Part shown: positions 1 through 64,000 of the stretch, piece by piece
Position numbering within the stretch: position 1 is the first letter of the stretch
How the letters are laid out: each line of letters opens with the position of its first letter
Assembly: GCA_964553795.1 (NCBI GenBank)
Contig: CAZKMR010000001.1
Coordinates: 19,230 to 83,229, forward strand
Source: an uncultured Bifidobacterium sp.
Lineage (GTDB): Bacteria > Verrucomicrobiota > Verrucomicrobiia > Limisphaerales > JADLHS01
Length of the DNA: 64,000 bases
Reading direction: 5' to 3'
Position numbers and translations under genes: made by a program
The notes under the pieces: model-generated
What the model was told of the DNA's origin: nothing
Databases searched by the model: none
Seen by the model: the letters and a program-made list of their open reading frames with translations, nothing else

Positions 1-1
1 G

Positions 2-1576
2 GCCGTGAACAACTCGGTGACACGCAGCTTTACGGTGACGGTAACCGAAGTGAACAGCGCGCCGACGATTTCGGCGATCGCGAATCAGACCATTATCTCC
101 GGCACCAACAGCGGCTTGCTGAACTTCACGATTGGTGACGTGGAATCGCCGGTGAATTCACTCGCGCTCACCGCCAGTTCGACCGTGCCCAGTCTCGTGC
201 CGGTGACGAACATCGTCTTCGGTGGCAACGGCAGCAATCGCACGGTGCGTATCACGCCCGTGGCGGGCTTGACGGGTATTTCCGATATTACGCTGACGGT
301 GAATGACGGCGCGGCCTCGGCGAACACAACGTTCCGCGTGACGGTGACCACGCCGCCGCCGGAACCGGGTCAGCTTTCCTTGACCAAATCGGGTTCGGGC
401 TCGATCTCTCCGGATTTATCGGCGACCACGTTGATCGTGGGTCAAACCTACACGGTGACGGCGACGCCGGCGGCCGGTTATGTGTTCTCCGGCTGGACGG
501 GCAGCATTCAATCCTCATCGCCGACAATTACTTTCACGATGACGTCCTCCTTCACGTTGCAGGCGAATTTCACAGTGAACCCCTACACGGCCACCGCGGC
601 AACGTATAACGGTTTGTTCTATGAAAACGCCGAAGTGCGCCTCACCAGCGCGGGCGCGTTCAATGTGTTCATGGACGGCAGCGGCAATTACTCCGGGTGG
701 GTGCAAATGGGTTACATGCGGCATCAACTCTCCGGCAAGTTCAGCTCGAATTTGCGCGCCACGAACGTGATCACACGCTGGAATGGCACATCGTTGACGG
801 TGGAATTGCAAATCGGTTCCGGCGCCACGCTCGGACAAATCACGGGTCGCGTGACGGACGGTACGTGGAACGCGCCGCTCTCCGGCGGTCGGTCCAGCGC
901 CACCTCGCCGTATGTCGGTGAATACACCGTGATGATTCCGGGCACGGCAAATAATGCGGCCCTGCCGGCGGGCGACGGATATGCCACGTTGCATGTGGCG
1001 GCCGACGGCCTTGGCACGATGAGCGGCACGTTGGCGGATGGTTCGATGTTCATGTGCTCGGCGTACGTTACGGAAAACGGCGATTGGCCGTTGCACGTGT
1101 CGCTGTATGCGGGCCAGGGCATCGTCATGAGTTGGTTGAACTTCACCAATCTTTCGAGCAGCGACGTGAGCGGCGACCTGGTCTGGATCAAAGCCGCGGG
1201 CGCCAGCGCCACGAGTTATCCGGCGGGCTTCACCGTCGGCACCAAAGCGGTGGGTTCGGCGTATGTCGCGCCGGAAGCCACGGGTAAAGCGGTGAATCTC
1301 TCCGGCGCCGTGGTCGCGTTCAGTGGAGGCGATCTCGCGACGTCCTTCAACAATGTGGTCAGCGTCAATGCGGGCAGTCAGGTCGTTAACCTGAGTCCGA
1401 ATACCATGTCTTTCAGTATCAATCCGGCTTCCGGCAGTTTCAGCGGCCAAGTGTTGGAGGCGGCCTCCGGGCAAACCCGCACGTTCGGCGGCGTGGTGCT
1501 GCAAAAACGCAATGCCGCCCATGGCTCAATGCAAGGGAACACGCAATCCAGTCGGGTGGTGTTGGCCGAGCCGTAA
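2..1576 (+). CDS. C-terminal part of a large secreted repeat/adhesin-like protein, 5' end cut by the window edge
   Basis: The ORF is open to the window edge. It has an Ig/cadherin-like module (VNSAPTISAIANQTI...ITLTVNDG) and a GYVFSGWTGS bacterial-repeat motif. It sits next to another large secreted protein. Confidence 0.6.
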   Translation, partial: AVNNSVTRSFTVTVTEVNSAPTISAIANQTIISGTNSGLLNFTIGDVESPVNSLALTASSTVPSLVPVTNIVFGGNGSNRTVRITPVAGLTGISDITLTVNDGAASANTTFRVTVTTPPPEPGQLSLTKSGSGSISPDLSATTLIVGQTYTVTATPAAGYVFSGWTGSIQSSSPTITFTMTSSFTLQANFTVNPYTATAATYNGLFYENAEVRLTSAGAFNVFMDGSGNYSGWVQMGYMRHQLSGKFSSNLRATNVITRWNGTSLTVELQIGSGATLGQITGRVTDGTWNAPLSGGRSSATSPYVGEYTVMIPGTANNAALPAGDGYATLHVAADGLGTMSGTLADGSMFMCSAYVTENGDWPLHVSLYAGQGIVMSWLNFTNLSSSDVSGDLVWIKAAGASATSYPAGFTVGTKAVGSAYVAPEATGKAVNLSGAVVAFSGGDLATSFNNVVSVNAGSQVVNLSPNTMSFSINPASGSFSGQVLEAASGQTRTFGGVVLQKRNAAHGSMQGNTQSSRVVLAEP

Positions 1577-1639
1577 GCCGCAAATTCTTTGGTCCCGTTC
1601 ACCACAGACAGTGTGGAGTAGGCGCACTAAAGGGGGAGA

Positions 1640-4600
1640 ATGAAGCAATCGACGGCACACCGTCGGACACAAAAGCAACGATCATACGCAAGTCGGCCCG
1701 GGCTGCTCGCCTTACTGGCCGCTTGCGGTTTTGGTTTGTTGACGAGCGCCGCTCCGGCCGCCCCGCGCAAAGTGCGAGTGCCCGACCCGGCCGCTGCGCA
1801 GGAACTGTTGTCGCGCGGCGGAAAACTCATCGCCGACTACGAAGGTTTTCAACTGATTGAAGTTGCGGAATCCACCGCAGTGCTGCAACCCACGCGTCGT
1901 CCCACAGTGGAATTGCCGGGCGACACCATCGAGTTGCAATCCGTTCGCATTGATACCCGATCCGCCGAGGCTCGGATGATGCGCAAAAAACGCGGCAGTT
2001 TTGTTGGCCGGCAGTTGCATCTGATTCAGTTTGCCGGGCCCATCCTGCCCGAGTGGCGCGAACGCCTCGAACGATGCGGCGTCAAGGTGATCAATTACGT
2101 GCCGCAAAACGCCTATCTCGTGCAGGGCGACGCGCCAGCGCTGGCGAAACTTCAGGAGTGGGCGGAAGTGACGAGTGCCGTGCAATGGGACGGCGACTTT
2201 GCCTCCGCCTACAAAATTCATCCGGGCGCGCGGGTGCGGAATGAGTTTGGCCAGGCGCAAAAACTCGACACGGACCTGTTTGCGATTCAACTCGTGGTGG
2301 ATGAGTACGAGAACGCGTCAACGTTGGCGTTGCTGGCGCGCGCGCAACTTGAGTCCGTGAAGCGGGACTTTCGCGTGCTGCAGTTTCGCAACCTGATCGT
2401 TCGTTTGCCGCCGGAAGTGCTCAGCGAAATCGCCGCCCAGCCGGATGTGATTTCGATTCAGCCGTACCTCTCTCCCGAGAAACAGGATGAGCGACAGGCG
2501 CAGATCATGGCCGGGCAATTGGCGGGAACTTCACTCATCGGACCTGGCTATCTCGATTGGCTCGCGCAGAAAGGTTTTTCACAGGCGCAATTCGACGCGT
2601 CGGGATTTGTCGTGGATGTCACGGACAGCGGAATTGACAATGGTACCACGACGCCCGGGCATTTCGGGCTCTACACTCACGGCAATCCCGCGTTGGCAAG
2701 TCGCGTGGCCTACAATCGCATCGAAGGCACGGCGCACAGTGGCGGCACAACGACCGGATGCGACGGTCATGGCAATCTCAACGCGCACATTCTCGCGGGC
2801 TATAGCGATCGGACGGGTGGATTTCCGCATACGGACAGCGCGGGTTTTCGGTATGGATTGGGCGTGTGTCCATTCGTGCGCGTCGGCGCGTCGGTGGTGT
2901 TCGATCCATTTCAATTCACCTATCCGAATTATGCCGATTTGCAATCGCGCGCCTACGCGGACGGCGCGCGCATCAGCGCGAACAGTTGGGGCATGACCAA
3001 CAATACTTACACGGTGGATGCGCAGGCGTTTGATGCATTGGTACGCGACGCGCAACCGGACGGAGCGGCCGTGTCCGCGCCGGGTAATCAGGAAATGGTC
3101 ATTGTGTTCGCGGCGGGAAATCGTGGCAGTACGGCCCACACCGTCGGAGCGCCGGGCACCGCCAAGAATGTGATTACCGTTGGTGCTTCGGAGAATGTGC
3201 GTTCGCTCAACACCGCCAGCGGCGGCAAAAGCGCGATGGGCAATGATGGGTGCGGTTACTCGGATGTGAGCGCGGATGCGGCCACGGATTTGGCGACCTT
3301 TTCAAGTCGCGGCCCGTGCAGCGACGGGCGGCAGAAACCCGATTTGGTCGCGCCCGGCTCGCACATCGTGGGTGGTGCGCCTCAATCTGCGCCATCGCTC
3401 GAAGGTTTGGGAAATGCATTGTCCTGCTTCACGGCATCGAGTCTCTGCGTGCAAAGCGGTGGCGGCGTGATGGGTAGCACCAACAATTTCTTTCCGCTAG
3501 GACAACAGTTCTACACGGTTTCTTCGGGCACAAGTCACGCCGCGCCCGCCGTCGCGGGCGCATGCGCATTGTTGCGTCAGTATTTCTTGAACCAGGGTTG
3601 GAACGCGCCCAGTCCGGCGATGACCAAGGCGTTTCTCATGAATTCGACGCGGTTTTTGACCGGTGCGGGTGCGAACGACAATTTATGGTCGCCGGGGCAG
3701 GGCATGGGGGCAGTGAATCTGGGGCGTGCGCTTGATGGCGTGTCGCGCATCTTGCGGGATCAGCGGGAGGCGGACACGTTCACGGCATCCGGTCAATCGC
3801 GGGTGTTCACCGGACGAATTGTCGCTACGAATGAACCGGTGCGCGTGACTGTCGCGTGGACCGATGCTCCGGGCAGCACCACGGGCAATGCATTTAATAA
3901 TGACCTGGATTTAATCGTTGAAGTTGGTGGCAGCACTTATCTCGGCAATCGGTTCAGCGGAGCTTACTCGATTCCCGGCGGCAGTGCTGACGCCCGCAAC
4001 AATGTCGAAAGTGTACTGTTGCCGACGGGAACTTCCGGAGACTTAGTGATCACCATCCTGGCGGCGAATATCAATTCCGATGGCGTTCCGAATTACGGAG
4101 GTGGTCTGGATCAGGATTTCGCACTGGTGGTTTACAACGCTACGAATACGACCGTGCCGCGAATCGCCAGTGCCGGCAGTTCCATCGTCGCCGAGGGTTT
4201 CTTCCCGACGAATAACGCCATTGATCCAGGTGAAATGGTAGTGGTGCAATTGGCTTTGAGAAATACCGGGACGGCCACCGCTACCAATCTCCAGGTCAGT
4301 TTGTTGAATGCCGGGGGAATTAATTCAGCGAGCGGACCGCAATCGTATGGCGATTTGGTTAACGACGGTCAGTCGGTGAGCCGCAGTTTTACTTTTACCG
4401 CTGCATCGGGCGTTTGTGGGAGTGCGATTACGGCGCAATTTCAGCTTCAAGATGACACGGGCGATCTGGGGATGTTGACGTTGGAATGGCCGTTAGGCTT
4501 GCAGACGGTGGAAACCTCGCACTTCACGAATAATACGGCGCTGACGATCCCGGATAGCGGCCCGGCTTCGGTCTATCCGTCCGCAATCAATGTTTCCGGT

Positions 4601-5941
4601 TTGAGCGGTGTGGTGCAAAAAGTGACGGCGACGTTGCGTGGGTTCAGTCACGAATGGCCGGACGATGTAGATGTGCTTTTGGTTGGGCCGGGCGGCCAAA
4701 AGGTTTTGCTAATGTCGGATTGCGGCGGTGGCAACGCGCGCAACGGAATTACGGTCACGTTTGATTCAGCAGCGGCGAACTCGGTGCCCGACAGCGGGGC
4801 GATTAGCAGTGGCACGTATAGGCCGACGAACTACGATGCAACGACGGATAATTTTGTCGTTCCGGCGCCGGGGGCGCCATATGGCACGTCTTTAGCCACG
4901 TTCAACAATACTAATCCTAACGGAGCGTGGTCGCTTTACATCCAGGACGACGGAGCAATTGACAGTGGCAGCCTGACGCAGGGGTGGGTGTTGAGCCTTA
5001 CCACGTCGAATCTCGCGTGTGTTTCCGGCGTCGATAATCGGGCTAGTTTGAACCTAACAATGCACACGGCTACTAATCCCGTGTTCACCGGAAGTAACTT
5101 TAGGCTGACGATTTCTGTGACCAATGAAGGTCCGGACGCGGCGGGATTTGTCAGCGTCACCAACGTCTTGCCAGTGGCGTTCGTTGTGGACGGTTTCTCG
5201 GCAACGGTCGGCAGCGTTGTGACGAACGGCAACGTTGTTGTTTGGTCGCTCGGAAATCTGGCGGCGGGTGCGATGAGCACATTGACCATCGAGGGTCGCT
5301 TTCTGTTGGCGGGAAATTTCAGCTTCAACGCCACCGCCGGGAGTGTCACGACGGAATCCAACTTGGTTGATAACGTCGCGACGACATCGGTTTCCGTGTT
5401 CAAGGCGGGCGGTCCGCTGGTGGTGGGAACAACGAACACGCCGCCGGGGTTGGCGCCGATTGCCGATCGGGTCATTCATGCCGGAGCAACATTGTTTGTT
5501 ACGAACACCGCGACTGATGCGGAAACGCCTGCCGCGTTGCACTTCAGTTTCGGGTCCGCGCCGCCAGCCGGCGCAACGATTGATGCCGACTCGGGACTGA
5601 TCTCCTGGGTCACGACCGATCAGGACGCTAACACCACCAACCATTTCTTGGTGCGGGTCAGTGATGCAGGCAGTCCGGCGTTGACGGATGCCAAGTCTTT
5701 CCTGGTGGCAGTCGTGAGTCGTCCGTTGATCACCAATATTGCCGTGACCAACAGCGTGGTGCGCGTGTCGTGGACGACGTTGCCCGGGCAAGCGTATCAG
5801 TTGCAACGCAGCACAAATCTGATGGCGGGCGAATGGTCAGCGGTCGTGCCGGAGGTTCGGGCTACTGGTGCGCTGGTGACCGAAACGAATGTAATTGATG
5901 CCACACCGCAGCAATTCTATCGCGTGCTGGTCCTGCCTTGA
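1640..5941 (+). CDS. Secreted subtilisin-family (S8) serine peptidase with a proprotein-convertase P-domain and C-terminal adhesin-like repeats
   Basis: ATG at 1640 is preceded by GGGGGAG, and the N-terminus is hydrophobic and signal-like. S8 triad motifs are present: VVDVTDSGID (Asp), HGNLNAHILAG (His), SGTSHAAPAVAG (Ser). A P-domain-like segment reads GFSHEWPDDVDVLLVGPGGQKVLLMSDCGG. The C-terminus has DUF11-like and cadherin-like repeats. Confidence 0.85.
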   Translation: MKQSTAHRRTQKQRSYASRPGLLALLAACGFGLLTSAAPAAPRKVRVPDPAAAQELLSRGGKLIADYEGFQLIEVAESTAVLQPTRRPTVELPGDTIELQSVRIDTRSAEARMMRKKRGSFVGRQLHLIQFAGPILPEWRERLERCGVKVINYVPQNAYLVQGDAPALAKLQEWAEVTSAVQWDGDFASAYKIHPGARVRNEFGQAQKLDTDLFAIQLVVDEYENASTLALLARAQLESVKRDFRVLQFRNLIVRLPPEVLSEIAAQPDVISIQPYLSPEKQDERQAQIMAGQLAGTSLIGPGYLDWLAQKGFSQAQFDASGFVVDVTDSGIDNGTTTPGHFGLYTHGNPALASRVAYNRIEGTAHSGGTTTGCDGHGNLNAHILAGYSDRTGGFPHTDSAGFRYGLGVCPFVRVGASVVFDPFQFTYPNYADLQSRAYADGARISANSWGMTNNTYTVDAQAFDALVRDAQPDGAAVSAPGNQEMVIVFAAGNRGSTAHTVGAPGTAKNVITVGASENVRSLNTASGGKSAMGNDGCGYSDVSADAATDLATFSSRGPCSDGRQKPDLVAPGSHIVGGAPQSAPSLEGLGNALSCFTASSLCVQSGGGVMGSTNNFFPLGQQFYTVSSGTSHAAPAVAGACALLRQYFLNQGWNAPSPAMTKAFLMNSTRFLTGAGANDNLWSPGQGMGAVNLGRALDGVSRILRDQREADTFTASGQSRVFTGRIVATNEPVRVTVAWTDAPGSTTGNAFNNDLDLIVEVGGSTYLGNRFSGAYSIPGGSADARNNVESVLLPTGTSGDLVITILAANINSDGVPNYGGGLDQDFALVVYNATNTTVPRIASAGSSIVAEGFFPTNNAIDPGEMVVVQLALRNTGTATATNLQVSLLNAGGINSASGPQSYGDLVNDGQSVSRSFTFTAASGVCGSAITAQFQLQDDTGDLGMLTLEWPLGLQTVETSHFTNNTALTIPDSGPASVYPSAINVSGLSGVVQKVTATLRGFSHEWPDDVDVLLVGPGGQKVLLMSDCGGGNARNGITVTFDSAAANSVPDSGAISSGTYRPTNYDATTDNFVVPAPGAPYGTSLATFNNTNPNGAWSLYIQDDGAIDSGSLTQGWVLSLTTSNLACVSGVDNRASLNLTMHTATNPVFTGSNFRLTISVTNEGPDAAGFVSVTNVLPVAFVVDGFSATVGSVVTNGNVVVWSLGNLAAGAMSTLTIEGRFLLAGNFSFNATAGSVTTESNLVDNVATTSVSVFKAGGPLVVGTTNTPPGLAPIADRVIHAGATLFVTNTATDAETPAALHFSFGSAPPAGATIDADSGLISWVTTDQDANTTNHFLVRVSDAGSPALTDAKSFLVAVVSRPLITNIAVTNSVVRVSWTTLPGQAYQLQRSTNLMAGEWSAVVPEVRATGALVTETNVIDATPQQFYRVLVLP

Positions 5942-6018
5942 CGTGCGGTTATTAGTCGTCGTGTTTGCGACTCGAATTGTTTTTGCAATTCGCTGAGCCG
6001 CCCCACAAAATTGCCCGC

Positions 6019-6393
6019 GTGACTTCGCCTCTGGCAATTCTGTTCTACGAAGATTTGATTCCCGGCAGCCAACTCGTCAATCGGTTGCAGGACCAACGCT
6101 ACCGGGTTCATGTCGCCGGTTCGCCGGAGGAACTGCTTTCAGTGGCAGCCAGCGCCGGGCCCATGTTAATTCTTGCGGATCTGGTTTCCAAACGGACGGA
6201 TGTTTGTGCGCTCATTCAGAAGTTACGAACCGATGCCGCCACGGCACACGTGCCCGTGATCGGTTTTGCGGACGAAGCGGAGTTGGATTTGCAGGCTCGC
6301 GGCAAGGCCGCTGGCGCAGCGTTGGTCGTGTCGGACGCGGCCATCATTCCGCATCTGAACCAGTTCATTGAACGGGCGTTACAGGTGGAATGA
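6019..6393 (+). CDS. Single-domain CheY-like receiver protein (atypical)
   Basis: Receiver-like pattern: AILFYEDL (acidic pair), MLILADL (phospho-Asp position), PVIGFAD. The usual K-P motif is not evident. The start is uncertain: GTG 6019 is preferred over TTG 5965. Confidence 0.5.
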   Translation: MTSPLAILFYEDLIPGSQLVNRLQDQRYRVHVAGSPEELLSVAASAGPMLILADLVSKRTDVCALIQKLRTDAATAHVPVIGFADEAELDLQARGKAAGAALVVSDAAIIPHLNQFIERALQVE

Positions 6394-6424
6394 CCCCCTG
6401 GGACACAGGGGCTCAAACAAAGGC

Positions 6425-6452
6425 TTGACCTCGCAAGAATTGTTTCTATTGT
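6425..6452 (+). promoter_or_regulatory. Putative sigma-70-type promoter of cspA (TTGACC-N16-TATTGT)
   Basis: TTGACC at 6425-6430 and TATTGT at 6447-6452 are separated by a 16-nt spacer. This would give a 5' UTR of roughly 100 nt, typical of cold-shock genes. Confidence 0.35.
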
Positions 6453-6560
6453 CGCATTTGTTGCCGTAATCAGACACCCAATCACGCATAAACCGCACGG
6501 ATGCGATTATTGTTTGCTGTGGTTTGAGGGTGACGATTCGGTGACATTCAGGAGAGAAAT

Positions 6561-6764
6561 ATGGCTAGTGGTAAAGTTAAGTGGTTCGACAATAAGAAAG
6601 GGTTTGGCTTTATCGCCCAGGAGACCGGGCAGGACGTATTCGTGCATCACACGTCCATCATGGGTTCAGGCTTCAAAACCTTGATTGAAGGTGAAGTCGT
6701 AACCTTTGAGGTAATCAGCAGTGACAAAGGTCTCAAAGCCCAAAATGTTCAGCGCAATTTATAG
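6561..6764 (+). CDS. cspA: Cold-shock protein, CspA family
   Basis: 67 aa with RNP1/RNP2 motifs KGFGFI and VFVHH. AGGAGAG lies upstream of the ATG. Confidence 0.95.
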   Translation: MASGKVKWFDNKKGFGFIAQETGQDVFVHHTSIMGSGFKTLIEGEVVTFEVISSDKGLKAQNVQRNL

Positions 6765-6841
6765 CGCCTGAACTTCAGGGTTTGCTGCCAAGCGGGAAAA
6801 ATTGCGTCGCTCTTACCGACGCCCTCCGGTATCTTACACCC

Positions 6842-8038
6842 ATGCCGGAATCTGCCGTCGCACCTGTCACCAGCCTCTATGTTCACGTTCCCTTCTGCGC
6901 GCAGAAGTGCGAATACTGCGCATTTTTTTCCGAGGCTTCCAGTGGCGAGTTGATCAATCGCTACACGCGGGCCCTCCAACGGGAACTGGAATTGGTCGCG
7001 GCAGACTTGTGCCCGCGGACCGTATTTTTTGGCGGCGGTACGCCCTCCTTGCTGAACTTGCGCCAATGGGAAGCCGTGCTGGGGATGATGGAGCGACTGA
7101 ACTTGCTTGGCGCTGAAGAGTTCTCCGTCGAATGCAATCCCGCCACGGTCTCACTCGACAAAGCAAAATTATTGCGCGACTTCGGCGTGAACCGGATTTC
7201 GATGGGGGTGCAATCGCTGGATGAGCAGTTGCTCGAACGCCTCGGACGCGTGCATTCGCGGGAAATGGTTTTCAAGTCATTCGATATTTTGCGTCAGGCC
7301 GGATTCGACAATGTGAACGTGGACCTCATGTTTGCGATCCCTGGTCAAACGATGGCTATCTGGCAAGCCACACTCGATGAAGCACTGGCCTTAGGCAGCG
7401 AACACCTTTCCTGTTACGAAGTCATTTATGAGGAAGACACGCCGTTGTTCGCGCAAATGAATGCGGGAGAGTTCGATGTAGATGAAGATCTCGCGTGCGA
7501 CATGTTTGAAGCACTCGTGGTGCGTTCTGCCGCCGCGGGATTCCACCAATATGAAATCGCCAATTTCGCGCGGGACGTCCGATTAAACGATTTCGCCGCG
7601 GTTGGCCCGGCAACCGTCGATCCGCAAATCCCGCGACTCGCGTGCCAACACAACATCAACTACTGGCGCGGCGGCAATTTTTATGGCCTTGGTCCGAGCG
7701 CGACAGGCTATGTTCGCGGCGTGCGGACGAAGAATTGGTCCAACACACAACTCTACTGCGAGCAACTGGAAAAAGGCCGGCGAGCCATCGAATCGCGCGA
7801 GGAATTTCCGCCTTTGAAACGCGCCGGCGAAACGGCGGCCTTCGGATTGCGGATGAATGCCGGTTGGCCCTACGCCGAATTTCAACGGGTGACGGGTCAT
7901 GACTTGCGTCGAGATTGGGCGGCGGACATGGACTCGCTGGTGCAAAAAGGTTGGGGCATTCGCTCGGCCGACCGGTTTCAGTTGTCGTCGCGCGGATTGC
8001 GTTTTGCAGACGCCGCCGCCGAAGCTTTTCTCCGCTGA
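6842..8038 (+). CDS. hemW: Radical SAM HemN-like protein / heme chaperone HemW
   Basis: LYVHVPFCAQKCEYCAFF (CxxxCxxC radical SAM motif), GGGTPS, and a HemN C-terminal region. Internal ATG 6842 is preferred over the longest ORF start at 6782. Confidence 0.85.
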   Translation: MPESAVAPVTSLYVHVPFCAQKCEYCAFFSEASSGELINRYTRALQRELELVAADLCPRTVFFGGGTPSLLNLRQWEAVLGMMERLNLLGAEEFSVECNPATVSLDKAKLLRDFGVNRISMGVQSLDEQLLERLGRVHSREMVFKSFDILRQAGFDNVNVDLMFAIPGQTMAIWQATLDEALALGSEHLSCYEVIYEEDTPLFAQMNAGEFDVDEDLACDMFEALVVRSAAAGFHQYEIANFARDVRLNDFAAVGPATVDPQIPRLACQHNINYWRGGNFYGLGPSATGYVRGVRTKNWSNTQLYCEQLEKGRRAIESREEFPPLKRAGETAAFGLRMNAGWPYAEFQRVTGHDLRRDWAADMDSLVQKGWGIRSADRFQLSSRGLRFADAAAEAFLR

Positions 8039-8042
8039 AATC

Positions 8043-8741
8043 ATGGAACAACTGCCGCCGCTGACTCCGGCCACGCTTTATCTGGTGGCAACGCCCATTG
8101 GCAATCTCGAAGACATCACGCTTCGGGCGTTGCGCGTCCTGAAGGAATGCGACGTGGTGGCGGCGGAAGACACGCGCCGTTCCGGCCAACTGCTGAAACA
8201 CTTCGGGTTGTCCAAACCGCTGCTGAGTTATTTTCAGTTCAACGAAGCCAAACGGAGCGAAGAAATCCTCGCTCGACTGCAACGCGGCGAAAAAATCGCC
8301 CTCGTCACGGATGCGGGCAGCCCCGGCATCAGCGATCCCGGGGAGCGCATCGTGAAAGCGGCCATTGCGGCGGGTTTCCGGGTGGAAGCCGTGCCTGGCG
8401 CATGCGCTCTGGTGGCGGGTTTGACAGCCAGTGGATTGCCGACGGATGAATTTCACTTCATCGGATTTCTCCCGCACAAATCCGGGCAACGGCGGAATAA
8501 ACTGGAATCGCTCCAATCGGTAGCCGGAACGCTGGTGCTTTACGAATCGCCGTATCGCATCGAGAAACTCCTCGGTGAATTGAGCGAAGTTTATCCGGAA
8601 CGCATCGTCGTGCTCGCGCGGGAATTGACGAAAAAATTCGAGGAATTTCGGCGCGGCAAACCCGCTGAACTTCTCGAGCAGTCCAAGACCCGCAGCTTGA
8701 AAGGCGAATTTGTCGTGCTGATCGCGCCCGCCAGCGACTGA
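8043..8741 (+). CDS. rsmI: 16S rRNA (cytidine1402-2'-O)-methyltransferase
   Basis: LYLVATPIGNLEDITLRALRVLKECDVVAAEDTR and TDAGSPGISDPG are tetrapyrrole-methylase-fold RsmI signatures. The start is ATG 8043. Confidence 0.9.
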   Translation: MEQLPPLTPATLYLVATPIGNLEDITLRALRVLKECDVVAAEDTRRSGQLLKHFGLSKPLLSYFQFNEAKRSEEILARLQRGEKIALVTDAGSPGISDPGERIVKAAIAAGFRVEAVPGACALVAGLTASGLPTDEFHFIGFLPHKSGQRRNKLESLQSVAGTLVLYESPYRIEKLLGELSEVYPERIVVLARELTKKFEEFRRGKPAELLEQSKTRSLKGEFVVLIAPASD

Positions 8742-8759
8742 GCACGAAAACTTGTGGCG

Positions 8760-9467
8760 CTAGATATTTTTGCCATGCCCCTGCGCCACGAACTTGCGGA
8801 TGACGCGCATTTCTTCTTCGCCGGCAATCGTGTGCGGCTTCATGAATTCGTGCCACTCGATATTCAGCCCCGCGCCCTTTGCCTGCTGAACTTGTTGCCG
8901 AGTGCGCGCAAACGGCACGAGGGGATCATGAGTGCCGTGCGTCACCAGAAAACGCTGCTGTTTCGCGAGTGGGGTCAGCGCCGTCAACACTTGCTCGGCG
9001 TCGCAAATCCACCCGCTGATGCCGACCAGTCCGGCAAACTGATGTGGATAGTGCAAGCCGACGTCGATGGTCATCAGGCAACCTTGCGAGAAGCCGCCGA
9101 GTGTAGTTGTTTCGGTGGGAAAACCCTTGGCGCGTTGCGCGTCGAGCAGTGCAAACAGAAGTTGCCGACTGCGTTTGACAGTGCCGACGGTGTCGCCGTC
9201 AATGTCGAACCACGAGAAGCCGCCGTAGTAATCGTCCGGCGCATTCACGAGCAGATAATTCAGCCACGGCAGCCGCATCGCCTCCGGCAGCCAGCGATAA
9301 CCTTCGATGCTGTCGCCCAAGCCGTGCAGCATAATCATTAGATGTTTCGACCCGGAATCAGTCGCGGGCAATAATTCACTGTGAAGCATAAAGTCAGAGG
9401 CCAGAAAATCGTAATCTTGAATCACACCGCGCGAGTCATTCGGCATTCGGCGGGGCGGCCAATTCAC
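8760..9467 (-). CDS. Phospholipase/carboxylesterase-family alpha/beta hydrolase
   Basis: LMIMLHGLGDS and a GFSQG nucleophile elbow, with a C-terminal HG..D region. The true start may be the internal Met at 9389, because the longest ORF overlaps the upstream gene end. Confidence 0.75.
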   Translation of the reverse strand: MNWPPRRMPNDSRGVIQDYDFLASDFMLHSELLPATDSGSKHLMIMLHGLGDSIEGYRWLPEAMRLPWLNYLLVNAPDDYYGGFSWFDIDGDTVGTVKRSRQLLFALLDAQRAKGFPTETTTLGGFSQGCLMTIDVGLHYPHQFAGLVGISGWICDAEQVLTALTPLAKQQRFLVTHGTHDPLVPFARTRQQVQQAKGAGLNIEWHEFMKPHTIAGEEEMRVIRKFVAQGHGKNI

Positions 9468-10278
9468 GGATGGCGGTTTGGATTTGTTGTAATAACTCAG
9501 CGGAGGGACGCAACTCTGCGAGCGTTGTTTGGTCTGAGCGCGCCCCGGCGTCCAGCCACCAATACACCACGGCTAGTTGCGTTTCGCTCAATTGCGGTTT
9601 GCCGGCGGGCGGCATGTGGTCGTCGTCATCCTCCGGCAGCCGCAGGCGATTTCCGAGCAAACTGTATTCAGCGCCGGGCGGATCCAGCGGCGGCCCGGAA
9701 TCCCCGCCTTTGACCAGATGCGCGGCGGTGTCGAGTCGCAAACCGCCTTTGTTTTTCTGCGCCCCGTGACAACTGACGCAATACTCGTCGAAGAGCGGTT
9801 GAATTACCGTCGCGTAAACCGGCTGCGCGGCGAGTTGCTCGGTGGTTGCCGGTTGAGCCGGCTTTGCTTTGGATTTCGGCCAGGCGAGAAAATCGCTGCC
9901 ATGCGTCAGCGATCCGCCAAAATGGCTGGCGACGCCGAGCAACAGGATGGTGACCAACAAACTGCGCCGATAGGCCGTGAACCACCCGCGTTGGCGAATA
10001 ATCCACAACAGACCGACCGCGCCAGCCACCGCCGTGCCGAGCCAGCGATGCCAAAAAAGTGCTTGCGCGTCGTATTTGCCATCGGCCGCGAGAAACCACC
10101 CGCAGACCACGCTGGCTAACGCCGCCGGAATGCTGAGCAGGAGAATGACGCGATTTGCGGTGGCCAACTCCTTCCAGTTCGGGCGCAACGCCAGCCATTC
10201 CAGCGCGCCTAATAGCAATAAGAAGCCAATCGGCAAATGAACAAATAACGGATGAAACTTTCCAAGATATTCAATCAT
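9436..10278 (-). CDS. Integral membrane protein with a C-terminal c-type cytochrome domain (Planctomycete-type)
   Basis: Several N-terminal TM helices (FVHLPIGFLLLLGALEWL...) followed by the heme-binding motif CVSCHGAQKNKGGLRLD. Confidence 0.7.
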   Translation of the reverse strand: MIEYLGKFHPLFVHLPIGFLLLLGALEWLALRPNWKELATANRVILLLSIPAALASVVCGWFLAADGKYDAQALFWHRWLGTAVAGAVGLLWIIRQRGWFTAYRRSLLVTILLLGVASHFGGSLTHGSDFLAWPKSKAKPAQPATTEQLAAQPVYATVIQPLFDEYCVSCHGAQKNKGGLRLDTAAHLVKGGDSGPPLDPPGAEYSLLGNRLRLPEDDDDHMPPAGKPQLSETQLAVVYWWLDAGARSDQTTLAELRPSAELLQQIQTAIRELAAPPNAE

Positions 10279-10430
10279 GGTTGAAACCGGATCGTGATTT
10301 CGCGCTCAGAATTAACGAAACTACGCGTCTCACTCAACTGGATTGTACGATGCGCCGCGGGCCCGGAAGTTCCGGGCCGCCGGTCGGCACAGTTCCGTTG
10401 CGGGTTGTTCTAATCAACTACTCGCAAGAA

Positions 10431-10448
10431 TTGCATGATGTAATGCAA
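10431..10448. promoter_or_regulatory. Palindrome TTGCAT-N6-ATGCAA, possible operator in a divergent promoter region
   Basis: Perfect 6-bp inverted arms lie 44 nt upstream of ATG 10492. No regulator can be assigned. Confidence 0.25.
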
Positions 10449-10491
10449 AGGACAGCTTGCCGCACGCGCCCAAAAAAGTAGATATTTAAAT

Positions 10492-11685
10492 ATGCGTTTC
10501 GATAGTCGTCTGCTGAGTCGCCGCCCCCTCGGGTGGATTGCCACGCTGCTCTGGTGTTCCGTGCTGGTCGCCGCCGCGAGTGAAAAAGTTCGCGTGTACA
10601 CCGTGCCAAAGGAACGACCGCAATCCAATGTGCCTCCGGGCCACTCAGCCAATGACGGTCACGATCACGGATCTGCCGACGGCCACGGTCACGCGCCCGG
10701 TGGCAATCCACATGGCATGCGCGCGATGCCCAAAGTGAGTTACACCACGCCGGAAGGTTGGCGCGAAGCTGGCGCGGGCGAAATGCGCGTCGCGGGTTTC
10801 ACCATTACCGGAACGAATGGCCAAACGGCACACGTCGCCGTGACGCCGCTGCCTGGCATGGCGGGGCGCGAAACGCTGATCGTTAATATGTGGCGACAAC
10901 AGGTCGGCTTGAGCGAACTGGCCGACGGCGAAGCAGAGAAAGAACTCATCGCGGTGGACATTGGCGGCGAACCCGGAAAGATGTTCGATATGTCGGGTCC
11001 GTCGCCAGCGGGACAAACCGTTCGCATCGTTACAGCGATGGCGCATCTCGGCGACACCAGTTGGTTTTATAAATTGCAAGGCGATGACGCCCTCGTGACG
11101 GCGCAAAAGCCAAACTTCGTTGCGTTTCTGAAATCCATAAAGATTGAAGCCCCGGCGGCGGGAGAATTGCCGGCGGGACATCCGCCGATCGCGCGCGGCT
11201 CAATGCCCGGCGCGTCCATGCCCGGCGCGGTGACATCGCAACGTCCGCCCAAACCGCGCGAAGGCGGTCCGACCTGGACCGTGCCGACCGGCTGGAAGGA
11301 AATTGATGGCGGCCAATTCCTGTTCGCGAAGTTTTTCATCGAAGGCGAAAACAAGCAGCAAGCGACGGTCAACGTGAGCGTTTCAGCGGGTGATGGCGGC
11401 GGTTTATTGCCGAACGTCAATCGGTGGCGCGCGCAGTTGGGCCAAGGCAGTTGGAGTGCCGCGGACTTGCAGAAGAACACGCAGGAGATTGAAGTCGCCG
11501 GCGGCAAAGCGACGTATCTGGAATTGAGCGGCACAGATAGCGCGACGGACCACGCTGCAACGACGCTCGGCGCGCAGGTGAGTCGCAACGGGCAAACCTG
11601 GTTTTACAAACTGATGGGCGATCCGGAACTGGTGGCCGCGCACAAAGACAACTTCCTCGCGTTCGTCAAAGGAGTGAAATACTGA
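10492..11685 (+). CDS. Secreted His-rich protein with two tandem homologous domains (unknown function)
   Basis: Signal-like N-terminus and a His/Asp/Gly-rich tract HSANDGHDHGSADGHGHAPGGNPHG. Two internally similar domains of about 140 aa each end in WFYKL.GD..LV.A.K.NF.AF.K. A 1-nt gap separates it from resB. Confidence 0.7.
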   Translation: MRFDSRLLSRRPLGWIATLLWCSVLVAAASEKVRVYTVPKERPQSNVPPGHSANDGHDHGSADGHGHAPGGNPHGMRAMPKVSYTTPEGWREAGAGEMRVAGFTITGTNGQTAHVAVTPLPGMAGRETLIVNMWRQQVGLSELADGEAEKELIAVDIGGEPGKMFDMSGPSPAGQTVRIVTAMAHLGDTSWFYKLQGDDALVTAQKPNFVAFLKSIKIEAPAAGELPAGHPPIARGSMPGASMPGAVTSQRPPKPREGGPTWTVPTGWKEIDGGQFLFAKFFIEGENKQQATVNVSVSAGDGGGLLPNVNRWRAQLGQGSWSAADLQKNTQEIEVAGGKATYLELSGTDSATDHAATTLGAQVSRNGQTWFYKLMGDPELVAAHKDNFLAFVKGVKY

Positions 11686-11686
11686 C

Positions 11687-12841
11687 ATGCTCACGCGCCT
11701 CTATAATTTTTTTACGTCCGTCAAACTGGCGGTCGTGTTGCTGGCGCTGGGCTTGATCCTGGTGTTCTGGGGCACGCTGGCGCAGGTGAAGCTGGGACTC
11801 TACCAAGCGCAGGATCAATTCTTCCGCAGTTGGTTCATCTACGCGCAATTGCCCGGCACGGAAATGCGCGTGCCAATCTTTCCCGGCACTTACCTCGTCG
11901 GCGGCCTCTTGCTGATCAACCTTTTCGCCGCGCATCTGCGTTACTATCGCAAGGGCTGGAAACATTTCGGCATCGCCCTGTTGCACATTGGCGTCGTGCT
12001 GCTGTTGGTCGGTCAATTCGCCACCGACGTGCTCTCGGTGGAAAGTTACATGCGCATCCGCGAAGGCGCGGCGTCGAATTACTCGGAATCCAATGGGCGT
12101 TGGGAACTCGCCATCGTGGACACGAGCGACGAGCAATCAGACAAAGTGGTCGCAATTCCGGCCGCCCTGTTAGACGACGGCGAAACGCTGGAGAATCCCG
12201 AGTTGCCCTTCAAAGTCAAAGTGCTGGAGTATCATTTGAACTCCATGCTCGCGACGCAAGCCGGCGAAGGATTCAAATCAGTTGAAGCCGAAAATGCGGT
12301 TGGGATGCCAATCTGGTGGCGCGCGCTGCCGAAGGAAACGCGGATGAACTTTCGCGATATTCCTTCCGTGCTCGTGGAATTGATCCAGCCGAACGGCACA
12401 ACTCAAAAGATTTTGTTGTCCGGTCACCTCGCGCGACCGCAAACGCTCACGGTCGGAGGACGTGACATGAAGTTGGATTTGCGCCCCGAGCGTTATTACA
12501 AGCCGTTTTATCTGCATTTGGAAGATTTCCGCTTTGATCGCTATCCCGGCACGGAGATTCCGAAAAACTTTTCCAGTCGCGTGCGCATCATTCGCCCCGA
12601 AACCGGCGAAGATCGGGAAGTAACGATTCGCATGAACGAACCGTTGCGCTACGAAGGCAAAACTTTTTTCCAATCCAGCTTCGATGAAGCGGACGAAAAA
12701 GGCACGGTGCTGCAAGTAGTGGATAACCCGAGTTGGTTGACGCCGTATTTCGCGTGCGTGCTCGTGGCTTTGGGAATGACGTGGCAGTTTACGGTTCACC
12801 TCGTCGGCTTCGCCGCGAAACGGAAGGGAACAACAGTATGA
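11687..12841 (+). CDS. resB: Cytochrome c biogenesis protein, ResB/Ccs1 family (System II)
   Basis: N-terminal FFTSVKLAVVLLALGLILVFWGTLAQ, a periplasmic domain and a C-terminal TM helix. Its stop overlaps the ccsA start (ATGA). Confidence 0.8.
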   Translation: MLTRLYNFFTSVKLAVVLLALGLILVFWGTLAQVKLGLYQAQDQFFRSWFIYAQLPGTEMRVPIFPGTYLVGGLLLINLFAAHLRYYRKGWKHFGIALLHIGVVLLLVGQFATDVLSVESYMRIREGAASNYSESNGRWELAIVDTSDEQSDKVVAIPAALLDDGETLENPELPFKVKVLEYHLNSMLATQAGEGFKSVEAENAVGMPIWWRALPKETRMNFRDIPSVLVELIQPNGTTQKILLSGHLARPQTLTVGGRDMKLDLRPERYYKPFYLHLEDFRFDRYPGTEIPKNFSSRVRIIRPETGEDREVTIRMNEPLRYEGKTFFQSSFDEADEKGTVLQVVDNPSWLTPYFACVLVALGMTWQFTVHLVGFAAKRKGTTV

Positions 12842-14811
12842 AACCAATTCTAAAAATTCTTCCCTGGTTGCTCCTGGCGGTGTTCGTCACGGAAATGGTC
12901 ATGGTCATGAAACCGAAGTCCGACGGCGAAATGCGCGTCGCGGAATTTGGTCGCCTGCCCGCGCTGTTGGAAGGGCGCGTGCAACCGCTGGACTCGGTCG
13001 CGCGCAATTCGCTGTTGCAAATGCGCAGCACGGGCGATTTGCCGTTGGAGATTGTGCCCGGTTGGCAATTCTGGCGGCATCCGAAAAAACTGCGTTCCAC
13101 CGAATGGTTGCTCGAAGTGGCGTTCAAACCCGAAGTCGCGGACACGCGTCCGGCGTTTTTGATTCATCATCCCGACCTTATCAGCGAACTCAAGCTCGGC
13201 GAAACGGGCGTCGAAAAATCCGGGCTCCGCTATTACACCTACGACGAAATTGAACCGCTCGTCAGCGAGATTTTTACGCAAGCGAGCACGGCGTCGCAGG
13301 TGGAATCCGCCCAACGTACGCCGTATCAACAACAGGTCCTGAAGCTCGCCAATGCGATCAATATTTATCAACGGCTGAAGAATAGTTTTCAGCCCGAGGG
13401 CACGACGAACTTTATCCAATTGCTCGCCGACTATGAAGCCACGTTGCCCGAAGGCGTCGCTGCCATGCGCGCGCAACGCACGGGTGGCGAGGCGAATCGC
13501 GAGGCGTTGGATAAGTTCATGGCGATCGCGCAGAAAATCGAAGCGGCGGCGAATCGCTCCTATCCGCGCGTCGTCCCGCCACCGAATCCCGAGCAGGACC
13601 GCGATGCGTGGTCGAACGTCGGCGCCAGCTTGCTCGCCGCCATTCGCGACCAGCAGATTCCGCCGGCGGCAACGTTTTACGCGCGCATCGCCAACGCATA
13701 TCAGGCGGGCGACAACGCCGAGTTCAACGCCGCCGTGGCGGGCTACAAAAACTGGCTCGCGAAAGATTTCTCGAAGGAAGCGAGCAAAGGTCGCGCGGAA
13801 TACTATTTCAACCGCGTGAAATTGTTTTTGCACGCGACGATCATTTACATCGCCGCATTCGTGCTGGCGGGCGGGGCGCTGCTGACGTTTGGTGCGTGGC
13901 CGAATGTTTCGGAATCCTTCCGGCGCTCGGCGTATTATCTGATCGGCTTGGCGTTTATTGTTCACACGGGCGGACTCATTTTCCGCATGGCTTTGGAGGG
14001 TCGCCCGCCGGTGACGAATCTTTATTCGTCCGCGATTTTTATTGGCTGGGGAACGTGCGTGCTGGGCTTGATTCTGGAACGCATTTACAAAGTCGGCCTC
14101 GGCAGCGCGATGGCCGGATTGTCCGGTTTTGTCACGCTATTGATCGCGCACAATCTGGCGCTGGGCGGTGACACCATGCAAATGATGCGCGCGGTTTTAG
14201 ACACGAACTTCTGGCTCGCGACGCACGTGGTCGTGGTGACGCTGGGTTACTCGGCGACCTTCGTCGCGGGCGTGCTGGCGATGGCGTATGTGATACTGGG
14301 CGTGTTCACGCCAACGTTGACCGCGCGGAAGGATTTTAATCTCAGCAAAGCGCTGTCGAAGATGGTGTATGCCATCATTTGTTTTGCGACGTTGTTCAGT
14401 TTCACCGGCACGGTGCTCGGCGGCATCTGGGCGGACCAATCCTGGGGACGATTCTGGGGTTGGGATCCGAAAGAAAACGGTGCGCTGCTGATCGTCATTT
14501 GGTGCGCGCTAATTCTGCATGCGCGGTGGGGCGGTTTGGTGAAAGAGCGCGGGCTGATGAATCTCGCCATCTTTGGAAATGTCATCACCGCGTGGTCGTG
14601 GTTCGGCACGAACATGCTCGGCATCGGTTTGCACAGCTACGGCTTTATGGATGCCGGGTTCAAATGGCTCATGCTGTTCGTTGGCAGCCAGGTCGCGCTG
14701 ATTGTGCTCGGGTCGCTGCCGCTGAACATGTGGAAGAGTTTTCAATCCACCGAACCTCCGCCGACTCCACCCAGCGCGCCCGGACAAAAGCCCGTCCCGG
14801 CTTCCGCCTGA
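12838..14811 (+). CDS. ccsA: Cytochrome c assembly protein CcsA/ResC with a long N-terminal periplasmic extension
   Basis: WWD-type heme-handling motif WGRFWGWDPKENGAL and multiple TM helices. ATG 12838 overlaps the resB stop. Confidence 0.85.
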   Translation: MKPILKILPWLLLAVFVTEMVMVMKPKSDGEMRVAEFGRLPALLEGRVQPLDSVARNSLLQMRSTGDLPLEIVPGWQFWRHPKKLRSTEWLLEVAFKPEVADTRPAFLIHHPDLISELKLGETGVEKSGLRYYTYDEIEPLVSEIFTQASTASQVESAQRTPYQQQVLKLANAINIYQRLKNSFQPEGTTNFIQLLADYEATLPEGVAAMRAQRTGGEANREALDKFMAIAQKIEAAANRSYPRVVPPPNPEQDRDAWSNVGASLLAAIRDQQIPPAATFYARIANAYQAGDNAEFNAAVAGYKNWLAKDFSKEASKGRAEYYFNRVKLFLHATIIYIAAFVLAGGALLTFGAWPNVSESFRRSAYYLIGLAFIVHTGGLIFRMALEGRPPVTNLYSSAIFIGWGTCVLGLILERIYKVGLGSAMAGLSGFVTLLIAHNLALGGDTMQMMRAVLDTNFWLATHVVVVTLGYSATFVAGVLAMAYVILGVFTPTLTARKDFNLSKALSKMVYAIICFATLFSFTGTVLGGIWADQSWGRFWGWDPKENGALLIVIWCALILHARWGGLVKERGLMNLAIFGNVITAWSWFGTNMLGIGLHSYGFMDAGFKWLMLFVGSQVALIVLGSLPLNMWKSFQSTEPPPTPPSAPGQKPVPASA

Positions 14812-15020
14812 CGTAACTGCTGAAGAAACGCAAAGCCGACGAGAACGGCGGCGCTCCGCTCTAGCGGTTCGAACTAGCGTTCCTCTGCGCTCTCCGCGTC
14901 TCCGCGTTTTTCGGCCCAGTTTGGTTTGTGTCTTCTGTGCCTCTTCGTGGCGAGTTGGAAAAATAGTCGCACTTTTTTGTCCGCTTTTGTCGGTCGGCGG
15001 GTCTTTACTGGTGTTAAACG

Positions 15021-16697
15021 ATGACCGAGACCCAACAATTGCTCGCCGATTACGTCGCTTCCGGTTCGGAGCCGGCCTTTCGCGAACTCGTCAGTCGCTA
15101 CGTGAATCTCGTGTATTCCGCCGCGATTCGCTTGGTCAATGGCGACTCGCATCTGGCGGAAGACGTGACGCAAACCGTGTTTGCCGATTTGGCGCGACAG
15201 GCGCGCACGTTGCGCAGCGAAACCATGCTGGGCGGTTGGTTGCATCGGCATACGTGTTTTGTCGCCAGTAAAGCGTTGCGCAGTGAGCGGCGGCGGTTGG
15301 CGCGAGAAAGGCAGGCGGTTGCAATGAGCGAACTTCAAGATCATTCCGAAGCGAACCTCGCGGCGCTGACGCCGGTGCTCGACGAAGCGGTGAACGAACT
15401 CAGTCCGGAAGATCGCGCGGCGATTCTGCTGCGCTATTTCGAGCAACAGGATTTTCGGTCGGTCGGCGCGGCGTTGGGCAGCAACGAAGAAGCAGCCCGC
15501 AAACGCGTGGATCGCGCGTTGGACAAATTGCACGGGCTGCTCAAAGTGCGCGGCGTCACGCTTTCCGGCGCGGCGTTGGCGACGGCGTTGTCGGCGAATG
15601 CCGTCGCGGCAGCGCCGGTCGGACTTGCGGTAACAGCTTCATCCTTTGCGCTGGCCAGTGCGGCAGCAGGTGCGGGAACAGCATTAACCCTCTTGGAGAT
15701 CATCAGTATGGCCAAATTAAAATTCGGAGTGATCGCTGCCGTCGTGGTGGCGGGAGTCGCAATTCCCTGTGTGATGTTGCAACGCACGCAGAGTAAACTT
15801 GAAACCACCAACGCGGTGTTGGATTTGCAGAAAACCCAGTACGAAGACCTGGTTGCCGAGAATGAACGGCTCGCCAAACTCGCGGCGAAACCCGCGCCCG
15901 CGCCTGTAGTGGACAATTCGCCGTCGCTGGAATTGTTGCGGCTGCGTGGCGAAGTCGCTCGGTTGCGCGGTGATCTGGCGAATGAACAGTCGCGGACCAA
16001 CGGCCCGAGCGCGCTCAGCGGGATCAAAGCCGATCCCGCCATGTGGCAATTGATTCGCGATCAGCAAAAAATGGGGATGGGACAGATTTACAAAGATTTC
16101 GCGAAGAAATTGAATTTGCCCGAGGAACAGCGCGAGAAGTTCAATCAATTACTCGCGGATGACGTGATGGAGAACATTGATCACATCACTGCGGTTCTGC
16201 GCGACAAACTGACTTTGCAACAGATGGAGCCGATTTTCGCCGGTCAGGAAGCCGCGATGCTGGAAAAGGTGCAGGCGTTGCTCGGACCTGAAGCGGTGGA
16301 GCAATACCAGGAATACACGAGTCGGCTCGCGAGCAATATCACGGCGGAACAGTTCAAAGAAATGCTCAGTGGCGAAGACGCGGAAAAGAAGGCGAAAGCG
16401 CGACAGCTTTACGAAGCGATGCTCGCGGAAACACAGCAGGCATTGGCGAATGCCGGGTTGCCGCAGAACTACCAGACGTTGGCCATCCTGAACTTCCGCA
16501 ATATTGCTTCGGAGACAGCCGCCGAGAGCAATTTGCAATTACTCGATGGAATCTATGCGCGCGTGGCAGCCAACGCGGGTTCGTATCTTTCACCGGATGA
16601 AGTTAAAAAATTCGGCGAGTTTCGGGAAAAGGCGATGAATGCGCAGCGGACGGCGCTCAAGATGAATCGCGTGATGATGGCGCCGAGTTCCAATTGA
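15021..16697 (+). CDS. ECF-type sigma-70 factor fused to a transmembrane helix, a coiled coil and a C-terminal domain
   Basis: Sigma region 2 (AEDVTQTVFADLAR) and region 4 (EDRAAILLRYFEQQDFRSVGAALGSNEEAARKRV) are present. They are followed by a TM segment KFGVIAAVVVAGVAIPCVML and then the coiled coil LRLRGEVARLRGDL. Confidence 0.8.
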   Translation: MTETQQLLADYVASGSEPAFRELVSRYVNLVYSAAIRLVNGDSHLAEDVTQTVFADLARQARTLRSETMLGGWLHRHTCFVASKALRSERRRLARERQAVAMSELQDHSEANLAALTPVLDEAVNELSPEDRAAILLRYFEQQDFRSVGAALGSNEEAARKRVDRALDKLHGLLKVRGVTLSGAALATALSANAVAAAPVGLAVTASSFALASAAAGAGTALTLLEIISMAKLKFGVIAAVVVAGVAIPCVMLQRTQSKLETTNAVLDLQKTQYEDLVAENERLAKLAAKPAPAPVVDNSPSLELLRLRGEVARLRGDLANEQSRTNGPSALSGIKADPAMWQLIRDQQKMGMGQIYKDFAKKLNLPEEQREKFNQLLADDVMENIDHITAVLRDKLTLQQMEPIFAGQEAAMLEKVQALLGPEAVEQYQEYTSRLASNITAEQFKEMLSGEDAEKKAKARQLYEAMLAETQQALANAGLPQNYQTLAILNFRNIASETAAESNLQLLDGIYARVAANAGSYLSPDEVKKFGEFREKAMNAQRTALKMNRVMMAPSSN

Positions 16698-16761
16698 ACG
16701 GCACGGAAGTGTAACGTGAGAGAAATAATGTTGTTCTGTCAGAGGTAACAGAAGGAACTAT

Positions 16762-17043
16762 ATGCGCGAATTGACATTGCTGGAAACCGGTTACTTGGCG
16801 GGGCTGCTCTTGCTTTCGCTGGTGCTGCCGTTGCTCCTTAGCTTTCGCGGCCAACGGAGCACATCAGATCGGCGTCCGTTGCTGACGACCGTCTGGTGCG
16901 GGCAGATTTTCGGGGCTATTTGTGGCATCGGGGTGTTGGCTTCGGAAGCAATTGCTCCGTTTGCTTTCGGGTTGGGCGTCGCCAGTTATTTTTTCTGCAT
17001 GGCGATTGTGCGCCGCAAACTGCGGCTCGCCTCGGCTGCCTGA
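16762..17043 (+). CDS. Small hydrophobic membrane protein (hypothetical)
   Basis: 93-aa ORF with three hydrophobic stretches. No recognisable motif. Confidence 0.4.
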   Translation: MRELTLLETGYLAGLLLLSLVLPLLLSFRGQRSTSDRRPLLTTVWCGQIFGAICGIGVLASEAIAPFAFGLGVASYFFCMAIVRRKLRLASAA

Positions 17044-17094
17044 CTTGCGCTGGTGTTCCGGATTCGGGTTGGTTAGTTTCGCCTCAATCATCAA

Positions 17095-18069
17095 ATGAAC
17101 GGCAATTCTCAGAGCACGGTCGCGCCGCTGGAATTACGCAATGTTGCCAAGCGCTTCGGTGATTTTCGCGCGGTGGATGACGTGAGTTTCACGCTGCCGG
17201 CAGGTTCAATCTACGGTTTTCTCGGCCCCAACGGCGCAGGCAAAACCACGACGATTCGGATGATTCTCGAAATCATCCGACCCACGAGCGGCAGCATCAC
17301 GGTGTTGGGCGAATCTTCGGCGCTGAAAGTGCGCCACCGCATCGGTTACTTGCCGGAGGAAAAGGGGCTCTACAAAAAAATGAAGTGTTGGTCGGTGATC
17401 GCCTATTTCGCGACATTGAAAGGGATGAACCGTGGCGCGGCGAAACGACGCGCCTTCGAATTGTTGGAGCGTTACGGTCTGAAAGATTTCGCCAACAGCC
17501 CGACCGAAGCGCTTTCCAAAGGCATGGGCCAAAAAGTGCAGGTGCTGGCGTCCATCGCGCATGATCCGGAGTTTGTGATTCTCGATGAACCGTTCTCCGG
17601 TCTCGATCCAGTGAACCAACAAGTGATGGAAGAAATCATTCGCGACATGGCGAAGCGCGGGCGCACTGTGCTGTTTTCCACGCATGTCATGCAGCACGCG
17701 GAACGGTTGTGCGATCGCATTTTGTTGCTCGCACGGGGGCGCAAGATTTTTGATGGCACGATTGGGGAAGCGAAGCAAACGATTCCGCGCCGCGTGCGCA
17801 TCGAAACTGAAGATGACATCGCGCCGTTGCGGGAGTTGAGCGAGGTGGTGGCCACCAACGAAACGCCACCACTCAATGGTCACGCGACGGCGGGCGCGAG
17901 CAAGCATTGGGAACTGGAGTTGCGCGAGAGCGCCGATCCGCAGGGTATTTTGCAAACGTGTTTTTCGCGCGGCATCCGCTTGCGCAGTTTCAACCAAACC
18001 GATCCCACGTTGCATGAAGTGTTCGTGCGACTTGTCGGGCCGGAAGCGAAGGAGGCGTCGTTCCGATGA
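17095..18069 (+). CDS. ABC transporter ATP-binding protein (ABC-2/NatA-like)
   Basis: Walker A GPNGAGKTT, signature LSKGMGQK and Walker B FVILDEP. An ATGA overlap joins it to the permease gene. Confidence 0.9.
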   Translation: MNGNSQSTVAPLELRNVAKRFGDFRAVDDVSFTLPAGSIYGFLGPNGAGKTTTIRMILEIIRPTSGSITVLGESSALKVRHRIGYLPEEKGLYKKMKCWSVIAYFATLKGMNRGAAKRRAFELLERYGLKDFANSPTEALSKGMGQKVQVLASIAHDPEFVILDEPFSGLDPVNQQVMEEIIRDMAKRGRTVLFSTHVMQHAERLCDRILLLARGRKIFDGTIGEAKQTIPRRVRIETEDDIAPLRELSEVVATNETPPLNGHATAGASKHWELELRESADPQGILQTCFSRGIRLRSFNQTDPTLHEVFVRLVGPEAKEASFR

Positions 18070-19589
18070 AATACGCCTTTCTCGTCGCCTGGCGCGAATA
18101 CGTTGAGAACGCCAAGACCAAAGGCTTCTGGCTCGGCCTGTTCGTCGTGCCGATCATCATTTTCGGAACGATTCAAGTGCCGATCTGGTTGCAGAAGAAA
18201 GGCACGCCAACGCGCTATTACGTGCTGGTGGATCAATCGAAGTCGCTCGGATCAGTCATCGAGACGAAGATTGAAACTGCCTATCAGCGGCGCGTGTATA
18301 ACGAGCTGAATGATTACGCGCGCAAGAATTCCACCGCCGCTGGCGAGGCGGGAAAATTCAATCCACCTTCGTTCGAGGATTATAAGGAGGGTGGCGAAAC
18401 CGTATTTCTCGAAAAGTTACAAACGCATTTACGCCCCGGTTCGCCGCCCTTCAAAGCACCGCGGCGAGATTTTCAACAAGCGGCGTTGCCTTCAGGCGTG
18501 AATGCCGAAGCAGACTTGGAAACCGTGGCCGAGCAATTGCGCCCATATTTGCGCGGCGAGAAACGCATCAAATTGGACGATCAATCTGTGCCGTTGACGG
18601 CGGCGATTTTGATTCCGGCGGACATTGCAGATCAGGTCGTGCGACCTGGAAAAAAGCGCGATAAAGAGGCGACCGGAATTGAGTATTGGTCAGGCAATCT
18701 CGCCGACACCAAGTTGCGGGAAGACGTCGAGCAGGCGGTGAATGCGGAGATTCGGCAGCGTGAATATGCGTTGCGCGGTCTCGATGCAAAGGCGATTCGC
18801 GAGGTGGAGCAGACTTACGCGCCGATCGCGAGTTTGAATCCGAAGAAAGAGGCCGGGCAGGAAGCCGTCAAAGGCGTGGACGTCATCAAACAATGGGCGC
18901 CGAGTGCGTTCGTTTATCTGCTGTGGATTTCCATTTTCGCCATCGCGCAAATGCTCCTCACGAACATCATCGAGGAAAAATCGAATCGCATCATCGAGGT
19001 GCTGTTGTCATCAGTGACGCCGGGCGAGTTGATGATGGGAAAATTATTTGGTATCGCGGCAGTGGGATTGACGATGGTGGGATCGTGGATTTTCGCGCTG
19101 GTCGCGATTCTGACATGGAAAGCGGGGACGGCGTCGTCGGTGCCCGGACAGTTACTTCAAGTGGTGCAATCGTCGAATCTCGTTCCGATGTTCGTGGTTT
19201 ACTTCATCTTCGGATTCTTCATTTACGCGGCTTCAATTCTCGCGCTCGGCAGCGTCTGCAATACTCTAAAAGAATCGCAGAGTTACATGGCGATCATCAC
19301 GATGGTCATGATGGTGCCGCTCATGACGATGACCTTTATCCCGAAAGATCCCAATGGCGTGGTCGCGCGGACGCTCTCGTGGATTCCGCTCTACACGCCG
19401 TTCATCATGATGAATCGCGTGATGGCTGATCCACCGTGGGTGGACATCATAGGCACGAGTCTGTTGTTAATCGTAACGGCTGGGCTGGCGCTGTGGATGG
19501 CGGGAAAAGTTTTTCGCATCGGCATTCTGCGCACGGGGCAACCGCCGAAGTTGCTCGAAATGTTGCGGTGGGTGCGGCGGAAGCCGTGA
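18066..19589 (+). CDS. ABC-2 family permease (NatB-like) with a large extracytoplasmic loop
   Basis: An N-terminal TM helix, a soluble loop of about 250 aa, then 5 or more C-terminal TM helices. Translationally coupled to the ATPase gene. Confidence 0.8.
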   Translation: MKYAFLVAWREYVENAKTKGFWLGLFVVPIIIFGTIQVPIWLQKKGTPTRYYVLVDQSKSLGSVIETKIETAYQRRVYNELNDYARKNSTAAGEAGKFNPPSFEDYKEGGETVFLEKLQTHLRPGSPPFKAPRRDFQQAALPSGVNAEADLETVAEQLRPYLRGEKRIKLDDQSVPLTAAILIPADIADQVVRPGKKRDKEATGIEYWSGNLADTKLREDVEQAVNAEIRQREYALRGLDAKAIREVEQTYAPIASLNPKKEAGQEAVKGVDVIKQWAPSAFVYLLWISIFAIAQMLLTNIIEEKSNRIIEVLLSSVTPGELMMGKLFGIAAVGLTMVGSWIFALVAILTWKAGTASSVPGQLLQVVQSSNLVPMFVVYFIFGFFIYAASILALGSVCNTLKESQSYMAIITMVMMVPLMTMTFIPKDPNGVVARTLSWIPLYTPFIMMNRVMADPPWVDIIGTSLLLIVTAGLALWMAGKVFRIGILRTGQPPKLLEMLRWVRRKP

Positions 19590-19596
19590 TTGGCGT

Positions 19597-19763
19597 GTAG
19601 CGGCGGGCATCTTGTCTGCCGTAGAGCCGGGCTTCGAGCCCGGCGGTTAAAACGAAATCACGACGGTAGCGGTCAAAGAACGCGGAAGTTATCGGTCAAT
19701 CGGTCGTCTATTCCGGGCGGCAAGATGCCGCCCTCTACGTCAGGCGCGGACGCCTGACGCTAC
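19597..19763. repeat. Array of GTAG-plus-hairpin (REP-like) units in inverted orientation
   Basis: The left side reads GTAGC[GGCGGGC ATCTTG TCTGCC]GTAGA[GCCGGGC TTCG AGCCCGGC]. The right side, read as reverse complement, is GTAGC[GTCAGGCG TCCG CGCCTGAC]GTAGA[GGGCGGC ATCTT GCCGCCC]. Confidence 0.6.
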
Positions 19764-19820
19764 TTCGCATCGCCAGAATTTGCGCTTTTGCTGGGGCGCG
19801 GAAAACTTATCCTCGCGGCG

Positions 19821-20615
19821 ATGAATCCTGTTGCTCTGATCACCGGCGCGTCGCGTGGCATCGGTCGTGGTATCGCGCTGGAATTGGCCAAGCTCGGCTA
19901 CGATCTCGTGATCAATTACGCCGGCAACGCTGAAGCCGCGCAAAAGACGGCAGGGGATTGTGTCACAGTTGCAAGCGAAGCAGGAAAAACCATTCGTGCC
20001 GAGATCTGTCAGGCGGATATTTCGGAGAGCGCCGACCGGCAGAAACTGATTTCATTCACGCGCGAGAAGTTCAATCGTCTTGATCTGCTGGTAAACAATG
20101 CCGGCGTCGCACCGAACGTGCGCGCAGATATCCTGGAAGCGGGCGAGGAAAGCTTCGACCGCCTCATTGCCATCAACGTCAAAGGCCCGTATTTCCTCAC
20201 GCAACTCGCCGCGAAGTGGATGGTTGAAGAAACGCGGAGTGCGGAGTGCGGAGTGCGGAAACCAAAAATTGTGACAGTGAGTTCTATTTCCGCTTACACC
20301 GCTTCAACAAATCGCGGCGATTACTGTGTAAGCAAAGCGGCGCTCTCGATGTTGACGCCGTTGTTTGCGGCGCGGCTTGCGGAGTACGGCATCAATGTTT
20401 ACGAAATTCGTCCGGGAGTTATCGCCACAGACATGACCGGCGCGGTGAAGGAGAAGTATGACAAACTCATCGCCGAAGGAATGACGCCGATTCAACGCTG
20501 GGGCACGCCCGAAGACATCGGTCGCGCCGTGGCAGCGATTGCGAGCGACGCGTTTCCGTTTAGTACGGGTGAAGTCATCAACGTGGACGGCGGATTTCAT
20601 TTAAAAAGATTGTAG
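19821..20615 (+). CDS. Short-chain dehydrogenase/reductase (SDR)
   Basis: [12 protein letters not shown] cofactor motif, NNAG, and catalytic S...YCVSK. The start is ATG 19821. The TAG stop lies inside the GTAG of a repeat arm. Confidence 0.85.
20234..20259 (+). repeat. Tandem heptamer GCGGAGT x3 (plus a partial copy) inside the SDR coding sequence
   Basis: Read directly: gcggagt gcggagt gcggagt gcgga, translated as RSAECGVR in a loop just before the IVTVSS strand. Confidence 0.7.
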
Positions 20616-20695
20616 GAGACGACGTAAGGAGTCTCTAACTCGACCGAATCGCGCAGAAAACTGATTGATTTGAGACTCGTCACCTCGTCTCCTAC
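20612..20695. repeat. REPIN-like inverted doublet (GTAG-GAGAC-loop-GTCTC arms)
   Basis: The left arm is GTAGGAGACGACGTAAGGAGTCTC (20612-20635). The right arm is GAGACTCGTCACCTCGTCTCCTAC (20672-20695). The arms are inverted copies with 3 mismatches. Confidence 0.65.
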
Positions 20696-20703
20696 CAAAA
20701 AAC

Positions 20704-22218
20704 ATGGCCACAAAAATCGACACCAAACTCACGCCCCAAAAACTCCTGCCGCAAATCGAACGCGTGTTCGAGTTGTCCGGGCAAAAAATCCTGAGCATCG
20801 AAAAATCCTGGAAACCGGCGCAGGGCACGCCGGTGTTCACAGTGAAGGGTAAATACACGTCGCGCGGCTGGACGGAGTGGACGCAGGGTTTTCAATACGG
20901 TTCGGCTTTGCTGCAGTTCGATGCGATGGGCGACGAGCGGTTTCTCGAAATCGGCAAGCGCGGCACGGTGAAATACATGGCATCGCACGTGTCGCACATC
21001 GGCGTGCATGATCATGGATTCAACAATGTTTCGACGTACGGCAATTTGCTGCGCTTGATGCGCGAGGGGAAGATTCCGCAGAACGACGAGGAACAGAATT
21101 TCTACGAAATCGCGCTCAAGGTCAGCGGCGCGGTGCAGGCGTCGCGCTGGACGAAACTCGCGGATGGCACGGGGTTCATTCACAGCTTCAACGGGCCGCA
21201 CTCGCTGTTCGTGGATACGATTCGCTCGTGTCGTGCGCTGGCGGTGGCGCATCAACTCGGCCACGTGCTGATGGGCGAGCAGGACGCGAAGATTTCGTTG
21301 CTGCAACGAGTCGTCGAACACGCCCTGAACACGGCGCGCTACAACGTTTACTATGGCGAAGGGCGCGACGCTTACGATGTGCGCGGTCGCACGGCGCATG
21401 AAGCGGTGTTCAATACGGCGAGTGGGGTGTTTCGGTGCCCGAACTCGCAGCAGGGTTATTCGCCGTTCAGCACCTGGACGCGCGGGTTGGCGTGGGCGAT
21501 TTGTGGTTTTGCGGAGCAATTAGAGTTCATCCGCTTCATTCCTTGGCAAGAGCTTGAATTAGCCTCGTCGAAAAATCGGTGGCTACGAGACTATCGCTCG
21601 TTAAGCGATAAGCAAAAACTTCAACTCACACCTAAATTCGAATCTACTATTCGTAGATTGGCTACTGAGCCCGCAGCTAAAGCTTTGAAGGCGTTCCAAA
21701 CTGCCGCAATTTCTGCAGCAGACTTCTACCTCGAAAATTCCTGTGCCGATGGCGTGCCGATGTGGGACACGGGCGCGCCGAATCTGCATCGCCTGCCCGT
21801 GAATTATCTCAAGAAAGCATCCGATCCGTACAACAAGTTTGAACCGGTGGACGGGTCGGCGGCGGCGATTGCGGCGCAGGGCTTGATCCGGTTGGGCAAT
21901 TATTTAGGAAGCAATTCGAGGACGAGGACGAGAACGAAGGACGAGGACGATGGAAAGCGCTACAAACAGGCCGGGCTTACGATTGCGCGCACGTTGTTCA
22001 GCGAGCCCTGTCTTTCCACTGATCCGAAACATCAAGGTCTGTTGCTGCACTCGGTTTATCATCGGCCGAACGGCTGGGATTACATCGCGCCGGGGCAAAG
22101 CGTGCCAAATGGCGAAAGCTCGATGTGGGGCGATTATCATTTGCGTGAACTGGCTCTCCTCATTCTCCGCGAAGCGCGTGGTGAGCATTATCTGACGTTC
22201 TTTGATTCGACGAAATGA
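20704..22218 (+). CDS. GH88/GH105-like unsaturated uronyl hydrolase, carrying two apparent insertions
   Basis: WTEWTQGFQYG, HDHGFNN, WTRGLAWAICGF and a C-terminal MWGDYHLRELAL resemble unsaturated glucuronyl/rhamnogalacturonyl hydrolases. The family assignment is from memory of motifs only. Confidence 0.65.
   Translation: MATKIDTKLTPQKLLPQIERVFELSGQKILSIEKSWKPAQGTPVFTVKGKYTSRGWTEWTQGFQYGSALLQFDAMGDERFLEIGKRGTVKYMASHVSHIGVHDHGFNNVSTYGNLLRLMREGKIPQNDEEQNFYEIALKVSGAVQASRWTKLADGTGFIHSFNGPHSLFVDTIRSCRALAVAHQLGHVLMGEQDAKISLLQRVVEHALNTARYNVYYGEGRDAYDVRGRTAHEAVFNTASGVFRCPNSQQGYSPFSTWTRGLAWAICGFAEQLEFIRFIPWQELELASSKNRWLRDYRSLSDKQKLQLTPKFESTIRRLATEPAAKALKAFQTAAISAADFYLENSCADGVPMWDTGAPNLHRLPVNYLKKASDPYNKFEPVDGSAAAIAAQGLIRLGNYLGSNSRTRTRTKDEDDGKRYKQAGLTIARTLFSEPCLSTDPKHQGLLLHSVYHRPNGWDYIAPGQSVPNGESSMWGDYHLRELALLILREARGEHYLTFFDSTK
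21918..21950 (+). repeat. GAGGAC-type hexamer low-complexity run inside the hydrolase ORF
   Basis: gaggacgaggacgagaacgaaggacgaggacga is translated as RTRTRTKDEDD. Confidence 0.5.
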
Positions 22219-22296
22219 AACGCGAAGGCGCAAAGACGCGAAGACACAGCAAGTCTTGCTGCCATCCAGGAACGCCAACGGCGTTCACTGCAAGAG

Positions 22297-22370
22297 CGGA
22301 GCGTGGCTCTATGAGCCGCAGCACGTCTCTTTGCAAATCGGGCCGCTGCGGGTCACAGACCCGCGCTCCG
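22297..22370. repeat. Nested-hairpin inverted repeat, GGAGCG-frame family
   Basis: CGGAGCGTGG-CTC-TAT-GAG-CCGCAGC ... GCTGCGG-GTC-ACA-GAC-CCGCGCTCCG. The frame matches the elements at 50040-50148 and 52459-52568. Confidence 0.65.
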
Positions 22371-23183
22371 TTTTCGGGAACGCGTCTTTGCGTTAAATCG
22401 CTCCGCCTTGGTGTGGCGCTTCTGGTTTTCGCGCTGATTACCGGTTCAGCATTGTCGCAAAGCAATCCCGTGACGCTTCACATGATCGGGGACTCAACCA
22501 TGGCGAATAAACCGGTCATTCCAGCGAATCCGGAACGCGGTTGGGGGCAGATGCTGCAGATGTATTTCAAAGATTCGCTCCGCGTGGAAAATTACGCGCA
22601 AAACGGTCGCAGCACGAAGAGCTTCATCAACGAAGGTCGTTGGGACAAGGTTGTCGCTGCAATCCAACCGGGTGATTTCGTCATCATTCAATTTGGGCAC
22701 AACGATGAGAAAACGAACAACGTCAAAGTCGGGACGGCGCCCTTTGGCGAGTTCTCGGAAAATCTGACGCGCTTCATTCGCGAGTCGCGTGAGCGTCAGG
22801 CCACGCCGATTTTGGCGACGCCGGTGGCACGACGGAAGTTTGACGAGACTGGCACGCTAACGAACTCACACGGCGTTTATCCGGGAGCCGTGCGAAAGGT
22901 GGCGGCAGCGGAAAAAGTTCCCTTGCTGGAGCTGACCCTTGCGACCGAGAAACTGTTGCAACAACTCGGGCCGGAAAGTTCCAAGCGCTTGTTTGATTGG
23001 ATTCCCGCCGGTGAATTTGCAGCTCGCCCCGATGGGCTGGAAGACGACACGCATTTCAACGCTTACGGCGCGAGCCGGGTTTGCGATCTGGCGGTGATCG
23101 AGATCGAAGTCAAAATTCCCGAGTTGGCGGCGCATTTGAATCGAAAATCTCCTGCCAAAAGCGCGGCAACAATCGAGCGTTAA
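22311..23183 (+). CDS. SGNH/GDSL hydrolase (rhamnogalacturonan acetylesterase-like)
   Basis: Signal-like LRLGVALLVFALITGSALS, block I IGDSTM, and IIQFGHNDE. The start is uncertain: the only in-frame ATG (22311) lies inside the repeat element. Confidence 0.75.
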   Translation: MSRSTSLCKSGRCGSQTRAPFSGTRLCVKSLRLGVALLVFALITGSALSQSNPVTLHMIGDSTMANKPVIPANPERGWGQMLQMYFKDSLRVENYAQNGRSTKSFINEGRWDKVVAAIQPGDFVIIQFGHNDEKTNNVKVGTAPFGEFSENLTRFIRESRERQATPILATPVARRKFDETGTLTNSHGVYPGAVRKVAAAEKVPLLELTLATEKLLQQLGPESSKRLFDWIPAGEFAARPDGLEDDTHFNAYGASRVCDLAVIEIEVKIPELAAHLNRKSPAKSAATIER

Positions 23184-23204
23184 TTGAAAAACAACAAGCA
23201 GCCC

Positions 23205-24275
23205 ATGAACTCAACAAAGACTTCATCCGCCGGAAGCATCAACCGCCGCAATTTTCTAGGCGCGACCACCACACTGGTTGCCGGTGCGCTGGCCGCTCCG
23301 AGTCTTGCGGCGGATCGCGACTGGAGCGGCCAACGACCGGTGCGTTATCCCGATCCCGACATCATTTCGCTCGATCCGCGCTTCAACAAATACAAGCTGG
23401 GCAACACGCCGATCCAACGACTGCATACGGGCATGTTGTGGGCGGAAGGTCCGGCGTGGAATGGCGTCGGTCGTTATCTGATGTGGAGCGATATTCCCAA
23501 CAACGTGCAATTGCGCCGGCTGGACGAAGATGGTCACGTGAGCACGTTTCGCAATCCGGCGGGAAACAGCAACGGCAACACGTTCGATTTCGAGGGACGA
23601 CAAATCAGTTGCGAGCACGGGAATCGTCGCGTGGTGCGCTATGAACCCAACGGCGGCATCACCGTGTTGGCGGAAAAGTGGAACGGCAAACCACTCAACG
23701 CGCCGAACGATGTGGTGGTGCATCCGGATGGCGGGATCTGGTTCACCGATCCCGGCTACGGCAGCATGATGAATTACGAAGGCAACAAAGGCGCGTTGGA
23801 AATCAAAGAAGCTGTTTATCGCATTGACCCCAAGACTGCGAAAATGGAATTGGTCACGGATGAATTGAGCAAGCCGAACGGACTCTGTTTTTCGCCGGAC
23901 TACCAAAAGCTCTACATCGCGGATACGGGTGCGGAGGCGCCGAAGCCGATTCAGGTTTTTGATGTGGTGGACGGCGTGAAGCTCAGCAAGGGTCGCCGCT
24001 TTTGCGCGATGGATTACAACGGCAAGAACGGCGGTGCGGACGGAATTCGCGCGGACGTTGATGGCAACATCTGGGCGAGCGCGGGCTGGGCGGGCGAAGG
24101 TTACGATGGCGTGCATGTGTTTGCGCCGGACGGCAAACGCATTGGTGTGATTCTGTTGCCGGAAATTTGCTCGAACGTGTGCTTCGGTGGCGCGAAGCGG
24201 AATCGCCTGTTCATGACGGCGAGCCAGTCGCTCTACGCGGTGTATGTCGAGACGCAAGGAGCGCATATTTGCTGA
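23205..24275 (+). CDS. SMP-30/gluconolactonase/LRE-family lactonase with a Tat signal
   Basis: Twin-arginine motif RRNFLGATTTLVAGALAAPSLAA, plus beta-propeller lactonase motifs AEGPAW, NGNTFD, PNDVVVHPDG, PNGLCFSPD and DGIRADVDGN. Confidence 0.85.
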   Translation: MNSTKTSSAGSINRRNFLGATTTLVAGALAAPSLAADRDWSGQRPVRYPDPDIISLDPRFNKYKLGNTPIQRLHTGMLWAEGPAWNGVGRYLMWSDIPNNVQLRRLDEDGHVSTFRNPAGNSNGNTFDFEGRQISCEHGNRRVVRYEPNGGITVLAEKWNGKPLNAPNDVVVHPDGGIWFTDPGYGSMMNYEGNKGALEIKEAVYRIDPKTAKMELVTDELSKPNGLCFSPDYQKLYIADTGAEAPKPIQVFDVVDGVKLSKGRRFCAMDYNGKNGGADGIRADVDGNIWASAGWAGEGYDGVHVFAPDGKRIGVILLPEICSNVCFGGAKRNRLFMTASQSLYAVYVETQGAHIC

Positions 24276-24278
24276 ATC

Positions 24279-24302
24279 GAGACTCGTCACCTCGTCTCCT
24301 AC
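24279..24302. repeat. Solo REP-like arm identical to the right arm at 20672-20695
   Basis: GAGACTCGTCACCTCGTCTCCTAC is an exact 24-nt match. A decayed partner arm may overlap the last codons of the lactonase gene. Confidence 0.55.
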
Positions 24303-24318
24303 AAATGGAAATCAATTT

Positions 24319-25806
24319 ATGGCTGAACCATTCAAACTGACTCGCATTCCCACGCTGAAAACGGTGGCGGACTTTCGCGCGCACATCGCGGCGCTGGGCC
24401 TGGACTTGCCTTGTGAAGATCAAATCGTAGCCGGCGGTGATTCACCGCTCGCGCAGGCGATTGAGGGCGTGACCATCAATGGCAAACGCATTGGCAATCG
24501 CTGGGCGATTCATCCGATGGAAGGTTGGGACGGCACAACGACCGGTGGCGTGACCGAGGAAATGTTGCGGCGCTGGCAGCGGTTTGGCGAAAGCGGCGCG
24601 AAGTTGATTTACGGCGGCGAAGCGATGGCCGTGCGTCCGGATGGTCGCGCGAATCCGAATCAAATTATCATCACTGAGGAAAACAAGGCGGGCATTGCGT
24701 CGTTGCGCGAGACGCTGGTGAAGGCGCATCAAGAGCGGTACGGCAAGGTGGATGACTTGGTGATCGGCTTTCAACTCACGCACTCGGGACGGTTCTGCAA
24801 GCCGAACGACAAAAAACGCATGGAGCCGCGTGTGGCGTTTCGGCATCCGATTCTGGATCGCAAATTCAACGTGACGAGCGATGCGCAGATGTTTACGGAT
24901 GCGGAGATTGAGGAACTGATTCAATGCTACATTCGCGCGGCAAAGATTGCGTGGGACGTGGGCGCGGACTTCGTGGACATCAAACATTGTCACGGCTATC
25001 TGCTGCACGAATTTCTCGGCGCGCACACGCGACCGGGCAAGTTCGGTGGCTGCTTTGAGAATCGCACCCGCATCTTGCGCGACATAGTGGCGGGCATTCG
25101 CGCGAGTGGAAATGCGATTGAACTCGGCGTGCGACTCAGCGCGTTTGATTTTGTGCCGTTCAAACCCGATCCGGCGCTGTCGCAACCTGGCAAACTCGGT
25201 CCGGGCATTCCGGAGGACTACTCGCATTGCGTGCCGTATCGCTACGGCTTCAGTGTGAATCCCGACAACCCCGTGGACTACGACTTGTCGGAGACGCATC
25301 AGTTCGTCGAACTGTGTGCGCAACTCGGCGTGAAGATTCTGAATCTGAGCGCGGGTTCACCTTATTACAATCCGCATATCCAACGTCCGGCGGCGTATCC
25401 GCCGAGCGACGGGTATCAGCCGGCGCATGATCCGCTGATTGATGTGGCGCGACAGATCAATGTGGTGCGCCAGATTAAAGTTCGCGCGCCGAAGAATATG
25501 GTGCTGGTGGGAACAGCGTACAGTTACTTGCAGGAATACCTGCCGCATGTGGCGCAGTACGTCGTGCGCCACGGCTGGACGGACATGGTGGGCCTGGGTC
25601 GCATGGTTTTGAGTTATCCGAACATCCTCGCCGAGGCGGTGGAGAAGGGGAGCATCACGCCGAAGCAGATTTGTCGCACGTTCAGTGATTGCACCACCGC
25701 GCCGCGCAACGGAATGATTTCCGGCTGCTATCCGCTGGATAAATATTACTCGGCCAAACCCGAGTTCCAGCAGTTGAAGGAAGTGAAGAAGAAGGTGGGG
25801 GCGTGA
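24319..25806 (+). CDS. NADH:flavin oxidoreductase (Old Yellow Enzyme-like TIM barrel)
   Basis: HPMEGWDG, QLTHSGR and DIKHCHGYLLHEFL are typical of OYE/2,4-dienoyl-CoA-reductase-like flavoenzymes. The start is ATG 24319. Confidence 0.8.
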   Translation: MAEPFKLTRIPTLKTVADFRAHIAALGLDLPCEDQIVAGGDSPLAQAIEGVTINGKRIGNRWAIHPMEGWDGTTTGGVTEEMLRRWQRFGESGAKLIYGGEAMAVRPDGRANPNQIIITEENKAGIASLRETLVKAHQERYGKVDDLVIGFQLTHSGRFCKPNDKKRMEPRVAFRHPILDRKFNVTSDAQMFTDAEIEELIQCYIRAAKIAWDVGADFVDIKHCHGYLLHEFLGAHTRPGKFGGCFENRTRILRDIVAGIRASGNAIELGVRLSAFDFVPFKPDPALSQPGKLGPGIPEDYSHCVPYRYGFSVNPDNPVDYDLSETHQFVELCAQLGVKILNLSAGSPYYNPHIQRPAAYPPSDGYQPAHDPLIDVARQINVVRQIKVRAPKNMVLVGTAYSYLQEYLPHVAQYVVRHGWTDMVGLGRMVLSYPNILAEAVEKGSITPKQICRTFSDCTTAPRNGMISGCYPLDKYYSAKPEFQQLKEVKKKVGA

Positions 25807-25810
25807 CGGT

Positions 25811-26239
25811 TTAATCTCCACCAATCCAACCGTATCCAGGCGAGTAAGCAATATGGTGATCCCCAAACGGCGACCAGCGCGCGATCATTGTCCAGTTGCC
25901 CGGGTTTTCACCAAATTCTTTCACAGCTAGAACCTCTTGTATTCCTGCAAATGACTCGGCGAATCCAATCATTGCTACAAGTGCGAGGGAAAATCGAATG
26001 AGTGCTTTGCGCCAGGGCAGCCCCAGCACGCCTAAAACCGTAAGAGGAAGAACGGAAAAGCTCGCCAGTAAAACCAAGCCGAGTATCCCTCGAAGAGAGA
26101 AGCCAAAGAACTGGGTGCGCCAATATGCAAGCCAGTACATGCCCCAGATGATGCTGGCGATCAGAAAGGCCGTTTGAATATCTGGCTTTGGAATCTTCAT
26201 CTGCTGCCGGAACTTGATTCTGTTCAACACAGGTCTCAC
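25811..26239 (-). CDS. Hypothetical membrane protein
   Basis: 142-aa ORF with 3-4 hydrophobic helices, co-directional with the upstream TlpA-like gene. Confidence 0.45.
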   Translation of the reverse strand: MRPVLNRIKFRQQMKIPKPDIQTAFLIASIIWGMYWLAYWRTQFFGFSLRGILGLVLLASFSVLPLTVLGVLGLPWRKALIRFSLALVAMIGFAESFAGIQEVLAVKEFGENPGNWTMIARWSPFGDHHIAYSPGYGWIGGD

Positions 26240-26266
26240 TCGAGCGGCGCTAAGTCAACCGTCGTT

Positions 26267-27532
26267 TCAGTGCTTAGCCATATCAATTTCCGCCAACAAC
26301 TGTTCCACCGTTTCATTTAACGCTTTGTCAGTGGACTCGCCGCCGTAGCCGCTGAACTTGCGGCGGATTTTTCCGTTGGCATCGAGAATGTAAACGGTGG
26401 GCCAGCCTTTGACATTCCAGTCGGAAGCAATCCCGCCTGCCGGTCCGCCGCTTCCGTTCCAGAATGATTTCCAAGTCATCTTCTCGTTCTTTGCGGCCTG
26501 TTGGGCAGTCTTGCGGGAGGTATCGCCATTGACGCCAACGAGGGCGAAGGGTTGCTTGGCAAATTTGCGCGCCAGGTCGCGTTCCGCCGGGACCATTTGC
26601 ATGCACGGACCGCACCACGAGGCCCAGAAATTCAGCACCACGACTTTGCCACGATAATCGCTCAACTTCATTTCTTTACCGTCGAGATCTTCACCGACGA
26701 TTTCCGGCGCAGTCTTGCCGAGGCCCAGCGAGGTCAACTCGCGCAACTCAGCTTTCGCCGTCTGTGCAAGCGTCGAATTGTTGGAGCGCAGATAAGGGCA
26801 ATCGCCGTATTCGTTAATAAGGCGGGCGAACAATTTTTCGGCGCGTTCGGTGGCGGCGGCGGAGTTGTCGGATTCCGCCCATTTCAGGTATTCGACGCGC
26901 GCTTTCTGAGCGGCTTCGGTGTCGGTGGGTGACGCAGGTTTATTCTCGAAGGCTTCAAGATATTGCGCCTTGGCCTTGGTCATTTTTGCCAACGCTAGCA
27001 ATGCTTGTCCGCGAACGATGCGCTCGGGATTTTGTTCGGAAACGGTCTGGAAAAAATTCGTGACTACTTCAAAGCGCCAGCGGTGATCCCAGTAATGTGC
27101 CGCCCGGGCGCAGAACGGACCGAGTTCCGCGTGGGTCGCGTGATGCTGCGAAAGCATTTCGACGGCCTGCAAGACGTGCGGCCAAACATCGGCGGATGAG
27201 GAGCGGCGATTATTGGCAATCCAAAGGAACGCATCGAACGCGGGTTCGGTGTCGGGATGTTGCTTCGCCAGCTCCAGGAGCACGACGAGATTCGTGTCGT
27301 TCTTCTCCGCGTAAATTTTCCAGGCGCGTTCACTGTCCGCTTCGTTGCCGGCGTTACGATAGTCTGATTCGGCATGGTCCACTTCCCGTTGCAACAATTT
27401 CAGACGCTCCGTCCACGCAGTCAGGGTTTCTGATTGGGCTGCGGTTGATACAGTCTCAACAGCGATTAGCGGTAGCGCGCTCAGCGCAGCCACCAGAATC
27501 ACGGCGAGACAAACGAGAGTTGCTTTGTTCAT
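26267..27532 (-). CDS. Secreted TlpA-like thiol:disulfide oxidoreductase with an N-terminal helical domain
   Basis: Signal peptide and the thioredoxin active site FWASWCGPCMQ, with a C-terminal GWPTVYILD. Confidence 0.8.
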   Translation of the reverse strand: MNKATLVCLAVILVAALSALPLIAVETVSTAAQSETLTAWTERLKLLQREVDHAESDYRNAGNEADSERAWKIYAEKNDTNLVVLLELAKQHPDTEPAFDAFLWIANNRRSSSADVWPHVLQAVEMLSQHHATHAELGPFCARAAHYWDHRWRFEVVTNFFQTVSEQNPERIVRGQALLALAKMTKAKAQYLEAFENKPASPTDTEAAQKARVEYLKWAESDNSAAATERAEKLFARLINEYGDCPYLRSNNSTLAQTAKAELRELTSLGLGKTAPEIVGEDLDGKEMKLSDYRGKVVVLNFWASWCGPCMQMVPAERDLARKFAKQPFALVGVNGDTSRKTAQQAAKNEKMTWKSFWNGSGGPAGGIASDWNVKGWPTVYILDANGKIRRKFSGYGGESTDKALNETVEQLLAEIDMAKH

Positions 27533-27563
27533 GCGAGATTTGGACCAATTGAGAGAACAATTC

Positions 27564-28145
27564 TCACGCGCTTATCGCGGCGGAGAGTTTCCGGACCGAA
27601 TCACCAACGCGCACAGGATTGGCGCGAATGACTTTGGCGTTTACGCCGCGCAGGTGCAGTTGTTTGCCTTCGGGCGAATTGACGAACTTCATCGCGTCCG
27701 GACCGAAACGAGCAGAGAACTTTTTGCAGCCGAGATGGGGTGGGGCAGTGATTTCAATGACGGCATCGCCGATGGCGAGTTGGGTGCCGGGTGGAATGTT
27801 GGTTTCGCTTAAATCAAAATCCACAAACAACTGGTCGCCGGCCAATGACCAGCGTTCTTTGGTTTGCGCCAGTAACTCGATGACGCGGGCGTTCATGACG
27901 TTGAGTTGCATCTCGGGATTGGCTGAGCCATCCGGCGTGCTGCGACTGCCGCGTGCTTTCCAGTTATCGCCGACGAGACCTTGTGCGGAATCCAAGTGGC
28001 CTTCCTCCACCACTTCGCGCTCGTCGGTGTTGGGGCGACGGCAGATCATTCGCAACACGCCCACGTCTTTAGGCGATTGGCGGATGGTCGTGAGTCCGGC
28101 TTCCATCTCGGCGAGGGTGAGAAAAGTTGCTGAATTGTGGTTCAT
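27564..28145 (-). CDS. MOSC domain protein
   Basis: QLNVMNARV, GDQLFVDFDLS and PHLGCKKFSARFG resemble YiiM/MOSC family proteins. Confidence 0.75.
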   Translation of the reverse strand: MNHNSATFLTLAEMEAGLTTIRQSPKDVGVLRMICRRPNTDEREVVEEGHLDSAQGLVGDNWKARGSRSTPDGSANPEMQLNVMNARVIELLAQTKERWSLAGDQLFVDFDLSETNIPPGTQLAIGDAVIEITAPPHLGCKKFSARFGPDAMKFVNSPEGKQLHLRGVNAKVIRANPVRVGDSVRKLSAAISA

Positions 28146-28197
28146 GATTTAAGTGGCGCCAGATTACAAGTGATTGATCGCAATTTGTGCCAGAATT

Positions 28198-29175
28198 TCA
28201 GAGCCGGAACAATCGTTTGGCGTTTTCATAAAGTAATTTGCGCTCAACTGTTGGATGGGGCGCCAAACGTCGGATAACGGCAAGGGTGCGGGCGCCCTGA
28301 CATTTTTCGTCGGCGCCGTGAGGGTCATCGCAATCACTTCCATAAAGCAGTTTGTCCTGGTGGCGCGCGAAGAATCCGGGCGTGAACGATTCATCGCGCG
28401 TCAACGCATTCAAACCTGATCCCGCCGACAAATCACCATACATGTTCGGGTAATCCGCCAGATATTTTTCAGTCAAACCGCCCGGCGTGACGAGACCTTT
28501 CGGATACAGCACGGCCTGGTCGCGATGATTTTTATCCACGTTGGCCCACCAGGTCTGCGCGTGGCCGATAAAATTGACGCGGGGATATTTTTCCAACATG
28601 CGATAAAAACGCTCGAAACCGTGATTGTACTTTTGATGCTGCCAGTGCATCAGCACCGGCACGTCGTAGTCCTGAGCGAGCAAATAGATTTTTTGCATCG
28701 CCGGGGAATCGCATTCCACGCCAAACTTCAATTCCGCAATCATCACTGCGCCGAGTTTCAGGTATTTTTCAATTTCCTGCGTCGCGCCATCCAATGTCGG
28801 AACTTCGTTCGCCGCAAAACGAAACTCTTTCGGATGAGCCCGGCACAGGCGGTAACATTCCTCGTTGCCGAATGCTTTTGCGGCCAAACCGTTCGAGACA
28901 CCTTCATGTGTTGCCGGGTTCTTTACAGGTCGTCCCGCCGGCAGCAGAATCGTCGTCGTGATTCCCATAGCCCGTTGATGTTCCAGGAGCAATTCGTTCG
29001 ACCGGTTCGAGTAATTGACGTGTTGATGGATATCAATGATCTCGCTTGATGGCGCGGCGGTCGTGACACAGCCATTCAACACCGCGCCAGCCAATGTGAC
29101 GCTGGTGATGGTGAGAAAATCCCGCCGGGAAAGCTGCGCTTGGGTAGTGGCAAGGAGCGATTTTGGATGTGGCAT
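28198..29175 (-). CDS. Tat-exported amidohydrolase-2 family metal-dependent hydrolase
   Basis: Tat-like SRRDFLTITSVTLAGAVLNGC, IIDIHQHV metal-binding start, and a C-terminal LLYGSDCD. Internal Met 29175 is preferred over 29256. Confidence 0.75.
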   Translation of the reverse strand: MPHPKSLLATTQAQLSRRDFLTITSVTLAGAVLNGCVTTAAPSSEIIDIHQHVNYSNRSNELLLEHQRAMGITTTILLPAGRPVKNPATHEGVSNGLAAKAFGNEECYRLCRAHPKEFRFAANEVPTLDGATQEIEKYLKLGAVMIAELKFGVECDSPAMQKIYLLAQDYDVPVLMHWQHQKYNHGFERFYRMLEKYPRVNFIGHAQTWWANVDKNHRDQAVLYPKGLVTPGGLTEKYLADYPNMYGDLSAGSGLNALTRDESFTPGFFARHQDKLLYGSDCDDPHGADEKCQGARTLAVIRRLAPHPTVERKLLYENAKRLFRL

Positions 29176-29264
29176 CGATGGATTTTGCGCGAGGCGGATG
29201 GGCGGTTCAACGGAGAAAATCGAGAACCTCGGCAGGTTGGCTGGCGGGTGCGTCATTCTTAGTT

Positions 29265-32234
29265 ATGAAGTTTCATGTGGGTGTAATTTTAGCGCTGAAC
29301 GGACTTTGGTTCGATGGCGTGAACGCGGCGCCGCCGGAACTGACTCGAGCCGACCTGCCGCGGGTGTTGCCGGTCGAGACGTCGAATGTCTTTCAAACGT
29401 TTCAATTGAAACCGGGATTCAACCTGCAATTGGCCGCCGCCGAGCCGCTCGTTGTTGATCCCATCGAAATGTGTTTCGATGAAAACGGGAGAATGTTCGT
29501 GGTCGAGATGCGGGATTATTCCGAGCGCCGCGAGGAACAACCGCATTTGGGAAGAATCCGCTTGCTGACCGATCCGGACGGCGATGGCGTTTTTGATAAG
29601 GCGACGGTTTTTGCGGAAGATTTGCCGTGGCCAACCGGCGTGTGTTGTTACGCTGGCGGCATCTTCGTCGCCGCGACCCCGGACATCATTTATTTCAAAG
29701 ACACCGACGGCGATGGTCGGGCGGACGTGCGGCAGGTGGTCTTCACCGGGTTTGGGGCTGGCCGGGAGGATAAGCTCAATGTGCAAGCACTGGTGAACAG
29801 TTTGCGCTGGGGAATGGACAACCGCATTCACGGGCAAACCGCTGGCAACGGGGCCGTGCTCAAGCGACCGGGTGCGCCGGATGCGACAGCCCTCATGCTG
29901 CGCGGGCGTGATTTCAGTTTCGATCCACGCCGACTGGATTTACGCGCGGAGAATGGCGGCGGCCAATACGGCATGAGCTTCGATAACCGGGGCCGGAAGT
30001 TTGTGTGCAGTAATTCGCATCACATCCAAACGTTCCGGTACGAATCGCGTTATGCAGAACGCAATCCATTCTATGACCTGCTGCGGGCCTTGGTGGACAT
30101 TGCGGTGGACGGACCGGCGGCGGAAGTCTATCGCACGAGCCCGGAAGAAGCCTGGCGCGTGATTCGCACCCAATGGCGCGTGAGCGGCGTGGTGTCAGGA
30201 TTGATCGAGGGCGGGGGACGTTCATCGGGGTATTTCACATCGGCGACGGGCATCACCATTTACCGCGGCGACGCGTTCCCCGAGGAATTTCAGGGTGACG
30301 CGTTCATTGCAGACGTGGGAAGCAACCTCATTCATCGCAAGAAAGTTCGTCGCGACGGGGTAGGCGTCCTCGCTGAACGACCCGGTGACGAACAAAAAAT
30401 TGAGTTTCTCACGTCCACGGATTTGTGGTTTCGACCGACGATGCTCGCCAACGCTCCGGATGGTTGCCTCTATTTTTGCGACATGTATCGTGAAGTGATC
30501 GAGCATCCCTGGTCCTTGCCTGAGAATATCAAGAAGTTACTCGATCTGAACGCCGGGAATGACCGTGGTCGGATTTACCGAATTGCCCCCGCTGGTTTTA
30601 GCGCGCGCCGGCCACCGCAATTGGGCCGCGCCACCATTCAACAACTGGTTGCCACGCTTGAACACAAGAATGGCTGGCATCGGGACACGGCCGCGCGTTT
30701 GTTGTTTGAGCGCGGGGATTTAACCGCTGTTCCGCTACTGCAAAAAATGCTGCGGGACTCCACTTCGGCTCTGAGTCGGCTGCATGCGCTCCACGTTTTG
30801 GATGGGCTGCAGGCACTGACGGAGGCCGATGTGTTGGCCGCCTTGAACGATTCCGAGGCGTCGGTTCGAGAACACGCGATTGGCCTGGCTGAAAAACTGA
30901 TCGCCGCCGGCAATCTCAAACTGTGGAAGCGGATTTGTCAGTTAAGCGATGATCCCGACATCAACGTGCGTTATCAACTGGCTTTCACGCTGGGCGAGTT
31001 CGATTACCCGGGACGAATCCAAAGTCTGGTCGCTATTGCCCGTCGTGATCTGGAGGACAAGTGGATGCGCGCAGCGATTTATTCGTCCCTCGCCAAAGGC
31101 GCAGGCGAAATGTTTGCCGCGTTAGCGGGTGACGCGGAAGTCCGCACGACAATGGCCGGACAGGAGTTGCTTCAGCAGTTGATCGTGTTCGTCGGGGCAA
31201 ACAATCGTCCTGATGAGATCGCTTTGGTCATCCAGTTGATCGATCAAGTGGATGATCCCGCAACAATGTTTGGTCTGACCCGGGCCTTAGGGGACGGTAT
31301 GCGGCGGGCTCAGAAATCGTTGGATCCCACCGACGACAATTTGAAACGCGTCTTGGTGCGCGCCCGAATGGAATCGGTTAACCCAACTGCCGCTGAATCT
31401 ATTCGTCTTGCAGCCATCGAACTGCTCGCGGTCACGAGCTATCAAGAATGTGGCGACCTGCTGCTGGCGTTGCTGGATTCGCAACATCCGCAAACTGTGC
31501 AGCTCGCCGCGCTGACGGCGCTGGATCAATTTGGCGCGGCGCCCATCGGTGCCGAACTGACACGCCGTTGGTCCGCGTTGACGCCGCGAATCAGAAGCGC
31601 GGCGTTGGCGCTGTTGTTGGCGCGACCGGACCGCGCGAAAGCGTTGTTGGCGGCTATCGAGAGCGACGCGATTCGGGCCAGCGTGCTTGACTCAACACAG
31701 ACCAAGCTTTTGCTCACGTATCGCCATGCCGCAGTGCGCGAGTTGGCGCAGAAAATTCTCGCCCGGCAAACCAATGGCTCACGGCAGAAGGTCATTGCTG
31801 ACTATTCGCCCGCATTAAGCTTGCGCGGCGACGCCGCGGCCGGGAAGAAGATTTACGTCGAGCGTTGTGCGTTTTGTCATCAATCCAACGGCGAGGGCTA
31901 CGCCTTGGGACCGGATTTTGCGACCGTCAAGAACGCTGGCAAGGAGCACCTGTTAACTAGCATCATTGATCCCAATGCCGAGGTGCGCCCGGAATTTGTC
32001 GGTTACGTCATCGAAACGAAGGATGAGCAGAGTTTGCACGGATTGGTCATCAGCGAAAGCGCGGCGAGCATCACGCTGCGGCAACCGTACGGCAAGCAGA
32101 GCGTAATTCCGCGTTCCAACATCATGGCAATGCAAAGCCAGGGTTTATCGGTGATGCCGGAAGAATTGGAGGCTGGTCTCACTCCGCAGGCGATGGCGGA
32201 TTTGCTTGAATACATTGCGAATCCAGCGCCGTAA
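29265..32234 (+). CDS. PVC-type heme-binding protein: membrane-bound-dehydrogenase-like beta-propeller, HEAT repeats and C-terminal cytochrome c
   Basis: Signal peptide, FxLxLAAAEPLVVDPIEMCFDENGRMFVVEMRDY, a HEAT-like middle section, and a C-terminal CAFCHQSNGEG heme c motif. Confidence 0.8.
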   Translation: MKFHVGVILALNGLWFDGVNAAPPELTRADLPRVLPVETSNVFQTFQLKPGFNLQLAAAEPLVVDPIEMCFDENGRMFVVEMRDYSERREEQPHLGRIRLLTDPDGDGVFDKATVFAEDLPWPTGVCCYAGGIFVAATPDIIYFKDTDGDGRADVRQVVFTGFGAGREDKLNVQALVNSLRWGMDNRIHGQTAGNGAVLKRPGAPDATALMLRGRDFSFDPRRLDLRAENGGGQYGMSFDNRGRKFVCSNSHHIQTFRYESRYAERNPFYDLLRALVDIAVDGPAAEVYRTSPEEAWRVIRTQWRVSGVVSGLIEGGGRSSGYFTSATGITIYRGDAFPEEFQGDAFIADVGSNLIHRKKVRRDGVGVLAERPGDEQKIEFLTSTDLWFRPTMLANAPDGCLYFCDMYREVIEHPWSLPENIKKLLDLNAGNDRGRIYRIAPAGFSARRPPQLGRATIQQLVATLEHKNGWHRDTAARLLFERGDLTAVPLLQKMLRDSTSALSRLHALHVLDGLQALTEADVLAALNDSEASVREHAIGLAEKLIAAGNLKLWKRICQLSDDPDINVRYQLAFTLGEFDYPGRIQSLVAIARRDLEDKWMRAAIYSSLAKGAGEMFAALAGDAEVRTTMAGQELLQQLIVFVGANNRPDEIALVIQLIDQVDDPATMFGLTRALGDGMRRAQKSLDPTDDNLKRVLVRARMESVNPTAAESIRLAAIELLAVTSYQECGDLLLALLDSQHPQTVQLAALTALDQFGAAPIGAELTRRWSALTPRIRSAALALLLARPDRAKALLAAIESDAIRASVLDSTQTKLLLTYRHAAVRELAQKILARQTNGSRQKVIADYSPALSLRGDAAAGKKIYVERCAFCHQSNGEGYALGPDFATVKNAGKEHLLTSIIDPNAEVRPEFVGYVIETKDEQSLHGLVISESAASITLRQPYGKQSVIPRSNIMAMQSQGLSVMPEELEAGLTPQAMADLLEYIANPAP

Positions 32235-32290
32235 CCGCGCATTCTGAATTTCCTCGTTACGCTTCCCGCAAGCTCGTCTATGTTTCTCGC

Positions 32291-35008
32291 GTGCAGTCGC
32301 TCGAAAACCAACTCGCCGAATTGCCGGCGCTCAATCAGGTCACCGTGCCCGACCTGTGGCAGCAGCAGGCGGTGATGGCGTTGCGCGAAGGCAAAGACGT
32401 GGTCGTGCAAGCGCCGACCGGCTCGGGCAAGACGCTGATTTTCGAGTTGTGGTCCAATCAGGGCAAGCCGCGCGGTCAGGCGATTTACACGGTGCCGACG
32501 CGCGCGTTGGCCAATGACAAACTCGCCGAATGGCGCGCGCGCGGTTGGGATGTTGGCATCGCGACGGGCGATCTCGCCGAAAACCTCGGCGCTCCGGTGA
32601 TCGTGGCAACGTTGGAGACGCAGAAGAATCGGTTGATCGCAGGTGAAGGGCCGACGCTGCTCGTGGTGGATGAATACCAGATGATCAGCGATCCGGATCG
32701 CGGATTGAACTACGAACTCGCGCTCGCGCTCGCGCCGTCGCACACGCAACTTCTGCTGTTGAGCGGCAGTGTTTCCAATCCGCATCACGTGGTGCAATGG
32801 CTGAATCGCCTCGGGCGCAAGGCCGTGTTGATACGTCACGAACATCGCCCGGTGCCGCTAGATGAAGTGTGGGCGAACAATTTGAACTTTCACGTGCCTT
32901 CGGAGATTCGCGGTTATTGGGCGCGCTTGGTCGCGAAAGCGTTGGCCGAAGACCTCGGGCCGATTTTGATCTTTGCGCCGCGCCGACAAGGCGCAGAAAG
33001 CATGGCCGCTGATCTCGCGCGCAATTTGCCCACGCCCAATCCGCTCCAACTTTCCACCGAGCAAAAACAGATTGTTGGCGAACATCTCGCGAAGATGCTC
33101 AAGAGTCGCATCGCGTATCATCACAGCGGCTTGAGCTACGCAGCGCGGGCGGGCGTGATTGAACCGCTGGCGAAGGCGGGACAATTGCGCGTGGTGGTGG
33201 CGACGATGGGTTTGGCGGCGGGCATCAATTTTTCGCTGCGCAGTGTGGCGTTGGCGGGCGAATCGTATCGGCGCGATGCCGTGGAACAGCCGCTGCGCGC
33301 GGATGAGATTTTGCAGATGTTCGGTCGCGCGGGGCGACGCGGATTGGACGAAACGGGCTATGTGTTGATCACGGCGAATGAGATTCGTTTGCTGGATGCG
33401 CGGGCGTGTCATCTGTCGCGGAGCGGCGCGGTGGACTGGAGCGCGTTGTTGGGTTTGATGCAAACGGCGGCGGAGCAGGGGAAGACGCCGTTCGCGGAAG
33501 CGGTGCGCGCGCAGGAACGCTTGTTCACGACGAAGCCGATTTTGCTGGGCGTGGAAGAATCCATGAAACATCCGGTTGTGCCGTGCGGATTGCACACGGA
33601 TGCGGAGCGCGCGCGGCACGTGCGGAAACGGCAGCGCGAGATGTTGAACAGTCGCGGTGAATGGCAGGCGTATCCGATGACGACGGAAAAGCCGTTGCGC
33701 GAAATTGTGGTGGGAGACAAGGAAACGCACAGGGGAACATCCAACATCCAAGGCTCGGCGGATGGCCATTCTTTGGGAAATAGAGCTAACTCGCAGCCGG
33801 TCGGAAATGGGCAGACAGAATATTTGCAGGACGACCACTCACCCCAAAACCGTAGCCGCCGACGTGAGGAGGCGGAGCGCTCTGCAAACGAAATGCTTCC
33901 GCCTCCTCATGTCGGCGACTACCACGAGCCGGTTTCTGCAGACAGCTCGTATGAAGCGAAGCCCACTTTTCGCTCCGTGCTCTCCGAACAAGCGGCGTTG
34001 GAAAAAGTTGGGACGGGGATGATCGTGGTTCTGGAGGAACGCGAGGACGGAACAAAAGTTTACGGTCGCGCTTCAACCGTGGCGGACGTGCTCAGCGGCG
34101 ATCGTGTGATCATCGCCAAGTGGGTGCGGCGACTGACGAATTGGAACGGTCGGCAGGCGGAGTTGAGTGTGTGGCACGAAAAAATTGCGCCGTTGCTCGA
34201 ACACAGACTCGCCGGTCAGCATACGCCGGTGGTGAAGTTCGTGAAGCAGGCGCAACGCATTCTCGTTTACGTGAGTCTCGCAGACCTGACGATGCGCGTG
34301 CCGGTGGATAATTACGGTGTGGCGATGTGGAAACCGGTCGAGCGGGAAGTGTTGCCCTACGATTGCGCGCAGTGTTCGCTGGTCGAAGTGTGCAAAACGC
34401 TGCCGACGGCGACGGGAACGGCGTTGACGTGGCGGCGTTTGAATCTCGTGGATGCGGAAGGCAAGCCGACGCTGCGCGGGCGCGTGGTGAGTTTCTTTCA
34501 ACAGGGCGACGGCTTGGCAATCGCTGCGGCGCTGGAGGATGAGCGGTATCCGTTGGACGAATTGATTTACGACATCGCGAATTTAGACGGCGGTTTTCGC
34601 TTTTGCGGCGATGAGAATCGTTATGCGGGCCGATTGGCGAATGCGTGTCACGAGAAGTTTCAATTGCTCAGCATACCCGGCTATCTCGAAAACGGGTTGC
34701 CGCCGAAATATGGTTACGGCGCGGAAGCGGTCGTGCAGAGCGTGCATAAAAATCCCGCGAGCAAACATCATTGGGTGACGGATTTGCTCGGGGCGGGGGA
34801 CATTGATCGGGCGATTATCGAGTGGCGTAGTTTACTGCGGCAAATTTCGCATGCGCCGGAACTGGAGTGGCCGCGCTGGAGCGCGTTTCAGGCGTTGGCA
34901 AAGACGACGTTGAACGAGACGGAATCGCCGACGCTAACGGAGTTACCGCGGCTGGAGTACCACCAAACGCGGCGCGTGGATCATCGGTTGATTTTGCGGC
35001 GGCATTGA
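32291..35008 (+). CDS. Superfamily-2 DEAD/DEAH-box (Ski2/HelY-like) helicase
   Basis: Motif I QAPTGSGKT, motif II VVDEYQ, motif VI QMFGRAGRRG, and a large C-terminal domain. It contains a low-complexity, repeat-bearing insert around 33720-33960. Confidence 0.85.
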   Translation: MQSLENQLAELPALNQVTVPDLWQQQAVMALREGKDVVVQAPTGSGKTLIFELWSNQGKPRGQAIYTVPTRALANDKLAEWRARGWDVGIATGDLAENLGAPVIVATLETQKNRLIAGEGPTLLVVDEYQMISDPDRGLNYELALALAPSHTQLLLLSGSVSNPHHVVQWLNRLGRKAVLIRHEHRPVPLDEVWANNLNFHVPSEIRGYWARLVAKALAEDLGPILIFAPRRQGAESMAADLARNLPTPNPLQLSTEQKQIVGEHLAKMLKSRIAYHHSGLSYAARAGVIEPLAKAGQLRVVVATMGLAAGINFSLRSVALAGESYRRDAVEQPLRADEILQMFGRAGRRGLDETGYVLITANEIRLLDARACHLSRSGAVDWSALLGLMQTAAEQGKTPFAEAVRAQERLFTTKPILLGVEESMKHPVVPCGLHTDAERARHVRKRQREMLNSRGEWQAYPMTTEKPLREIVVGDKETHRGTSNIQGSADGHSLGNRANSQPVGNGQTEYLQDDHSPQNRSRRREEAERSANEMLPPPHVGDYHEPVSADSSYEAKPTFRSVLSEQAALEKVGTGMIVVLEEREDGTKVYGRASTVADVLSGDRVIIAKWVRRLTNWNGRQAELSVWHEKIAPLLEHRLAGQHTPVVKFVKQAQRILVYVSLADLTMRVPVDNYGVAMWKPVEREVLPYDCAQCSLVEVCKTLPTATGTALTWRRLNLVDAEGKPTLRGRVVSFFQQGDGLAIAAALEDERYPLDELIYDIANLDGGFRFCGDENRYAGRLANACHEKFQLLSIPGYLENGLPPKYGYGAEAVVQSVHKNPASKHHWVTDLLGAGDIDRAIIEWRSLLRQISHAPELEWPRWSAFQALAKTTLNETESPTLTELPRLEYHQTRRVDHRLILRRH
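33852..33922. repeat. REPIN-like inverted doublet inside the helicase ORF
   Basis: GTAGCCGCCGACGTGAGGAGGCGGA (33852-33876), a 21-nt spacer, then TCCGCCTCCTCATGTCGGCGACTAC (33898-33922). The arms are complementary at 23/25 positions. Confidence 0.7.
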
Positions 35009-35198
35009 GTGCGTTGTGGACTACGTCGGCAAAGCGCAGCGGCGACGGCGACTTCGGGCGGATGACGGCGGGCCGAATTAGCGGGGAACTTTGAGCGTGC
35101 GAAAGCGGTGTCGCGCTGCGCTTGCCACCGCAGTCCAAGACGGCGGATTTGCGTTGGTTCATGGCAACAATGCGCGACTTCAAATCGCCGAATCAGCA

Positions 35199-36686
35199 TC
35201 AGCGCGCCATCTTGATGAAGTCCTGATCGATGACGATTTTCCAGTCGCTGGCGAAGCGTTGCATTTTGACGGTTTCGTGTTTCGGCGGGCCGGAGTTCAA
35301 TCGGGTTTCCAGTTGCAGAATGACGTGGTCGTCGTCTGGCGTTTGTTCGGAGAGGATGCGATAACCTTGATAGCCGCGATGCTGATGTTCGGCCATCATC
35401 GGCATCAGAATTCCCTCTTCGACACCGAATTGATTCTTCAACAGTTCTTCGAGCATTTGCGCTTTGTTCGGGTCGTTCGAAGCCTCGGCCATTTTGATGA
35501 ACATGTCTTCAAGGGTTTGGCGCGCGTCGGCGGTGATGAAGATGGATTCTTTGAAGCGGTCGCGATTTCCATTCAGCACGGACCAACCGCGCGTTTGCAA
35601 TGCTGCGTGAGGCGTGGCGAAGCCGACGTCGTTCCATGAAGCAATAGGTAGTTCGACGGGCGAATTGGTTGACGCGGCGGCGGTGGTCGTGGGCGGAGGT
35701 TCGGCGAGCGTTGTTGGGGGATTGGAACGCAGTCGCGCAACTTCGCCTCGTAACCGGGCAACGTCATTCGCGCTGCGGCGTAGTTGCTCGTTCTCCTGCT
35801 GCATCGCATTCAATTGAGCGGTGATGTTCTCGTGCGCTTCGCGAAGTTCCTGGTTCGCGCTGAACGATTGCTTTTGCAGATTCTGCACCTGTTCGCGCAG
35901 TCGAGCGTTCTGGCGGAACTCATAAACACCCACGCCGGCAAGCACGGCGATGGTGGTAGTGATGATTGTTTTTTGAAGCGTGGTCATAGCGAGAGCGTTT
36001 GCGGTAGTGGCCGTGGCGGGGGTGGCAAGACTGGCGACGCTGAGCGCGGCAGTGGAACTGATGGTGAGCGCGAGGCCGATCGGCGCGGCTTGAACCGCGT
36101 TGGCGGAGACGGCGGCGACCCATCCGCTCGCACCGACGGTAACGCCTCGTTTGGCGAAGAATTCGCGCAAGCGTTCGACGGCGCGGCTGACGCGTTTTTG
36201 CGCGGCATCGTCGCTGATGCCGAGTTGTTGGCCGACGACCCGCAGCGATTTGTTCTCGAAGAAACGGAGCAGGACGGCGGTGCGGTCGGCTTCGTCGAGC
36301 GCAGATACGGCTTCGTCGAGGAGTGGTTCGATGTCGGTCCAACTGGCGTCGGGGGCGTTGGTGGCGTTCATCTGAGTGGCGATTTGTTCACGCAATTGGC
36401 GGCGTGCTTCGCGGCGCACGACATCTATTGCAGTGTGGCGGGTCACTTGATAAAGCCAGGCAGTGAGCACGGTGTCGGCCTGAAGTTTTCCGGCGACACG
36501 CGCGAGATCGGTGAAAACCATCTGGCTGACTTCTTCGGCTAATTGCGTTGCACGGACCTGGCGCAACGCGGCGGAGTAAACGAGGTTTACGTGGCGGCGG
36601 ACGAGTTCCGCAAAGTCCTCGTCCGCGCGGTGGCGGGCGTAACGGGTGAGCAATTCCTGGTCGGTTTGATTGGCGCGCGCGCTCAT
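35199..36686 (-). CDS. ECF-type sigma-70 factor fused to a TM helix, a coiled coil and a C-terminal domain (paralog of 15021-16697)
   Basis: Sigma regions 2 and 4 (AEEVSQMVFTDLAR; DRTAVLLRFFENKSLRVVGQQLGISDDAAQKRV), TM segment IITTTIAVLAGVGVY, and coiled coil VARLRGEVARLRS. Confidence 0.8.
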   Translation of the reverse strand: MSARANQTDQELLTRYARHRADEDFAELVRRHVNLVYSAALRQVRATQLAEEVSQMVFTDLARVAGKLQADTVLTAWLYQVTRHTAIDVVRREARRQLREQIATQMNATNAPDASWTDIEPLLDEAVSALDEADRTAVLLRFFENKSLRVVGQQLGISDDAAQKRVSRAVERLREFFAKRGVTVGASGWVAAVSANAVQAAPIGLALTISSTAALSVASLATPATATTANALAMTTLQKTIITTTIAVLAGVGVYEFRQNARLREQVQNLQKQSFSANQELREAHENITAQLNAMQQENEQLRRSANDVARLRGEVARLRSNPPTTLAEPPPTTTAAASTNSPVELPIASWNDVGFATPHAALQTRGWSVLNGNRDRFKESIFITADARQTLEDMFIKMAEASNDPNKAQMLEELLKNQFGVEEGILMPMMAEHQHRGYQGYRILSEQTPDDDHVILQLETRLNSGPPKHETVKMQRFASDWKIVIDQDFIKMAR

Positions 36687-36743
36687 TTTCGCAAGTATAT
36701 CGCCGCCGTCGGGGCGAATCCGACAAAGTTTTTTCGGTTCAGG

Positions 36744-36772
36744 TGTAACCGGCGGCGCGTGAGTTTCGTATT
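36744..36772 (+). promoter_or_regulatory. Putative ECF-type promoter (TGTAAC-N17-CGTATT) upstream of the 36809 operon
   Basis: TGTAAC at 36744-36749 and CGTA at 36767-36770 resemble the AAC / CGT ECF promoter pattern. It lies in the divergent region between two sigma-containing units. Confidence 0.3.
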
Positions 36773-36808
36773 CCTTGGCAAAACGGCGAATGGGTCGCTG
36801 GAGAAAGA

Positions 36809-37762
36809 ATGACTATGAAAATCAAAGCGTATTTGAGTTTGGTGGGTTTAACCGGAGTGTTGGCGGGGGGCAATGTCCTGGCGGCGCCGTTGCAACGTTC
36901 CGACGTGATGAATGATCCGGCGTGGGTGTTGCATCTGGATTGCGATGAACTACGGCAGACGGCGATGGGAAAGCAAATCCTGGCGGAAATGGACAAACCG
37001 GACGCGCAGAAGAAACTCGCGGCGTTCGAGGCGGTGTTTAAGGTGGACCTGCGGAAGGATTTGCACGGCGTCACAGTTTACAGCGCGACGAAAGATGAAC
37101 CAGATGGCGTGGTGCTGGCTTACGCCGACTTCGACGCGGAACGGTTGGTCACGTTGGTGCAGGCGAATCCGAGTTACGAGAGCGTCAAGCGGAATGGGCA
37201 CACGATTCACAATTGGATTGATGACAAGAAAAAGGAAGTGAATGGCGTGAAGCCGCGAACCTACGGCGCGATTTACCAGGACAAGATCATTGTCGTGGGC
37301 CAAAAGGAGAATCGTGTGGTCGAAGCACTTGAGGTGTTGGCCGGCAAGAAGCCGGATGTGACCAAGAGCGCGACGTTTGCGCCGCTGGCGAAACCGGAGG
37401 CGGGTACCATCGTGCAAGCGGCGGCCCGGAAGTTGAATCTGCCCGGCAACGATCCCGGCGCGGCAGTGTTCAAGCAGGCGAAAATGATCTGGCTGAATTT
37501 CGGTGAACGCGCGGGCAAAGCGGAATTGAAACTGAATCTGGACGCGGATTCGGCGGAGGTCGCGCAGCAAATGGTGGATGTGGCGAAAGGATTGATCGCG
37601 GTGATGGCGTTGCAGACCGACAAACCGGAAGCGGTGAAGTTGGCCAAGGCCGCGACGGTGGATTCGACGGCATCGAGTGTGGCGATAAAATTCGCTTTAC
37701 CGGCGGCGGACGTGGTGCAGATGATCAAAGACAAAGCTGCGGAACAGTCGAAGAAGGACTGA
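36809..37762 (+). CDS. Secreted hypothetical protein
   Basis: Signal peptide MTMKIKAYLSLVGLTGVLAGGNVLA. It ends 14 nt upstream of an ECF sigma gene. No recognisable catalytic motif. Confidence 0.65.
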   Translation: MTMKIKAYLSLVGLTGVLAGGNVLAAPLQRSDVMNDPAWVLHLDCDELRQTAMGKQILAEMDKPDAQKKLAAFEAVFKVDLRKDLHGVTVYSATKDEPDGVVLAYADFDAERLVTLVQANPSYESVKRNGHTIHNWIDDKKKEVNGVKPRTYGAIYQDKIIVVGQKENRVVEALEVLAGKKPDVTKSATFAPLAKPEAGTIVQAAARKLNLPGNDPGAAVFKQAKMIWLNFGERAGKAELKLNLDADSAEVAQQMVDVAKGLIAVMALQTDKPEAVKLAKAATVDSTASSVAIKFALPAADVVQMIKDKAAEQSKKD

Positions 37763-37775
37763 GCGGGCCGGAATT

Positions 37776-38399
37776 GTGTCAGCGTCGCCTCAAATCATTT
37801 CGGACGAACAACTCGCGCAACGGGCTCAAGCCGGTTGCGCGGGAAGTTTTGAAGAGTTGGTCACCCGCTTTGAAGGGCGGCTGTATCGGTTTGTGGTCAA
37901 TCGCTGCGGGAGTCGCGACGCGGCGCAGGAGGTGACACAGGATAGTTTCGTGGCGGCGTATCGGGCATTGGAACGATTTGATGGTCGCCGCTCGTTCGCC
38001 GCGTGGTTGTTCGCCATTGCCCGGCGCAAGTGCGTGGATTACCACCGGCGGCAACCCTTGGCGGTTGCCGAAGAATACGCTGGCGGCGACGCGGACGGTA
38101 ACGATCCGGCGACGATGCTGGCGCACCGCGAGTCCGCTGGCGATTTTTGGCGGCGCGTGCGGGGGGCGCTGTCCGAACTCCAATTTGAAGCGGTGTGGTT
38201 GCGTTACGCTGAGGACATGGGCATACCCGAAATCGCGCAGGTGCTGGGGCGCACGCAAACCCACGTCAAGGTGGTGTTGTTTCGGGCGCGATTAAAATTG
38301 GAGCAAGAACTGACAAGTGCGACTGGCGAGACGGTTGAGCGTCCTACCACTGCGCCGTTGAATACCGTAACGCCGCCGAAACCAGTAAAAGTTGTATGA
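37776..38399 (+). CDS. ECF sigma factor (RpoE-like)
   Basis: Region 2 AQEVTQDSFVAAYRAL..FAAWLFAIARRKCVDYHRR and region 4 LQFEAVWLRYAEDMGIPEIAQVLGRTQTHVKVVLFRARLKL. Confidence 0.85.
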   Translation: MSASPQIISDEQLAQRAQAGCAGSFEELVTRFEGRLYRFVVNRCGSRDAAQEVTQDSFVAAYRALERFDGRRSFAAWLFAIARRKCVDYHRRQPLAVAEEYAGGDADGNDPATMLAHRESAGDFWRRVRGALSELQFEAVWLRYAEDMGIPEIAQVLGRTQTHVKVVLFRARLKLEQELTSATGETVERPTTAPLNTVTPPKPVKVV

Positions 38400-38875
38400 A
38401 AGCGTGGTTGGAAAAATTCCGAATCTCAAACGCGGCGGATGCCGGGCGGGAGTTGCCGCTGAGTTCCGCCCGCCCCGAAGCGAAGCAATTTGTCGCGACC
38501 CTGCGTGAAATGGAGCGCGCATCACGGTGTGATGCGCCGGAAGTTCCCGCCAGCTTGCATCAGAACATCATGCGGGCGGTGCGCGCGGAGCAGCGCGGCA
38601 CGCAGACATCTGCGACGCACGGTTGGCGATGGGCGGTCGGTATCGCGACGGTAGCGTTGGTGGGAATCATCGCGAGTGATTGGTGGAATGATGTGCCTGT
38701 GTCAAAGGAGATGCCCGTGCCGCAACTCGCGTCGGTGACGCTGGTGCTGGAGAAAGGGCAGGCATTGCCACAGGCGGCGCCGAATGTCGTCTTGGCGCCG
38801 CTATCCAACGAATGGCAACTGGTGCATCAGGATGTGCGGAGCGCCATGACGTTGCTGGTCGCCAGTCTGCCGTGA
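38396..38875 (+). CDS. Putative anti-sigma factor (single-pass membrane protein)
   Basis: An ATGA overlap joins it to the ECF sigma gene. It has a short cytoplasmic N-terminus, a TM helix WRWAVGIATVALVGIIA and a small extracytoplasmic tail. Confidence 0.55.
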   Translation: MKAWLEKFRISNAADAGRELPLSSARPEAKQFVATLREMERASRCDAPEVPASLHQNIMRAVRAEQRGTQTSATHGWRWAVGIATVALVGIIASDWWNDVPVSKEMPVPQLASVTLVLEKGQALPQAAPNVVLAPLSNEWQLVHQDVRSAMTLLVASLP

Positions 38876-38965
38876 TGGCGGGCAGGCTGATCGAGGGGTG
38901 CTCGGCGCGATTTTCCCACGCAATTCCATTGACGGTGGCGGCGACGTCTCTAAGAATTTTGGGGC

Positions 38966-40180
38966 ATGTTCAAAAGTCTCATCCTCCGTCCGGGCGCAAC
39001 AAGCGCGTCAAGTTTTTCACTGTGGTCCCTCTTCCTTGTTATCGGGGTGTTGCTGCTGGCTACAACTGCGAATGCCAGCGACGACCGTTACTATCGGATT
39101 TACGGAATCATTGAGCAGGGCGACGCGTTGGCTAAGGCGGGACAGCGCGACAAGGCGGTGGCTAAATATGTTGAAGCGGAAAAAGGGCTGCGGGAGATCA
39201 AACAGTATTATCCGAACTACAATCCCAAACTGATCGCCGCGCGATTGTCCTACTTGACGGAACAAATCGCCGTTCTTTCCAAACCGCCCGTGGTCGAAAT
39301 CCCGACCGATTCGACTTCGGGCGCTGCGACTCCGACTGCGGTGGTTCCCGGACGACCGCAAATAAAATTGATTGAGGCCGGCGCGACGCCGCAAGAAGTT
39401 TATCGGTTGAAAGCCGAAACCGGAGACAAACAGATCGCGAATATTACCGCCAAGATCAGCACTGGCATGTCCGCACCGGGAATGGAGGGCGAGATGATGA
39501 ACATGCCGGCCATTAAAATGAAGGCGACCCTCACGATCAAAGATGTCACGACGGGCGGGGATGTAAACTACGAGGTGCGAGTGGATGAAGTGGACGTGGT
39601 GGCGGAGGCGAGCGTGCCCGCGCCATTGGTCGAAGGCATGAAGGCATCATTGGCCGGCATGAAGGGATTGGTGATAGCGAGTACGGTGACTGACCGGCTG
39701 CTGAACAAGAAAGTGGAGGCGAAAATTCCACCGGGCACGGACGCACAAACCCGCGCCAGCATGGAGCAGATGAAGGAATCTTTTGCCAATCCGGAATTCA
39801 TCCTCCCGGAGGAGGCCATCGGCGTCGGCGCCAAATGGGAGGTCAAGGAGAAAGCCAAGACGCAGGGCATGACGATTGATCAGACCACCACTCATGAGCT
39901 GGTTTCCATCGAAGGCGACACATTGATTGTAAAAAGCTCCACTACCCAAAGTGCCGCGAACCAAAAAATCCCCAATCCACTCATGCCCAGTTTGAAAGTG
40001 GACATGACCAAGATGACCGGTTCGGCAACGGGGACTTCGACCGTGAGCTTGAAGAAAATTCTGCCGGTCAAAGCCACGTCCAATGAACGCGCCGAATTGA
40101 ACCTGTCCGTCAATGCGGGGGGACAAAAACAGGTGATGACCATGACCACCGAAACCCGCAGCACGCTGGAGACCGAGTAA
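38966..40180 (+). CDS. Secreted hypothetical protein (TPR-like N-terminal segment plus a beta-rich domain)
   Basis: Signal/TM segment [19 protein letters not shown]. The body is Thr/Met-rich. Co-directional with the ECF/anti-sigma pair. Confidence 0.6.
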
Positions 40181-40203
40181 TCCATGGCAGAAACGAACGC
40201 GCT

Positions 40204-41328
40204 GTGAAACGCAAGAAACGCATCGGGATTCTGACGGCGGGCGGCGACAGCCCGGGGCTCAACGCGGCGATCCGTGGCGTTGGCAAGGCGGCGTTGGACG
40301 CGGGGATGGAGATCATCGGGTTTCGCGACGGTTTTCGCGGGTTGGCGGAGAATCACACCATTCGCCTGGATAAACGGTTGCTGGCGGGGATTCTGACGGT
40401 GGGCGGCACGCTGCTGGGAACGGGGCGCGATAAGCCGCATCGCATGGAAGTCAACGGTCACGTGCGCGACATGCGCGAGGTCATCGCGCGAAATTATCGG
40501 CGGTTGAAACTCGACGCGCTGGTGTGTCTCGGCGGCGGCGGCACGCATAAGAACGCGCTGAAACTCATAGAGCGCGGGTTGAACATCGTCACGTTACCCA
40601 AGACGATTGATAACGATCTGGCGGAAACCGATACGACGATTGGTTTCGATACGGCCCTCGGCGTGGCGACGGTGGCGATTGATCGGTTGCATAGCACGGC
40701 CCACAGTCATCATCGCATCATCATCGCGGAAATTATGGGCCACCGCGCCGGCTGGCTGGCCTTGGGTGCCGGCATCGCGGGAGGCGCGGATGTGATTTTG
40801 ATTCCGGAAATTCCCTACGACGTGCGTAATGTGGCCGCGGCGATTCGCCGGCGCAAAATGCACGGCACGAATTTCAGCATCGTGGCGGTGGCGGAAGGCG
40901 CGATGCCGATGAAAGAGGCGGCGCAATTTGCGATTGCCGCGCGCCACAAAAAAGAAGCCAGCAACAAGAGCGAGAAAGCCAAAGCGAAGGCGGAATTGAT
41001 TCATTTGCGCGAATTGCACGCGGGCCACACGATGCGGTTGGCGAAGCAATTGGAGGAACTGACGCATTTGGAAGCGCGGGTGACGATTTTGGGTTACGTG
41101 CAACGCGGCGGCACGCCGTCGGCGGCGGACCGGTTGTTGGCCACGCGGCTGGGCACGAAAGCGGTGGAGCTGATCGCGAAAGAAAACTTCGGTATGATGG
41201 TCGCGGCGCGCGGCGATGAAGTCAGAGCCGTGCCGATTACCGCCGTGGCGGGAAGACTGAAGCTCGTGCCGCCGGATCATTCTTGGGTCACCAGTGCGCG
41301 AGATGTCGGGACGTGCTTTGGTGATTGA
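40204..41328 (+). CDS. pfkA: 6-phosphofructokinase (PfkA family; phosphoryl donor unresolved)
   Basis: [36 protein letters not shown] and LGYVQRGG are present. The usual GGDGS motif reads GGGGT. Confidence 0.85.
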
Positions 41329-41358
41329 AGGCAGGCTTGGTATTTATCCGGGACGTTT

Positions 41359-42285
41359 CTAGGGTTTAAAATCCAACTGCCAGTTTGGGTCGCGAACCTG
41401 ATAGTGCGGCAACTGCCCGTCGACTGGATTCTTGGGAATGCGGGGAAGATAATCTGGGATTAACTCGGTCAGTTGCGCGGGGGGCTTTCCTTTCTCTGCG
41501 GCGTAGCGGTGCAGGGCCAGTTCGACGATGAAACGCCGCCGTTGCCCGACGCGTTGCTGGTATTTCAGCTTTGCCTTTTCCAATGAGGCGCGCGCGGTCC
41601 ACCAATTGCGAAACCACTCAACTGGATTGTAAGACTGTTGCGACATGTGACTCATAAAAAGTCGCTCACCCGTTTCAAATTCATCCCAAGTGGCGGCGGT
41701 GGCATCAAATTTTTCCAAGTCGGCAATAATTTGGGTAGTATCGGTCGCGTTGAGTTTTGCGGTCAGGTTGGTGAGCCGATTGAAGGCAATGGCTTCGCAA
41801 GCGATGCCGACTAATCCGTGGATGAGAAATCCGCCGCGCGAGAGTTCGTCGCTGAGGGTGAATCCGCGAAGGTAAATTTGAACCGCGTCATTGGTGCGGC
41901 CTTCAAGTTCTGCGAGGCGTCCGAGGGCGCGGTTGAATTGGGCAATGCGTTTAGTAACTGCCAATTCTGTCATGGCCAGTGTTTGATTTGTGATAAACAC
42001 TACCATTGGCACATTGCACGTGCGACTCAGGCCCAACTCCAACAACCGCACTGCTTCAGCATTGGTGGCGACGAAGGCGCGCAGCGGTTCAAGCGGCATC
42101 TCGTCTGCATTGATCAGTTCGTCAGTAACGAGATTTCCGGCGGCAACTAAATCGTCGTAGCCATTGGGAGAGGGCAGGGGCGCAAACGAAAGCGGCGCAC
42201 GACTGCGGAGCGCGAGTGTTAATAGCAACAACGCGCTGATCAAGACCGCGAACGTGATGAGACTGAGTTTTCCCGGGAGGCGCAT
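41359..42285 (-). CDS. Hypothetical membrane-anchored protein
   Basis: N-terminal TM helix LSLITFAVLISALLLLTLAL. Helical body with no known motif. Confidence 0.55.
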   Translation of the reverse strand: MRLPGKLSLITFAVLISALLLLTLALRSRAPLSFAPLPSPNGYDDLVAAGNLVTDELINADEMPLEPLRAFVATNAEAVRLLELGLSRTCNVPMVVFITNQTLAMTELAVTKRIAQFNRALGRLAELEGRTNDAVQIYLRGFTLSDELSRGGFLIHGLVGIACEAIAFNRLTNLTAKLNATDTTQIIADLEKFDATAATWDEFETGERLFMSHMSQQSYNPVEWFRNWWTARASLEKAKLKYQQRVGQRRRFIVELALHRYAAEKGKPPAQLTELIPDYLPRIPKNPVDGQLPHYQVRDPNWQLDFKP

Positions 42286-42379
42286 GGCGGCAGAATGATG
42301 AAATTGGCCGGCGCGTCAAGGTTGGCAGTTCAACTTGGAAATTGGCAATCGCAGTTCCGCTTGTTAGCTTCCGCGCCGC

Positions 42380-43300
42380 ATGTCCGAGCCGGCCACCGCC
42401 CCGCCACCACTCTCGAAGGCGAAAGTCTTTGTGCGTCGTCTCTCCAGTACCGCCGTTTTGTGGACGGTGGTGTTGGTGGCGATGTTCTCGGGTAACAAAC
42501 TGATTTCCGATTACGTGTTCGCCGGCTTCATGGTGGTGCTGGCGTGCGTCGGGTTAATGGAGTTTTACGGTTTGGTCGCCAAACGCGGGCTGGTTTGTTT
42601 CAAGCTCTCGGGGATTATTGCCGGCGTCTTGATGATGGTGGTCACCTCGTTGCATTGCACCGGCCGGCTCGGACCACACGACAATCCCGCGCTGGTCAAC
42701 GATTTTGAAACCACCATTCTCATTCTGTTCGTGCTGGGATTGTGCGTGCGGCAGTTCGTGTCCAAGTCGAACACCGCCGGCATCCTGGCGATTTCCACCA
42801 CCCTGTTCGGGCTGATGTACGTGCCGTGGTTGCTGAACTTCATTCAGAAGATCAATTATTTCCCGGGCATCAACGACAACGGCAAATACTTCGTCCTTTA
42901 TTTCATTCTGGTGACGAAATTCAGCGACACGGGCGCGTATGCGATTGGGTCGTTGATTGGTAAACACAAGATGATCCCGCGCATCAGTCCGGCGAAAACG
43001 TGGGAAGGTTTCGGGGGCGCCATTCTGGTGGCGACTGGAGCGAGTTTGGCCTTCTCGCACTTTTTCGCGGCCCAGATGCCCGGCATGACGCCGCTACACG
43101 CGGTGATTGTGGGGGTCATTCTAAGTTCCACCGCGGTAGTGGGAGATTTGATTGAATCGCTGTTCAAGCGCGAAGCCGGCGTGAAGGATTCGGGGAACTT
43201 TTTTCCGGGCATCGGCGGCATTCTGGATCTGTTGGACAGCTTGTTGTTCAACGCGCCGATCATGTATCTCTATCTGCGTTACGTTCTCAATCCTTCATGA
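42380..43300 (+). CDS. cdsA: Phosphatidate cytidylyltransferase
   Basis: Polytopic membrane protein with the CdsA signature SDTGAYAIGSLIGKHKM..ISPAKTWEG and DLIESLFKREAGVKDSG. Confidence 0.85.
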   Translation: MSEPATAPPPLSKAKVFVRRLSSTAVLWTVVLVAMFSGNKLISDYVFAGFMVVLACVGLMEFYGLVAKRGLVCFKLSGIIAGVLMMVVTSLHCTGRLGPHDNPALVNDFETTILILFVLGLCVRQFVSKSNTAGILAISTTLFGLMYVPWLLNFIQKINYFPGINDNGKYFVLYFILVTKFSDTGAYAIGSLIGKHKMIPRISPAKTWEGFGGAILVATGASLAFSHFFAAQMPGMTPLHAVIVGVILSSTAVVGDLIESLFKREAGVKDSGNFFPGIGGILDLLDSLLFNAPIMYLYLRYVLNPS

Positions 43301-44442
43301 AAAACGTTGTTGTCCTCGGTTGCACCGGTTCCATCGGTACGAGCACCGTCAAAGTGGCGGAAGATTTGCCGGATCGGCTGCGGTTGATTGGGTTGGCGGC
43401 CGGCAATAATGCTGACCTGTTGATTGAACAGACGCGCAAGCATCGTCCGGTGGCGGTGTCCATCAGTGACCCGGCGAAGGCCAATGAATTGCGCGGCACG
43501 CTCGGCGCACATTGTGAGGTCTATTCCGGCGCGGAAGGACTGATCAAACTCGCGACGCATCCGGAGGCGGACATCGTGTTGATTGCCATCGTCGGCACGG
43601 CGGGATTGCAACCGGCGCTGGCGGCGATTCGGGCGGGTAAAGACATTGCGGTGGCGTCGAAGGAGATTCTCGTCATGGCTGGTGAAACCGTGATGAGCGA
43701 AGCGCGCAAACACGGCGTTCGCGTGCTGGCCGTGGACAGTGAACATTCAGCCATCTTCCAGTGTCTCGACGACAAGCCGGCGTCATCGGTGCGCAAACTC
43801 TGGCTCACGGCGAGCGGCGGACCGTTTCGCGATAAAACGATTTGGCCGAAAGAGAATTTTTCTGAAATCACCGTAGAACGCGCGCTCAAGCATCCATCGT
43901 GGGTGATGGGACGGAAGATCACGATTGATTCCGCGACGCTGTTCAACAAGGGGCTGGAGATGATTGAGGCGCGGTGGCTGTTCGATATCGAGATGGCGCG
44001 CGTCGGCGTCTTGGTTCATCCGCAAAGCATCGTGCATTCGATGGTGGAGTTTGTGGACGGCTCGTTGCTGGCGCAGTTGTCCACGCCGGACATGTGTTTG
44101 CCGATTCAATATGCATTGACCTACCCGGAGCGGGTGGCGAGCGAACGTGTCCAAACGGATTTCCCGAAAGTGGGCACACTGACGTTTGAAGAGCCGGATT
44201 TGGAGCGGTTTCCCGCGCTCAATCTGGCGCGGCGCGCGGGCGAGGTCGGCGGCACGCTGCCTGCGGTATTGAACGCCGCCAATGAAGTCGCGGTCGAAGC
44301 CTTCGTGAATCGCCAGCTCAATTTCCCGCAAATCACTGAGACCGTGCGTCGTGTGATGGAGGCGCATCAGGTGGAGGCGCATCCGTCGCTGGACCAGATT
44401 CTCGCGGCAGACGCCTGGGCACGGGCGGAGGCGGGGCGTTGA
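43297..44442 (+). CDS. dxr: 1-deoxy-D-xylulose-5-phosphate reductoisomerase
   Basis: VLGCTGSIGTST, LAVDSEHSAIFQCL, LTASGGPFR and NKGLEMIEA. An ATGA overlap joins it to cdsA. Confidence 0.95.
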   Translation: MKNVVVLGCTGSIGTSTVKVAEDLPDRLRLIGLAAGNNADLLIEQTRKHRPVAVSISDPAKANELRGTLGAHCEVYSGAEGLIKLATHPEADIVLIAIVGTAGLQPALAAIRAGKDIAVASKEILVMAGETVMSEARKHGVRVLAVDSEHSAIFQCLDDKPASSVRKLWLTASGGPFRDKTIWPKENFSEITVERALKHPSWVMGRKITIDSATLFNKGLEMIEARWLFDIEMARVGVLVHPQSIVHSMVEFVDGSLLAQLSTPDMCLPIQYALTYPERVASERVQTDFPKVGTLTFEEPDLERFPALNLARRAGEVGGTLPAVLNAANEVAVEAFVNRQLNFPQITETVRRVMEAHQVEAHPSLDQILAADAWARAEAGR

Positions 44443-44507
44443 ATGAATTGCCGCGCGGGATTTCATCGTTATACTTCTTTCGCTCCTTGGGGGCACACTG
44501 ATTACGC

Positions 44508-45932
44508 ATGTCCATATTAAAAGTCATCCTGGTGGTGTTGGAAGCGCTGCTCGCGCTGAACCTGCTCATTTTCGTTCACGAACTCGGGCACTTCCTTGCC
44601 GCGCGCTGGCGCGGTTTGAAAGTCGAACGCTTCGCCATCTGGTTCGGCAAGCCGATCTGGAGCAAGAAGATCAACGGTGTGGAATATGCGCTCGGCTGGA
44701 TTCCCGCCGGCGGTTACGTGTCGCTCCCCCAAATGGCCACGATGGAAGCCATCGAAGGCAAAACCGAGGAAAAGGCTGAGCAACTACCGAACATTTCGCC
44801 GCTGGACAAGATCATCGTGGCGTTTGCCGGACCGCTGTTCAGTTTTCTGCTGGCAATTATGTTCGCGGTGCTCGTCTGGCAAGTCGGCAAACCGGTGAGC
44901 GTGGTGGAAGAAGCACCCGTGCTGGGGTGGGTCGTGCCCGAAGGGCCGGCGTGGAAGGCGGGGTTGCGCCCCGGCGATCAAATCCTCGAGATCGACGACA
45001 AACCGGTAACCACCTTTGGCCCGCCGTCGCGGGATAGCATCACCTGGCGCGTCATTACCAGCGAGGGGGAACAACTCAAGATCAAGTATGAGCGCGACGG
45101 GCAAACCAATGTCGTTTTCGCCACTCCCGAAAAAGCAAAGACGAAATGGTATGAACGCCGCGCCTTGCGGATGATCAAAGTGGGCCCGGTCGAAACGGCG
45201 ATGATCTACAACGTCGCTTCGAACAGTCCCGCGGCGCTGGCCGGAATTCGTCCCGGGGACATTATCACCAAATTGAATGGCGAAGACATTTTGAGTTACG
45301 CGGAGGTGTTTCATGCGCAAGCCGGCCAGACCAATCCCAGCGCAGGCCCCGTGGAATTCACAGTGAAACGAGGCGCGGAGGAATTCACGCGCACGCTCGC
45401 CGCCGTCAAGCCGGTTTCCCCCACCAACATGCCGCCCTCATTTGGGATTCTGAGTTTTCAAGCGAATACGAACGTCGCCGTGAAATACCGGCATCCCAGC
45501 CCGTGGGAGCAGATCGAAGACAGCGCCGGTCAGATTTTCGCGACCATCGGCGCGGTATTTTCACCGAAAACTGACATCGGCGTGCAACAACTCGGCGGCG
45601 CGGTGATGATCATCCGCGTTTACAAAAACCTGTTTGAGAACGAAGACGGCTGGCGCTTGGTGCTCTGGTTCAGCGTCGTCCTCAACGTGAATCTCGCGAT
45701 GCTGAATATGTTGCCGCTGCCCGTGCTGGATGGCGGACACATCACGCTCGCATTGGTCGAAGCGGCGCGGCGCCGCCCCGTCAGTCCCAGATTGCTCAAT
45801 TATATTCAAAGCGGCTTCGCGATTCTCTTAATCACCTTCATGTTGTGGATTGCATTCTTCGATACGGGCGATTGGATTCGCAGCGCCCGGTCGGATCGCG
45901 AGCACAAAATTGTTTTTGCCCCGCAACAGTAA
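44508..45932 (+). CDS. rseP: RIP site-2 zinc metalloprotease RseP (M50)
   Basis: HELGHFLAA zinc motif, PDZ domains (GLRPGDQILEID; GIRPGDIITKLNG) and a C-terminal LNMLPLPVLDGG. Confidence 0.9.
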   Translation: MSILKVILVVLEALLALNLLIFVHELGHFLAARWRGLKVERFAIWFGKPIWSKKINGVEYALGWIPAGGYVSLPQMATMEAIEGKTEEKAEQLPNISPLDKIIVAFAGPLFSFLLAIMFAVLVWQVGKPVSVVEEAPVLGWVVPEGPAWKAGLRPGDQILEIDDKPVTTFGPPSRDSITWRVITSEGEQLKIKYERDGQTNVVFATPEKAKTKWYERRALRMIKVGPVETAMIYNVASNSPAALAGIRPGDIITKLNGEDILSYAEVFHAQAGQTNPSAGPVEFTVKRGAEEFTRTLAAVKPVSPTNMPPSFGILSFQANTNVAVKYRHPSPWEQIEDSAGQIFATIGAVFSPKTDIGVQQLGGAVMIIRVYKNLFENEDGWRLVLWFSVVLNVNLAMLNMLPLPVLDGGHITLALVEAARRRPVSPRLLNYIQSGFAILLITFMLWIAFFDTGDWIRSARSDREHKIVFAPQQ

Positions 45933-45942
45933 GCATTGGCTT

Positions 45943-47799
45943 ATGCGTTATTGCGATTCTCCCTACGTCTTCAAACGTCGCCAGACGCGCGAGGTGGTCA
46001 TTGGCGATCCGGCGAACGGGGGCGTGATCATTGGTGGCGATCATCCAGTGGTCGCACAATCCATGATCACCTGCGACACGATGGACACGGCGGCGAGCGT
46101 GCAGCAAACGCTTGATCTCGTCGCGGTCGGTTGCCAGATCGTGCGCATCACCGCGCCAACGGTGAAGGACGCGGCGAACTTGCAGAACATCGTGGCGGAA
46201 TTGCGCCAGCGCGGTTGCAACGTGCCGATTGTCGCGGACATTCACTTCAAACCCGAAGCCGCGATGGAAGCGGTGAAATGGGTGGAAGTCATTCGCGTCA
46301 ATCCCGGTAACTATGCCGACTCCAAGAAATTCGCGATCAAGGAATACACCGACGAGCAATACGCGGCGGAGCTGAAGCGGATTGAAGAAAAGTTCACGCC
46401 GCTCGTGCTCGAGTGCCTGAAGCTCAAGCGCGCGATGCGCATCGGCACGAACCACGGTTCACTCAGCGATCGCATCATGAATCGCTACGGCGACACGCCG
46501 TTGGGAATGGTCGAAAGCGCGCTGGAATTCGCCCGCATCTGCCGCAAGCACGACTTTCACAACTTCAAGTTCTCGATGAAGTCGAGCAATCCGAAGGTGA
46601 TGATTGAGTGTTATCGCCTATTAGTGGCGCGGCTGGAACAGGAAGGACCGGATTGGAATTATCCGATTCACCTCGGCGTCACTGAAGCCGGCGAAGGCGA
46701 GGATGGACGCATCAAGAGCGCCATCGGGATCGGCTCGCTATTGTGCGACGGCTTGGGCGATACGATTCGCGTTTCGCTGACGGAAGATTCGCCGCGCGAA
46801 ATTGAAGTCTGCCGCGATTTGCTCGCGCAGATTCCGTTGCTCGCCAATACAAAGACCAGCATTGCGGAAACGAGTTTTCCCTTTGATCCCTTTCACTTCG
46901 AAAAGCGACAGACGCCCGAGATTGAACTGAACGAACAAGTCAAATGCGGCGGCGAACAACTTATCCGCGTCGTCGTCACCAGAGCGACCTGGGACAAAGT
47001 CGCGCCGAAGATTCGTCCCAAGGACGATGTAAAACCCGAAGCGGTTTACGAGGATTTGAACGTTGCGGAGCTTGATCCGACTCAAGACTTCGAAATCAAC
47101 TGCGACACGCAACTGGTCACCGTGAAGGACGGCGTGAATTTGCCGGCCATCACGGCGTTTCGCTTGTTGGTCGCTAAATTGAAGCGGCTGGGTCGCAAGA
47201 ATCCCATTTTGCTGAAAGATTGTCTGGGATTCGGTGGTAGCCGCCGAGGTAACGAGGCGGACACTTCGATTGGCAAGAATCCGCCTCCTCACGTCGGCGG
47301 CTACGAAGTTCTTGAGCCGAAGATCGCTTTGCTTCGCGCCTCGGTAGTCATCGGATCATTGCTGGCGGATGGCATCGGCGATGCGATTCTCGTTCGGGGC
47401 GAATCGGGTGCGGGCCAAAGTCTGCGGCTCGCGTATAATATTTTGCAGGCGGCGGGTTGCCGCAGCTTCAAGACGGATTACGTCGCTTGCCCGAGTTGCG
47501 GTCGCACATTGTTCAATCTCCAGACCGTCACCGCGCGCATCAAAGCGCGCACGGAACATCTCAAGGGCGTGAAAATCGCCATCATGGGTTGCATCGTAAA
47601 TGGTCCGGGCGAAATGGCGGATGCGGATTTCGGTTACGTTGGCGGCGCGCCGGGCAAAATCAATCTCTACGTCGGCAAAACTCCGATCAAGTTCAACATC
47701 CCCGAAGCCGAAGCGGTGGAGCGGCTCGTGGATTTGATTCGCGAACACGGCAAGTGGGTTGAGCCGGAAGTCGAATTGGCGAAAGTAGAACAGTCGTAA
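45943..47799 (+). CDS. ispG: 4-hydroxy-3-methylbut-2-enyl diphosphate synthase, long form
   Basis: VRITAPT, IVADIHF, IRVNPGN, a C-terminal ACPSCGRT ... GCIVNGPGE Fe-S motif, and a large internal domain typical of long-type IspG. The start is ATG 45943. Confidence 0.9.
   Translation: MRYCDSPYVFKRRQTREVVIGDPANGGVIIGGDHPVVAQSMITCDTMDTAASVQQTLDLVAVGCQIVRITAPTVKDAANLQNIVAELRQRGCNVPIVADIHFKPEAAMEAVKWVEVIRVNPGNYADSKKFAIKEYTDEQYAAELKRIEEKFTPLVLECLKLKRAMRIGTNHGSLSDRIMNRYGDTPLGMVESALEFARICRKHDFHNFKFSMKSSNPKVMIECYRLLVARLEQEGPDWNYPIHLGVTEAGEGEDGRIKSAIGIGSLLCDGLGDTIRVSLTEDSPREIEVCRDLLAQIPLLANTKTSIAETSFPFDPFHFEKRQTPEIELNEQVKCGGEQLIRVVVTRATWDKVAPKIRPKDDVKPEAVYEDLNVAELDPTQDFEINCDTQLVTVKDGVNLPAITAFRLLVAKLKRLGRKNPILLKDCLGFGGSRRGNEADTSIGKNPPPHVGGYEVLEPKIALLRASVVIGSLLADGIGDAILVRGESGAGQSLRLAYNILQAAGCRSFKTDYVACPSCGRTLFNLQTVTARIKARTEHLKGVKIAIMGCIVNGPGEMADADFGYVGGAPGKINLYVGKTPIKFNIPEAEAVERLVDLIREHGKWVEPEVELAKVEQS
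47237..47304. repeat. REPIN-like inverted doublet inside the ispG ORF
   Basis: GTAGCCGCCGAGGTAACGAGGCGGA (47237-47261), an 18-nt spacer, then TCCGCCTCCTCACGTCGGCGGCTAC (47280-47304). The arms are complementary at 22/25 positions. Confidence 0.7.
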
Positions 47800-47894
47800 T
47801 TCTCAAGTTTCCCGCTGCTGGTTCGGCTTTTATTCGTTTCTGATCGGCTAAAACAATCTTTCTCCGCCGCTCGCGCTCCACTATTCTCCGCGGC

Positions 47895-48779
47895 GTGCGT
47901 TGGAACAAAATCACACTCGTTGGCGTCGGCTTGCTGGGCGGTTCGCTTGGCCTGGCGCTGCGCCGACGTAAGCTCGCCAAAGAGATTGCCGGCTATGTTC
48001 GACGGGAGGCGAGTATCGCGGAGTGTGAGCAAGCGGGTGCAACGGATTACGCGACGACCGATTTGCTCGCCGCAGTTTCAAATGCGGATTTGATCATCCT
48101 CTGCACGCCGTTAGCACAAATGAAATCGCTGACGCGGCAAATGCTTCCGGCGCTGAAGCGCGGCGCGATTGTCAGCGACGTTGGCAGTGTGAAAGCCTGT
48201 GTCGTGAAGGATGTCGAAACGCTGATTCACAAAGCGGGCGCGCATTTTGTGGGGAGTCATCCGATGGCGGGTGGCGAAAAACAGGGCGTGCTGGCGGCGC
48301 GGGCGGAATTGTTCGAGAACGCGATTTGCGTCGTCACCCCAACGCGGAAAACCAACGCAACCGCCTTGCGCAAAGTGGAAACTCTGTGGCGCGATGTTGG
48401 GGCGCGATTGCTGCGCACCACGCCGGAAGCGCATGATGAGTTTGTGAGCCGCTCCAGTCACTTGCCGCATCTGCTGGCGGCGACGCTGGCGAATCTGGTG
48501 CTCAATCCGAAATTGCCCAAAGAACAAACCAAACTTTGTGCAACCGGTTTTCGTGACACGACGCGGATTGCGTCCGGTTCGCCGGAGATGTGGCGGGACA
48601 TCGCGATGACCAATCGCAAGTATCTCCTTCGCGCGGTAAAAACCTTTGCTGGTGACTTGGGCAAGTTTGAAAAAGCGTTGAAGCAAAATGATGCCCAAGC
48701 CATCGCCAATTTTTTCCAGACTGCCAAGCAGCGGCGTGACAACTGGTGCGCGGCGTGTGCGTCATCTTCGTCCGAGTAA
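47895..48779 (+). CDS. tyrA: Prephenate/arogenate dehydrogenase
   Basis: ITLVGVGLLGGSLGLAL NAD fold, GSHPMAG, SHLPHLLA and PEMWRDI. Confidence 0.85.
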   Translation: MRWNKITLVGVGLLGGSLGLALRRRKLAKEIAGYVRREASIAECEQAGATDYATTDLLAAVSNADLIILCTPLAQMKSLTRQMLPALKRGAIVSDVGSVKACVVKDVETLIHKAGAHFVGSHPMAGGEKQGVLAARAELFENAICVVTPTRKTNATALRKVETLWRDVGARLLRTTPEAHDEFVSRSSHLPHLLAATLANLVLNPKLPKEQTKLCATGFRDTTRIASGSPEMWRDIAMTNRKYLLRAVKTFAGDLGKFEKALKQNDAQAIANFFQTAKQRRDNWCAACASSSSE

Positions 48780-48797
48780 CTCCACCAAATACTAATT

Positions 48798-49526
48798 ATG
48801 AGCGAACCTAGCGAATTCAGCGACAGCGGTCAGCCGATTTATCGGCATACGGAGCGAAAGCGGGAATTTGAGTTCGCTGCCGGCGACGAACAAAGCATCG
48901 AACTTATTTCGGATCACATCGAGAAACATCTCGGCACTCCGGCGACGGTGTTTCACGAGTTGATTTCGGATCTCGTCCATATTGACGTTCATATCATAGC
49001 GCCCACTGAGGAGCGGCCGTTTTATTCGCTGATCACCTCGGGGATGAGCGACAAACCGATGAATGCCCCGGAAGGAGCCGAGGACTTGCGGTACGCCGAA
49101 TTGATGATTTGTCTTCCGCCTGACTGGCCGATGACGCAAGAAGAATGGAAGAAAGACCAGGATAGTTTCTGGCCGATCCAGTCGCTGAAATTTCTCGCCC
49201 GGTTTCCGCATGAATACGATACCTGGCTTTGCCTTGATCACACCGTCCCGAATGGCGACCCGCCCGAACCATTCGGAAACACCGAATTCTGTTGCGCGAT
49301 GCTGGGCGGCTGCGCCACAGCGCCGCAGGAGTTCTGGCAACTGAAGGTCAGTGAGGATAAAACCATCAACTTCTTCGGGTTATACTTCCTTTATCGCGAA
49401 GAGATGGATTTGAAGATGAAGAAAGGTGCGGAGGCGCTTTGGGAGCTGTTGGAGAAAAGCAACGTGACCGAATTGCTGGACGTCTCGCGCAAGAATACGG
49501 CGAAAAAACGATTTGGAATATTTTAG
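48798..49526 (+). CDS. SUFU-like (suppressor-of-fused family) domain protein
   Basis: HIDVHIIAPTEERPFYSLITSGMSDKPM..AELMICLPPDWP...WPIQSLKFLARFPHEY matches my memory of the bacterial SUFU/Imm-SUFU domain pattern. Confidence 0.6.
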   Translation: MSEPSEFSDSGQPIYRHTERKREFEFAAGDEQSIELISDHIEKHLGTPATVFHELISDLVHIDVHIIAPTEERPFYSLITSGMSDKPMNAPEGAEDLRYAELMICLPPDWPMTQEEWKKDQDSFWPIQSLKFLARFPHEYDTWLCLDHTVPNGDPPEPFGNTEFCCAMLGGCATAPQEFWQLKVSEDKTINFFGLYFLYREEMDLKMKKGAEALWELLEKSNVTELLDVSRKNTAKKRFGIF

Positions 49527-49534
49527 TGCCTCGG

Positions 49535-50992
49535 ATGCCTCTTCCCGATTTGATCGAAATCATCCCGCTCGACGAGCCCGTGCGCGCGGAGATCACCGTG
49601 CCTGGTTCGAAGAGCATCACGAATCGCGCGCTCATTCTCGCGGCGCTGGCGGATGGTGAAGTGACGTTGACGGGCGCGCTGTGGAGTGAGGATACGCAGG
49701 TGATGACCGAGGCGTTGCGAACGCTCGGATTCGACGTGCGCGTGGAGAATGATCCGGCGGAGTTTTGTAATCGGACGATTACGGTCAAAGGGCAGGGCGG
49801 ACGGATTCCCAAAGCAGGCACGGCGGAAAAGCCGCTGGAGCTGTTTGTGGGCAATGCGGGTACAGCAGCGCGGTTTCTGGCGGCGCTGGTTTGTTTGGGC
49901 AACGGCGTGTATCGGTTGAGCGGCGTGCCGCGGATGCACGAACGTCCGCAGGCGGAATTGTTCAAGGCGTTGCGCGAACTTGGCTATCGCGTGGAGACAC
50001 CGAACGAAAAGTTGCCGGCAGTGATTTTTGGCGAAGCGCCGGAGCGCGGCTCTGTGAGCCGCAGCGATTCGGCCACGCCGGAGGCTTCCATTGATTCTGG
50101 ACGTGAAAAAGCTGACGAGAGCGCTGCGGGTCGCAGACCCGCGCTCCGGAAGCGCAGTTGCACCGTCAGCATTTCGGAAAGCTCGCAATTTGCCTCGGCG
50201 CTGTTGCTCGCGGCGAAGCATGGTGGATGGGAAGTGAAGATTGCCGGTGATGATGACGAGGAAGCGCCGTATGTAGTAATGACCCAACGATTGATCGAAT
50301 CGTTTCCCAAACGTGGAGGTCGTTTTCAGATTGAGCCGGATGCATCCAGCGGCAGTTATTTTTGGGGCGCGGGCTGGTTGGTTACAGTGAAATGGTGGCT
50401 GGGTGCTCCGGTTGAGGAACTAGGTCCGGAGGGTTCGCCGATTTGGGTAAAGGCGTGGCCGAAATCTGGCTGGCAAATTGATGCGGCATTTCCCGATTTC
50501 CAGCCTTGGCCGGAAAGTATTTCGCGTGAAGGTCAGTTGGCTGACAGCATCATGACTGCGGTGGTGTTGGTCGCAGACCGGGAAAGTGCAGTTGATTGTT
50601 ATCTTGAGCCTCGTGCGGAGATGAAATTCACCGAACTTGGCCGGTTGCGCGTGCAGGAATGTGAGCGCGTCGTTGCTTTGCGCACGGAGTTGACCAAGTG
50701 CGGAGCAAAAGTGGTTGAAGAAGGCGACACGTTGACGGTTTACCCCTCCGATCTGCACGGCGCGGAGATCGAGACCTACAACGATCATCGCATGGCCATG
50801 TGTTTTGCGATTCTGGGATTGAAAGTGCCGGGGATAAAAATCAAGAATCCCGCGTGCGTGAAGAAGACGTTCCCCAATTTTTTCCAGAAACTCGCCGCGC
50901 CGCCACCCAATGGATTGGGCGTGGAGATTTGGGAAATTAAGGACGCCCAACGGACACGGAAATTGGAAGGTGAAGATTTGTTTGCGGACTGA
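49535..50992 (+). CDS. aroA: 3-phosphoshikimate 1-carboxyvinyltransferase (EPSP synthase) with an in-frame repeat-derived insert
   Basis: PGSKSITNRALILAALA, LFVGNAGTAARFL, MHERP, SSQFASALLL, DHRMAMCFAILGL and VKKTFPNFF. The start is ATG 49535. Confidence 0.9.
   Translation: MPLPDLIEIIPLDEPVRAEITVPGSKSITNRALILAALADGEVTLTGALWSEDTQVMTEALRTLGFDVRVENDPAEFCNRTITVKGQGGRIPKAGTAEKPLELFVGNAGTAARFLAALVCLGNGVYRLSGVPRMHERPQAELFKALRELGYRVETPNEKLPAVIFGEAPERGSVSRSDSATPEASIDSGREKADESAAGRRPALRKRSCTVSISESSQFASALLLAAKHGGWEVKIAGDDDEEAPYVVMTQRLIESFPKRGGRFQIEPDASSGSYFWGAGWLVTVKWWLGAPVEELGPEGSPIWVKAWPKSGWQIDAAFPDFQPWPESISREGQLADSIMTAVVLVADRESAVDCYLEPRAEMKFTELGRLRVQECERVVALRTELTKCGAKVVEEGDTLTVYPSDLHGAEIETYNDHRMAMCFAILGLKVPGIKIKNPACVKKTFPNFFQKLAAPPPNGLGVEIWEIKDAQRTRKLEGEDLFAD
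50040..50148. repeat. Nested-hairpin inverted repeat (GGAGCG-frame family) inside the aroA ORF
   Basis: CGGAGCGCGG-CTC-TGT-GAG-CCGCAGCG (left) ... CGCTGCGG-GTC-GCA-GAC-CCGCGCTCCG (right). The arms are near-identical to those at 22297-22370. Confidence 0.7.
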
Positions 50993-51005
50993 AAAGCGGT
51001 TGCAG

Positions 51006-51084
51006 GTTGAAAGTTGAAGGTTGCAAGTTGGCAGAGAAACGTCGCGGGTAAATCACCTGCAACTTGCAACCTTCAACTTGTAAC
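51006..51084. repeat. Long inverted repeat (about 28-bp stem) built of GTTGNAA heptads, between aroA and cmk
   Basis: The left arm is gttgaaagttgaaggttgcaagttggcag (51006-51034). The right arm is ctgcaacttgcaaccttcaacttgtaac (51057-51084). The loop is 22 nt. Confidence 0.65.
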
Positions 51085-51092
51085 TTTGAATT

Positions 51093-51749
51093 GTGAAGAA
51101 GCATCCCATCGTCATTGCTATTGATGGCACGAGCGCGAGCGGCAAGAGCACCAACGCCAAGTTGGTCGCCAAGGCGCTCGGTTTTGTTTACGTGGACACC
51201 GGCGCGATGTATCGCACGCTGGCGTGGCATTGCCTGTCCAATCGCATTGATTTTCACGATGCGAAAGCGGTGGCGACGGCGTGTCGCAAATGGAAAACCA
51301 AACTCGAATGCGTGGACGCCAAAGTGCGCCTCACGGTGGATGGCTATTTTCCGGAAAAGGAAATTCGCACGGCGGAAGTGAGCGTGGCGGTGTCGATGAT
51401 TGCCGCCGTGCCGAAGGTGCGCGAGTGGATGAAGAAAACGCAGCGCGAATGCATTCAATTCGGCAATCTGGTGATGGAGGGGCGCGACATCGGCACGAAT
51501 GTTTTTCCCGAGACGGACTACAAATATTACCTCGACGCGCATCTTGAAGAGCGCACGAAACGTCGTGTGGCCGAAGGTGTGAATGAAAATCTCGCCGCGC
51601 GCGATCAACGTGACAGTCAACGCGCCGCCGCGCCGTTGATGATCGCGTTGGGGGCGAAGGTGATTAACAACTCGAACATGACGAGCGAGCAGACGAGCGG
51701 GTTGTTGATAAAGGATATTCAGGAACGGTTGAAAGCCGACGGACGATGA
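51093..51749 (+). CDS. cmk: Cytidylate kinase
   Basis: IAIDGTSASGKST P-loop, YVDTGAMYR and GRDIGT. GTG start. Confidence 0.9.
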   Translation: MKKHPIVIAIDGTSASGKSTNAKLVAKALGFVYVDTGAMYRTLAWHCLSNRIDFHDAKAVATACRKWKTKLECVDAKVRLTVDGYFPEKEIRTAEVSVAVSMIAAVPKVREWMKKTQRECIQFGNLVMEGRDIGTNVFPETDYKYYLDAHLEERTKRRVAEGVNENLAARDQRDSQRAAAPLMIALGAKVINNSNMTSEQTSGLLIKDIQERLKADGR

Positions 51750-52399
51750 ACCCCGTTTATTACTGCGGCTGGCGCTTCTTTCGCACGGCGTACAAAGTTT
51801 ATTGTCGCGCCGAGTGGTTCAATGCCGAGCGCGTGCCAAAATCTGGTCCGGTCATCCTGGCCTCTAATCACGCCAGCATCATTGATCCGCCGCTGGTGGG
51901 CACCGGCCTGGAGCGCGGCATTAGTTATCTGGCGCGGGAATCGTTGTTTCGCTTTCCAGGCATTGGTTGGTTGTTGCGCAATTGGGACGCAGTGCCGGTG
52001 GACCGCGACGGTGGCGGTGCGAAGGGATTGAAAATCATTCTGGATCGCTTGCTAGGAGGCGCTGGGATCATTTTGTTTCCCGAAGGAACGCGGACGTTAG
52101 ACGGCAAACTTCAGCCCGCGCGTTCCGGGATTGGTTTAACCGTGATCAAGTCCAACGCGCCGGTAGTGCCGGTGCGGGTGTTTGGGACATTCGAAGCTTT
52201 TGGCAAAGAGGCGAAATTTCCCAAGCCACACAAAATCGCGGCCAAGTACGGGAAGCCGATGGATTTTGCGGCGTTGCGCGCGGAGGCAAAAACGTGTTCC
52301 AAGGCGCGGCTCAAAGAAATTTATCAGGAAGTCGCGGACGAAATCATGCGGCAGATCGCCAAGCTCGAGCCGTGCGTAGATAAAGACACTTTTCCGTAA
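51746..52399 (+). CDS. plsC: 1-acyl-sn-glycerol-3-phosphate acyltransferase
   Basis: NHASIIDP (HX4D) and FPEGTR motifs. An ATGA overlap joins it to cmk. Confidence 0.85.
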   Translation: MNPVYYCGWRFFRTAYKVYCRAEWFNAERVPKSGPVILASNHASIIDPPLVGTGLERGISYLARESLFRFPGIGWLLRNWDAVPVDRDGGGAKGLKIILDRLLGGAGIILFPEGTRTLDGKLQPARSGIGLTVIKSNAPVVPVRVFGTFEAFGKEAKFPKPHKIAAKYGKPMDFAALRAEAKTCSKARLKEIYQEVADEIMRQIAKLEPCVDKDTFP

Positions 52400-52458
52400 G
52401 GCCTCGGCGAGTAAACGGGTGTGATTAAAAGTGGGTGAGGCGCGGCGCAGATCATTGT

Positions 52459-52568
52459 GGAGCGCGGACGGTCTCCGTCCGCAGCGCGCCGCCAGCACGA
52501 CCCGCAACGAATTTGTCCGAGCCACCTTTTCCTGTCCCTGCGCTGCGAGCGGGGACCGCTCGCGCTCC
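52459..52568. repeat. Nested-hairpin inverted repeat (GGAGCG-frame family), intergenic
   Basis: GGAGCGCGG-ACGG-TCT-CCGT-CCGCAGCG ... CGCTGCG-AGCGG-GGA-CCGCT-CGCGCTCC. The outer frame matches the aroA and 22297 copies, but the inner stems differ. Confidence 0.6.
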
Positions 52569-52663
52569 AGCAGATCCCGACACTCACTTTTAATTGCATC
52601 CCACCACAACAGTCTTCAAGGAAATGTATTTTCCAATCGGATGGCGGTTCGTAAGCTACGCCG

Positions 52664-53866
52664 GTGTCTGAAGCGAAAGCACAATCCAATCTAGTCGAGC
52701 CAAGCGTGTCTCCGTCCCGTTCGCTGCCAATCTTGGGCATTGTCGGTGGCGGACAACTTGCCAAGATGATTGCGCAAGCGGCGCGGCAACTCGGCTGCGA
52801 CGTTGCGGTGCTCGAACGCCAGGCTCATAGCCCGGCAGCGGACCTCACCACGCATCACATCGTCGGCGATTGGGATGATCCCGAAACCTTGATTGAGCTG
52901 GGGAAAGTTTCCGATGTCGTGACGTTGGAAAACGAATTTGTCTCCGCAGATAGTCTGGCGGCGCTGGAGCGGGCCGGGCATGCGTTGTGGCCCACGGCGG
53001 CGAACATTCGCGTGGTGCAGGACAAGCTGACGCAGAAGCAGGCGTTCGTGGACGCCGGTCTGCCCGTGCCGCGTTTCATGGCGGTGGCGAATCAGGCTGA
53101 GGTGGCCGCTGCCGCTGAAAAGCTTGGCTGGCCGTTGCTGCTGAAGAAGCGGCGTTGCGGTTATGACGGCAAAGGCAATTTTACCGTGCGCTCGACGGCG
53201 GACATTGAAACCGCGTGGCAGCAACTCGGCGGTGACAGCAATGAGCTTTATGTCGAGGAGTTCTGCCGGTTCACGGCGGAACTAGCCATTATGATCACGC
53301 GCGGGCGCGACGGCACGAGCGTGAGTTATCCCCTCGTGGAAACGATTCAGCGTGATCACATTTGTCACGTCGTCAAAGCACCGGCGGCAGTTTCGCCGGG
53401 CATTGCCGCAATTGCGGCGGACATTGCGCAACGCGCGGTCGCTGCGGTGAACGGCGTTGGCAGCGTGGGCGTGGAAATGTTTCTCACCGCCGACCGCAAC
53501 ATTTTGATCAATGAAATGGCCCCGCGCGTGCACAACTCAGGTCATTACACCATTGAAGCGTGCGCGTGTTCGCAGTTTGAAAATCACGTTCGGGCGGTGA
53601 TGGGATGGCCGTTGGGTTCGCCGGCACTGCGCGCGCCCGCGGCGGTGATGGTGAATTTGCTGGGTGCGGCGAAAGGCTCGGGCAATCCGCATGGAATGAG
53701 CGCCGCGTTACGAGTTGCCGGTGCCAGCGTTCACGTTTACGGTAAAACTTCCAGTTCGCCCGGGCGCAAGATGGGACACATCACCGCGTTGGGCGAGACG
53801 ATGGAACAGGCGTTGGAAAGCGCACAGGCCGCGACGGCAGCGATTCGTTTTGGAGGAACAAATTGA
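52664..53866 (+). CDS. purK: N5-carboxyaminoimidazole ribonucleotide synthase
   Basis: [13 protein letters not shown], an ATP-grasp fold ([21 protein letters not shown]) and [12 protein letters not shown]. The start is uncertain: GTG 52664 or GTG 52706. Confidence 0.85.
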
Positions 53867-54363
53867 AAGCGAAAGCAACTCAACCACTGGTCGGCATCAT
53901 CATGGGCAGCGATTCGGATTGGCCGACGATGAAAGCGGCCGCTGATATCTGCGAGCAGTTTGGCGTGCCGCACGAGGTGCGCGTGGTTTCGGCGCATCGC
54001 ACACCGGATGACATGGCGCGCTATGGTCGCACGGCGCACAAACGTGGTTTGCGCGTGGTGATTGCAGGCGCGGGTGGCGCGGCGCATTTACCGGGAATGA
54101 TTGCGAGCCACACGCCGTTGCCGGTGGTCGGAGTGCCGGTGGAGAGCAAGGCGCTGAAGGGCATGGACTCGTTGTTATCCATTGCGCAAATGCCGGCTGG
54201 CGTCCCGGTGGCGACAGTGGCGATTGGTAACGGTCGCAACGCAGGGCTGTTGGCGGTGGAGATTCTCGGCACGAGCGACGCGGCGTTGCAGAAAAAACTG
54301 CTGGCGTACAAAGCGCAGATGGCAAAGGAATCGCGGGCCAAGAATAAAAATCTGGCGCGTTAA
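53863..54363 (+). CDS. purE: N5-CAIR mutase
   Basis: [21 protein letters not shown] and [17 protein letters not shown] start overlaps the purK stop. Confidence 0.93.
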
Positions 54364-54365
54364 AC

Positions 54366-55355
54366 ATGGGCTTCTTCGATGCCATCCAAGCGAATCTGCT
54401 GACACCGGCAGTGTTGTTCTTTGCGCTCGGGTGCATTGCCGCTCTGGTGAAAAGCGATCTGCGGTTTCCCGAGCCGTTGTACATCACGCTGACGATCTAT
54501 CTGCTGGTGGCCATTGGATTCAAGGGCGGGGTGGCGATTTCGGAAGCCGGCCTGCGGGCCGTTTGGTTGCCATCGGTGGCGGCGTTGATTATCGGGACAT
54601 TGATTCCACTGTGGACGTATCCGTTGCTTCGCTACGTCGGAAAATTGTCGCCGGTAGATGCTGCGGCGATCGGCGGACACTACGGCTCAGTGAGTGCGGT
54701 GACGTTCATAGCCGCGACAAATTTTCTCAAGTCCGTTTCCGAGCCGCATGAGAATTATGCGTCGGCGTTTCTCGCGGTGATGGAATCGCCGGCGATAGTC
54801 ATCGCGGTGCTGCTGGGCAAGATGGCGACGCGCGACGCGAAGTCCGATTTCAAGGAAACGATGAAAGTGGCGCTGCATGAATCCATGCTGGGGCGCAGCG
54901 TGGTGTTGCTGGTCGGCGCGCTGATCATCGGATTTTTGTGTGGCAAACGCGGGGCGGAAACCACGGCGGGCTTGTTTGTGACGCCGTTCCAAGGCGTGCT
55001 CGCGTTGTTTCTTCTGGAGATGGGCACAATCGCCGCGCGACGTTTTCAGGATTTGCGCAAGGTCGGTTTGTTCCTGCTGGCGTTCGGCGTCGTGATGCCG
55101 CTAATTCACGGCATGATCGGCATCTGGCTCGGGAAAACGGTGGGCTTGAGTCTGGGCGGCGCGACGTTGTTTGGCGTGTTGACGGCGAGTGCGTCGTACA
55201 TAGCTGCTCCGGCGGCGATGCGGTTGTCGTTGCCGGAAGCGAATCCCACGCTGTACCTGACGGCGGCGTTGGCGATTACGTTCCCGTTCAACATCGCATT
55301 TGGCATTCCGATTTATTACGCGGTGGCGAAATGGCTGTTTGGAGGAAGCGTATGA
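54366..55355 (+). CDS. sbtA: SbtA-like sodium-dependent bicarbonate transporter family permease
   Basis: Polytopic protein of about 330 aa starting MGFFDAIQANLLTPAVLFFALGCIAALVKSDLRFPE, matching the Sbt_1/DUF897 pattern as I remember it. It starts 2 nt after purE. Confidence 0.75.
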   Translation: MGFFDAIQANLLTPAVLFFALGCIAALVKSDLRFPEPLYITLTIYLLVAIGFKGGVAISEAGLRAVWLPSVAALIIGTLIPLWTYPLLRYVGKLSPVDAAAIGGHYGSVSAVTFIAATNFLKSVSEPHENYASAFLAVMESPAIVIAVLLGKMATRDAKSDFKETMKVALHESMLGRSVVLLVGALIIGFLCGKRGAETTAGLFVTPFQGVLALFLLEMGTIAARRFQDLRKVGLFLLAFGVVMPLIHGMIGIWLGKTVGLSLGGATLFGVLTASASYIAAPAAMRLSLPEANPTLYLTAALAITFPFNIAFGIPIYYAVAKWLFGGSV

Positions 55356-55654
55356 CCATGTATCCGATGAAACTGGTGACGATCATTTGTGAAGCGCTGG
55401 CGCGGGAGCCGCTCACGCGATTTCTCGACAAGTCTGGGGCACACGGCTACACGTTGTTTCGCGTCGAAGGCACGGGCGCAAAAGGCTCGCGCGTCGCGGA
55501 TATGGAGGAGTTTGCCAACATCCAGGTGGAAGTCGTCGTCACGCCGGAAGTGGCGGAGCGATTGTTGGAGCAGCTGCAGAAGGAATTCTTCGCGCGCTTT
55601 GCCATGATCGCCTTCGAATCCGACGTGCGCGTGTTGCGGTCCAACAAATTCTAA
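55352..55654 (+). CDS. sbtB: PII-like regulator SbtB
   Basis: 100 aa. KLVTIICEALAREPLTRFLDKSGAHGYTLFRVEGTGAKGSR aligns by eye with cyanobacterial SbtB (KLVIVTE...ESGAKGYTV..GGKGSR). An ATGA overlap joins it to sbtA. Confidence 0.75.
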   Translation: MTMYPMKLVTIICEALAREPLTRFLDKSGAHGYTLFRVEGTGAKGSRVADMEEFANIQVEVVVTPEVAERLLEQLQKEFFARFAMIAFESDVRVLRSNKF

Positions 55655-55675
55655 CCGCCCACTTCAATCCCTACC

Positions 55676-56335
55676 GTGCAAAAGCTCATCGACGGAGTTC
55701 ACAAGTTTCGTAACGACGAGTTCGGCAATTACCGGAAACTGTTTCGCAAGCTGTCGCAGGAAGGGCAGAATCCGCACACGCTATTCATCACCTGTTCGGA
55801 TTCCCGCGTGTTGGCGGAGTTGATTACGCAGAGCAAGCCCGGGGATTTGTTTGTGGTGAAAAATGTCGGCAACATTGTCCCACCGGCGGAATCCACCGGC
55901 AGCACCAACTCGACCGCGGCGGCCATTGAATTCGCCGTCGAATCCCTGAAGGTCAGTGACATCGTAGTGTGCGGCCACACGCAATGCGGGGCGATGGAGG
56001 CGCTGCTGCGCGGACTGAAAGAGCCGGAGAGCCAGCCGCATTTGCGCGATTGGTTGTCACTGGCGTTGCCGGTGCGCCAGACGATTCAGACGCAATACAC
56101 CCACCTGAAAAGTCATGCGGAGCAAACCACCGCGGCGGGGCAGGAGAATGTCCTGTTCGCGCTCGATAACCTGCACAGTTACGCCTGCGTCCAACGCCGG
56201 TTGAACGACGGTTCCCTGCGCTTGCACGGCTGGTTCTTCAAGATCGCGACGGCGGAACTCTTTGCCTTTGATCCGGAGACGAAACAGTTCCTGCCGCTGG
56301 GAACAGATCTGGCCGCGCAAAGCCAATCCGATTGA
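55676..56335 (+). CDS. can: Beta-class carbonic anhydrase
   Basis: Zinc ligand motifs CSDSRV and GHTQCGAM. GTG start 21 nt after sbtB. Confidence 0.85.
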   Translation: MQKLIDGVHKFRNDEFGNYRKLFRKLSQEGQNPHTLFITCSDSRVLAELITQSKPGDLFVVKNVGNIVPPAESTGSTNSTAAAIEFAVESLKVSDIVVCGHTQCGAMEALLRGLKEPESQPHLRDWLSLALPVRQTIQTQYTHLKSHAEQTTAAGQENVLFALDNLHSYACVQRRLNDGSLRLHGWFFKIATAELFAFDPETKQFLPLGTDLAAQSQSD

Positions 56336-56397
56336 GGGAAGACTTTTTCGGAGCGAGCGAGGATTCATTCAGGGTTTGCATGGCTGTATGCTGTCGG

Positions 56398-56413
56398 CTT
56401 TACAACTGTAAAG
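56398..56413. promoter_or_regulatory. BlaI/CopY-type operator dyad CTTTACA-AC-TGTAAAG
   Basis: A perfect 7-bp inverted repeat containing TACAnnTGTA, 62 nt upstream of the blaI-like ATG. Confidence 0.5.
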
Positions 56414-56428
56414 ATTGCGCTTGACCGG

Positions 56429-56444
56429 CTTTACGGTTGTAGAG
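56429..56444. promoter_or_regulatory. Second, imperfect operator dyad CTTTAC-GGTT-GTAGAG
   Basis: It shares the CGGCTTTAC left half with the first dyad and sits 31 nt downstream of it. Confidence 0.4.
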
Positions 56445-56474
56445 ATGATGCGCCCGTCATCACCCAATTTTCAC

Positions 56475-56879
56475 ATGCCGCAAAAGCCGATTGAACTTAC
56501 CGAAGCCGAATGGACTGTCATCAAAGCCGTTTGGGAAGGCGAACCCTGCACCGCGCCCGCCATTCAGGAGAAGTTGTTTGCCGAAACGGCGTGGACTTAT
56601 TCCACGGTGCGGACGCTGATGGATCGCATGGTGACGAAAGGGTTGCTGGCGGCGGAGAAGGAAAAGAACGTGACGTTGTATCGCTCGGTGGTGACGCGCG
56701 CGCAGGCGCAGCGCGGGGAGCTGCTCTACGCGTTGAAACATGCGTTCAATGGCGCGCTCACGCCGATGGTGCAATGCCTGCTCGATACGAAGGAGATTAC
56801 CAGGTCTGAACTGGACCAACTCAAGCAACTCATCGCCGCGCACGAAAAGGGTCGCGGTAAAAGTGGGAGGAAATCATGA
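56475..56879 (+). CDS. BlaI/MecI/CopY-family transcriptional repressor
   Basis: Winged-helix pattern LTEAEWTVIKAVWE...WTYSTVRTLMDRMVTKGLL..EKEKNVTLYRSVV. An ATGA overlap joins it to the sensor gene. Confidence 0.85.
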   Translation: MPQKPIELTEAEWTVIKAVWEGEPCTAPAIQEKLFAETAWTYSTVRTLMDRMVTKGLLAAEKEKNVTLYRSVVTRAQAQRGELLYALKHAFNGALTPMVQCLLDTKEITRSELDQLKQLIAAHEKGRGKSGRKS

Positions 56880-59575
56880 ATGGCCTGTTGCGCTGGCTGG
56901 CGTCACCCGAATGGGCGCAACTCATCAGCGCATTTTTGCATTCGCTTTGGCTGGGAGCAGTCGTGGCGGTTGGTTTGGCGGTTGTGCTGCGGCGCGCCGT
57001 TAATCCCGTAATCCGCTATCTTTGCAGTCTGGCGGCTTTGGGACTGTTGCTGGGGTCTGGAGTGTTGGCGTGGGCGATTTTGAGCGCGCCGACTGTTCCA
57101 GTGGCAAATTCACCGCTGGTTGAGATAGTCGAGTCCGATCTTCCGAGTTCGGCCAGTGCGCCGACATCGTTTGATGTCGCCGATGAAGTGGTCGTAGTGG
57201 GACGGATGACTGTCCCCGAAGCGCCAACGCAATGGACAGCGTGGCTGGCGGGAATTTGGTTGCTGGGAGCTGCGGTGATGTTGCTGCGGGCGGGAATCAA
57301 GGTCGCGGGCGCTGAGCAACTGCGACGTTCCTGTCAGCCGCTGGCAGACGAACAAATGGCCGCATTGGTGGCCGAGGCGTGTCGCGCGGTAGGCCTGGCG
57401 CGACGCATCCGTGTGGCAGTCACGGAACGGCTGACTTCTCCGGCAGTAGTGGGGATAATTGTGCCGACCTTAATCCTGCCGCTATCGGTCTTCACGACAT
57501 TGACGCCGACCCAGATTCAGTTTGTCTTGCTGCACGAACTCGCGCACATCCGGCGCGGTGATTATCTCGCCAATTTATTCCAACTCTTTGCGGAAGCGTT
57601 GTTGTTCTTCAATCCTGCGGTGTGGTGGATCAGTCATCAAATCCGGCGCGAGCGCGAAGCGTGTTGCGATGCCCTGGCGATCCAATTGAGCGGCGCGCCG
57701 ACGGATTATGCAAAAACGTTAGTACAGGTGGCGGAAAACATTTTGCAATCTGCCCCCGCCGCAGCGCCTGCTTTTGGCGGCTACGGACAAGAAAACTCAT
57801 CGCTGGCGGATCGGGTGCAGCGATTGCTCGTTCCCGGCTATCGACCGACTCTGCACCTTACTTGGCGCGCAATGCTCGGCTCATTATTCGTGGGTGCCGT
57901 GATACTGGTTGCTTCCGCATACGGCACTCGAAACACGGTGGGGGCAATGATCTCATCTGCTCAACCGACAACAAATTATCCGCCGGTGTCAGACGTTTCA
58001 CTGATCACTGCTGCTGAAGGGAAACCTCGAACTCCTTCAAACGTGAACACAACCATACCCGTTCTGCGTGATTTACCACTCCTCAGCGGCCTGTTTACCA
58101 GCGAATCGCAAGTTCAACGCGAGGACGGTAAAGATGCATTCGGCATGAATGATTTGATGGTTGATAGCCAACAACGAAGCCACCAGCAATTTTGGTATCG
58201 GTCTGGCGATACCAATGTGCCGAAGCAATCCACCAACAGCGCCCCCACCGAGCCTTTGGCTACGCGCATGTTCAAAGTTGATATGGGGCAGATTTACTCC
58301 GCCTTAGGGTTGGCTTTGGATGGAACAAACAGCTTGAGTGCAACTAACTTGCATAATGCGGTTCGCGACTACTTCAGCAAGGCTGGAGTCAATCTAGATC
58401 CCCTGTTGGGCAAGAGCACCTACTTCAATTTGAGTCGGGGTGAATTGTGGGTTCGAGCTACACGCGAAGAACTGGACCTGGTTGAAGATATATTGCATTC
58501 GATGGCAGTTGCGACCGTGCGCGAATCCGAGATTTCAAATTCCGATACGCTCAAATCCCGAACTGAACATTCTGGTGGTCGCGCCATCGAATCGCTCCAA
58601 AACCAAGTCCCAACGAAAGCGTTAGTAACGCGAACTTTCAAAGCCAGTCCAGAGGCTTTAGCCGAAACTCTTGCGATAAGCGGATTTGAAACTGCGGATA
58701 ACGGGAAAACTAATCTTGCAGAAAGCTTGCGCGCTTTTCTGAAATCGATGGGCGTAGATCTTTCACTGCCCAAGTCTATGTACTATAACGAACGAGCGGG
58801 AGGACTTTTTGTTCGGGCGACGGCGGAAGATCTGGGCGTGATTGAGCAATTGCTTGAAGTCGTGAATCAACAATCGCAGCAAGTGAACATCAAGGCAATG
58901 TTTGTGGAAGTACCCGCGGATAAGTATGACGCGACAGAAATAGACCGCTTGCTGTTTTCCAATTTGAATAAAGCTGCAGGTGACAATGAACGTCAGTCGT
59001 TTGGCATTTTGACGGAGAGCGAATTTGCAAAGGTGCTCAAGAATCTCAGAGAGAGATTTCACGCTGAAATCGTGGCTGCTCCTCAGGTCACGACGTTGAG
59101 CGGCAGGCAGGCGCAAATCCAGATGGCAGACATCAAAACCATATTCACCGGCATGACGGCGGTAGTGACAAATGGGGTGACCAACTACGTCTATGAAACC
59201 GAAACCAGGCCTTTTGGACCAGTATTGGATTTGTTGCCGACGGTTTCTGGCGATGGAACTGCCGTTCAAATGACTGTAATTCCAAGCCTGACAGAGTTTG
59301 GGGGGTACACAAAATCAGGAGATAACCCATACTACGACTCCAATTATTATGACGCACTGCCAGTTCCCGGTGCCAATTCAGCAACGCTTCCGTTGCCGGT
59401 TTTTCGTGTTCGCAAGATGACGACGGTAACAACGGTTAAAGATGGTCAGACGTTGGTATTCGGAGGTTATGAAGCTAAGCCCCCTCTTCTTGGTTTATTC
59501 AAACGTGTGCGTTTCACCTTTGTAACGCCAACAATCCTTGATCCCGCAGGCAATCGTTTGAATCCCCCAAAATAA
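56876..59575 (+). CDS. BlaR1-type M56 sensor metalloprotease fused to two secretin-N-like repeats and a secretin core domain
   Basis: The N-terminus has TM helices and an HELAHIRRGDY (HExxH) M56 domain, followed by a further TM helix. Residues from about 462 form two repeats of about 85 aa (TRMFKV...WVRATREELDLVEDIL / TRTFKA...FVRATAEDLGVIEQLL). Residues 670-899 are secretin-like (VNIKAMFVEV..., APQVTTLSGRQAQIQ, VTTVKDGQTLVFGG, PLLGLF). Confidence 0.8.
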   Translation: MNGLLRWLASPEWAQLISAFLHSLWLGAVVAVGLAVVLRRAVNPVIRYLCSLAALGLLLGSGVLAWAILSAPTVPVANSPLVEIVESDLPSSASAPTSFDVADEVVVVGRMTVPEAPTQWTAWLAGIWLLGAAVMLLRAGIKVAGAEQLRRSCQPLADEQMAALVAEACRAVGLARRIRVAVTERLTSPAVVGIIVPTLILPLSVFTTLTPTQIQFVLLHELAHIRRGDYLANLFQLFAEALLFFNPAVWWISHQIRREREACCDALAIQLSGAPTDYAKTLVQVAENILQSAPAAAPAFGGYGQENSSLADRVQRLLVPGYRPTLHLTWRAMLGSLFVGAVILVASAYGTRNTVGAMISSAQPTTNYPPVSDVSLITAAEGKPRTPSNVNTTIPVLRDLPLLSGLFTSESQVQREDGKDAFGMNDLMVDSQQRSHQQFWYRSGDTNVPKQSTNSAPTEPLATRMFKVDMGQIYSALGLALDGTNSLSATNLHNAVRDYFSKAGVNLDPLLGKSTYFNLSRGELWVRATREELDLVEDILHSMAVATVRESEISNSDTLKSRTEHSGGRAIESLQNQVPTKALVTRTFKASPEALAETLAISGFETADNGKTNLAESLRAFLKSMGVDLSLPKSMYYNERAGGLFVRATAEDLGVIEQLLEVVNQQSQQVNIKAMFVEVPADKYDATEIDRLLFSNLNKAAGDNERQSFGILTESEFAKVLKNLRERFHAEIVAAPQVTTLSGRQAQIQMADIKTIFTGMTAVVTNGVTNYVYETETRPFGPVLDLLPTVSGDGTAVQMTVIPSLTEFGGYTKSGDNPYYDSNYYDALPVPGANSATLPLPVFRVRKMTTVTTVKDGQTLVFGGYEAKPPLLGLFKRVRFTFVTPTILDPAGNRLNPPK

Positions 59576-59737
59576 ACGCGCTTCGATCCATTCCTCTGCC
59601 AATCATTAACTTGCCGTCTCCGTGACATCCTTCTGAAAGGCTGGGGAATGTTCGGCAAAGGAATTTGATTCCGGCGCAGAAGCAATCATACCGCTGCGCC
59701 TCTTTGCGTCCTTCGCGCCTCCGCGTTTGTCCACGCG

Positions 59738-61288
59738 TCAACCCACGCCCATGCCGATGAGGAATTCGATGTTGCTCTTTGTCTTCTTCAGTTTGCCCAG
59801 CAGCAGTTCCATGGATTCCACGGGCGGCACGCCGGTGAGGGCGCGACGCAACAGCATGACCCGGGTGTATTCATCCGGGTGATAGAGCAATTCTTCTTTG
59901 CGCGTGCCGGAGCGTTCGATGTTGATCGAAGGGAAAATGCGGCGATCCACGAGCGAGCGGTCCAGGTGGACTTCCATGTTGCCCGTGCCTTTGAACTCTT
60001 CAAAGATGACTTCATCCATGCGGCTCCCGGTATCCACGAGCGCGGTCGCCATGATGGTGAGCGAGCCGCCTTCCTCAATGTTACGCGCCGCGCCGAAGAA
60101 GCGTTTCGGTTTGTGCAACGCATTCGCGTCCACACCACCGGAGAGAATCTTGCCGGAGTGTGGTTGCACGGTGTTGTAAGCGCGGGCCAGACGTGTGATG
60201 GAGTCGAGCAGGATGACGACGTCGCGCTTGTGTTCGACCATGCGCTTGGCTTTTTCGATGACCATTTCGGCCACCTGCACGTGACGTTCCGGCGGTTCGT
60301 CGAACGTGGACGAAATCACTTCCGCGCCCACGCAAGTGCGTTCCATGTCGGTGACTTCTTCGGGACGTTCGTCAATCAACAGGATGAACAAATACGTCTC
60401 CGGGTTGTTCTTGAGAATCGCGTTGGCGATTTTCTGCATCAACACCGTTTTGCCCGTGCGCGGCGGGGCGACGATCAAACCGCGGGTGCCTTTGCCGATG
60501 GGGCACACGAGGTCGAGCACGCGCATGTTCACTTCTTCAGGCGTCGTTTCGAGCAGCAAGCGCCGATTCGGGAAGAGCGGCGTGAGGTTTTCGAAATGCG
60601 TCTTGTCCTTTGCCTTGTCCGGTTCTTCGGCATCGACAGCTTCAACTTTAAGCAGCGCAAAGAATTTTTCTTTATCCTTCGGCGGACGGATCTGGCCGGC
60701 GATCAAATTGCCGGTCTGCAAATCGAAGCGCCGAATCTGCGACGGCGACACGTAAATGTCTTCCGGGCACGAGAGGTAATTGAAACTTTGCGAGCGGAGG
60801 AAGCCGTAGCCGTCGGGCAAAACTTCGAGCACGCCTTCGGAGAACAACACGCCGGCGCGTTCGGCGTTTTTCTGGAGGATGTGGAAAATGACCTCGTGCT
60901 TGCGCATCGTGCCGTAGTTTTCCACGCCCAAATCCTTGGCCATGTTGTTCAGGTCGTTCATCTGCATGCCCTGAAGTTTGGCGATGTTGAGCGAATGAAC
61001 GATCTTGTCGCGCTCACCGCGGCGGCCGTAATTCTGCTGTTGCGGCGATTCGGCGGGTTGCTCGGGAACGGAAGCTTCAATCGGGCGCGTGGGCGGTTGC
61101 AGCGGCGCATCCTCGTCCACCGGTGGGGGTGGCGGCGGGGGAGACGCTTTGGGCGCCGGCGCGGGCGAAGGGTCAACGGCTTCGGGGGCGAGTTCCGGCG
61201 GCGCGGGGGGAGGGGATAAATCGAGATCTTCGCTGGGCTTGGCTTTCGGTGCTTTTGCTTTGGCCTTCTTGGTAACGGCTTTTGCCAT
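59738..61288 (-). CDS. rho: Transcription termination factor Rho with a Lys/Pro/Ala-rich N-terminal extension of about 95 aa
   Basis: [15 protein letters not shown], Walker [35 protein letters not shown] and a C-terminal [11 protein letters not shown]. Confidence 0.95.
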
Positions 61289-61439
61289 AAAATAGTCCTC
61301 GGTACTTAAATTTTACGTGAGCGGCAGGAGCAACCCAATTGCAACTTCCCGTCCAATCCCTGCTTGGACGAGCGAGCCCCGGATAAGTTCAAAATGGAAT
61401 GGCTACCGTTCGGAGAGCGCGAGCTTCAACTTGTTGGTA

Positions 61440-63614
61440 TCAATACGGCAAGGGGAATCTCGCAGTCAGTTCGCGGACACGTTGACGCACCTTGGCGATA
61501 GCGTCAAGGTTTTTGATGTCCATCAACACTTCGCTGATCATGTCAGCGATGGCCGCCATTTCGGTCTCGTTCATGCCGCGCGTGGTGCAGGCTGGAGTGC
61601 CGAGCCGGATGCCGCTGGCCTGGAACGGAGAGCGGGTCTCAAACGGAATCGTGTTCTTGTTCGTGGTGATGCCGGCCTCGTCGAGCGCGAGCTGACATTC
61701 TTTGCCGGTCAGTCCTTTCGCGCCCACGTCCACGAGCATGAGATGGTTGTCCGTGCCACCGCTGATGAGGCGGAAGCCGTTGCGTTTCATGCCATCCGCC
61801 AAGGCGGCGGCATTGGTCACAATTTGTTGCTGATACGTTTTGAAATCCGGTTGCGCGGCTTCGTGAAAGCAAACGGCTTTGGCGGCGATGACGTGCATGA
61901 GCGGCCCGCCTTGAATGCCGGGGAACACCTGCGAATCAATTTCCTTCGCGTACTTTTCTTTGCACAAAATCAAACCACCGCGCGGGCCACGCAGGGTTTT
62001 ATGCGTGGTGGTAGTAACAAAGTCAGCATGCGCCATCGGACTGGGATGCACGCCGGCGGCAACGAGACCGGCGATGTGCGCGATGTCGGCGAGCAGATAC
62101 GCGCCGACTTCCCGGGCGATTTCGCCCATGCGCTTGAAATCAATGATGCGCGGATAGGCGCTGGCGCCGACCGTGATCATCTTCGGCTTGTGTTCGCGCG
62201 CCATCCGGGCGAGTTGATCGTAATCAATGCGCTCGTCCTCTTTGCACACGCCGTAGTGGACGATTTCGAAAAACTTTCCGGAAAAATTGGCTTTGTTGCC
62301 ATGAGTCAAATGGCCGCCGTGGCTCAGGTCCATGGTGAGCATGCGGTCGCCGGGTTTGAGGAACGCGAAATAAACGGCCATGTTCGCGCCGCTGCCGGAG
62401 TGCGGCTGCACGTTGGCGTGTTCGGCGCCGAAGAGTTGTTTGGCGCGATCTATCGCCAGTTGCTCGACGGTGTCCACGTTTTCGCAGCCGCCGTACCAGC
62501 GTTTCTTGGGATAGCCTTCGGCGTATTTGTTGGTGAGCACGGAACCTTGCGCTTCCATGACCGCCGGGCTGGTAAAGTTTTCGCTGGCGATGAGTTCGAT
62601 GTTTTCCTGCTGGCGCAGGCGTTCGCTTTCAATGGCGTTGGCGATTTCAGTGTCAACGCGGTTCAATCGGAGTTCAGGTGACATGGCTTTTTCTTCCATC
62701 TTGTGGACGCGCCGTTCGTGGCGGCCGCCCTCAAATTCAGTGTTCAAAAAGTTATCGAGAATCTGTTTGGCCAGATCGGCCGGGGTAAATTTCCCGGAGA
62801 GACACAGCACATTCGCATCATTGTGCTTGCGCGTCAGCAGGGCGGAGTCGGCGTCCGAAACCATCGCGGCGCGAATGCCTGGAACTTTATTCGCCGTGAT
62901 GCTCATGCCGATGCCAGTGGTGCAAACCAGCAACCCGACTTCGGCCTTATGTTCGGCCACGCTGTTGGCCACCAGCAACGCGTAATCCGGATAATCCACT
63001 GAGTCTTTGCCGTGCGTGCCGAAATCGTGAAAGGAAACGTTCCGTTCCCGCAGATACTTTTTCAGTTCTTCCTTGAGATCGAATCCGCCGTGGTCCGCAC
63101 CAATCGCGACGCGCGCCGTTTGCCCGGCGGCCACGGCCTTGATGGTCTGGGTGGTTTCGCCTTGATTGATGAAGCGCAACAACGAAGCAATGCCTTGTTC
63201 GATTTGATCGCGGCAATGCAAATAAACTTCGTACGAACCGCCGATCGGATCGCTGATGTCCTTCTCGAACGGATCGAGCGTGTCGTCGAACTCGCGCAAC
63301 AGGAATGTTTTTTCCGCCGCCTGCGGGTAGAGCAGGGCAATGGTGTCCACGTGGCTGTGCGTCATGCCGAGGATGTAATCGGCTTGCTTGACCATTTCGG
63401 CGGTGAGCATGCGACTGCGTTGCCGCGTAATATCTACGCCGATCTCGCGCATCGCCTGAACGGAATACGTGCTCGGGGCCTGCCCATCCACCGCGCCCAA
63501 TCCTGCGGACACCGCGCGATAGTCGCTGCGGCCCTGCGTGGCGTGGCGAAAGAGCGCCTCGGCCATGGGACTGCGGCAGATGTTACCCGTGCAAACGAAC
63601 AAGAAAGTTTTCAT
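61440..63614 (-). CDS. glyA: Tri-domain fusion: low-molecular-weight phosphatase + ribose-5-phosphate isomerase B + serine hydroxymethyltransferase
   Basis: Residues 1-150 carry CTGNICRS (CX5R-S) and DISDP. Residues about 167-306 carry [28 protein letters not shown] and GGRHERRV. Residues about 311-724 carry [26 protein letters not shown] and the PLP-lysine motif [13 protein letters not shown]. No stop codon separates the domains. Confidence 0.85.
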
Positions 63615-63773
63615 TCGAGCGACGGAGAGTTTGGTTGTGTCAGCCGAATCGTCAACGGTAAATAACGGTGTCGCTGCGGCAGAGCGGGCAAAGCCGCGTT
63701 TTTGCCGCGGATAAAATCATTGCGAAAGTCCCACCCGGTCGCACGTGGCAGGGGTGGTAGTTCGGCAAAACCA

Positions 63774-64000
63774 TCAATTGGCCGGAGCCGCGTTCGTATT
63801 TTTCCTGGCGGGTTTTTTGATGGGCCACTGAGGGGATTCGGCGCGGGCGGTTTTCAAATAGGTTTCGAACTTTGTCACAATCGCCGGGTTTTGCCTCGCC
63901 ACGTTCTCCTTTTCGCCGGGATCAGCTTTAAGATTGTAAATCTCGAGCGGCTCGTCGGCCTGGGGACGAACGGCTTTCCAATCGCCGGACCGCGCGGCTT
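63774..64000 (-). CDS. C-terminal end of a sulfatase-family protein, 5' part outside the window
   Basis: My own minus-strand translation gives ...DWKAVRPQADEPLEIYNLKADPGEKENVARQNPAIVTKFETYLKTARAESPQWP...*. The LYDL..DPGE.NNLA-type tail is typical of arylsulfatases. It is absent from the ORF track because no start codon lies in the window. Confidence 0.55.
   Translation of the reverse strand, partial: AARSGDWKAVRPQADEPLEIYNLKADPGEKENVARQNPAIVTKFETYLKTARAESPQWPIKKPARKNTNAAPAN

Follow-up and report, generated by a model that had tools for sequence, protein, structure and literature searches.

What kind of element keeps its ends fixed while the letters of its stems vary freely, provided that they still pair? 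The question is raised by a GC-rich stretch between plsC and purK, at positions 52459-52568 of the window (the whole 64-kb stretch of DNA analysed here, to which all coordinates refer unless a locus is named). We examined this copy, its relatives in the window, and the family that its frame defines in other genomes. We propose that the element is probably a copy of a non-autonomous palindromic repeat family of the REP/REPIN kind, whose arms are read as single-stranded DNA hairpins.

Anatomy of the plsC-purK copy and its relatives in the window

The element at 52459-52568 consists of two inverted 28-nt arms with a 54-nt gap between them, each arm following the layout GGAGCGCG-[stem-loop]-CGCAGCG (Table 1). 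The original prediction had read this stretch as a family member between plsC and purK that has the same outer frame as copies in aroA and at 22297, and inner stems that differ yet remain self-complementary; both statements hold in the sequence. In the left arm the conserved frame is combined with an 8-bp local stem, a 3-nt loop and two extra frame pairs flanking a bulged A. The right arm, which reads CGCTGCG-AGCGG-GGA-CCGCT-CGCGCTCC on the plus strand, has the same frame around a different self-paired stem. Repeat detection returned two local 8-bp stems with 100% complementarity and a 30-nt arm-to-arm inverted repeat with 83%. Folded singly as single-stranded DNA, the arms of the window reached -9.8 to -12.3 kcal/mol (z about -2.8 to -3.6), and the degenerate arm at 22298 reached -6.8 kcal/mol (z -2.6). 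Because the fold adds two frame pairs (GC/GC) around the bulged A, what had been called a frame is partly the base of the stem.

Table 1 Features of the plsC-purK locus and the other dimers of the window
Feature	Coordinates	Strand	Description
Left arm	52459..52486	+	GGAGCGCG GACGG TCT CCGTC CGCAGCG; pairing layout GGA-GC-GCGGACGG-TCT-CCGTCCGC-A-GC-G; CM 31.2 bits; -12.0 kcal/mol, z -3.6
Spacer	52487..52540		54 nt
Right arm	52541..52568	-	GGAGCGCG-AGCGG-TCC-CCGCT-CGCAGCG; CM 27.6 bits; -12.3 kcal/mol
Outer inverted repeat, left half	52417..52440	+	GGGTGTGATTAAAAGTGGGTGAGG; encloses dimer
Outer inverted repeat, right half	52578..52601	-	CACTCACTTTTAATTGCATCC region; composite unit of ~185 bp with left half
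Upstream gene, PlsC-type acyltransferase	51746..52399	+	PF01553
Downstream gene, PurK	52664..53866	+	PF02222 (ATP-grasp) and PF17769 (PurK_C)
Second dimer	50041..50147	+	In frame within aroA (ORF 49535-50992); encodes ERGSVSRSD...AAGRRPALR, surface loop
Third dimer	22298..22369	+	20-nt spacer variant, left arm degenerate; between GH88-like gene and GDSL lipase gene

The dimer lies between two genes of the same strand, and the plsC stop is 59 nt upstream of the dimer and 17 nt upstream of the outer repeat. We found no terminator-like site in 52300-52750, where there is no T run and the arm tail is AGCG. No Rfam family matched at gathering thresholds anywhere in the window, and below threshold the matches were to long-hairpin models only (E 0.02-0.8). 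In three relatives (L121, L325 and L326) another gene stands 3' of plsC, so there is no orthologous empty site for the plsC-purK copy. In a metagenome relative (L298, 19-2944), a RAYT gene and REPs lie between purK and the next gene; the window counterpart of this interrupted site is 53291-54344, where the two genes overlap at 53863-53866.

The pattern GGAGCGCG-N8-20-CGCAGCG matched five times in the window, compared with 0.00 times in 100 shuffles, and a sixth, slightly degenerate arm (GGAGCGTG...CGCAGCA) is present at 22298-22323. We also made a covariance model from arms of the family and searched the 64 kb with filters off, which gave six arms only, paired as three dimers. In the aroA copy at 50041-50147 the two arms differ by GGCTC/GAGCC against GGGTC/GACCC, a compensated swap that had been noticed in the original reading and is real. 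Elsewhere in the window, at 19621-19763, there is a cluster of GTAG-tagged hairpins with GGTT tails that follow the grammar of the REPs flanking RAYT genes in the phylum, which indicates that the source genome has both repeat families.

Stem covariation in a family collected by its frame

By its AroA homologues the window belongs to Verrucomicrobiota. We collected the family by scanning one genome per species with the frame letters alone fixed (GGAGCGCG-N10-14-CGCAGCG-N46-76-CGCGCTCC), and the sample consists of 8-kb blocks around the exact-frame matches. The scan demanded the exact frame at both ends, so the conservation of the searched frame letters is not measurable from this sample. About 100 of at least 120 loci were Verrucomicrobiota MAGs (Limisphaerales, Pedosphaera and similar). 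Copies with true hairpins also occurred among the matches listed in Acidobacteriota (L151, L154, L158, L201, L213, L218 and L239, including the complete chromosome OY970352.1), indicating that the frame family crosses phylum boundaries. Another 17 loci among the matches listed, from other GC-rich phyla, are chance matches in which the hairpins are absent, and they were used as an internal control. Several MAGs contributed 3-7 copy-bearing blocks each, among the matches listed. Some element-bearing MAGs are titled Klebsiella, Bifidobacterium or Bifidobacteriaceae (L131, L146, L148, L149, L153, L169, L176, L181, L187, L195, L215, L216, L220 and L221); they look verrucomicrobial by content, and the titles are probably wrong. 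On viral contigs a 15-base half-element pattern gave chance matches only, among those listed, and the 23-base full-frame pattern, which we adopted, gave one true copy in 2.9 million contigs. A short-spacer true copy (L327, 6437-6524) lies on a 30-kb IMG/VR 'viral' contig, perhaps a prophage or a bacterial fragment that was classified wrongly.

The arm interiors were left free by the search, and the pairing within them could be analysed in 137 arms among the matches listed. All four outer interior pairs were Watson-Crick in 116 of these 137 arms, compared with 1.7 from shuffled interiors, 16.6 when the 3' halves were swapped between arms, and none of the 17 arms from chance loci. The inner frame of the second arm, not demanded by the search, had 0 or 1 mismatch in 114 of the same 137 arms. 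In an ungapped MAFFT alignment of the arms with an 11-nt interior (n = 70 among the matches listed), 98.0% of cells were paired compared with 77.9% in shuffles, and 89 cells had changed on both sides compared with 28. The covariation score of this class was 0.521 against 0.146, none of 500 shuffles scoring as high, and partners that had been slid paired in just 28-53%. Arms with a 13-nt interior (n = 43 among the matches listed) gave 99.4% of cells paired against 80.2% and a covariation score of 0.538 against 0.160, again with none of 500 shuffles as high; over both classes the slid controls paired in 25-53%. Stem complementarity is far better than GC-rich chance would give, which supports the original prediction of a recognised structure rather than neutral decay.

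Four stem positions vary, with three or four pair types each, and the three basal pairs are invariant, as is the closing G-C pair in the 13-nt-interior class. More than 90% of arms (among the matches listed) have T as the first base of the loop. The family contains at least 37 different stems among the matches listed, and a single MAG may hold 3-7 different stems among 6-11 arms. Where both arms of an element are perfect, the two stems are unlike in 59 cases and like in 20 (among the matches listed), so that it is the local hairpin which is preserved and not the long one between the arms. The orthologous aroA copies of the window and L121 have the same arm stems, whereas their spacers differ by many changes, which argues for selection acting on the arms. 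The common layout is an inverted pair of 26-28-nt arms separated by a spacer of ~54 nt. The constant parts of an arm are its 5' tag, (C)GGAGC, its stem base, GCG/CGC, and its 3' tail, A-GC-G, which contributes two further pairs around a bulged A. Above the stem base come 4-5 bp of stem top, free in sequence as long as they pair, and a short T-first loop (TCC, TCT, TGT or TGC).

G-U cells were almost absent (~3 of 726), nearly all changes led from one Watson-Crick pair to another, and one-sided changes numbered ~0 to 1 per pair. The scarcity of G-U fits pairing at the DNA level and, with the dearth of one-sided changes, is not what RNA helices usually show when point mutation drives their evolution. 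This bears on the possibility that the arms work chiefly at the RNA level (for example as hairpins that stabilise intercistronic mRNA or serve in attenuation or processing) and that the covariation reflects selection on RNA folding, which we consider unlikely. E. coli REPs protect upstream messages, and the position of the 52459 copy, shortly past the stop of plsC and between genes of one strand, and its stable local hairpins would suit such a role. Secondary roles of this sort are known for REPs (PMC3733652). However, the dimer reads alike on both strands, has no T-run terminator and belongs to no Rfam family at threshold; ~10% of copies are translated within genes, and folding alone leaves the conserved unpaired tag and tail unexplained.

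The copied unit, its landing sites and the AroA loop

Among the matches listed, standard dimers (n = 78) have a modal gap of 54 nt, and there are a few short-spacer variants (17-50 nt). The spacer is held at a length of 52-56 nt, is slightly A/T-richer at its centre and is poorly conserved in sequence across MAGs. Within a MAG, alignment extends beyond the GC-rich frame: spacers of same-MAG copies are 92-98% identical, and the flanks are unalignable beyond a short outer repeat. Near-identical spacers at loci with unalignable flanks indicate that the whole dimer is the copied unit.

Nesting in an outer inverted repeat, as in the plsC-purK copy, was found in 16 of 106 elements (among the matches listed), compared with 1% expected. 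The sequence GGGTGTGATTAAAAGTGGGTGAGG is common to the window copy and to one in another MAG (L240, 332-515), which has the same inner stems in a different gene context; the repeated unit at the plsC-purK site is thus probably 52417-52601. This outer sequence is a conserved repeat in its own right: an inverted pair of GGGTGTGATTAAAAGTGGGTGAGG surrounds a GGAGC dimer in the window, in L240 and in L307 (770-953), and it surrounds unrelated sequence in L143 (5998-6131); in L244 (3813-3836) a single copy is followed by a GTAG REP. The outer repeat is either a preferred insertion target or the outer layer of a composite element.

The insert in aroA adds ~35-36 residues at a loop position. Among AroA orthologues of 74-86% identity, this loop is empty (P0004, P0005 and others; DNA in L325, 59-1411), contains a GGAGC element (window, P0002, P0008, P0010, P0012, P0013 and P0095; DNA in L121, 6001-7449, and L155, 690-796), or contains a GTAG-tagged REP dimer (P0003 and others; DNA in L326, 120-1541, GTAGCAGCCGAC...GTCCGCTGCTAC). 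The loop peptides are ERGSVSRS...AAGHRPALR for the GGAGC element and RGNEAQTE...SLLTSAAT for the GTAG REP dimer. One AroA surface loop is, then, a recurrent landing site. Deep positions in long ORFs, with coding-like GC3 on both sides, were found for 10 of 109 elements (among the matches listed), the aroA copy of the window being one more; the remaining copies mostly appear intergenic by crude gene calls. Pfam placed copies within or between domains of HypF (Kae1-like), an SNF2 helicase, a YfhO-like membrane protein and a DUF7133-HEAT-cytochrome c protein, in the last of these in the linker. In most elements, 3-6 of the six reading frames stay open throughout. In-frame gene copies include L140 (807-914), L214 (4965-5068), L170 (815-921), L239 (3754-3855) and L232 (3320-3429), and a radical SAM/DUF4080 protein is also among the genes with an in-frame family copy.

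A spacer of held length and largely free sequence with a central A/T-richer patch, and the recurrence of the same frame in two phyla, would also suit host-domesticated protein-binding sites of a BIME-like kind (for gyrase, IHF or a nucleoid protein), kept for chromosome organisation, with the 54-nt spacing set by the geometry of the bound protein. We regard this as distinctly improbable. Near-identical copies at loci of one MAG with unalignable flanks show recent copying, the element is present at the aroA site in some orthologues and missing in others, insertions that lie in frame within HypF, SNF2 and AroA make poor candidates for organised binding sites, and short-spacer variants exist. Protein binding is nevertheless compatible with mobility and could be a secondary role.

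Another alternative is that the perfect stems are a mutational by-product of quasi-palindrome correction, in which template switching in a hairpin at replication restores pairing, with no structure recognition needed. Changes from Watson-Crick to Watson-Crick pairs with almost no intermediates are exactly what one-step templated correction predicts. As an account of the element we nonetheless find it very unlikely, because it leaves unexplained the recurrence of the non-palindromic GGAGC, bulged A and tail in ~100 MAGs of two phyla (among the matches listed), the T-first loop, and the unchanged stems beside diverged spacers in orthologous aroA copies. Such correction may well be the source of the variation, not the reason for the persistence of the element.

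There was no family-wide excess of flanking direct repeats over the control in 108 elements among the matches listed: 84 had no flanking direct repeat of at least 4 nt, and the control gave the same distribution. Nor did we find a conserved insertion target tetranucleotide; beyond the frame, position -1 (C, 73%) alone was conserved. Both long dimers of the window have 7-nt direct repeats near their ends, GCAGATC (52447-52453 and 52570-52576) and GAAGCGC (50033-50039 and 50149-50155). Direct repeats of this length occurred in none of 106 copies elsewhere (among the matches listed), and GAAGCGC resembles the frame itself. As target-site duplications they were rejected, being no family feature, with GAAGCGC missing in the L121 aroA ortholog; at the two window copies they are probably coincidental or local. 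The size of ~107 bp, the ends resembling terminal inverted repeats and these 7-nt repeats might recall a MITE that arose by deletion from a DDE-transposase insertion sequence, with GGAGCGCG-hairpin ends as its terminal inverted repeats, but the distribution of direct repeats, the L121 ortholog, the lack of a parent element with a transposase between such ends in the sampled loci and an internal hairpin grammar that is that of REPs make this highly implausible.

Kinship with REP elements and the candidate enzyme

The original prediction had raised an association with a transposase or nuclease family, and here a link could not be shown. We searched the genome loci with phmmer and two Y1 transposase sequences as queries, which returned one RAYT (L146, PF01797) and one IS200-like gene in a chance locus; jackhmmer added no further Y1 transposase in these loci. 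The L146 RAYT, whose homologues are abundant in the phylum and annotated RayT, has GTAG-tagged hairpins on its flanks instead of GGAGC arms. We also examined 80 metagenome RAYT loci (298 kb) that sample one clade at 59% identity or more. They contained 248 GTAG-tagged hairpins, with the grammar GTAG + [C/G/A]GCAG + three variable pairs + T(T)CC loop + complement + GGTT, and six GGAGC arms, fewer per kb than the window. Neither in the 8-kb genome loci nor in the 80 metagenome RAYT loci of this clade did GGAGC arms flank a RAYT or any other gene for a transposase, and all-against-all clustering of the ORFs in the 8-kb blocks gave large housekeeping proteins only and no small family as a recurrent neighbour. 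In the loci examined a GTAG tag never preceded a GCGG-type stem, so that the GTAG and GGAGC families are discrete; since they do not intergrade, one shared enzyme is not supported.

The two families nevertheless have a common design: a tag, a fixed stem base, a free stem top, a T-first loop and a fixed tail. Aligned by hand, a RAYT-flanking REP of L260 (GTAGCGCAGACATTCCTGTCTGCG) and a GGAGC arm of L151 (GGAGCGCGGACATTCCTGTCCGCAGCG) agree at 21 of 27 positions. By this common design the GGAGC family is a sister of a proven RAYT-associated family. In L260 (401-452) and L261 (1363-1414), two GGAGC arms stand end to end, CGCGCTCC directly followed by GGAGCGCG, the reverse of the usual dimer. They adjoin a GTAG REP dimer upstream of a RAYT, are the only GGAGC pair near a RAYT in the loci sampled, and could be the junction of two elements or a circle-junction relic.

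We compared the family with known systems. Like REP, REPIN and BIME sequences, GGAGC arms are imperfect palindromes of 26-28 nt, one end of which bears a conserved tag of 4 nt; they form inverted dimers, many with unlike arms, fall into complementary-stem subfamilies, have a T-first, pyrimidine-rich loop, and are inserted without target-site duplication. Their copies are dispersed and, with three dimers in the 64 kb of the window and 3-7 copy-bearing blocks in several MAGs, may also be numerous per genome. Di Nocera et al. described REP families with GTAG or CGTC tags, complementary-stem subfamilies and a preference for unlike-arm dimers, and suggested that having unlike arms protects a dimer from the SbcCD-type removal that befalls long palindromes (PMC3733652). 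The GGAGC family differs in its tag, GGAG plus an unpaired C instead of GTAG or CGTC, although it is analogous in position and role. Relative to the GTAG REPs, its tail is AGCG with a bulged A instead of GGTT, and its stem base is GCG instead of SGCAG. A RAYT flanked by the same repeats would be expected of a REP/REPIN system, whereas the RAYT loci sampled (one clade) carry GTAG REPs; and the family appears not to be strictly extragenic, about one in ten GGAGC copies lying inside coding sequence by crude gene calls.

In this last respect the family resembles Rickettsia palindromic elements (RPEs) and Coxiella QMITEs (PMC5896051), which are palindromic repeats of ~100 bp largely free of stop codons: GGAGC copies are in frame in conserved genes (AroA, HypF and an SNF2-family helicase) and add a loop of ~35 residues. 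Unlike RPEs, most GGAGC copies are intergenic, and the paired tagged-hairpin layout is REP-like. We know of no sequence resemblance between the GGAGC family and RPEs. Integron attC sites likewise have short conserved boxes around a variable palindromic centre and are recognised as a folded single strand with extrahelical bases; however, they form cassette arrays beside an integrase gene (intI) and fold as one long hairpin, whereas GGAGC elements occur as single copies dispersed among housekeeping genes, with arms that fold independently. The subterminal hairpins of IS200/IS605 are also imperfect, contain a bulged base, have short guide or tag sequences beside them, and are read on single-stranded DNA by a Y1 transposase that inserts without duplication, but the GGAGC dimer has no transposase gene between its arms, its ends are alike, and it has no conserved target tetranucleotide. 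None of the papers searched described the repeat, the string GGAGCGCGG matching unrelated primer sequences only, and the family is not included in RepRanger or in the GTAG/CGTC survey (PMC3733652).

The GGAG-tagged family thus looks like an undescribed member or relative of REP/REPIN elements, not a new kind of system; the covariation is exceptionally clean, but what is seen belongs to a known class. We consider it very likely that the plsC-purK element is a REPIN-like copied repeat. Its anatomy, covariation, dispersal, lack of duplications and unit of copying, and its presence or absence at one orthologous site, can be read from the sequences themselves, and from them we infer both a mobilising enzyme and a single-stranded DNA step. 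In the mechanism that we propose, a protein would read the arms as single-stranded DNA hairpins, contacting the tag, the bulge and the loop and needing the stem merely as a helix, and the whole dimer would be copied to new sites without target-site duplication. The likeliest agent would be a HUH tyrosine (Y1) transposase of the RAYT type acting in trans, and we put the chances of RAYT-type mobilisation at about even. Copies without the frame or the pairing would stop spreading, which would leave the frame conserved across phyla and let the stems drift by compensated changes, and unlike stems in the two arms would weaken a long hairpin or cruciform that would otherwise destabilise the locus. 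A mechanism with no RAYT dependence appears quite unlikely to us: another hairpin-specific enzyme, common to Verrucomicrobiota and Acidobacteriota, would recognise the elements by tag, bulged A and loop, and the stem top would be actively diversified (e.g., by hairpin-templated repair) or would serve as an address that distinguishes copies.

For annotation, these repeats matter because they are common in Verrucomicrobiota MAGs, break assemblies, yield spurious ORFs (ERGSVSRS..., AAGHRPALR) and lengthen real proteins such as AroA, HypF and SNF2 helicases, and recognising them improves annotation. More than 35 stems in one fixed frame separate the sequence-demanding from the structure-only parts of a REP-like hairpin, and the collection is a ready substrate set for RAYT-type enzymes. 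If the family is an ordinary RAYT/REPIN system, as seems most likely, it extends a known class and opens no new one. If instead the RAYT-independent reading were true, the family would represent a distinct class of mobile or regulatory DNA element, read by structure and free in sequence, that also adds loops to proteins.

Follow-up and report, generated by a model that had tools for sequence, protein, structure and literature searches.

SbtA and SbtB have been studied almost solely within the cyanobacterial CO2-concentrating mechanism, and their role in many heterotrophs is essentially uncharacterised. The cyanobacterial pair (Synechocystis slr1512/slr1513; PDB 7CYE, 7EGK) belongs to the low-CO2 regulon serving the carboxysome. 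In Synechocystis SbtA the Na+ site involves Ser322, and the docked HCO3- site comprises Ser114, Tyr140, Ser324 and Ser327; SbtB binds AMP and inserts its T-loop into SbtA (PMC8352866).

The need of heterotrophs for an inorganic-carbon supply is already known from MpsAB/DAB and from CynT with cyanase. Guilloton et al. are said to have described in 1993 the E. coli cyn operon, in which the carbonic anhydrase gene cynT stands together with the cyanase gene cynS. HCO3- is a substrate of PurK, and in heterotrophs a supply of DIC to this enzyme is required (PMC10880623, PMC12862769, bioRxiv 10.64898/2026.09.08.750065). At atmospheric CO2, S. aureus and B. subtilis require MpsAB/DAB for their biosynthetic carboxylations, that of PurK included (PMC12862769; bioRxiv 10.64898/2026.09.08.750065).

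Here we describe a cluster of five genes, purK, purE, sbtA, sbtB and the gene of a beta-carbonic anhydrase (CA), at 52664-56335 on the + strand of a 64,000-nt stretch of DNA (the window) from a Verrucomicrobiota bacterium (Table 1). As in the E. coli cyn operon, a CynT/CcaA-type beta-CA is placed in an apparent operon with a HCO3--consuming enzyme, which would avoid depletion of the substrate; the consumer there is cyanase, whereas here it is the biosynthetic housekeeping enzyme PurK, accompanied by a transporter and a PII-like regulator. With MpsAB/DAB the cluster would share the supply of inorganic carbon in non-autotrophs. The protein families are unrelated, however (a PF00361-type membrane subunit and DabA/PF10070 versus Sbt_1 and PII here), and fusion of MpsAB/DAB to a purine operon is not reported (PMC12862769; bioRxiv 10.64898/2026.09.08.750065).

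Table 1. Features of the purK-purE-sbtA-sbtB-can cluster and its flanks (window coordinates)
Feature	Position	Strand	Remarks
nested long inverted repeat	52417..52601	.	within the 264-nt plsC-purK intergenic region
purK, N5-carboxyaminoimidazole ribonucleotide (N5-CAIR) synthetase	52664..53866	+	NF004679, TIGR01161, Pfam domains
purE, class I N5-CAIR mutase	53863..54363	+	TTG start; 4-nt overlap with purK stop
sbtA, putative Na+-dependent HCO3- transporter, 329 aa	54366..55355	+	Sbt_1; 2 nt past purE stop
sbtB, PII-family protein, 100 aa	55352..55654	+	ATG start; 4-nt overlap with sbtA stop
can, CynT/CcaA-type beta-CA, 219 aa	55676..56335	+	GTG start; 21 nt past sbtB
promoter-like site	56421-56449		flanked by paired TACA..TGTA repeats; 5' of BlaI-family repressor gene

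The five co-directional open reading frames of the preliminary description were all found where it had placed them, and its junctions were reproduced exactly (-4, +2, -4 and +21 nt from purK through can). Stop and start codons overlap at two of the four junctions, purK/purE (TTGA) and sbtA/sbtB (ATGA), and a Shine-Dalgarno sequence GGAGGA is located 6 nt 5' of both the purE and the sbtB start. The start of purK is at 52664 or 52706; the contig L001, identical to this one, carries a separate gene call of 386 aa that corresponds to the latter. A consensus scan, which covered sigma-70-type promoters only, Verrucomicrobial promoters being poorly known, revealed neither sigma-70-like promoters nor intrinsic-terminator-like sites at any of the four junctions, and promoter- or terminator-like matches within the coding regions did not exceed shuffle expectation. 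In particular, no such signal separates purE from sbtA, the gap being merely 2 nt. Lying on one strand, with short or overlapping junctions and without internal consensus signals, purK-purE-sbtA-sbtB-can is a predicted single operon, its co-transcription being read from this geometry. The unit appears to end after can, because the promoter-like site precedes the next gene.

Upstream of purK, the arms of the nested inverted repeat pair as 52417-52437/52581-52601 and 52458-52487/52540-52569, and the predicted RNA fold has an energy of -117.6 kcal/mol (z = -4.0 versus shuffles). The repeat has no second copy in the window and matches no Rfam family; it may terminate transcription of the unit 5' of it or take part in regulating the operon. 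RuBisCO and carboxysome genes, said to be lacking in the preliminary description, were indeed not seen among the annotated neighbours (about 39-62 kb of the window). Judging from the 64-kb window, the host organism is likely heterotrophic.

PurK and class I PurE both score above equivalog cut-offs, and their genes overlap by 4 nt. PurK reaches 417 bits against NCBIfam NF004679 (cut-off 326) and 406 bits against TIGR01161, and comprises the Pfam domains preATP-grasp, ATP-grasp and PurK_C. PurE reaches 226 bits against TIGR01162 (cut-off 150) and an E value of 1e-67 against PF00731, and the SAHRTP motif is present.

Whether the permease might belong to a different transporter family had been left as a question, and the profile searches answer it in favour of SbtA. 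The protein matches Pfam Sbt_1 (PF05982) over model positions 1-307 of 308 with an E value of 3.5e-117 (391.5 bits, cut-off 27), and both of its halves (residues 8-155 and 170-325) align to Synechocystis SbtA 7CYE_A (E 3.8e-33). The two families and the order sbtA then sbtB are the same as in cyanobacteria, and the serine-rich crossover motifs are kept, SxS and GSVS being invariant or nearly so in the SbtA family. The permease differs from cyanobacterial SbtA in its sequence (about 30% identity) and in its length, 329 aa compared with 374 aa; the cytoplasmic loop at about 166-212 of the Synechocystis protein is missing. Three of the five residues of the Na+ and docked HCO3- sites are kept: Ser110, Ser275 and Ser277 correspond to Synechocystis Ser114, Ser322 and Ser324, and these positions are invariant or nearly so across 45 family members. 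The other two, Tyr140 and Ser327, are replaced by Leu136 and Ala280. These two replacements and the low identity speak against HCO3- import. That the permease would transport HCO3-, and would do so in the direction of import, we infer by analogy with cyanobacterial SbtA.

The SbtB-like protein matches P-II (PF00543) with an E value of 1.3e-19. Its closest solved relative is Thermus TTHA0516 (2CZ4, E 4.8e-19), followed at E 1.6e-7 to 4e-7 by cyanobacterial SbtB structures (Cyanobium 6MM2, 1.6e-7; Synechocystis 6WUE, 3e-7); the carboxysome-associated PII-like protein 5D4N is also among the solved relatives. Of the motif similarity to cyanobacterial SbtB that had been claimed earlier, KLV and GA.GYT are indeed common to both, whereas the G.KGSR part is not identical. 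The T-loop of this PII-like partner is present, with 4 residues fewer than that of cyanobacterial SbtB. The C-terminus (...VRVLRSNKF) has no Cys pair, so that the redox loop CGPxGC is absent. This absence is not decisive for SbtB membership, because the redox-sensitive CGPxGC R-loop is kept in only some SbtB homologues (PMC8352866). At least 42 of the 71 loci with enough downstream sequence have a P-II open reading frame directly after sbtA. In a Thermus locus (L072) a protein nearly identical to T. thermophilus TTHA0516, a structural-genomics PII-like protein, is encoded behind the SbtA gene; unlike here, that SbtA gene is divergent from purE-purK. No published function of TTHA0516 was found in the literature.

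The carbonic anhydrase matches Pro_CA (PF00484, E 1.1e-47), and its best solved match is the beta-carboxysomal Synechocystis CcaA (5SWC), aligned over residues 1-206 with an E value of 5.3e-50. The zinc ligands are kept, the motifs CSDSR and HTQCG aligning with those of 5SWC. It differs from CcaA in that its 219 aa roughly equal the catalytic core in length and in lacking a carboxysome context. As the protein has no signal peptide, it is predicted to be cytoplasmic. As a counterpoint it may be noted that HCO3- pumped above equilibrium would leak as CO2 through a co-expressed cytosolic CA.

The linkage of purE/purK to sbtA was surveyed in 83 non-redundant SbtA loci including the window (82 without it). 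Either gene lies at most 2 kb from sbtA in 13 of the 83 loci; with the window excluded and a limit of 2.5 kb the count is 12 of 82, compared with 0.05-0.15 linked loci expected by chance (Poisson P ≤ 2e-19). These 12 are not all independent events, since six of them come from a single Verrucomicrobial clade. When six genes of the window served as controls, the surveyed SbtA loci yielded one weak, distant match in total. The linkage occurs in about nine gene orders and in at least five phyla, with members in Verrucomicrobiota, Thermus, Shewanella, Peptococcaceae and Candidatus Margulisiibacteriota. The order purK-purE-sbtA-sbtB is found in the loci L005, L007, L014 and L019; the others are CA-purK-purE-sbtA-sbtB (L009), CA-sbtA-sbtB-purK (L013), purE-purK-sbtA (L047, Peptococcaceae), purE-purK-CA-sbtA-sbtB (L081, Candidatus Margulisiibacteriota), sbtA-sbtB-purE-purK (L086), sbtA-purE (L067, Shewanella), a divergent arrangement in the Thermus locus L072 and a convergent one in L032. 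The gap between purE and sbtA in Verrucomicrobial loci is 2 nt in the window, 3 nt in L014 and L005, and 6 nt in L009, while L007 and L019 keep it below about 40 nt. The linkage therefore recurs in relatives, as the preliminary description had proposed to check: it is present in six of 14 close Verrucomicrobial relatives and in four other phyla. A published description of an SbtAB-purEK linkage was not found in the literature.

In a Pfam census of co-directional sbtA neighbours P-II was counted 42 times, Pro_CA 12 times and PurK nine times, and all other families were fewer; among further HCO3- users there were two cases of PEP carboxylase and one of an acetyl-CoA carboxylase subunit. CA is present in four of the 13 purEK-linked loci. 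The loci of the purEK-linked relatives likewise show no association with RuBisCO or carboxysomes, and BMC shell genes are confined to a few SbtA loci outside this set. In eight of the 14 close relatives sbtAB is without purKE, its neighbours being TerC, ion-channel, PGPGW or unrelated genes. Purine synthesis is hence a non-obligate partner of sbtAB.

The explanation that we consider best overall, and probable on balance, is that the operon co-expresses HCO3- import and CO2 hydration with a HCO3--dependent step of purine synthesis. PurK would carboxylate AIR with ATP and HCO3-, and PurE would rearrange the product. The SbtA-family permease would bring in HCO3-, probably coupled to Na+ by analogy with cyanobacterial SbtA, and the SbtB-like protein may sense adenine-nucleotide status and gate the permease accordingly via its T-loop. 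The cytoplasmic CA would equilibrate CO2 and HCO3-, so that metabolic CO2 could also be captured as HCO3-. With the CA co-expressed in the cytosol, the HCO3- supply would therefore stay near equilibrium and not build up the large out-of-equilibrium pool of use to a carboxysome; cyanobacterial SbtAB serves such a carboxysome, whereas the pair is encoded here with purKE and a cytosolic CA. Co-transcription would couple the supply of inorganic carbon to the expression of the purine step, and at low ambient CO2 purine synthesis, and incidentally other carboxylations, could be sustained.

An alternative that we think rather unlikely, yet deserving consideration, is that sbtAB, with or without CA, is a mobile cassette for general inorganic-carbon or pH/Na+ homeostasis. 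It would serve all HCO3--requiring reactions (acetyl-CoA carboxylase, carbamoyl-phosphate synthetase, PEP/pyruvate carboxylase and PurK), and its place behind purKE would reflect growth-linked co-expression with no special tie to purines. The surroundings of sbtAB in close relatives fit such a cassette, as the pair follows TerC, Na_Ca_ex, Ion_trans, PGPGW or S30AE-like genes there, often opposite a LysR regulator, and the cluster of the window lies within a long one-strand array of housekeeping genes. Moreover, chemical rescue of CA-deficient bacteria with a single end product is generally difficult (bioRxiv 10.64898/2026.09.08.750065). Genes of PEP carboxylase or of an ACCase subunit adjoin sbtA in other loci, but PurK is the commonest metabolic neighbour (nine co-directional ORFs versus one or two for each other carboxylase). 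The linkage has also been re-created in about nine gene orders and five phyla, a pattern to be expected if co-regulation was selected for, but not if placement was incidental. That the adjacency is functionally meaningless, the tight spacing being due to genome compaction and a promoter within purE serving sbtAB-can, appears extremely unlikely to us. The restriction of the scan to sigma-70-type promoters leaves room for such a promoter, but the excess of linked loci over chance, the near-absence of matches for the control genes and the codon overlap at two of the four junctions all argue against it.

It is also conceivable, though in our view improbable, that the Sbt_1 protein is no HCO3- importer and exports HCO3- or transports formate or another related small anion; one-carbon or anion balance would then connect it with the purine genes. 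A point mutation in the Sbt-like SO_3758 of Shewanella oneidensis and its heterologous expression alter formate tolerance, for which the authors favour efflux (PMC12093963). Of the four residues at the docked HCO3- of Synechocystis SbtA, two are replaced here, and measured HCO3- uptake by homologues of non-cyanobacterial heterotrophs was not found in the literature. On the other hand, CA is the second commonest neighbour of sbtA and is present in some of the purEK-linked loci, and this indicates CO2/HCO3- chemistry. Some SbtA homologues are flanked by carboxysome shell genes, the crossover motifs are kept throughout or nearly throughout the family, and SbtA-family transporters of autotrophic Proteobacteria are reported to be active on HCO3- (PMC10880623).

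The coupling of HCO3- supply to purine synthesis is thus the reading we retain. The preliminary description had gone further and proposed an anaplerotic supply dedicated to biosynthetic carboxylation. Supply to biosynthesis is supported, the checks on internal signals, on linkage in relatives and on the transporter family all having come out in its favour. 'Dedicated to purine synthesis' is too strong, because about half of the relatives lack purKE at this place and some loci adjoin PEP carboxylase or acetyl-CoA carboxylase genes. The data suggest that, in non-photosynthetic bacteria, purine synthesis is among the main users of imported HCO3-. According to work cited in PMC10912719, mTORC1 of mammals upregulates the bicarbonate transporter SLC4A7 in support of nucleotide synthesis, which may be seen as a parallel to the bacterial pairing.

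Candidatus Margulisiibacteriota is a non-photosynthetic sister group of the Cyanobacteria. One could speculate, and we hold this to be unlikely, that SbtA, SbtB and a CcaA-like beta-CA form an ancient heterotrophic HCO3- supply module with PurK as preferred client, in which purine end products gate substrate import via SbtB, and that the cyanobacterial CO2-concentrating mechanism recruited the parts later. The purE-purK-CA-sbtA-sbtB cluster of Margulisiibacteriota and the CcaA-like CA of Verrucomicrobiota are compatible with this idea and do not prove it.

For the SbtA family, the linkage provides genomic-context support that short, non-cyanobacterial Sbt_1 proteins of about 320 aa handle bicarbonate, which bears on attempts to equip plants or production strains with compact bicarbonate pumps. 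Nucleotide sensing by SbtB may likewise be read in a new physiological way. The recurrent, order-independent linkage with purEK and CA points to a testable role, the provision of HCO3- for purine carboxylation at low CO2, and with Thermus and Shewanella it is carried by tractable organisms.

The genes purK, purE, sbtA, sbtB and can (beta-carbonic anhydrase) are five co-directional open reading frames on the forward strand of the window (see table). Recomputation of the junctions gave -4 (TTGA), +2, -4 (ATGA) and +21 nt, the same values as in the preliminary description. A GGAGGA sequence is situated 6 nt upstream of the TTG start codon of purE and likewise of the ATG of sbtB; this placement is consistent with translational coupling. 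Two start codons can be considered for purK, the second of which yields a 386-aa product, as called on the identical contig L001. Consensus scans revealed neither a sigma-70-like promoter nor a terminator-like site at any of the four junctions, including the one between purE and sbtA, where independent signals had been considered as an objection. Promoter- or terminator-like matches inside the coding regions did not exceed the numbers in shuffled sequences. The carbonic anhydrase gene is most probably the last of the unit, because a promoter-like site and TACA..TGTA repeats precede the next gene, which codes for a Penicillinase_R (BlaI-family) repressor. Judged by its structure, purK-purE-sbtA-sbtB-can is very probably a single operon.

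The cluster is located downstream of a long run of housekeeping genes on the same strand (pfk, cdsA, dxr, rseP, ispG, tyrA, aroA, cmk, plsC), and no RuBisCO or carboxysome genes were found near it in the window, as had been stated before. A SUFU-family (suppressor of fused-like) gene lies between tyrA and aroA; since the longest aroA reading frame overlaps it by 88 nt, the start of aroA is probably further downstream. The genes plsC and purK are separated by 264 nt, most of which belongs to a nested inverted repeat about 185 nt long with arms of 21 and 30 nt (RNA fold z = -4.0); it could act as a terminator for the housekeeping genes before it or as a regulatory element for the operon. The repeat is unique in the window, so that a repeated mobile element is unsupported, and it corresponds to no Rfam family. 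The presence of a riboswitch or other known RNA, either in front of purK or inside the operon, was rejected, as no Rfam family scored above its gathering score in the window and five related loci; the sole match at E<1 was a spurious miRNA. On the other side of the cluster two copies of GGCTTTAC-N4-TGTA, 30 nt apart, overlap the promoter-like site of the Penicillinase_R gene and resemble a BlaI/MecI-type operator. The following reading frame (899 aa) is an unusual fusion, in which a BlaR1 peptidase M56 domain is joined to a Secretin domain at the C-terminus.

Coordinates of the features in the window and in surveyed sbtA loci (L numbers)
Sequence	Coordinates	Feature
Window	48798-49526	SUFU-family gene
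Window	49439-50992	aroA, longest reading frame
Window	52417-52601	nested inverted repeat
Window	52664-56335 (+)	purK-purE-sbtA-sbtB-can
Window	52664 or 52706	purK start
Window	~56397-56444	TACA..TGTA repeat pair
Window	56421-56449	promoter-like site
Window	56415-59575	Penicillinase_R and BlaR1-Secretin genes
L003	5552-8981	S30AE-to-sbtAB cluster
L005	5607-8981	S30AE-to-sbtAB cluster
L009	5127-8990	S30AE-to-sbtAB cluster
L010	2531-8981	S30AE-to-sbtAB cluster
L006	3-140	purE fragment
L027	5485-6453; 8534-9469	sbtA paralogues
L031	3692-4645; 4715-5674	sbtA paralogues, tandem
L072	5954-6000	gap between purE and sbtA starts

Profile searches identified PurK (NF004679, 417 bits against a cut-off of 326) and class I PurE (TIGR01162, 226 bits against 150). 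The other products are a full-length Sbt_1/SbtA-family permease (PF05982, E 3.5e-117), a PII-family protein (PF00543, E 1.3e-19) and a beta-carbonic anhydrase (PF00484, E 1.1e-47). The assignment of the permease to the SbtA family, on which the proposed module depended, is also borne out by sequence homology to Synechocystis SbtA (7CYE, E 3.8e-33), to which residues 8-155 and 170-325 align as two stretches. The Na+ and docked HCO3- sites of this transporter are named in the published structure (PMC8352866). Its Ser114, Ser322 and Ser324 are matched by Ser110, Ser275 and Ser277 of the window permease. Across 45 aligned, diverse members of the family, Ser110 and Ser277 do not vary and Ser275 hardly varies. 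The window permease has Leu136 in place of Tyr140 and Ala280 in place of Ser327 (Synechocystis SbtA numbering), and it differs from the Synechocystis protein in lacking the disordered cytoplasmic loop Ser166-Trp212. Its named homologues at about 70% identity belong to Verrucomicrobiota, and it falls into a large family of proteins of about 320 aa, for which 431 clusters are represented at E<=1e-30 and 1519 at E<=1e-10. The PII-like protein is nearest to Thermus TTHA0516 (2CZ4, E 4.8e-19); structures of cyanobacterial SbtB (E about 2e-7 to 4e-7) and of the carboxysome-associated PII-like protein 5D4N rank next. Compared with cyanobacterial SbtB its T-loop is four residues shorter, and the CGPxGC redox loop is missing. 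The carbonic anhydrase is most similar to Synechocystis CcaA (5SWC, E 5.3e-50) and retains the zinc-site motifs CSDSR and HxxC; a cytoplasmic location is predicted from the lack of a signal peptide.

The recurrence of the linkage was assessed in metagenome contigs and by exact-protein look-ups. The contexts comprised those of seven homologues looked up as exact proteins (the window's own protein and six picked by contig extent alone), one GTDB locus from a single-protein SbtA scan of genomes and 80 metagenome loci obtained with the 45-sequence SbtA alignment. Removal of loci with at least 90% identical SbtA and the same context left 83. By tblastn with the five window proteins, purE and/or purK were found at most 2 kb from sbtA in 13 of these, which corresponds to closer to seven to nine than thirteen independent events because the Verrucomicrobial cases share ancestry; seven of the linked loci fall in a clade of at least 60% identity (15 loci). 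With the window excluded, the linkage recurs in 12 of 82 loci, whereas 0.05-0.15 are expected by chance (Poisson P <= 2e-19; calculated for a single-copy gene in a 2-6 Mb genome and 301 kb of sequence lying no more than 2.5 kb from sbtA). Outside L001, the control genes tyrA, aroA, cmk, plsC, rho and blaI yielded only a single weak match, which is plsC-like and 6 kb distant.

The linked loci show several arrangements: purK-purE-sbtA-sbtB (L005, L007, L014, L019), the same order preceded by the carbonic anhydrase gene (L009), CA-sbtA-sbtB-purK (L013), purE-purK-sbtA (L047), purE-purK-CA-sbtA-sbtB (L081), sbtA-sbtB-purE-purK (L086), sbtA-purE (L067), a divergent arrangement of purK and purE versus sbtA and sbtB, with purE and sbtA innermost (L072), and a convergent one (L032). 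Exact-sequence cluster look-ups assigned L013 and L014 to Verrucomicrobiota, L047 to Peptococcaceae bacterium BRH_c8a, L067 to a Shewanella species, L072 to Thermus aquaticus and L081 to Candidatus Margulisiibacteriota. From these orders and taxa it follows that the purEK-sbtA association was built repeatedly, in at least five phyla, which is a signature of selection for co-regulation. A selected functional link of sbtAB to purEK is likely. In the Thermus locus, whose SbtB is nearly identical to TTHA0516, an in-frame stop between sbtA and sbtB rules out a fusion; the divergent purE and sbtA starts are only about 47 nt apart, suggesting overlapping or leaderless promoters for both units. L006, with SbtA and SbtB otherwise as in L005, carries a purE fragment in reverse orientation immediately upstream of sbtA, probably an assembly artefact.

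A Pfam census covered the same-strand reading frames within about 2.3 kb of sbtA (148 upstream, 132 downstream). It counted P-II (42), Pro_CA (12), PurK (9), BMC shell proteins (6), TerC (4) and LysR (3), AIRC (purE) counts being underestimates; purK is thus the commonest partner after the own regulator and carbonic anhydrase. Further bicarbonate-using enzymes adjoin sbtA on the same strand in loci among L012-L091, namely PEP carboxylase (PEPcase_2 and PEPcase, once each) and one acetyl-CoA carboxylase carboxyltransferase subunit. In close relatives without purKE, sbtAB follows genes for membrane proteins (TerC, Na_Ca_ex, Ion_trans and PGPGW); these loci also have an S30AE-like gene and often a LysR regulator that is transcribed divergently. 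Given these variable contexts sbtAB acts like a portable cassette, and purine synthesis is a frequent, non-obligatory client. In the Verrucomicrobial relatives L003, L005, L009 and L010 sbtAB forms the end of a longer same-strand cluster. A small S30AE (hibernation-factor-like) gene opens the cluster, and a varying selection of Zn_peptidase_2, Na_Ca_ex, TerC, Ion_trans, PGPGW, CA and purKE comes after it; LysR is divergent in L010 and further upstream in L003 and L005. This cluster, whose S30AE-side part is missing in the window, possibly represents a regulon for CO2 or ion stress. L027 and L031 each contain two sbtA paralogues with an SbtB gene after the second copy only.

PurK uses ATP and HCO3-, and without it purine synthesis becomes CO2-dependent (PMC10880623). 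Heterotrophs in air require a carbonic anhydrase or a dissolved inorganic carbon transporter, as biosynthetic carboxylases including PurK use HCO3- (PMC12862769; bioRxiv 10.64898/2026.09.08.750065). Adenine nucleotides are ligands of SbtB, which inserts a T-loop into SbtA (PMC8352866). The operon would express the HCO3--dependent purine step together with HCO3- import, the nucleotide-responsive gate of this import and the hydration of CO2, a mechanism that we regard as fairly likely. With a cytosolic carbonic anhydrase the module would hold HCO3- near equilibrium and add net inorganic carbon, whereas the cyanobacterial CO2-concentrating mechanism relies on an out-of-equilibrium pool, which would not be made here.

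The variable contexts of sbtAB would also suit a general inorganic carbon or pH cassette that has no particular relation to purines, but the purEK linkage is dominant and was repeatedly re-created, which renders this alternative rather unlikely. That the Sbt_1 protein is instead an exporter or formate carrier is suggested by Shewanella SO_3758 (PMC12093963) and by two ligand positions that are not conserved; the associations of sbtA with carbonic anhydrase and carboxysome genes speak against it, and we consider it improbable. An adjacency without any meaning is contradicted by the linkage statistics and is the least credible explanation.

The component protein families are already known, and the need of heterotrophs for inorganic carbon in anabolism is established through MpsAB/DAB; the logic of the CynT-cyanase operon lends it a second support. 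What appears to be new is the recurrent operonic joining of SbtAB, with or without carbonic anhydrase, to purEK outside cyanobacteria. A literature search (sbtA with purE/purK, the PurR regulon, N5-CAIR) of incomplete coverage found no description of this linkage, and an earlier one may exist. The linkage is unlikely to astonish a specialist, but it provides a clear, testable function for a widespread, uncharacterised transporter-regulator pair.

Follow-up and report, generated by a model that had tools for sequence, protein, structure and literature searches.

A BlaIR-family locus of a verrucomicrobium in which the M56 sensor protease carries a secretin-like C-terminal module

In the BlaR1-BlaI and MecR1-MecI systems of Staphylococcus aureus, a winged-helix repressor of the Penicillinase_R family and its sensor are encoded by adjacent genes, with TACA/TGTA dyad operators over their own promoter, and the sensor has four membrane helices, a C-terminal input domain outside the cytoplasm and, inside it, an HExxH M56 protease. 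We analysed a locus with all of these features in a 64,000-nucleotide stretch of DNA ("the window") from a Gram-negative-type verrucomicrobium. In contrast to the S. aureus loci, the repressor gene comes first and overlaps the sensor gene, there is no divergent resistance gene, and the sensor lacks a penicillin-binding (transpeptidase-like) domain, its input being a ~440-aa secretin-derived module behind a disordered linker.

Sensor domains that do not bind beta-lactams have been described in atypical BlaIR systems, namely C. difficile CenIR (PMC13492132) and P. aeruginosa PvmSR (bioRxiv 10.64898/2026.08.03.742534), which likewise pair an M56 transducer with a BlaI-like repressor, and M56 proteins are known with TonB_C, Plug, M23 or CarbopepD_reg_2 C-termini. 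The input of the window protein differs from these in having a multimer-forming beta-barrel fold. A survey of about 15,000 M56 proteins in 254 architectures has no secretin among its common entries and does not use the word (PMC13492132); nor did we find a description of an M56-secretin architecture in the literature that we searched. The FecR, PupR and FoxR regulators are also inner-membrane proteins with a periplasmic secretin-type N-domain (STN) and an output through regulated proteolysis (PMC11637429), but they have a single STN domain, a sigma/anti-sigma output and separate proteases, whereas the window protein has a whole secretin core, a built-in protease and a repressor as output. With secretins themselves, such as Verrucomicrobiota PilQ (Amuc_1098), GspD, InvG, pIV and BfpB, it shares the N-domain(s), the barrel and gate, and a TPTIIDPAGN strand that is conserved at the C-terminus. 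Unlike them, the window module has no signal peptide and sits behind a polytopic inner-membrane protease, both its beta-lip and its amphipathic helical loop are cut short, its gene lies outside any pilus or secretion operon, and the protein lacks the TPR or Gly-rich N-terminal region. We favour, with a probability of roughly 0.6, the reading that this locus encodes a self-repressed regulated-proteolysis switch of the BlaIR family, with an inner-membrane-tethered, periplasmic, PilQ-derived input domain.

A BlaI-type repressor and its operators

The first gene (56475..56879; all features are on the + strand, in window coordinates) encodes a 134-aa winged-helix protein of the Penicillinase_R family (Pfam, 2.2e-27) that aligns without gaps to MecI (1sd6) across residues 2-120 (1.8e-11), confirming its preliminary description as a BlaI-type repressor; the NCBIfam BlaI and CopY models also match, with scores under their cut-offs. 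As had been noted, its stop codon overlaps the start codon of the 899-aa sensor ORF (ATGA). Among 14 related loci with an M56-secretin ORF, 11 have a blaI-like ORF upstream, and the remaining three (L015, L022, L029) begin at a contig end.

Two dyads had been described upstream of the repressor gene at an offset of 31 nt, and both are present. O1 (56398..56413) is a perfect dyad, CTTTACAACTGTAAAG, located 8 nt upstream of the -35 box of a sigma-70-like promoter identified by a promoter scan (56421..56449; TTGACC, 17-nt spacer, GATGAT). O2 (56429..56444; CTTTACGGTTGTAGAG) lies within the promoter spacer and abuts the -10, such that the -35 box is flanked by two TACAnnTGTA-type dyads. The sequence TACANNTGTA occurs once in the window, at O1, compared with 0.04 occurrences expected from shuffles, and a consensus for O1, TTTACAnnTGTAAAGA, is kept upstream of blaI in related loci. 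In an alignment of 11 loci, the order of O1, an invariant TTGAC, and O2 overlapping the -10 is conserved, and the flanks diverge. O1 and O2 are offset by 31 bp in the window as well as in L017, L023, L073 and L083, and by 30 bp in L046; moreover, the 3' half of O2, TGTAGAGA, which had been regarded as imperfect, is itself conserved across related loci. We detected no operator-type sites in 908 kb of related loci except upstream of blaI, and the only regulation visible at the locus is autoregulation. Sequence conservation thus supports the view that both dyads would behave as real operators.

An M56 sensor followed by a linker and two N-domain repeats

The sensor ORF (56876-59575) is continuous over its 899 aa. 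Pfam and hydropathy analysis assign to aa 1-360 (56876..57955) four transmembrane helices, at about aa 14-38, 45-70, 119-140 and 333-352, and a cytoplasmic M56 zinc-protease domain (Peptidase_M56, aa 24-314, 7.8e-38) with an extra hydrophobic stretch inside it. Loops 39-44 and 139-151 are positively charged and loop 71-118 is acidic, as in BlaR1. The HELAH motif is at aa 220-224, residues H220, E221, H224 and E240 do not vary across 62 homologues, and an alignment to BlaR1 (8exp) covers the protease region (residues 161-251). The earlier assignment to BlaR1-type M56 proteases therefore stands and, together with the repressor domain and the operators conserved in 11 loci, the domain content supports reading the locus as a BlaI repressor with a BlaR1/M56 sensor. 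AlphaFold2 modelled the M56 half with low confidence (pLDDT 50-77).

In S. aureus, BlaI and MecI are cleaved at N101-F102. The aligned residues of the window repressor are C101-L102, and hence its cleavage is an assumption. This lack of conservation would fit a non-signalling arrangement, in which the M56 domain works as a chaperone or membrane protease and processes either the secretin-like module or different envelope proteins, with BlaI as an ordinary repressor; M48/M56-like folds do include quality-control proteases such as HtpX, which gave a weak NCBIfam match. We consider such an arrangement very improbable, since the tight translational coupling to BlaI and the conserved dual-operator promoter are a BlaIR signature, and since the BlaR1 topology places the protease site in the cytoplasm and the secretin module across the membrane.

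Paralogues with an M56 module 55-70% identical to that of the window protein are joined to CarboxypepD_reg-type C-termini, and M56 proteins in general carry many different C-terminal domains (PMC13492132). By this comparison, the C-terminal part appears to behave like an interchangeable input module. In the window protein it begins with a periplasmic linker (aa 361-457; 57956..58246) that is predicted to be disordered (AlphaFold2 pLDDT about 30 over aa 362-455) and that differs in length and content between positional orthologues. Inside the linker is an orphan loop-like motif, IPVLRDLPLLSGLF (aa 394-407; 58055..58096), which aligns, not significantly, to the C-terminal motif of pIV. Loop-like motifs precede the core in 13 of 71 fused relatives, several of them in a longer partial secretin piece; that of the window protein is probably left over from an upstream secretin copy that has degraded.

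Consistent with the preliminary description, two tandem secretin N-domain-like repeats follow, at aa 458-545 (58247..58510; identified by repeat similarity, AlphaFold2 pLDDT 79-97) and aa 580-664 (58613..58867; identified by Pfam, AlphaFold2, repeat similarity and Foldseek). The repeats are 36% identical (aa 458-543 against 580-663; E = 4e-13), and AlphaFold2 models both as beta-alpha-alpha-beta-beta-alpha domains with pLDDT above 85. Pfam Secretin_N matches repeat 2 only, under its gathering score (3e-4), and the Foldseek matches of repeat 2 are N-domains of XcpQ/GspD (probability 0.8-0.97). By eye, the STN/N0-like domain of the stand-alone secretin is also found in some fused relatives; the number and type of these middle modules change even between positional orthologues.

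A secretin core with a reduced beta-lip and amphipathic loop

The remainder of the protein, aa 665-899 (58868..59575 with the stop codon), is a secretin core in which the barrel and gate strands are kept. Pfam Secretin matches aa 729-865 (7e-17; 62 bits, the cut-off being 27.5), the core matches the NCBIfam family of the Amuc_1098 type IV pilus secretin (1.3e-26), and VTTLSGRQAQIQ within it is nearly invariant among homologues. All 35 of the 35 best PDB fold matches are secretins (Foldseek; GspD, InvG and PilQ at 1e-13 to 1e-8), and a PDB profile search also returned secretins for the C-terminal half.

The module had been called complete, which we found not to be the case for the two elements that seat secretins in the outer membrane. 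Secretins cross the membrane mainly through the beta-lip, and this region and the amphipathic helical loop have roles in outer-membrane spanning and association (PMC6532946, PMC10653833, PMC8134430). In the window protein the beta-lip is a truncated, charged remnant, PADKYDATEIDRLLFSNLNKAAGDNER (aa 681-707; 58916..58996). Anchored by profile, the region is 26 aa long, compared with medians of 24 aa in 75 fused proteins and 78 aa in 55 stand-alone PilQ homologues from the same lineage; it is 38% charged, compared with 8% in stand-alone secretins, and AlphaFold2 models it as a short helix and loop rather than a hairpin. The remnant of the amphipathic helical loop is EAKPPLLGL (aa 868-876; 59477..59503). 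The loop segment, reduced to PPLLGLF, is 14 aa long, compared with 37 aa in stand-alone secretins, the sequence ESKVPLLGDIP is missing in an alignment to GspD, and the flanking strands are shortened by about 8 residues per side (9 and 12 residues, compared with 17 and 20 in a stand-alone PilQ model). Of the 55 stand-alone secretins, 54 have the loop motif, and it is found in 11 of the 75 fused proteins; both elements are absent from 44 of the 76 fused relatives that could be measured. Full lip and loop motif are kept in ~5 of the 76, including P0294 and P0309, in which M56 is fused to a complete PilQ-like secretin that has the lip sequence LGFDWYLGN and the loop sequence KDKVPMLGDLPLVGRLF.

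It had been proposed that the protein may be a trans-envelope device, with its N-terminus in the inner membrane and a secretin multimer forming a gated outer-membrane pore, the state of which is coupled to BlaI proteolysis. The conserved barrel and gate strands, the secretin fold, a disordered linker of ~100 aa that is long enough to span the periplasm, and relatives with a complete secretin, such as P0294 and P0309, are all consistent with this proposal. Moreover, BfpB, the best PDB sequence match, has no consensus loop motif and a shortish lip region; since BfpB is a genuine outer-membrane lipoprotein secretin, the motif is dispensable there, and losing these elements does not strictly prove that a module is kept out of the outer membrane. 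Our structure models are of monomers and are silent on ring formation. VirB10/TraF of type IV secretion is a precedent, relevant to this proposal only, for a single polypeptide that is anchored in the inner membrane, reaches or inserts in the outer membrane and acts as a sensor; its fold is unrelated to that of the window protein, and it has no protease and no repressor partner. Against a pore, both outer-membrane elements are reduced in the window protein and missing from the 44 relatives, a lipobox is impossible with a polytopic membrane domain as the N-terminus, and we found neither pilus or secretion genes nor a pilotin in a three-module similarity search of the window, which matched at the sensor locus only, or among six flanking genes, which are unrelated. 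We therefore regard a pore as unlikely for the window protein, and the trans-envelope idea survives for the few relatives that keep a complete secretin. With its outer-membrane-seated parts lost, the window protein is most likely a periplasmic sensor, the better-supported of the two readings put forward in the preliminary description.

Origin of the module and proposed regulation

Stand-alone secretins of Limisphaerales, of about 900-970 aa, are 31-36% identical to the window module; the one whose context was examined (L036) lies inside a pilM-x-x-secretin operon, and fused and stand-alone genes occur together in six metagenome-assembled genomes. Sequence similarity thus supports descent of the periplasmic module from the type IV pilus secretin that the lineage itself encodes (PilQ, of the Amuc_1098 family). 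Of the 150 closest clusters at 50% identity, 90 combine an M56 domain with a secretin core, all of them from Verrucomicrobiota (Limisphaerales), and the synteny is purE, carbonic anhydrase, blaI and sensor, with no linkage to pil genes. In one relative, M56 and secretin are encoded by separate ORFs (P0096 and P0121, respectively) of a single contig, with frameshift-like ends, as if the fusion joined two genes through mis-assembly or a frameshift. However, the window ORF is unbroken for 899 codons, and unbroken fused ORFs recur in dozens of independent assemblies, including those of positional orthologues; we conclude that the chance of such an artefact is negligible.

A more specific version of the periplasmic-sensor reading is that the module mimics PilQ: it would co-assemble with genuine PilQ or compete for its partners (the alignment subcomplex, the pilus fibre or unassembled secretin monomers), so that perturbed pilus or secretin assembly leads to BlaI cleavage. 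Derivation from a pilM-operon secretin, the match to the Amuc_1098 family, the shared genomes and the STN/N0-like domain of some relatives are in line with this version. STN and N-domains are protein-protein interaction and oligomerisation modules that form the periplasmic parts of the FecR/PupR/FoxR anti-sigma factors (PMC11637429), a role that would suit such contacts. However, the locus is not linked to pil genes, no operator was found upstream of stand-alone secretin genes in 66 loci, and middle modules that vary even between positional orthologues are more easily reconciled with a ligand that diversifies than with a fixed partner in the machine. We consider PilQ mimicry a doubtful possibility, although less so than a pore.

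For the favoured switch with a tethered, PilQ-derived input domain, we propose the following. A dimeric BlaI-type repressor is predicted to bind the two operators around the -35, over the spacer and -10, and its occupancy would keep expression of blaI and the sensor gene low. By its sequence, the sensor is a four-helix protein of the inner membrane whose cytoplasmic M56 zinc-protease domain is intact; past helix 4, the chain enters the periplasm as a ~100-residue disordered linker, two N-domains and the barrel/gate core, a part apparently copied from the type IV pilus secretin of the lineage. Since the beta-lip and amphipathic helical loop are deleted or truncated, we infer that the module remains periplasmic and, anchored to the inner membrane, serves as an input domain. 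A periplasmic event, for which contact with a pilus or secretin-assembly component, ring self-association or another ligand are candidates, may alter its conformation or oligomeric state, and helix 4 may relay this change to the protease. Cleavage of BlaI would then derepress the operon and any genes sharing the operator. Atypical BlaIR systems show that many kinds of input domain can be attached to the M56 module; for the window protein, that input may be a secretin fold re-used as a periplasmic sensor.

The repressor gene and its promoter

The gene preceding the sensor ORF encodes a repressor of the BlaI type, as the preliminary description had proposed. Its likeliest start is the ATG at 56475, which gives a protein of 134 aa (56475-56879, + strand) that matches Pfam Penicillinase_R (PF03965; 2.2e-27) over profile positions 1-114 of 115 and aligns gap-free with MecI residues 2-120 (E 1.8e-11). 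The repressor has both the winged-helix DNA-binding domain and the C-terminal dimerisation helices of the PF03965 family. The protease-sensitive site of S. aureus BlaI/MecI, N101-F102, is not retained in the repressor, where the residues aligned with it in the MecI alignment are C101-L102; we give this mismatch low weight, since the site is not conserved across the wider BlaI/MecI/CopY family. The repressor stop codon lies over the start of the 899-codon sensor ORF (56876-59575, + strand) in an ATGA overlap, again as described. At 14 M56-secretin loci, out of 80 related loci kept for comparison, we found a BlaI-like ORF upstream in 11; L015, L022 and L029 start at a contig end. Judged from sequence, the sensor has the adjacent, co-transcribed BlaI-type repressor gene expected of a BlaR1/MecR1-type system.

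Both of the dyads previously placed upstream of the repressor gene are present on the + strand: O1 (CTTTACAACTGTAAAG, 56398-56413) and O2 (CTTTACGGTTGTAGAG, 56429-56444), offset by 31 nt. A consensus scan identified a sigma-70-like promoter on the same strand, composed of TTGACC (56421), 17 nt and GATGAT (56449). The 3' end of O1 is 8 nt upstream of the -35 element, while O2 occupies the spacer and abuts the -10 element; hence, the predicted TACAnnTGTA-type operators overlap the repressor's own promoter, as expected for the BlaI/MecI/CopY family. Across the 64-kb window there is a single copy of the core TACANNTGTA, versus 0.04 expected, and looser versions of the motif showed no enrichment elsewhere at meaningful places in the window. 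We detected no operator other than these two within the 64-kb window, and hence no further regulon member there.

The same layout is common to the blaI upstream regions of 11 loci, where it has been kept while the flanking sequence diverged: TTTACAnnTGTAAAGA, 5-6 nt, TTGAC, 5-6 nt, TTTACAnnTGTAGAGA and an A/T-rich -10-like hexamer. O1 and O2 are offset by 31 bp in the window and at four further loci, and by 30 bp at one more, or about three helical turns. Even the "imperfection" of O2 (TGTAGAGA instead of TGTAAAGA) is conserved among related loci, which would be explained by its overlap with the -10 element. A search of 908 kb of fetched related loci identified no such operator sites outside blaI promoters. 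The conservation of this dual-operator layout, and its restriction to blaI, supports autorepression through promoter occlusion, as in the bla and mec systems, by a repressor that we infer to bind both sites. We also considered BlaI control of the stand-alone secretin gene of related genomes, and rejected it since no operator lies upstream of that gene in the 908 kb of fetched loci.

The M56-secretin sensor and its relatives

The N-terminal half of the sensor matches Peptidase_M56 (Pfam; aa 24-314, 7.8e-38), in agreement with its earlier identification as a BlaR1-type zinc protease with the motif HELAH. Residues H220, E221, H224 and E240 are invariant in 62 homologues, providing the HExxH motif and a downstream Glu ligand, and S. 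aureus BlaR1 (8exp) is alignable over residues 161-251, HExxH included. Hydropathy segments at aa 14-40, 45-77, 121-146 and 326-352 indicate helices at about aa 14-38, 45-70, 119-140 and 333-352, together with a hydrophobic stretch within the protease domain, and the helices of an AlphaFold2 model coincide with these segments. On the cytoplasmic side, loops 39-44 and 139-151 are basic, and the loop at 71-118 is acidic. The predicted polytopic arrangement is that of BlaR1, with the protease cytoplasmic and the C-terminal part outside. The M56 half of the model is poor, and yielded no BlaR1 fold match among PDB structures, so homology of this half rests on sequence. NCBIfam blaR1_generic matches the protease part only (aa 120-292; 85 bits versus a cut-off of 400), and neither Pfam nor NCBIfam gave a transpeptidase or beta-lactamase family match in the sensor. 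The C-terminal penicillin-binding/class D beta-lactamase-like domain that marks BlaR1 sensu stricto is therefore missing, which argues that the protein is not a beta-lactam sensor.

In place of such a domain, the C-terminal half contains a match to Secretin (PF00263; aa 729-865, 7e-17, 62 bits versus a gathering score of 27.5). Thus, the profile searches that had been proposed identified both Peptidase_M56 and Secretin, with a Secretin_N match (aa 615-668) below the Pfam threshold. The top NCBIfam match is the Amuc_1098 family of type IV pilus outer-membrane proteins, in four stretches. The AlphaFold2 monomer model, which was built on a homologue alignment, is confident for aa 460-899 (pLDDT mostly 85-96) and disordered for aa 362-455; it places two beta-alpha-alpha-beta-beta-alpha domains (aa 462-560 and 584-664) before a beta-rich core. 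The repeats share 36% identity (E 4e-13), and Foldseek matched the N-domains of XcpQ/GspD with a probability of 0.8-0.97, such that the claim of two tandem secretin N-domain-like repeats preceding the core is well founded. Only secretins appear among the 35 best PDB fold matches (GspD, InvG, ExeD, PilQ, BfpB, pIV; E down to 1e-13), and a profile search of the PDB matched BfpB at 5.6e-20 and GspD at 1.5e-14. Pfam, fold and PDB-profile matches thus agree on the secretin core. The most conserved and retained parts are the N-domain, the barrel and the gate strand, VTTLSGRQAQIQ.

A whole-protein search identified 673 relatives; most of the best 120 combine PF05569 with PF00263, and these are 700-1500 aa long and come from Verrucomicrobiota assemblies. 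A word-indexed search using only the C-terminal part yielded largely fragments and did not pick up the fused proteins, and counts were taken from an exhaustive search with aa 575-899, which gave 319 clusters (50% identity, E <= 1e-30), with M56 in 90 of the best 150. We rejected mis-assembly, since the 899-codon ORF is continuous and the fusion recurs both in these many clusters and in positional orthologues. Failure to match secretin models, a cytoplasmic C-terminal half or an artefactual fusion would each have spoken against the preliminary description; the models are matched, the C-terminal half is predicted to lie outside, and the single polypeptide is real.

Two positional orthologues, P0005 (1110 aa) and P0012 (948 aa), share the order purE, carbonic anhydrase, blaI, sensor with the window gene, and differ in the number and kind of their middle modules. 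Other paralogues have an M56 module 55-70% identical and C-terminal domains of the CarboxypepD_reg type. This variation suggests that the C-terminal part is an exchangeable, fast-evolving input module. The fused family is mosaic: members have between 1 and about 6 N-domains, and the count differs even among positional orthologues; in P0035, two secretin cores stand in tandem, the first with a lip and no loop motif, the second with the loop motif and a short lip; and P0069 has a coiled-coil insert of about 200 aa within the core. P0006, P0009, P0010, P0014 and P0042 are also among the mosaic members, and several members contain, by eye, an STN/N0-like domain and an LptA/OstA-like stretch. An M56 ORF (P0096) and a secretin ORF (P0121) on the same 71,838-bp contig, both with garbled ends, are a frameshifted or decaying copy of a fused gene.

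A profile of the C-terminal part identified at least 463 relatives in species-representative genomes, and all 80 of the loci kept are named as or resemble Verrucomicrobiota. Judged from its relatives, the organism of the window probably belongs to Verrucomicrobiota/Limisphaerales. About 66 of the 80 loci encode an unfused protein, some 900-970 aa long and sharing 31-36% identity with the window module. This stand-alone protein combines a signal-peptide-like start with TPR, an STN/N0-like domain, a Gly-rich linker, one N-domain and a secretin core. In L036, its gene lies downstream of pilM (Pfam PilM_2, 4e-36) and two small ORFs, which indicates that it encodes the type IV pilus secretin of the lineage. 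Several assemblies (L001, L002, L015, L023, L027, L031, L044) have labels including "uncultured Bifidobacterium"/"Bifidobacteriaceae", Dongiaceae, Limnocylindrales, Acidoferrum and Angelobacter; gene content (M56-secretin, pilM-operon secretin) and identity to Verrucomicrobiota MAGs indicate that these are mislabelled. The stand-alone Limisphaerales PilQ genes have long poly-Gly runs (GGGGGG...) between the STN-like domain and N-domains (L005, L030; P0132, P0138, P0161), at which gene calls often start or break, leaving 400-aa "GspD" fragments and, in L030, a split ORF. This suggests that the GGC-rich repeat causes assembly or annotation trouble.

We checked six genes flanking the window system: purE, Sbt_1, P-II, carbonic anhydrase, rho and an SHMT fusion. 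Between purE and a beta-carbonic anhydrase gene, at 54366-55654 (+ strand), are the gene of a Na+-dependent bicarbonate transporter (Pfam Sbt_1, 3.5e-117) and a small gene of the P-II family (1.1e-19); in the positional orthologues L081 and L083, purE is followed directly by carbonic anhydrase, such that the SbtA/SbtB-like pair looks like an insertion into a purE-carbonic anhydrase unit. The rho gene (59741-61288, - strand) encodes an N-terminal extension of about 100 aa before Rho_N, Lys/Ala-rich and then Pro/Ala-rich, with Pfam domains from aa 105. A 724-aa ORF at 61443-63614 (- strand) is an unusual triple fusion of low-molecular-weight phosphotyrosine phosphatase (LMWPc), ribose-5-phosphate isomerase B (LacAB_rpiB) and serine hydroxymethyltransferase (SHMT), all with strong E-values.

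Outer-membrane elements of the secretin module

The main outer-membrane-spanning region of secretins is the beta-lip, between the last N-domain and the Pfam secretin domain, and insertion depends on a conserved amphipathic helical loop, which is associated with the inner leaflet (PMC6532946, PMC10653833, PMC8134430). We measured both elements in 55 stand-alone and 75 fused sequences, all anchored on a profile of stand-alone secretins. The lip region has a median length of 78 aa (74-91) in stand-alone secretins but 24 aa (interquartile 22-36) in fused proteins and 26 aa in the window protein, and its content of charged residues is 8%, 13% and 38%, respectively. The loop segment is 37 aa long in stand-alone secretins, has a median length of 26 aa in fused proteins and is 14 aa in the window protein (EAKPPLLGLFKR). 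The VPxLGDxP motif is present in 54/55 stand-alone and 11/75 fused sequences and is absent from the window protein. Anchoring by regular expression, an independent measurement, agreed with these figures; lip lengths anchored by either method are noisy for multi-core proteins (for P0003, 32 versus 112 by method).

The lip remnant of the window protein, KYDATEIDRLLFSNLNKAAGDNERQS, is modelled by AlphaFold2 as a helix and loop rather than as a hairpin. Since the lip of a stand-alone PilQ model has a pLDDT of only 34-52, the lip comparison rests on length and composition, not on modelled hairpins. Of the amphipathic helical loop (VPxLGDIPxxGxLF, between the last two long strands), only PPLLGLF is left, and the strands that flank it are 9 and 12 residues long in the window model versus 17 and 20 in the stand-alone PilQ model. 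Alignment of the family profile with V. cholerae GspD likewise skips ESKVPLLGDIP. The module had been described as a "complete" secretin; with a lip of 26 versus 78 aa and a loop segment of 14 versus 37 aa, it is not.

An orphan secretin loop-like motif, IPVLRDLPLLSGLF, lies at 58055-58096 (aa 394-407), in the disordered linker just after helix 4; the full core at the C-terminal end has no such motif. We found the early motif in 13/71 fused proteins, and in P0003, P0004, P0006, P0008 and P0012 it is within a longer partial copy of the C-terminal third of the secretin domain. The motif could be what is left of a tandem secretin copy that has degraded, or could act near the inner membrane. Docking of the motif onto the core found no support, the linker being modelled as disordered by AlphaFold2.

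Two readings of the fusion had been offered: a trans-envelope device with an outer-membrane pore, and a periplasmic sensor. Some members of the family do look like the former, since P0294 and P0309 combine M56 with a complete PilQ-like secretin, including an LGFDWYLGN lip and KDKVPMLGDLPLVGRLF. Of the 76 fused representatives that could be measured, both elements are missing from 44 and present in 5. Judged from these sequences, the fused family thus ranges from complete to reduced secretins, with the window protein at the reduced end. Loss of motifs must be interpreted with caution: BfpB, which gave the best PDB sequence match, is a genuine outer-membrane lipoprotein secretin, yet it too has no consensus loop motif, and its lip region is fairly short. 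The window module is fused behind four predicted transmembrane helices, with neither the signal peptide or lipobox of a freely exported secretin nor, among the six flanking genes checked, a pilus or secretion-machine gene. Given its reduced lip and loop, we consider a pore very unlikely for the window protein, for which the trans-envelope reading is probably wrong. The periplasmic sensor is the better of the two readings, and we assign it a probability of about 0.6.

A candidate periplasmic sensor

Sequence and comparison support a repressor gene with a dual-operator promoter that is apparently coupled translationally to an M56 sensor with an intact catalytic site, and a predicted extracytoplasmic, PilQ-derived module without outer-membrane elements. 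We propose that the module remains periplasmic on a flexible tether, and that a change in its conformation, occupancy or oligomeric state would activate the cytoplasmic protease, which would then cleave BlaI and derepress the operon and any other operator-bearing genes. Fused and stand-alone genes are found together in at least six assemblies. A more specific form of the sensor reading, that the module monitors pilus or secretin machinery, seems to us rather unlikely.

A further, quite unlikely interpretation is that the family is an evolutionary series, leading from two-membrane M56-PilQ proteins such as P0294 and P0309 to an inner-membrane-tethered, lip-less periplasmic ring, with the state of the gate read as repressor proteolysis. 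Secretins assemble as rings of 12-17 subunits; in both forms, 12-15 protease domains would be gathered under one ring, and the open, closed or occupied state of the secretin gate would lead directly to proteolysis of a transcriptional repressor. If true, this would be an undescribed mechanosensory checkpoint on pilus or secretin function.

As a probable periplasmic sensor, the window protein resembles BlaR1-BlaI and MecR1-MecI in its mode of working, without the penicillin-binding domain of those systems, and belongs with CenIR and PvmSR ("atypical BlaIR"). A 2026 survey of about 15,000 M56 proteins described 254 architectures, commonly with TonB_C, transpeptidase, M23, Plug or CarbopepD_reg_2 domains, and does not mention secretin (PMC13492132). 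On the input side, the closest parallel in concept is the periplasmic STN (secretin-type) domain of the FecR/PupR/FoxR anti-sigma factors (PMC11637429); unlike the window protein, these have a single N-type domain only. Full-text searches for BlaR1/M56 with secretin or Verrucomicrobia identified no described M56-secretin fusion, although hundreds of these proteins can be found in the databases, where they bear generic automatic names ("beta-lactamase regulating signal transducer" and "secretin" at JGI, "M56 family metallopeptidase" at NCBI).

In this system, a fold that forms channels has apparently been co-opted and cut down to act as input domain of a switch with its own protease. BlaIR-family switches sense far more than beta-lactams, and their non-canonical input domains are almost all not understood; here, the input is a fold otherwise known only from multimeric outer-membrane channels, and it has lost the parts that contact the membrane. 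The conserved dual-operator promoter is an immediate handle for reporter fusions and for the regulon, and makes the system directly testable. A module that still forms rings would be a secretin that is naturally soluble and periplasmic, useful for studies of assembly and gating, and would exemplify signalling via oligomerisation of a protease within the same polypeptide. Were the module to report on the pilus machine, the large and mostly uncultured Limisphaerales would have a new envelope checkpoint.

Follow-up and report, generated by a model that had tools for sequence, protein, structure and literature searches.

The DNA analysed here, a window of 64,000 nt, carries on its minus strand an open reading frame that starts with ATG, encodes 724 amino acids and contains zero internal stops. 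Three complete domains follow each other in the translated sequence, i.e. an LMW phosphatase (residues 4–146), RpiB (residues 169–306) and SHMT (residues 317–693). The corresponding Pfam profiles (LMWPc, LacAB_rpiB and SHMT) were all matched end to end in the window protein. Each of the three domains was found only once within the 64-kb window. A 100% identical NCBI protein (P0001) is encoded on a 165-kb contig. The coordinates of the domains and of the two segments joining them are given in Table 1.

Table 1. Features of the fusion locus and its downstream neighbour in the window.
Feature	Coordinates	Strand	Evidence or remarks
Whole LMW-phosphatase-RpiB-SHMT fusion gene	61440..63614	-	Single ORF, 724 codons + stop
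LMW-PTP-family (YwlE-like) phosphatase domain, residues 1-148	63171..63614	-	Pfam PF01451
Linker 1, residues 149-167, variable and disordered	63114..63170	-	Identity, dN/dS, AF2
RpiB domain, residues 168-306	62697..63113	-	Pfam PF02502, TIGR01120
Junction (linker 2), residues 307-316, short, length fixed	62667..62696	-	Contains non-conserved Met311
SHMT (GlyA) domain, residues 317-724	61443..62666	-	Pfam PF00464, NF000586
Transcription terminator Rho, 516 aa, Pro/Ala-rich N-terminal extension	59738..61288	-	Pfam Rho_N, Rho_RNA_bind, ATP-synt_ab

The initial annotation had described this ORF as one polypeptide of three domains with intact catalytic signatures. Its description is borne out by the stop-free frame, by the three full-length Pfam matches and by the recurrence of the architecture across genomes, all well outside what chance would produce, and each motif that it quoted was recovered in place. 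The downstream neighbour, rho, lies on the same strand 151 nt past the stop codon of the fusion. The same arrangement was seen in 48 of the 60 loci with enough flanking sequence, usually with a gap of 60–240 nt. No terminator above chance was detected between the fusion and rho, and promoter and terminator scans gave chance-level results. A search of positions 61200–64000 for riboswitches or other RNA elements (e.g. ZTP, THF, glycine) in the leader or the junction returned no Rfam match at E ≤ 1.

The phosphatase domain scored 111 bits against PF01451 (profile positions 1–144 of 144). Its P-loop CTGNICRS occupies residues 8–15 (C8-T-G-N-I12-C13-R14-S15), while DISDP is found at residues 119–123, with the general acid D122 within DISDPIGG. 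Membership of the LMW-PTP superfamily follows from this profile match together with the C-X5-R-(S/T) P-loop and a D-P loop that holds the general-acid Asp. In the orthologue alignment, C8, R14, S15, D122 and P123 were each conserved in 81 of 81 sequences. The nearest solved structures were YwlE arginine phosphatases (4PIC, 1ZGG and 4KK3; E-values of 1e-23 to 1e-24), with Wzb-type proteins 10 orders of magnitude behind (E ~1e-14). YwlE-type proteins are the closest relatives, but the Thr characteristic of arginine phosphatases at P-loop position 5 is absent. In YwlE and PtpB, this Thr is required for the preference for phosphoarginine, and its replacement by Ile moves activity toward pTyr (PMC8001253, PMC7772506). 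At the position in question (residue 12), the 81 sequences displayed Ile in 42 cases, Val in 39 and Thr in none, so the domain should not be classed among the arginine phosphatases, and phosphoarginine is probably not its substrate. We predict a phosphomonoesterase acting on protein. A canonical pTyr LMW-PTP of the Wzb/Ptp type was considered and rejected: the scores against NF007520 (57 bits, cut-off 243) and NF008486 (60 bits, cut-off 247) were low, and the D-P loop reads D-P-I-G-G, without the Tyr of the D-P-Y-Y type, whose aromatics would line a pTyr pocket.

For the RpiB domain, four motifs were located: (i) GADHGG at residues 172–177; (ii) CTTGIG at 231–236; (iii) RKHNDANVL at 262–270; and (iv) GGRHERRV at 296–303. 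The residues D174-H175, the catalytic C231-T-T, H264-N265, R298 and R302 align with those of 3HE8 and 1O1X. The domain matched PF02502 with 188 bits (profile positions 1–138 of 138) and exceeded the curated NCBIfam cut-off for the rpiB equivalog TIGR01120 (179.8 bits, cut-off 138.65), whereas the NCBIfam models for LacA/LacB and for actinobacterial RPI scored under their respective cut-offs. It aligned end to end with the solved RpiBs 3HE8, 1O1X and 1NN4. Its catalytic residues were conserved in 79–81 of the 81 sequences (C231 and H175 in 79). The catalytic Cys and His were lost in one sublineage (L017, L020 and P0085), but purifying selection still acts on this degenerate domain (dN/dS of 0.13, L017 versus L020).

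The SHMT domain displays its signature motifs at residues 341–352 and 537–547, the latter including K539, which we assigned as the PLP-binding lysine within a T-T-T-H-K motif. It scored 562 bits against PF00464 (profile positions 1–399 of 399) and 652 bits against the NCBIfam model NF000586, above the curated cut-off of 335. Eleven active-site residues (K539, H538, T536, D510, H513, H435, Y364, E366, S344, R545 and R679) were each conserved in 81 of 81 sequences. The alignment to the full-length bacterial SHMT structures 3PGY, 1KKJ and 1DFO begins at residues 5–8 of those structures. The fusion shares all catalytic residues with these standalone SHMTs and with the standalone RpiBs over their full length, but those are single-domain proteins; a solved chain covering two of the domains of the fusion was not found. 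In another sublineage of the wider family (P0179 and P0271), the PLP-lysine was lost. Because of this loss and that of the RpiB Cys and His, three active enzymes cannot be assumed for every member of the wider family.

In NCBI, JGI, ENA and Logan, at least 120 protein clusters at 79–100% identity were found, all about 720 aa long, with the three Pfam domains and stemming from independent assemblies. In a genome scan, 529 species-representative stretches were detected that encode a relative of the fusion. As orthologous loci we inspected the best 80 of these 529 species-level matches, all of which match residues 1–724 contiguously. In all 80, the frame is free of stops, an ATG is found 7 codons ahead of the P-loop, and the P-loop reads CTGN[IV]CRS. 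All 80 inspected species-level genomes with the contiguous ORF belong to Verrucomicrobiota subdivision 3 (Limisphaerales/Pedosphaera). The three-domain architecture, for which the initial annotation had proposed a database search, is thus present throughout these loci and clusters. Variants of 708 aa without the P-loop turned out to be start choices of gene callers, since the DNA of all 80 loci encodes the ATG and the P-loop. An example is L001, whose DNA encodes both and which lies on the same contig as the 708-aa variant P0024.

Purifying selection acts on each of the three domains, with dN/dS values of 0.135 for the phosphatase, 0.21 for RpiB and 0.09 for SHMT. The phosphatase domain is also better conserved than RpiB in terms of identity (0.76 versus 0.63). 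Compared with the domains, both linkers are relaxed. For linker 1, pairwise identity is 0.21, length varies between 11 and 20 residues, and dN/dS is 0.71; the AF2 pLDDT falls below 50 for residues 152–164. For linker 2, identity is 0.32 and dN/dS 0.54, with a length of 10 residues in 80 of the 81 sequences. At this junction, AF2 predicts a helix at residues 298–308, a break at 309–312 and a further helix at 313–320. In the alignments, the RpiB and SHMT parts each cover solved enzymes over their full length, so no additional linker is introduced at the junction. The AF2 monomer consists of three confident domains, with inter-domain packing that lacks confidence (pTM 0.66).

On this basis, we are confident that the fusion is a genuine gene, maintained by selection and clade-wide in Verrucomicrobiota subdivision 3, and we expect with the same confidence, as read from the coding sequence, a product of one ~79-kDa polypeptide in the order YwlE-like LMW phosphatase, RpiB, SHMT (GlyA). 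That a stop codon was lost or the frame shifted in sequencing or assembly, so that three adjacent genes are falsely joined, is the a priori worry with a single metagenome-type contig, and nothing else speaks for it. The same contiguous frame occurs in 80 of 80 independent species-level genomes, which stem from numerous projects and were sequenced with a range of technologies, the protein clusters carrying the fusion come from four repositories, and the linkers evolve as coding sequence, with the frame kept and linker 2 fixed at 10 residues. The read-through concern raised initially can therefore be set aside, its probability being negligible. It is very unlikely that free GlyA is the product that counts, whether through initiation at an internal Met311 start or through proteolysis at the junction. 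The window does contain an in-frame ATG for Met311 (62682–62684) downstream of an A-rich stretch, preceded by the GGAAGA that had been taken as a hint of internal initiation. However, Met311 is present in only 1 of 81 sequences, and 60 of the 81 lack a Met throughout residues 307–318; an internal start is not conserved. GGAAGA is accounted for by codons of the conserved K-M-E, being part of ATG-GAA-GAA (M306-E307-E308), and ATGGAN is conserved because K-M-E/D forms the C-terminal helix of RpiB. No strict Shine-Dalgarno motif precedes the candidate junction starts (0 of 81), but neither is one found at the true fusion start (0 of 79). Shine-Dalgarno reasoning is therefore uninformative in this clade, and the missing motif is compatible with leader-independent initiation. 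As for cleavage, no conserved motif was found at the junction, where linker residues vary freely, and the fixed length of 10 residues hints that the intact chain is structurally constrained.

Among known systems, the Firmicute ywlE(ptpB)-rpiB(ywlF)-glyA neighbourhood contains the same three families in the same order and on the same strand (ywlE-rpiB(ywlF)-glyA in B. subtilis), and the phosphatase domain is most YwlE-like. Unlike the fusion, the Firmicute genes and proteins are separate, and YwlE and PtpB are phosphoarginine phosphatases with Thr at position 5 instead of Ile/Val. Two-domain RpiB-SHMT fusions are abundant in Kiritimatiellia and Victivallales. These proteins, represented by database entries only (e.g. 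MBQ6924650.1 and MBR6076496.1), also stem from the PVC superphylum and resemble the fusion in having RpiB N-terminal to SHMT, a short junction and intact motifs, but they do not possess the N-terminal phosphatase and are ~54–58% identical to the window protein. No phosphatase gene was found adjacent to the two-domain genes of Kiritimatiellia. Possibly, the two-domain forms are intermediates. In an acidobacterial relative (Vicinamibacterales), a separate rpiB lies 82 nt upstream of glyA; this pair illustrates unfused synteny and is not a direct ancestor. Its SHMT is the closest standalone one, for which a verrucomicrobial protein had been expected, and its upstream RpiB is of the actinobacterial type (Glu).

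The proposal that an rpiB-glyA synteny, together with the phosphatase gene, collapsed into one polypeptide is rendered plausible by this acidobacterial pair, by the two-domain forms and by S. aureus, where ptpB adjoins glyA (PMC8001253). Most likely, the fusion arose from neighbouring genes that lost a stop codon and the intergenic spacer. In PVC bacteria, RpiB would have been joined to SHMT on one or more occasions; in the subdivision 3 lineage, the phosphatase would have been added N-terminally. A neighbour-joining tree of the SHMT domain recovered the core three-domain clade with 100% bootstrap. The three-domain and two-domain forms grouped with only 12% bootstrap, too low to speak for or against a single origin of all fused forms, and P0122 was placed elsewhere. 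Other SHMT fusions (DHFR-SHMT, DHFR-Tmk-SHMT, FolB-SHMT, MeaB-SHMT and SHMT-GcvT) follow the same Rosetta-stone logic, with SHMT joined to a metabolically related neighbour. Their partners are mostly folate, one-carbon or thymidylate enzymes, whereas RpiB and a protein phosphatase are non-folate partners.

With respect to function, each domain would act as an independent catalyst. The RpiB domain would interconvert ribose-5-P and ribulose-5-P, and the SHMT domain would convert serine and THF into glycine and 5,10-methylene-THF. Ribose-5-P leads to PRPP, and SHMT supplies glycine and one-carbon units for the purine ring; the logic of pairing RpiB with SHMT may thus be to provide precursors for purines and thymidylate jointly. 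Channelling of substrates is not to be expected, because the three reactions share no intermediate. Instead, the fusion would pay off by forcing the three enzymes to be expressed and assembled together at 1:1:1. Both RpiB and bacterial SHMT are homodimeric, and their active sites lie where the two subunits meet (e.g. structures 1NN4, 1O1X, 1DFO and 1KKJ). Since both enzymes are dimers and are joined by a junction whose length is constant at about 10 residues, the likely assembly is a symmetric dimer of the fusion, or else a dimer of dimers, to which the phosphatase would be attached through the flexible linker of 11–20 residues.

Other roles for the phosphatase domain have to be weighed against this reading. 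That it is a thioredoxin-coupled arsenate reductase (ArsC) or a small-molecule (sugar-phosphate) phosphatase, and not a protein phosphatase, is highly improbable. ArsC belongs to the same fold family and its NCBIfam models match weakly, and the domain is physically tied to a sugar-phosphate isomerase. The ArsC scores, however, are far under the cut-offs (TIGR02691, 54 bits versus 174; NF010053, 57 versus 215), and YwlE-type protein phosphatases are the best structural relatives by the margin in E-value given above. Arsenate reductases of the pI258 type use a Cys10/Cys82/Cys89 relay. The only cysteines of the phosphatase domain are C8, C13 and C134, and Cys82/Cys89 are absent. From the scores and the cysteines together, the label "arsenate phosphatase-like" given to the domain at first is not supported. 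Somewhat less improbable, though still unlikely, is a regulatory device, i.e. a regulated precursor-supply complex in which RpiB, SHMT or a partner is a substrate of the tethered phosphatase, or in which RpiB is mainly an oligomerisation hub. This would fit the stronger conservation of the phosphatase relative to RpiB in both identity and dN/dS, the purifying selection on the catalytically degenerate RpiB, the persistence in another lineage of a three-domain protein whose SHMT is dead, and the fixed junction length. On the other hand, the Kiritimatiellia two-domain forms lack an adjacent phosphatase gene, the degenerate domains could just be in decay, a second gene copy having taken their place, and the AF2 monomer gives no confident packing between domains. 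In its most far-reaching form, which we put forward equally tentatively, the RpiB dimer would be the structural hub of an SHMT-RpiB assembly, and for this reason kept under selection even when catalytically dead, while the tethered YwlE-like phosphatase, whose specificity residue is changed, would couple protein-phosphorylation signalling in cis to purine/thymidylate precursor supply. If true, this would explain the long-standing phosphatase-rpiB-glyA synteny.

The fusion represents a variation on enzymes already known, a Rosetta-stone case in which neighbours have merged, and does not amount to a novel type of system. The three enzymes are textbook cases and fusion of neighbouring genes is common, so no paradigm is changed. 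Full-text literature searches found no published description of a phosphatase-RpiB-SHMT fusion. A covalent link selected across hundreds of species points to a demand for a YwlE-like phosphatase, RpiB and SHMT side by side at a constant ratio, which supports a functional reason for the synteny seen also in Firmicutes. The fusion further offers a tractable protein for the role of YwlE-like phosphatases outside the McsB/ClpC arginine-phosphorylation system. As for annotation, databases label the fusion with the name of a single part, and the phosphatase P-loop is cut off by some gene callers.

The initial annotation had read the minus-strand gene as one 724-aa ORF joining a low-molecular-weight (LMW) phosphatase, RpiB, and serine hydroxymethyltransferase (SHMT, GlyA). 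This was borne out: the frame opens with ATG and has no internal stop, each catalytic motif quoted was found in its place, and the RpiB-SHMT junction sequence matches, with the Met311 codon at 62682-62684. Three Pfam profiles were aligned end to end, namely LMWPc (residues 4-146, profile 1-144 of 144), LacAB_rpiB (169-306, 1-138 of 138), and SHMT (317-693, 1-399 of 399). Curated NCBIfam cut-offs were exceeded by the serine hydroxymethyltransferase model (652 bits vs. 335) and the rpiB equivalog (179.8 vs. 138.65 bits); the specific phosphatase and ArsC models all scored far under their own cut-offs on the fusion.

Coordinates of the fusion gene and associated features (window positions unless a locus is named)
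Feature	Position	Strand	Remarks
Fusion gene LMW phosphatase-RpiB-SHMT	61440..63614	minus	ATG start, 724 codons, no internal stop
Region upstream of fusion start	63615..63632		checked for Shine-Dalgarno (SD) motifs, with equivalents, 79 loci
rho (Rho factor)	59738..61288	minus	151 nt downstream of fusion gene, same strand
899-aa protein	56876..59575	plus	BlaR1-type M56 peptidase/sensor (residues 24-314), C-terminal secretin (729-865)
Beta-carbonic anhydrase	55676-56335	plus	
SbtA-type bicarbonate transporter	54366-55355	plus	
PurK	52664-53863	plus	
Unfused rpiB upstream of acidobacterial glyA	L085 4466-4918		Glu-type, 'GGSGQGEQ', as actinobacterial RpiB

The fusion ORF is real. A search of 5.8 billion proteins (90%-identity clusters) returned at least 120 clusters with 79-100% identity to the query. 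All are 706-733 aa long, carry the identical set of three Pfam domains, and originate from NCBI, JGI, ENA, and Logan assemblies. Named clusters are Verrucomicrobiota MAGs annotated as 'ribose 5-phosphate isomerase B' or 'glycine/serine hydroxymethyltransferase'; public databases name the fusion after one of its parts only. A relative is encoded by 529 stretches in a collection with one genome per species. Residues 1-724 were matched contiguously in all of the best 80, whose record titles read Verrucomicrobiota, 'subdivision 3', Limisphaerales, or Pedosphaera. All 80 loci have a stop-free frame with an ATG seven codons ahead of a P-loop that reads CTGN[I/V]CRS. Many database versions of the fusion, those of 708 aa among them, begin at Met17 (MAEALF...) and lose the catalytic P-loop (e.g. 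protein clusters P0022, P0024, P0098, P0121, P0122, and P0179, and genome locus L001). Since the DNA of all 80 loci encodes an ATG and MKTxLFxCTGNxCRS upstream of Met17, these versions are systematic start errors of gene callers. MAG titles outside Verrucomicrobiota ('uncultured Bifidobacterium/Bifidobacteriaceae', 'Candidatus Binatia', 'Acidoferrum', 'Sulfotelmatobacter', 'Limnocylindrales') were noted for L001, L006, L008, L011, L012, L016, L052, L065, L067, L080, L039, L047, L051, and L064; the gene there is of the Verrucomicrobiota type (77-91% identity), and the titles are probably taxonomic mislabels in public records.

Among 81 aligned orthologues, phosphatase residues C8, R14, S15, and D122 as well as SHMT K539 and ten more active-site residues were each present in all, and RpiB C231 and H175 in 79. 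Mean pairwise identity was 0.76 for the phosphatase, 0.63 for RpiB, and 0.88 for SHMT, vs. 0.21 and 0.32 for linkers 1 (phosphatase-RpiB) and 2 (RpiB-SHMT). The dN/dS values (Nei-Gojobori, 985 pairs) were 0.135, 0.21, and 0.09 for the three domains, and the linkers reached 0.71 and 0.54; as dS is close to saturation, their ranking is more trustworthy than the absolute values. Linker 1 has a variable length of 11-20 residues; the RpiB-SHMT junction has exactly 10 in 80 of 81 sequences. The RpiB part corresponds end to end to full-length solved RpiBs (3HE8, 1O1X, 1NN4), stopping a few residues short of their C-termini; for the SHMT part, the match to bacterial SHMT structures begins at residue 5-8 of the latter. 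By these alignments, the junction is essentially a native C-terminus joined to a native N-terminus, without added linker. No solved chain among the structure matches spans two of the domains. An AlphaFold2 model (mean pLDDT 83.9, pTM 0.66), for which 51 sequences covering three-domain, two-domain, and standalone forms were aligned, was confident for RpiB and SHMT, with linker 1 disordered at 152-164, a flexible D-loop (112-124), and a junction formed by a helix (298-308), a break (309-312), and a second helix (313-320).

Met311, proposed earlier as an internal start for free GlyA, is present in the window's own sequence but in none of the other 80 aligned, and 60 of the 81 have no Met in residues 307-318. 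The supposed 'GGAAGA' signal falls within the codons for M306-E307-E308 (ATG-GAA-GAA); the conservation of ATGGAN is explained by K-M-E/D being part of the C-terminal helix of RpiB. A strict SD 5-mer preceded candidate junction starts in none of the 81 sequences. The authentic start likewise lacks SD-like motifs (0 of 79 loci; no SD-like 4-mer in positions -18 to -4), so SD arguments weigh little in this clade, where translation of the fusion gene, at least, seems to start independently of SD motifs. The alignment thus does not support a conserved, selected internal start, and sporadic initiation at Met311 may occur in the window's organism alone. Among solved structures, the phosphatase is closest to the YwlE arginine phosphatases 4PIC, 1ZGG, and 4KK3 (E about 1e-24); Wzb-type LMW-PTPs match at about 1e-14. 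In YwlE, PtpB, and DARP, Thr at P-loop position 5 gives phosphoarginine preference, and Thr-to-Ile replacement moves activity toward pTyr and pNPP (PMC8001253; PMC7772506). The orthologues carry Ile (42) or Val (39) there and never Thr. Judged by its residues, the domain is a YwlE-like scaffold that lacks the defining feature of an arginine phosphatase and is probably not one. Canonical pTyr LMW-PTPs have an aromatic D-P-Y-Y, and the fusion D-P-I-G-G instead. The arsenate phosphatase-like reading suggested initially was dismissed, the ArsC models lying far under cut-off. A solved LMW-PTP/YwlE-like protein, PDB 4EGS, is deposited as 'Ribose 5-phosphate isomerase RpiB', a name that shows annotation spill-over between two neighboring or fused gene families.

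Relatives were collected by exhaustive search of 1.84 billion representatives (50% identity), with architectures verified by Pfam. The three-domain architecture is rare, though not unique: representatives are P0121 (61% identity), P0122 (45%), and P0179 (39%). Two-domain RpiB-SHMT proteins (P0123, P0124, P0126, P0138, P0193) have named members in Victivallales and Kiritimatiellia; in the latter they are abundant (at least 120 clusters), with no phosphatase gene adjoining. Upstream of the closest standalone SHMT, which is from Vicinamibacterales (Acidobacteria), a 150-aa rpiB stands as a gene of its own, 82 nt away and co-directional; this is the fusion's gene order in its unfused state. As that RpiB (locus L085) is Glu-type and the fusion's Cys-type, rpiB-glyA adjacency covers both subtypes. 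The B. subtilis order is ywlE-ywlF-glyA. In S. aureus, ptpB adjoins glyA (PMC8001253). In a neighbor-joining tree of SHMT domains, the core three-domain clade was monophyletic (bootstrap 1.0); it joined the two-domain forms at a mere 0.12, with P0122 elsewhere. Other SHMT fusion partners include DHFR, DHFR-Tmk, FolB, MeaB, GcvT, and NRPS modules. Metagenome examples (P0136, P0139, P0150, P0202, P0234, P0261, P0267) comprise DHFR-thymidylate kinase-SHMT, DHFR-SHMT, FolB-SHMT, MeaB-SHMT, NRPS(C-A-T)-SHMT, SHMT-adenylation domain, and SHMT-GcvT.

Two lineages are degenerate. In a three-domain sublineage (L017 and L020, match 6001-8175 each; P0085), RpiB lost its catalytic Cys and His (GADHGG to GSDREG or GADQEG; CTTGIG to GASS(T/I)G), with phosphatase and SHMT intact. 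Purifying selection on this dead RpiB (dN/dS 0.13, L017 vs. L020) suggests a non-catalytic role. A distant lineage (39% identity; P0179, 683 aa; P0271, 702 aa; ENA/JGI metagenomes) has an Ala-rich, clearly dead SHMT: THK became GAT with loss of the PLP lysine, the 14-residue lysine motif region is replaced by VGGTGATMRGPGTG, and the Pfam score is only 130 bits. RpiB in this lineage is intact, and the phosphatase P-loop, CTGNSCRS, has Ser at the specificity position. Together, the dead domains of both lineages hint at a role beyond catalysis.

Most likely, each of the three domains catalyzes its own reaction independently within one chain; as their reactions share no intermediate, channeling is not expected. 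Ribose-5-phosphate leads to PRPP, and SHMT yields glycine and one-carbon units. The selected benefit would probably be that two homodimeric enzymes jointly feeding nucleotide synthesis are co-expressed and co-assembled in fixed stoichiometry, with the phosphatase flexibly tethered to the RpiB-SHMT assembly. Full-text searches found no description of the three-domain fusion, which is a new architecture built from three well-known enzymes; its interest lies in a Rosetta-stone link and an annotation fix, not in a new kind of system.

At the fusion locus, no Rfam family was detected and no promoter or terminator stood above chance; none of the three domains is encoded a second time in the 64-kb window. 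In 48 of the 60 loci whose flanks are long enough, the gene is followed by a co-directional rho. The window's Rho carries a Pro/Ala/Lys-rich N-terminal extension of about 100 residues ahead of its Rho_N domain. The pairing of BlaR1-type M56 and secretin domains in a single 899-aa protein is unusual. Finally, in the plus-strand region from 52664 to 56335, the bicarbonate transporter and carbonic anhydrase possibly form a CO2/bicarbonate supply cluster beside PurK, the carboxylating purine enzyme.
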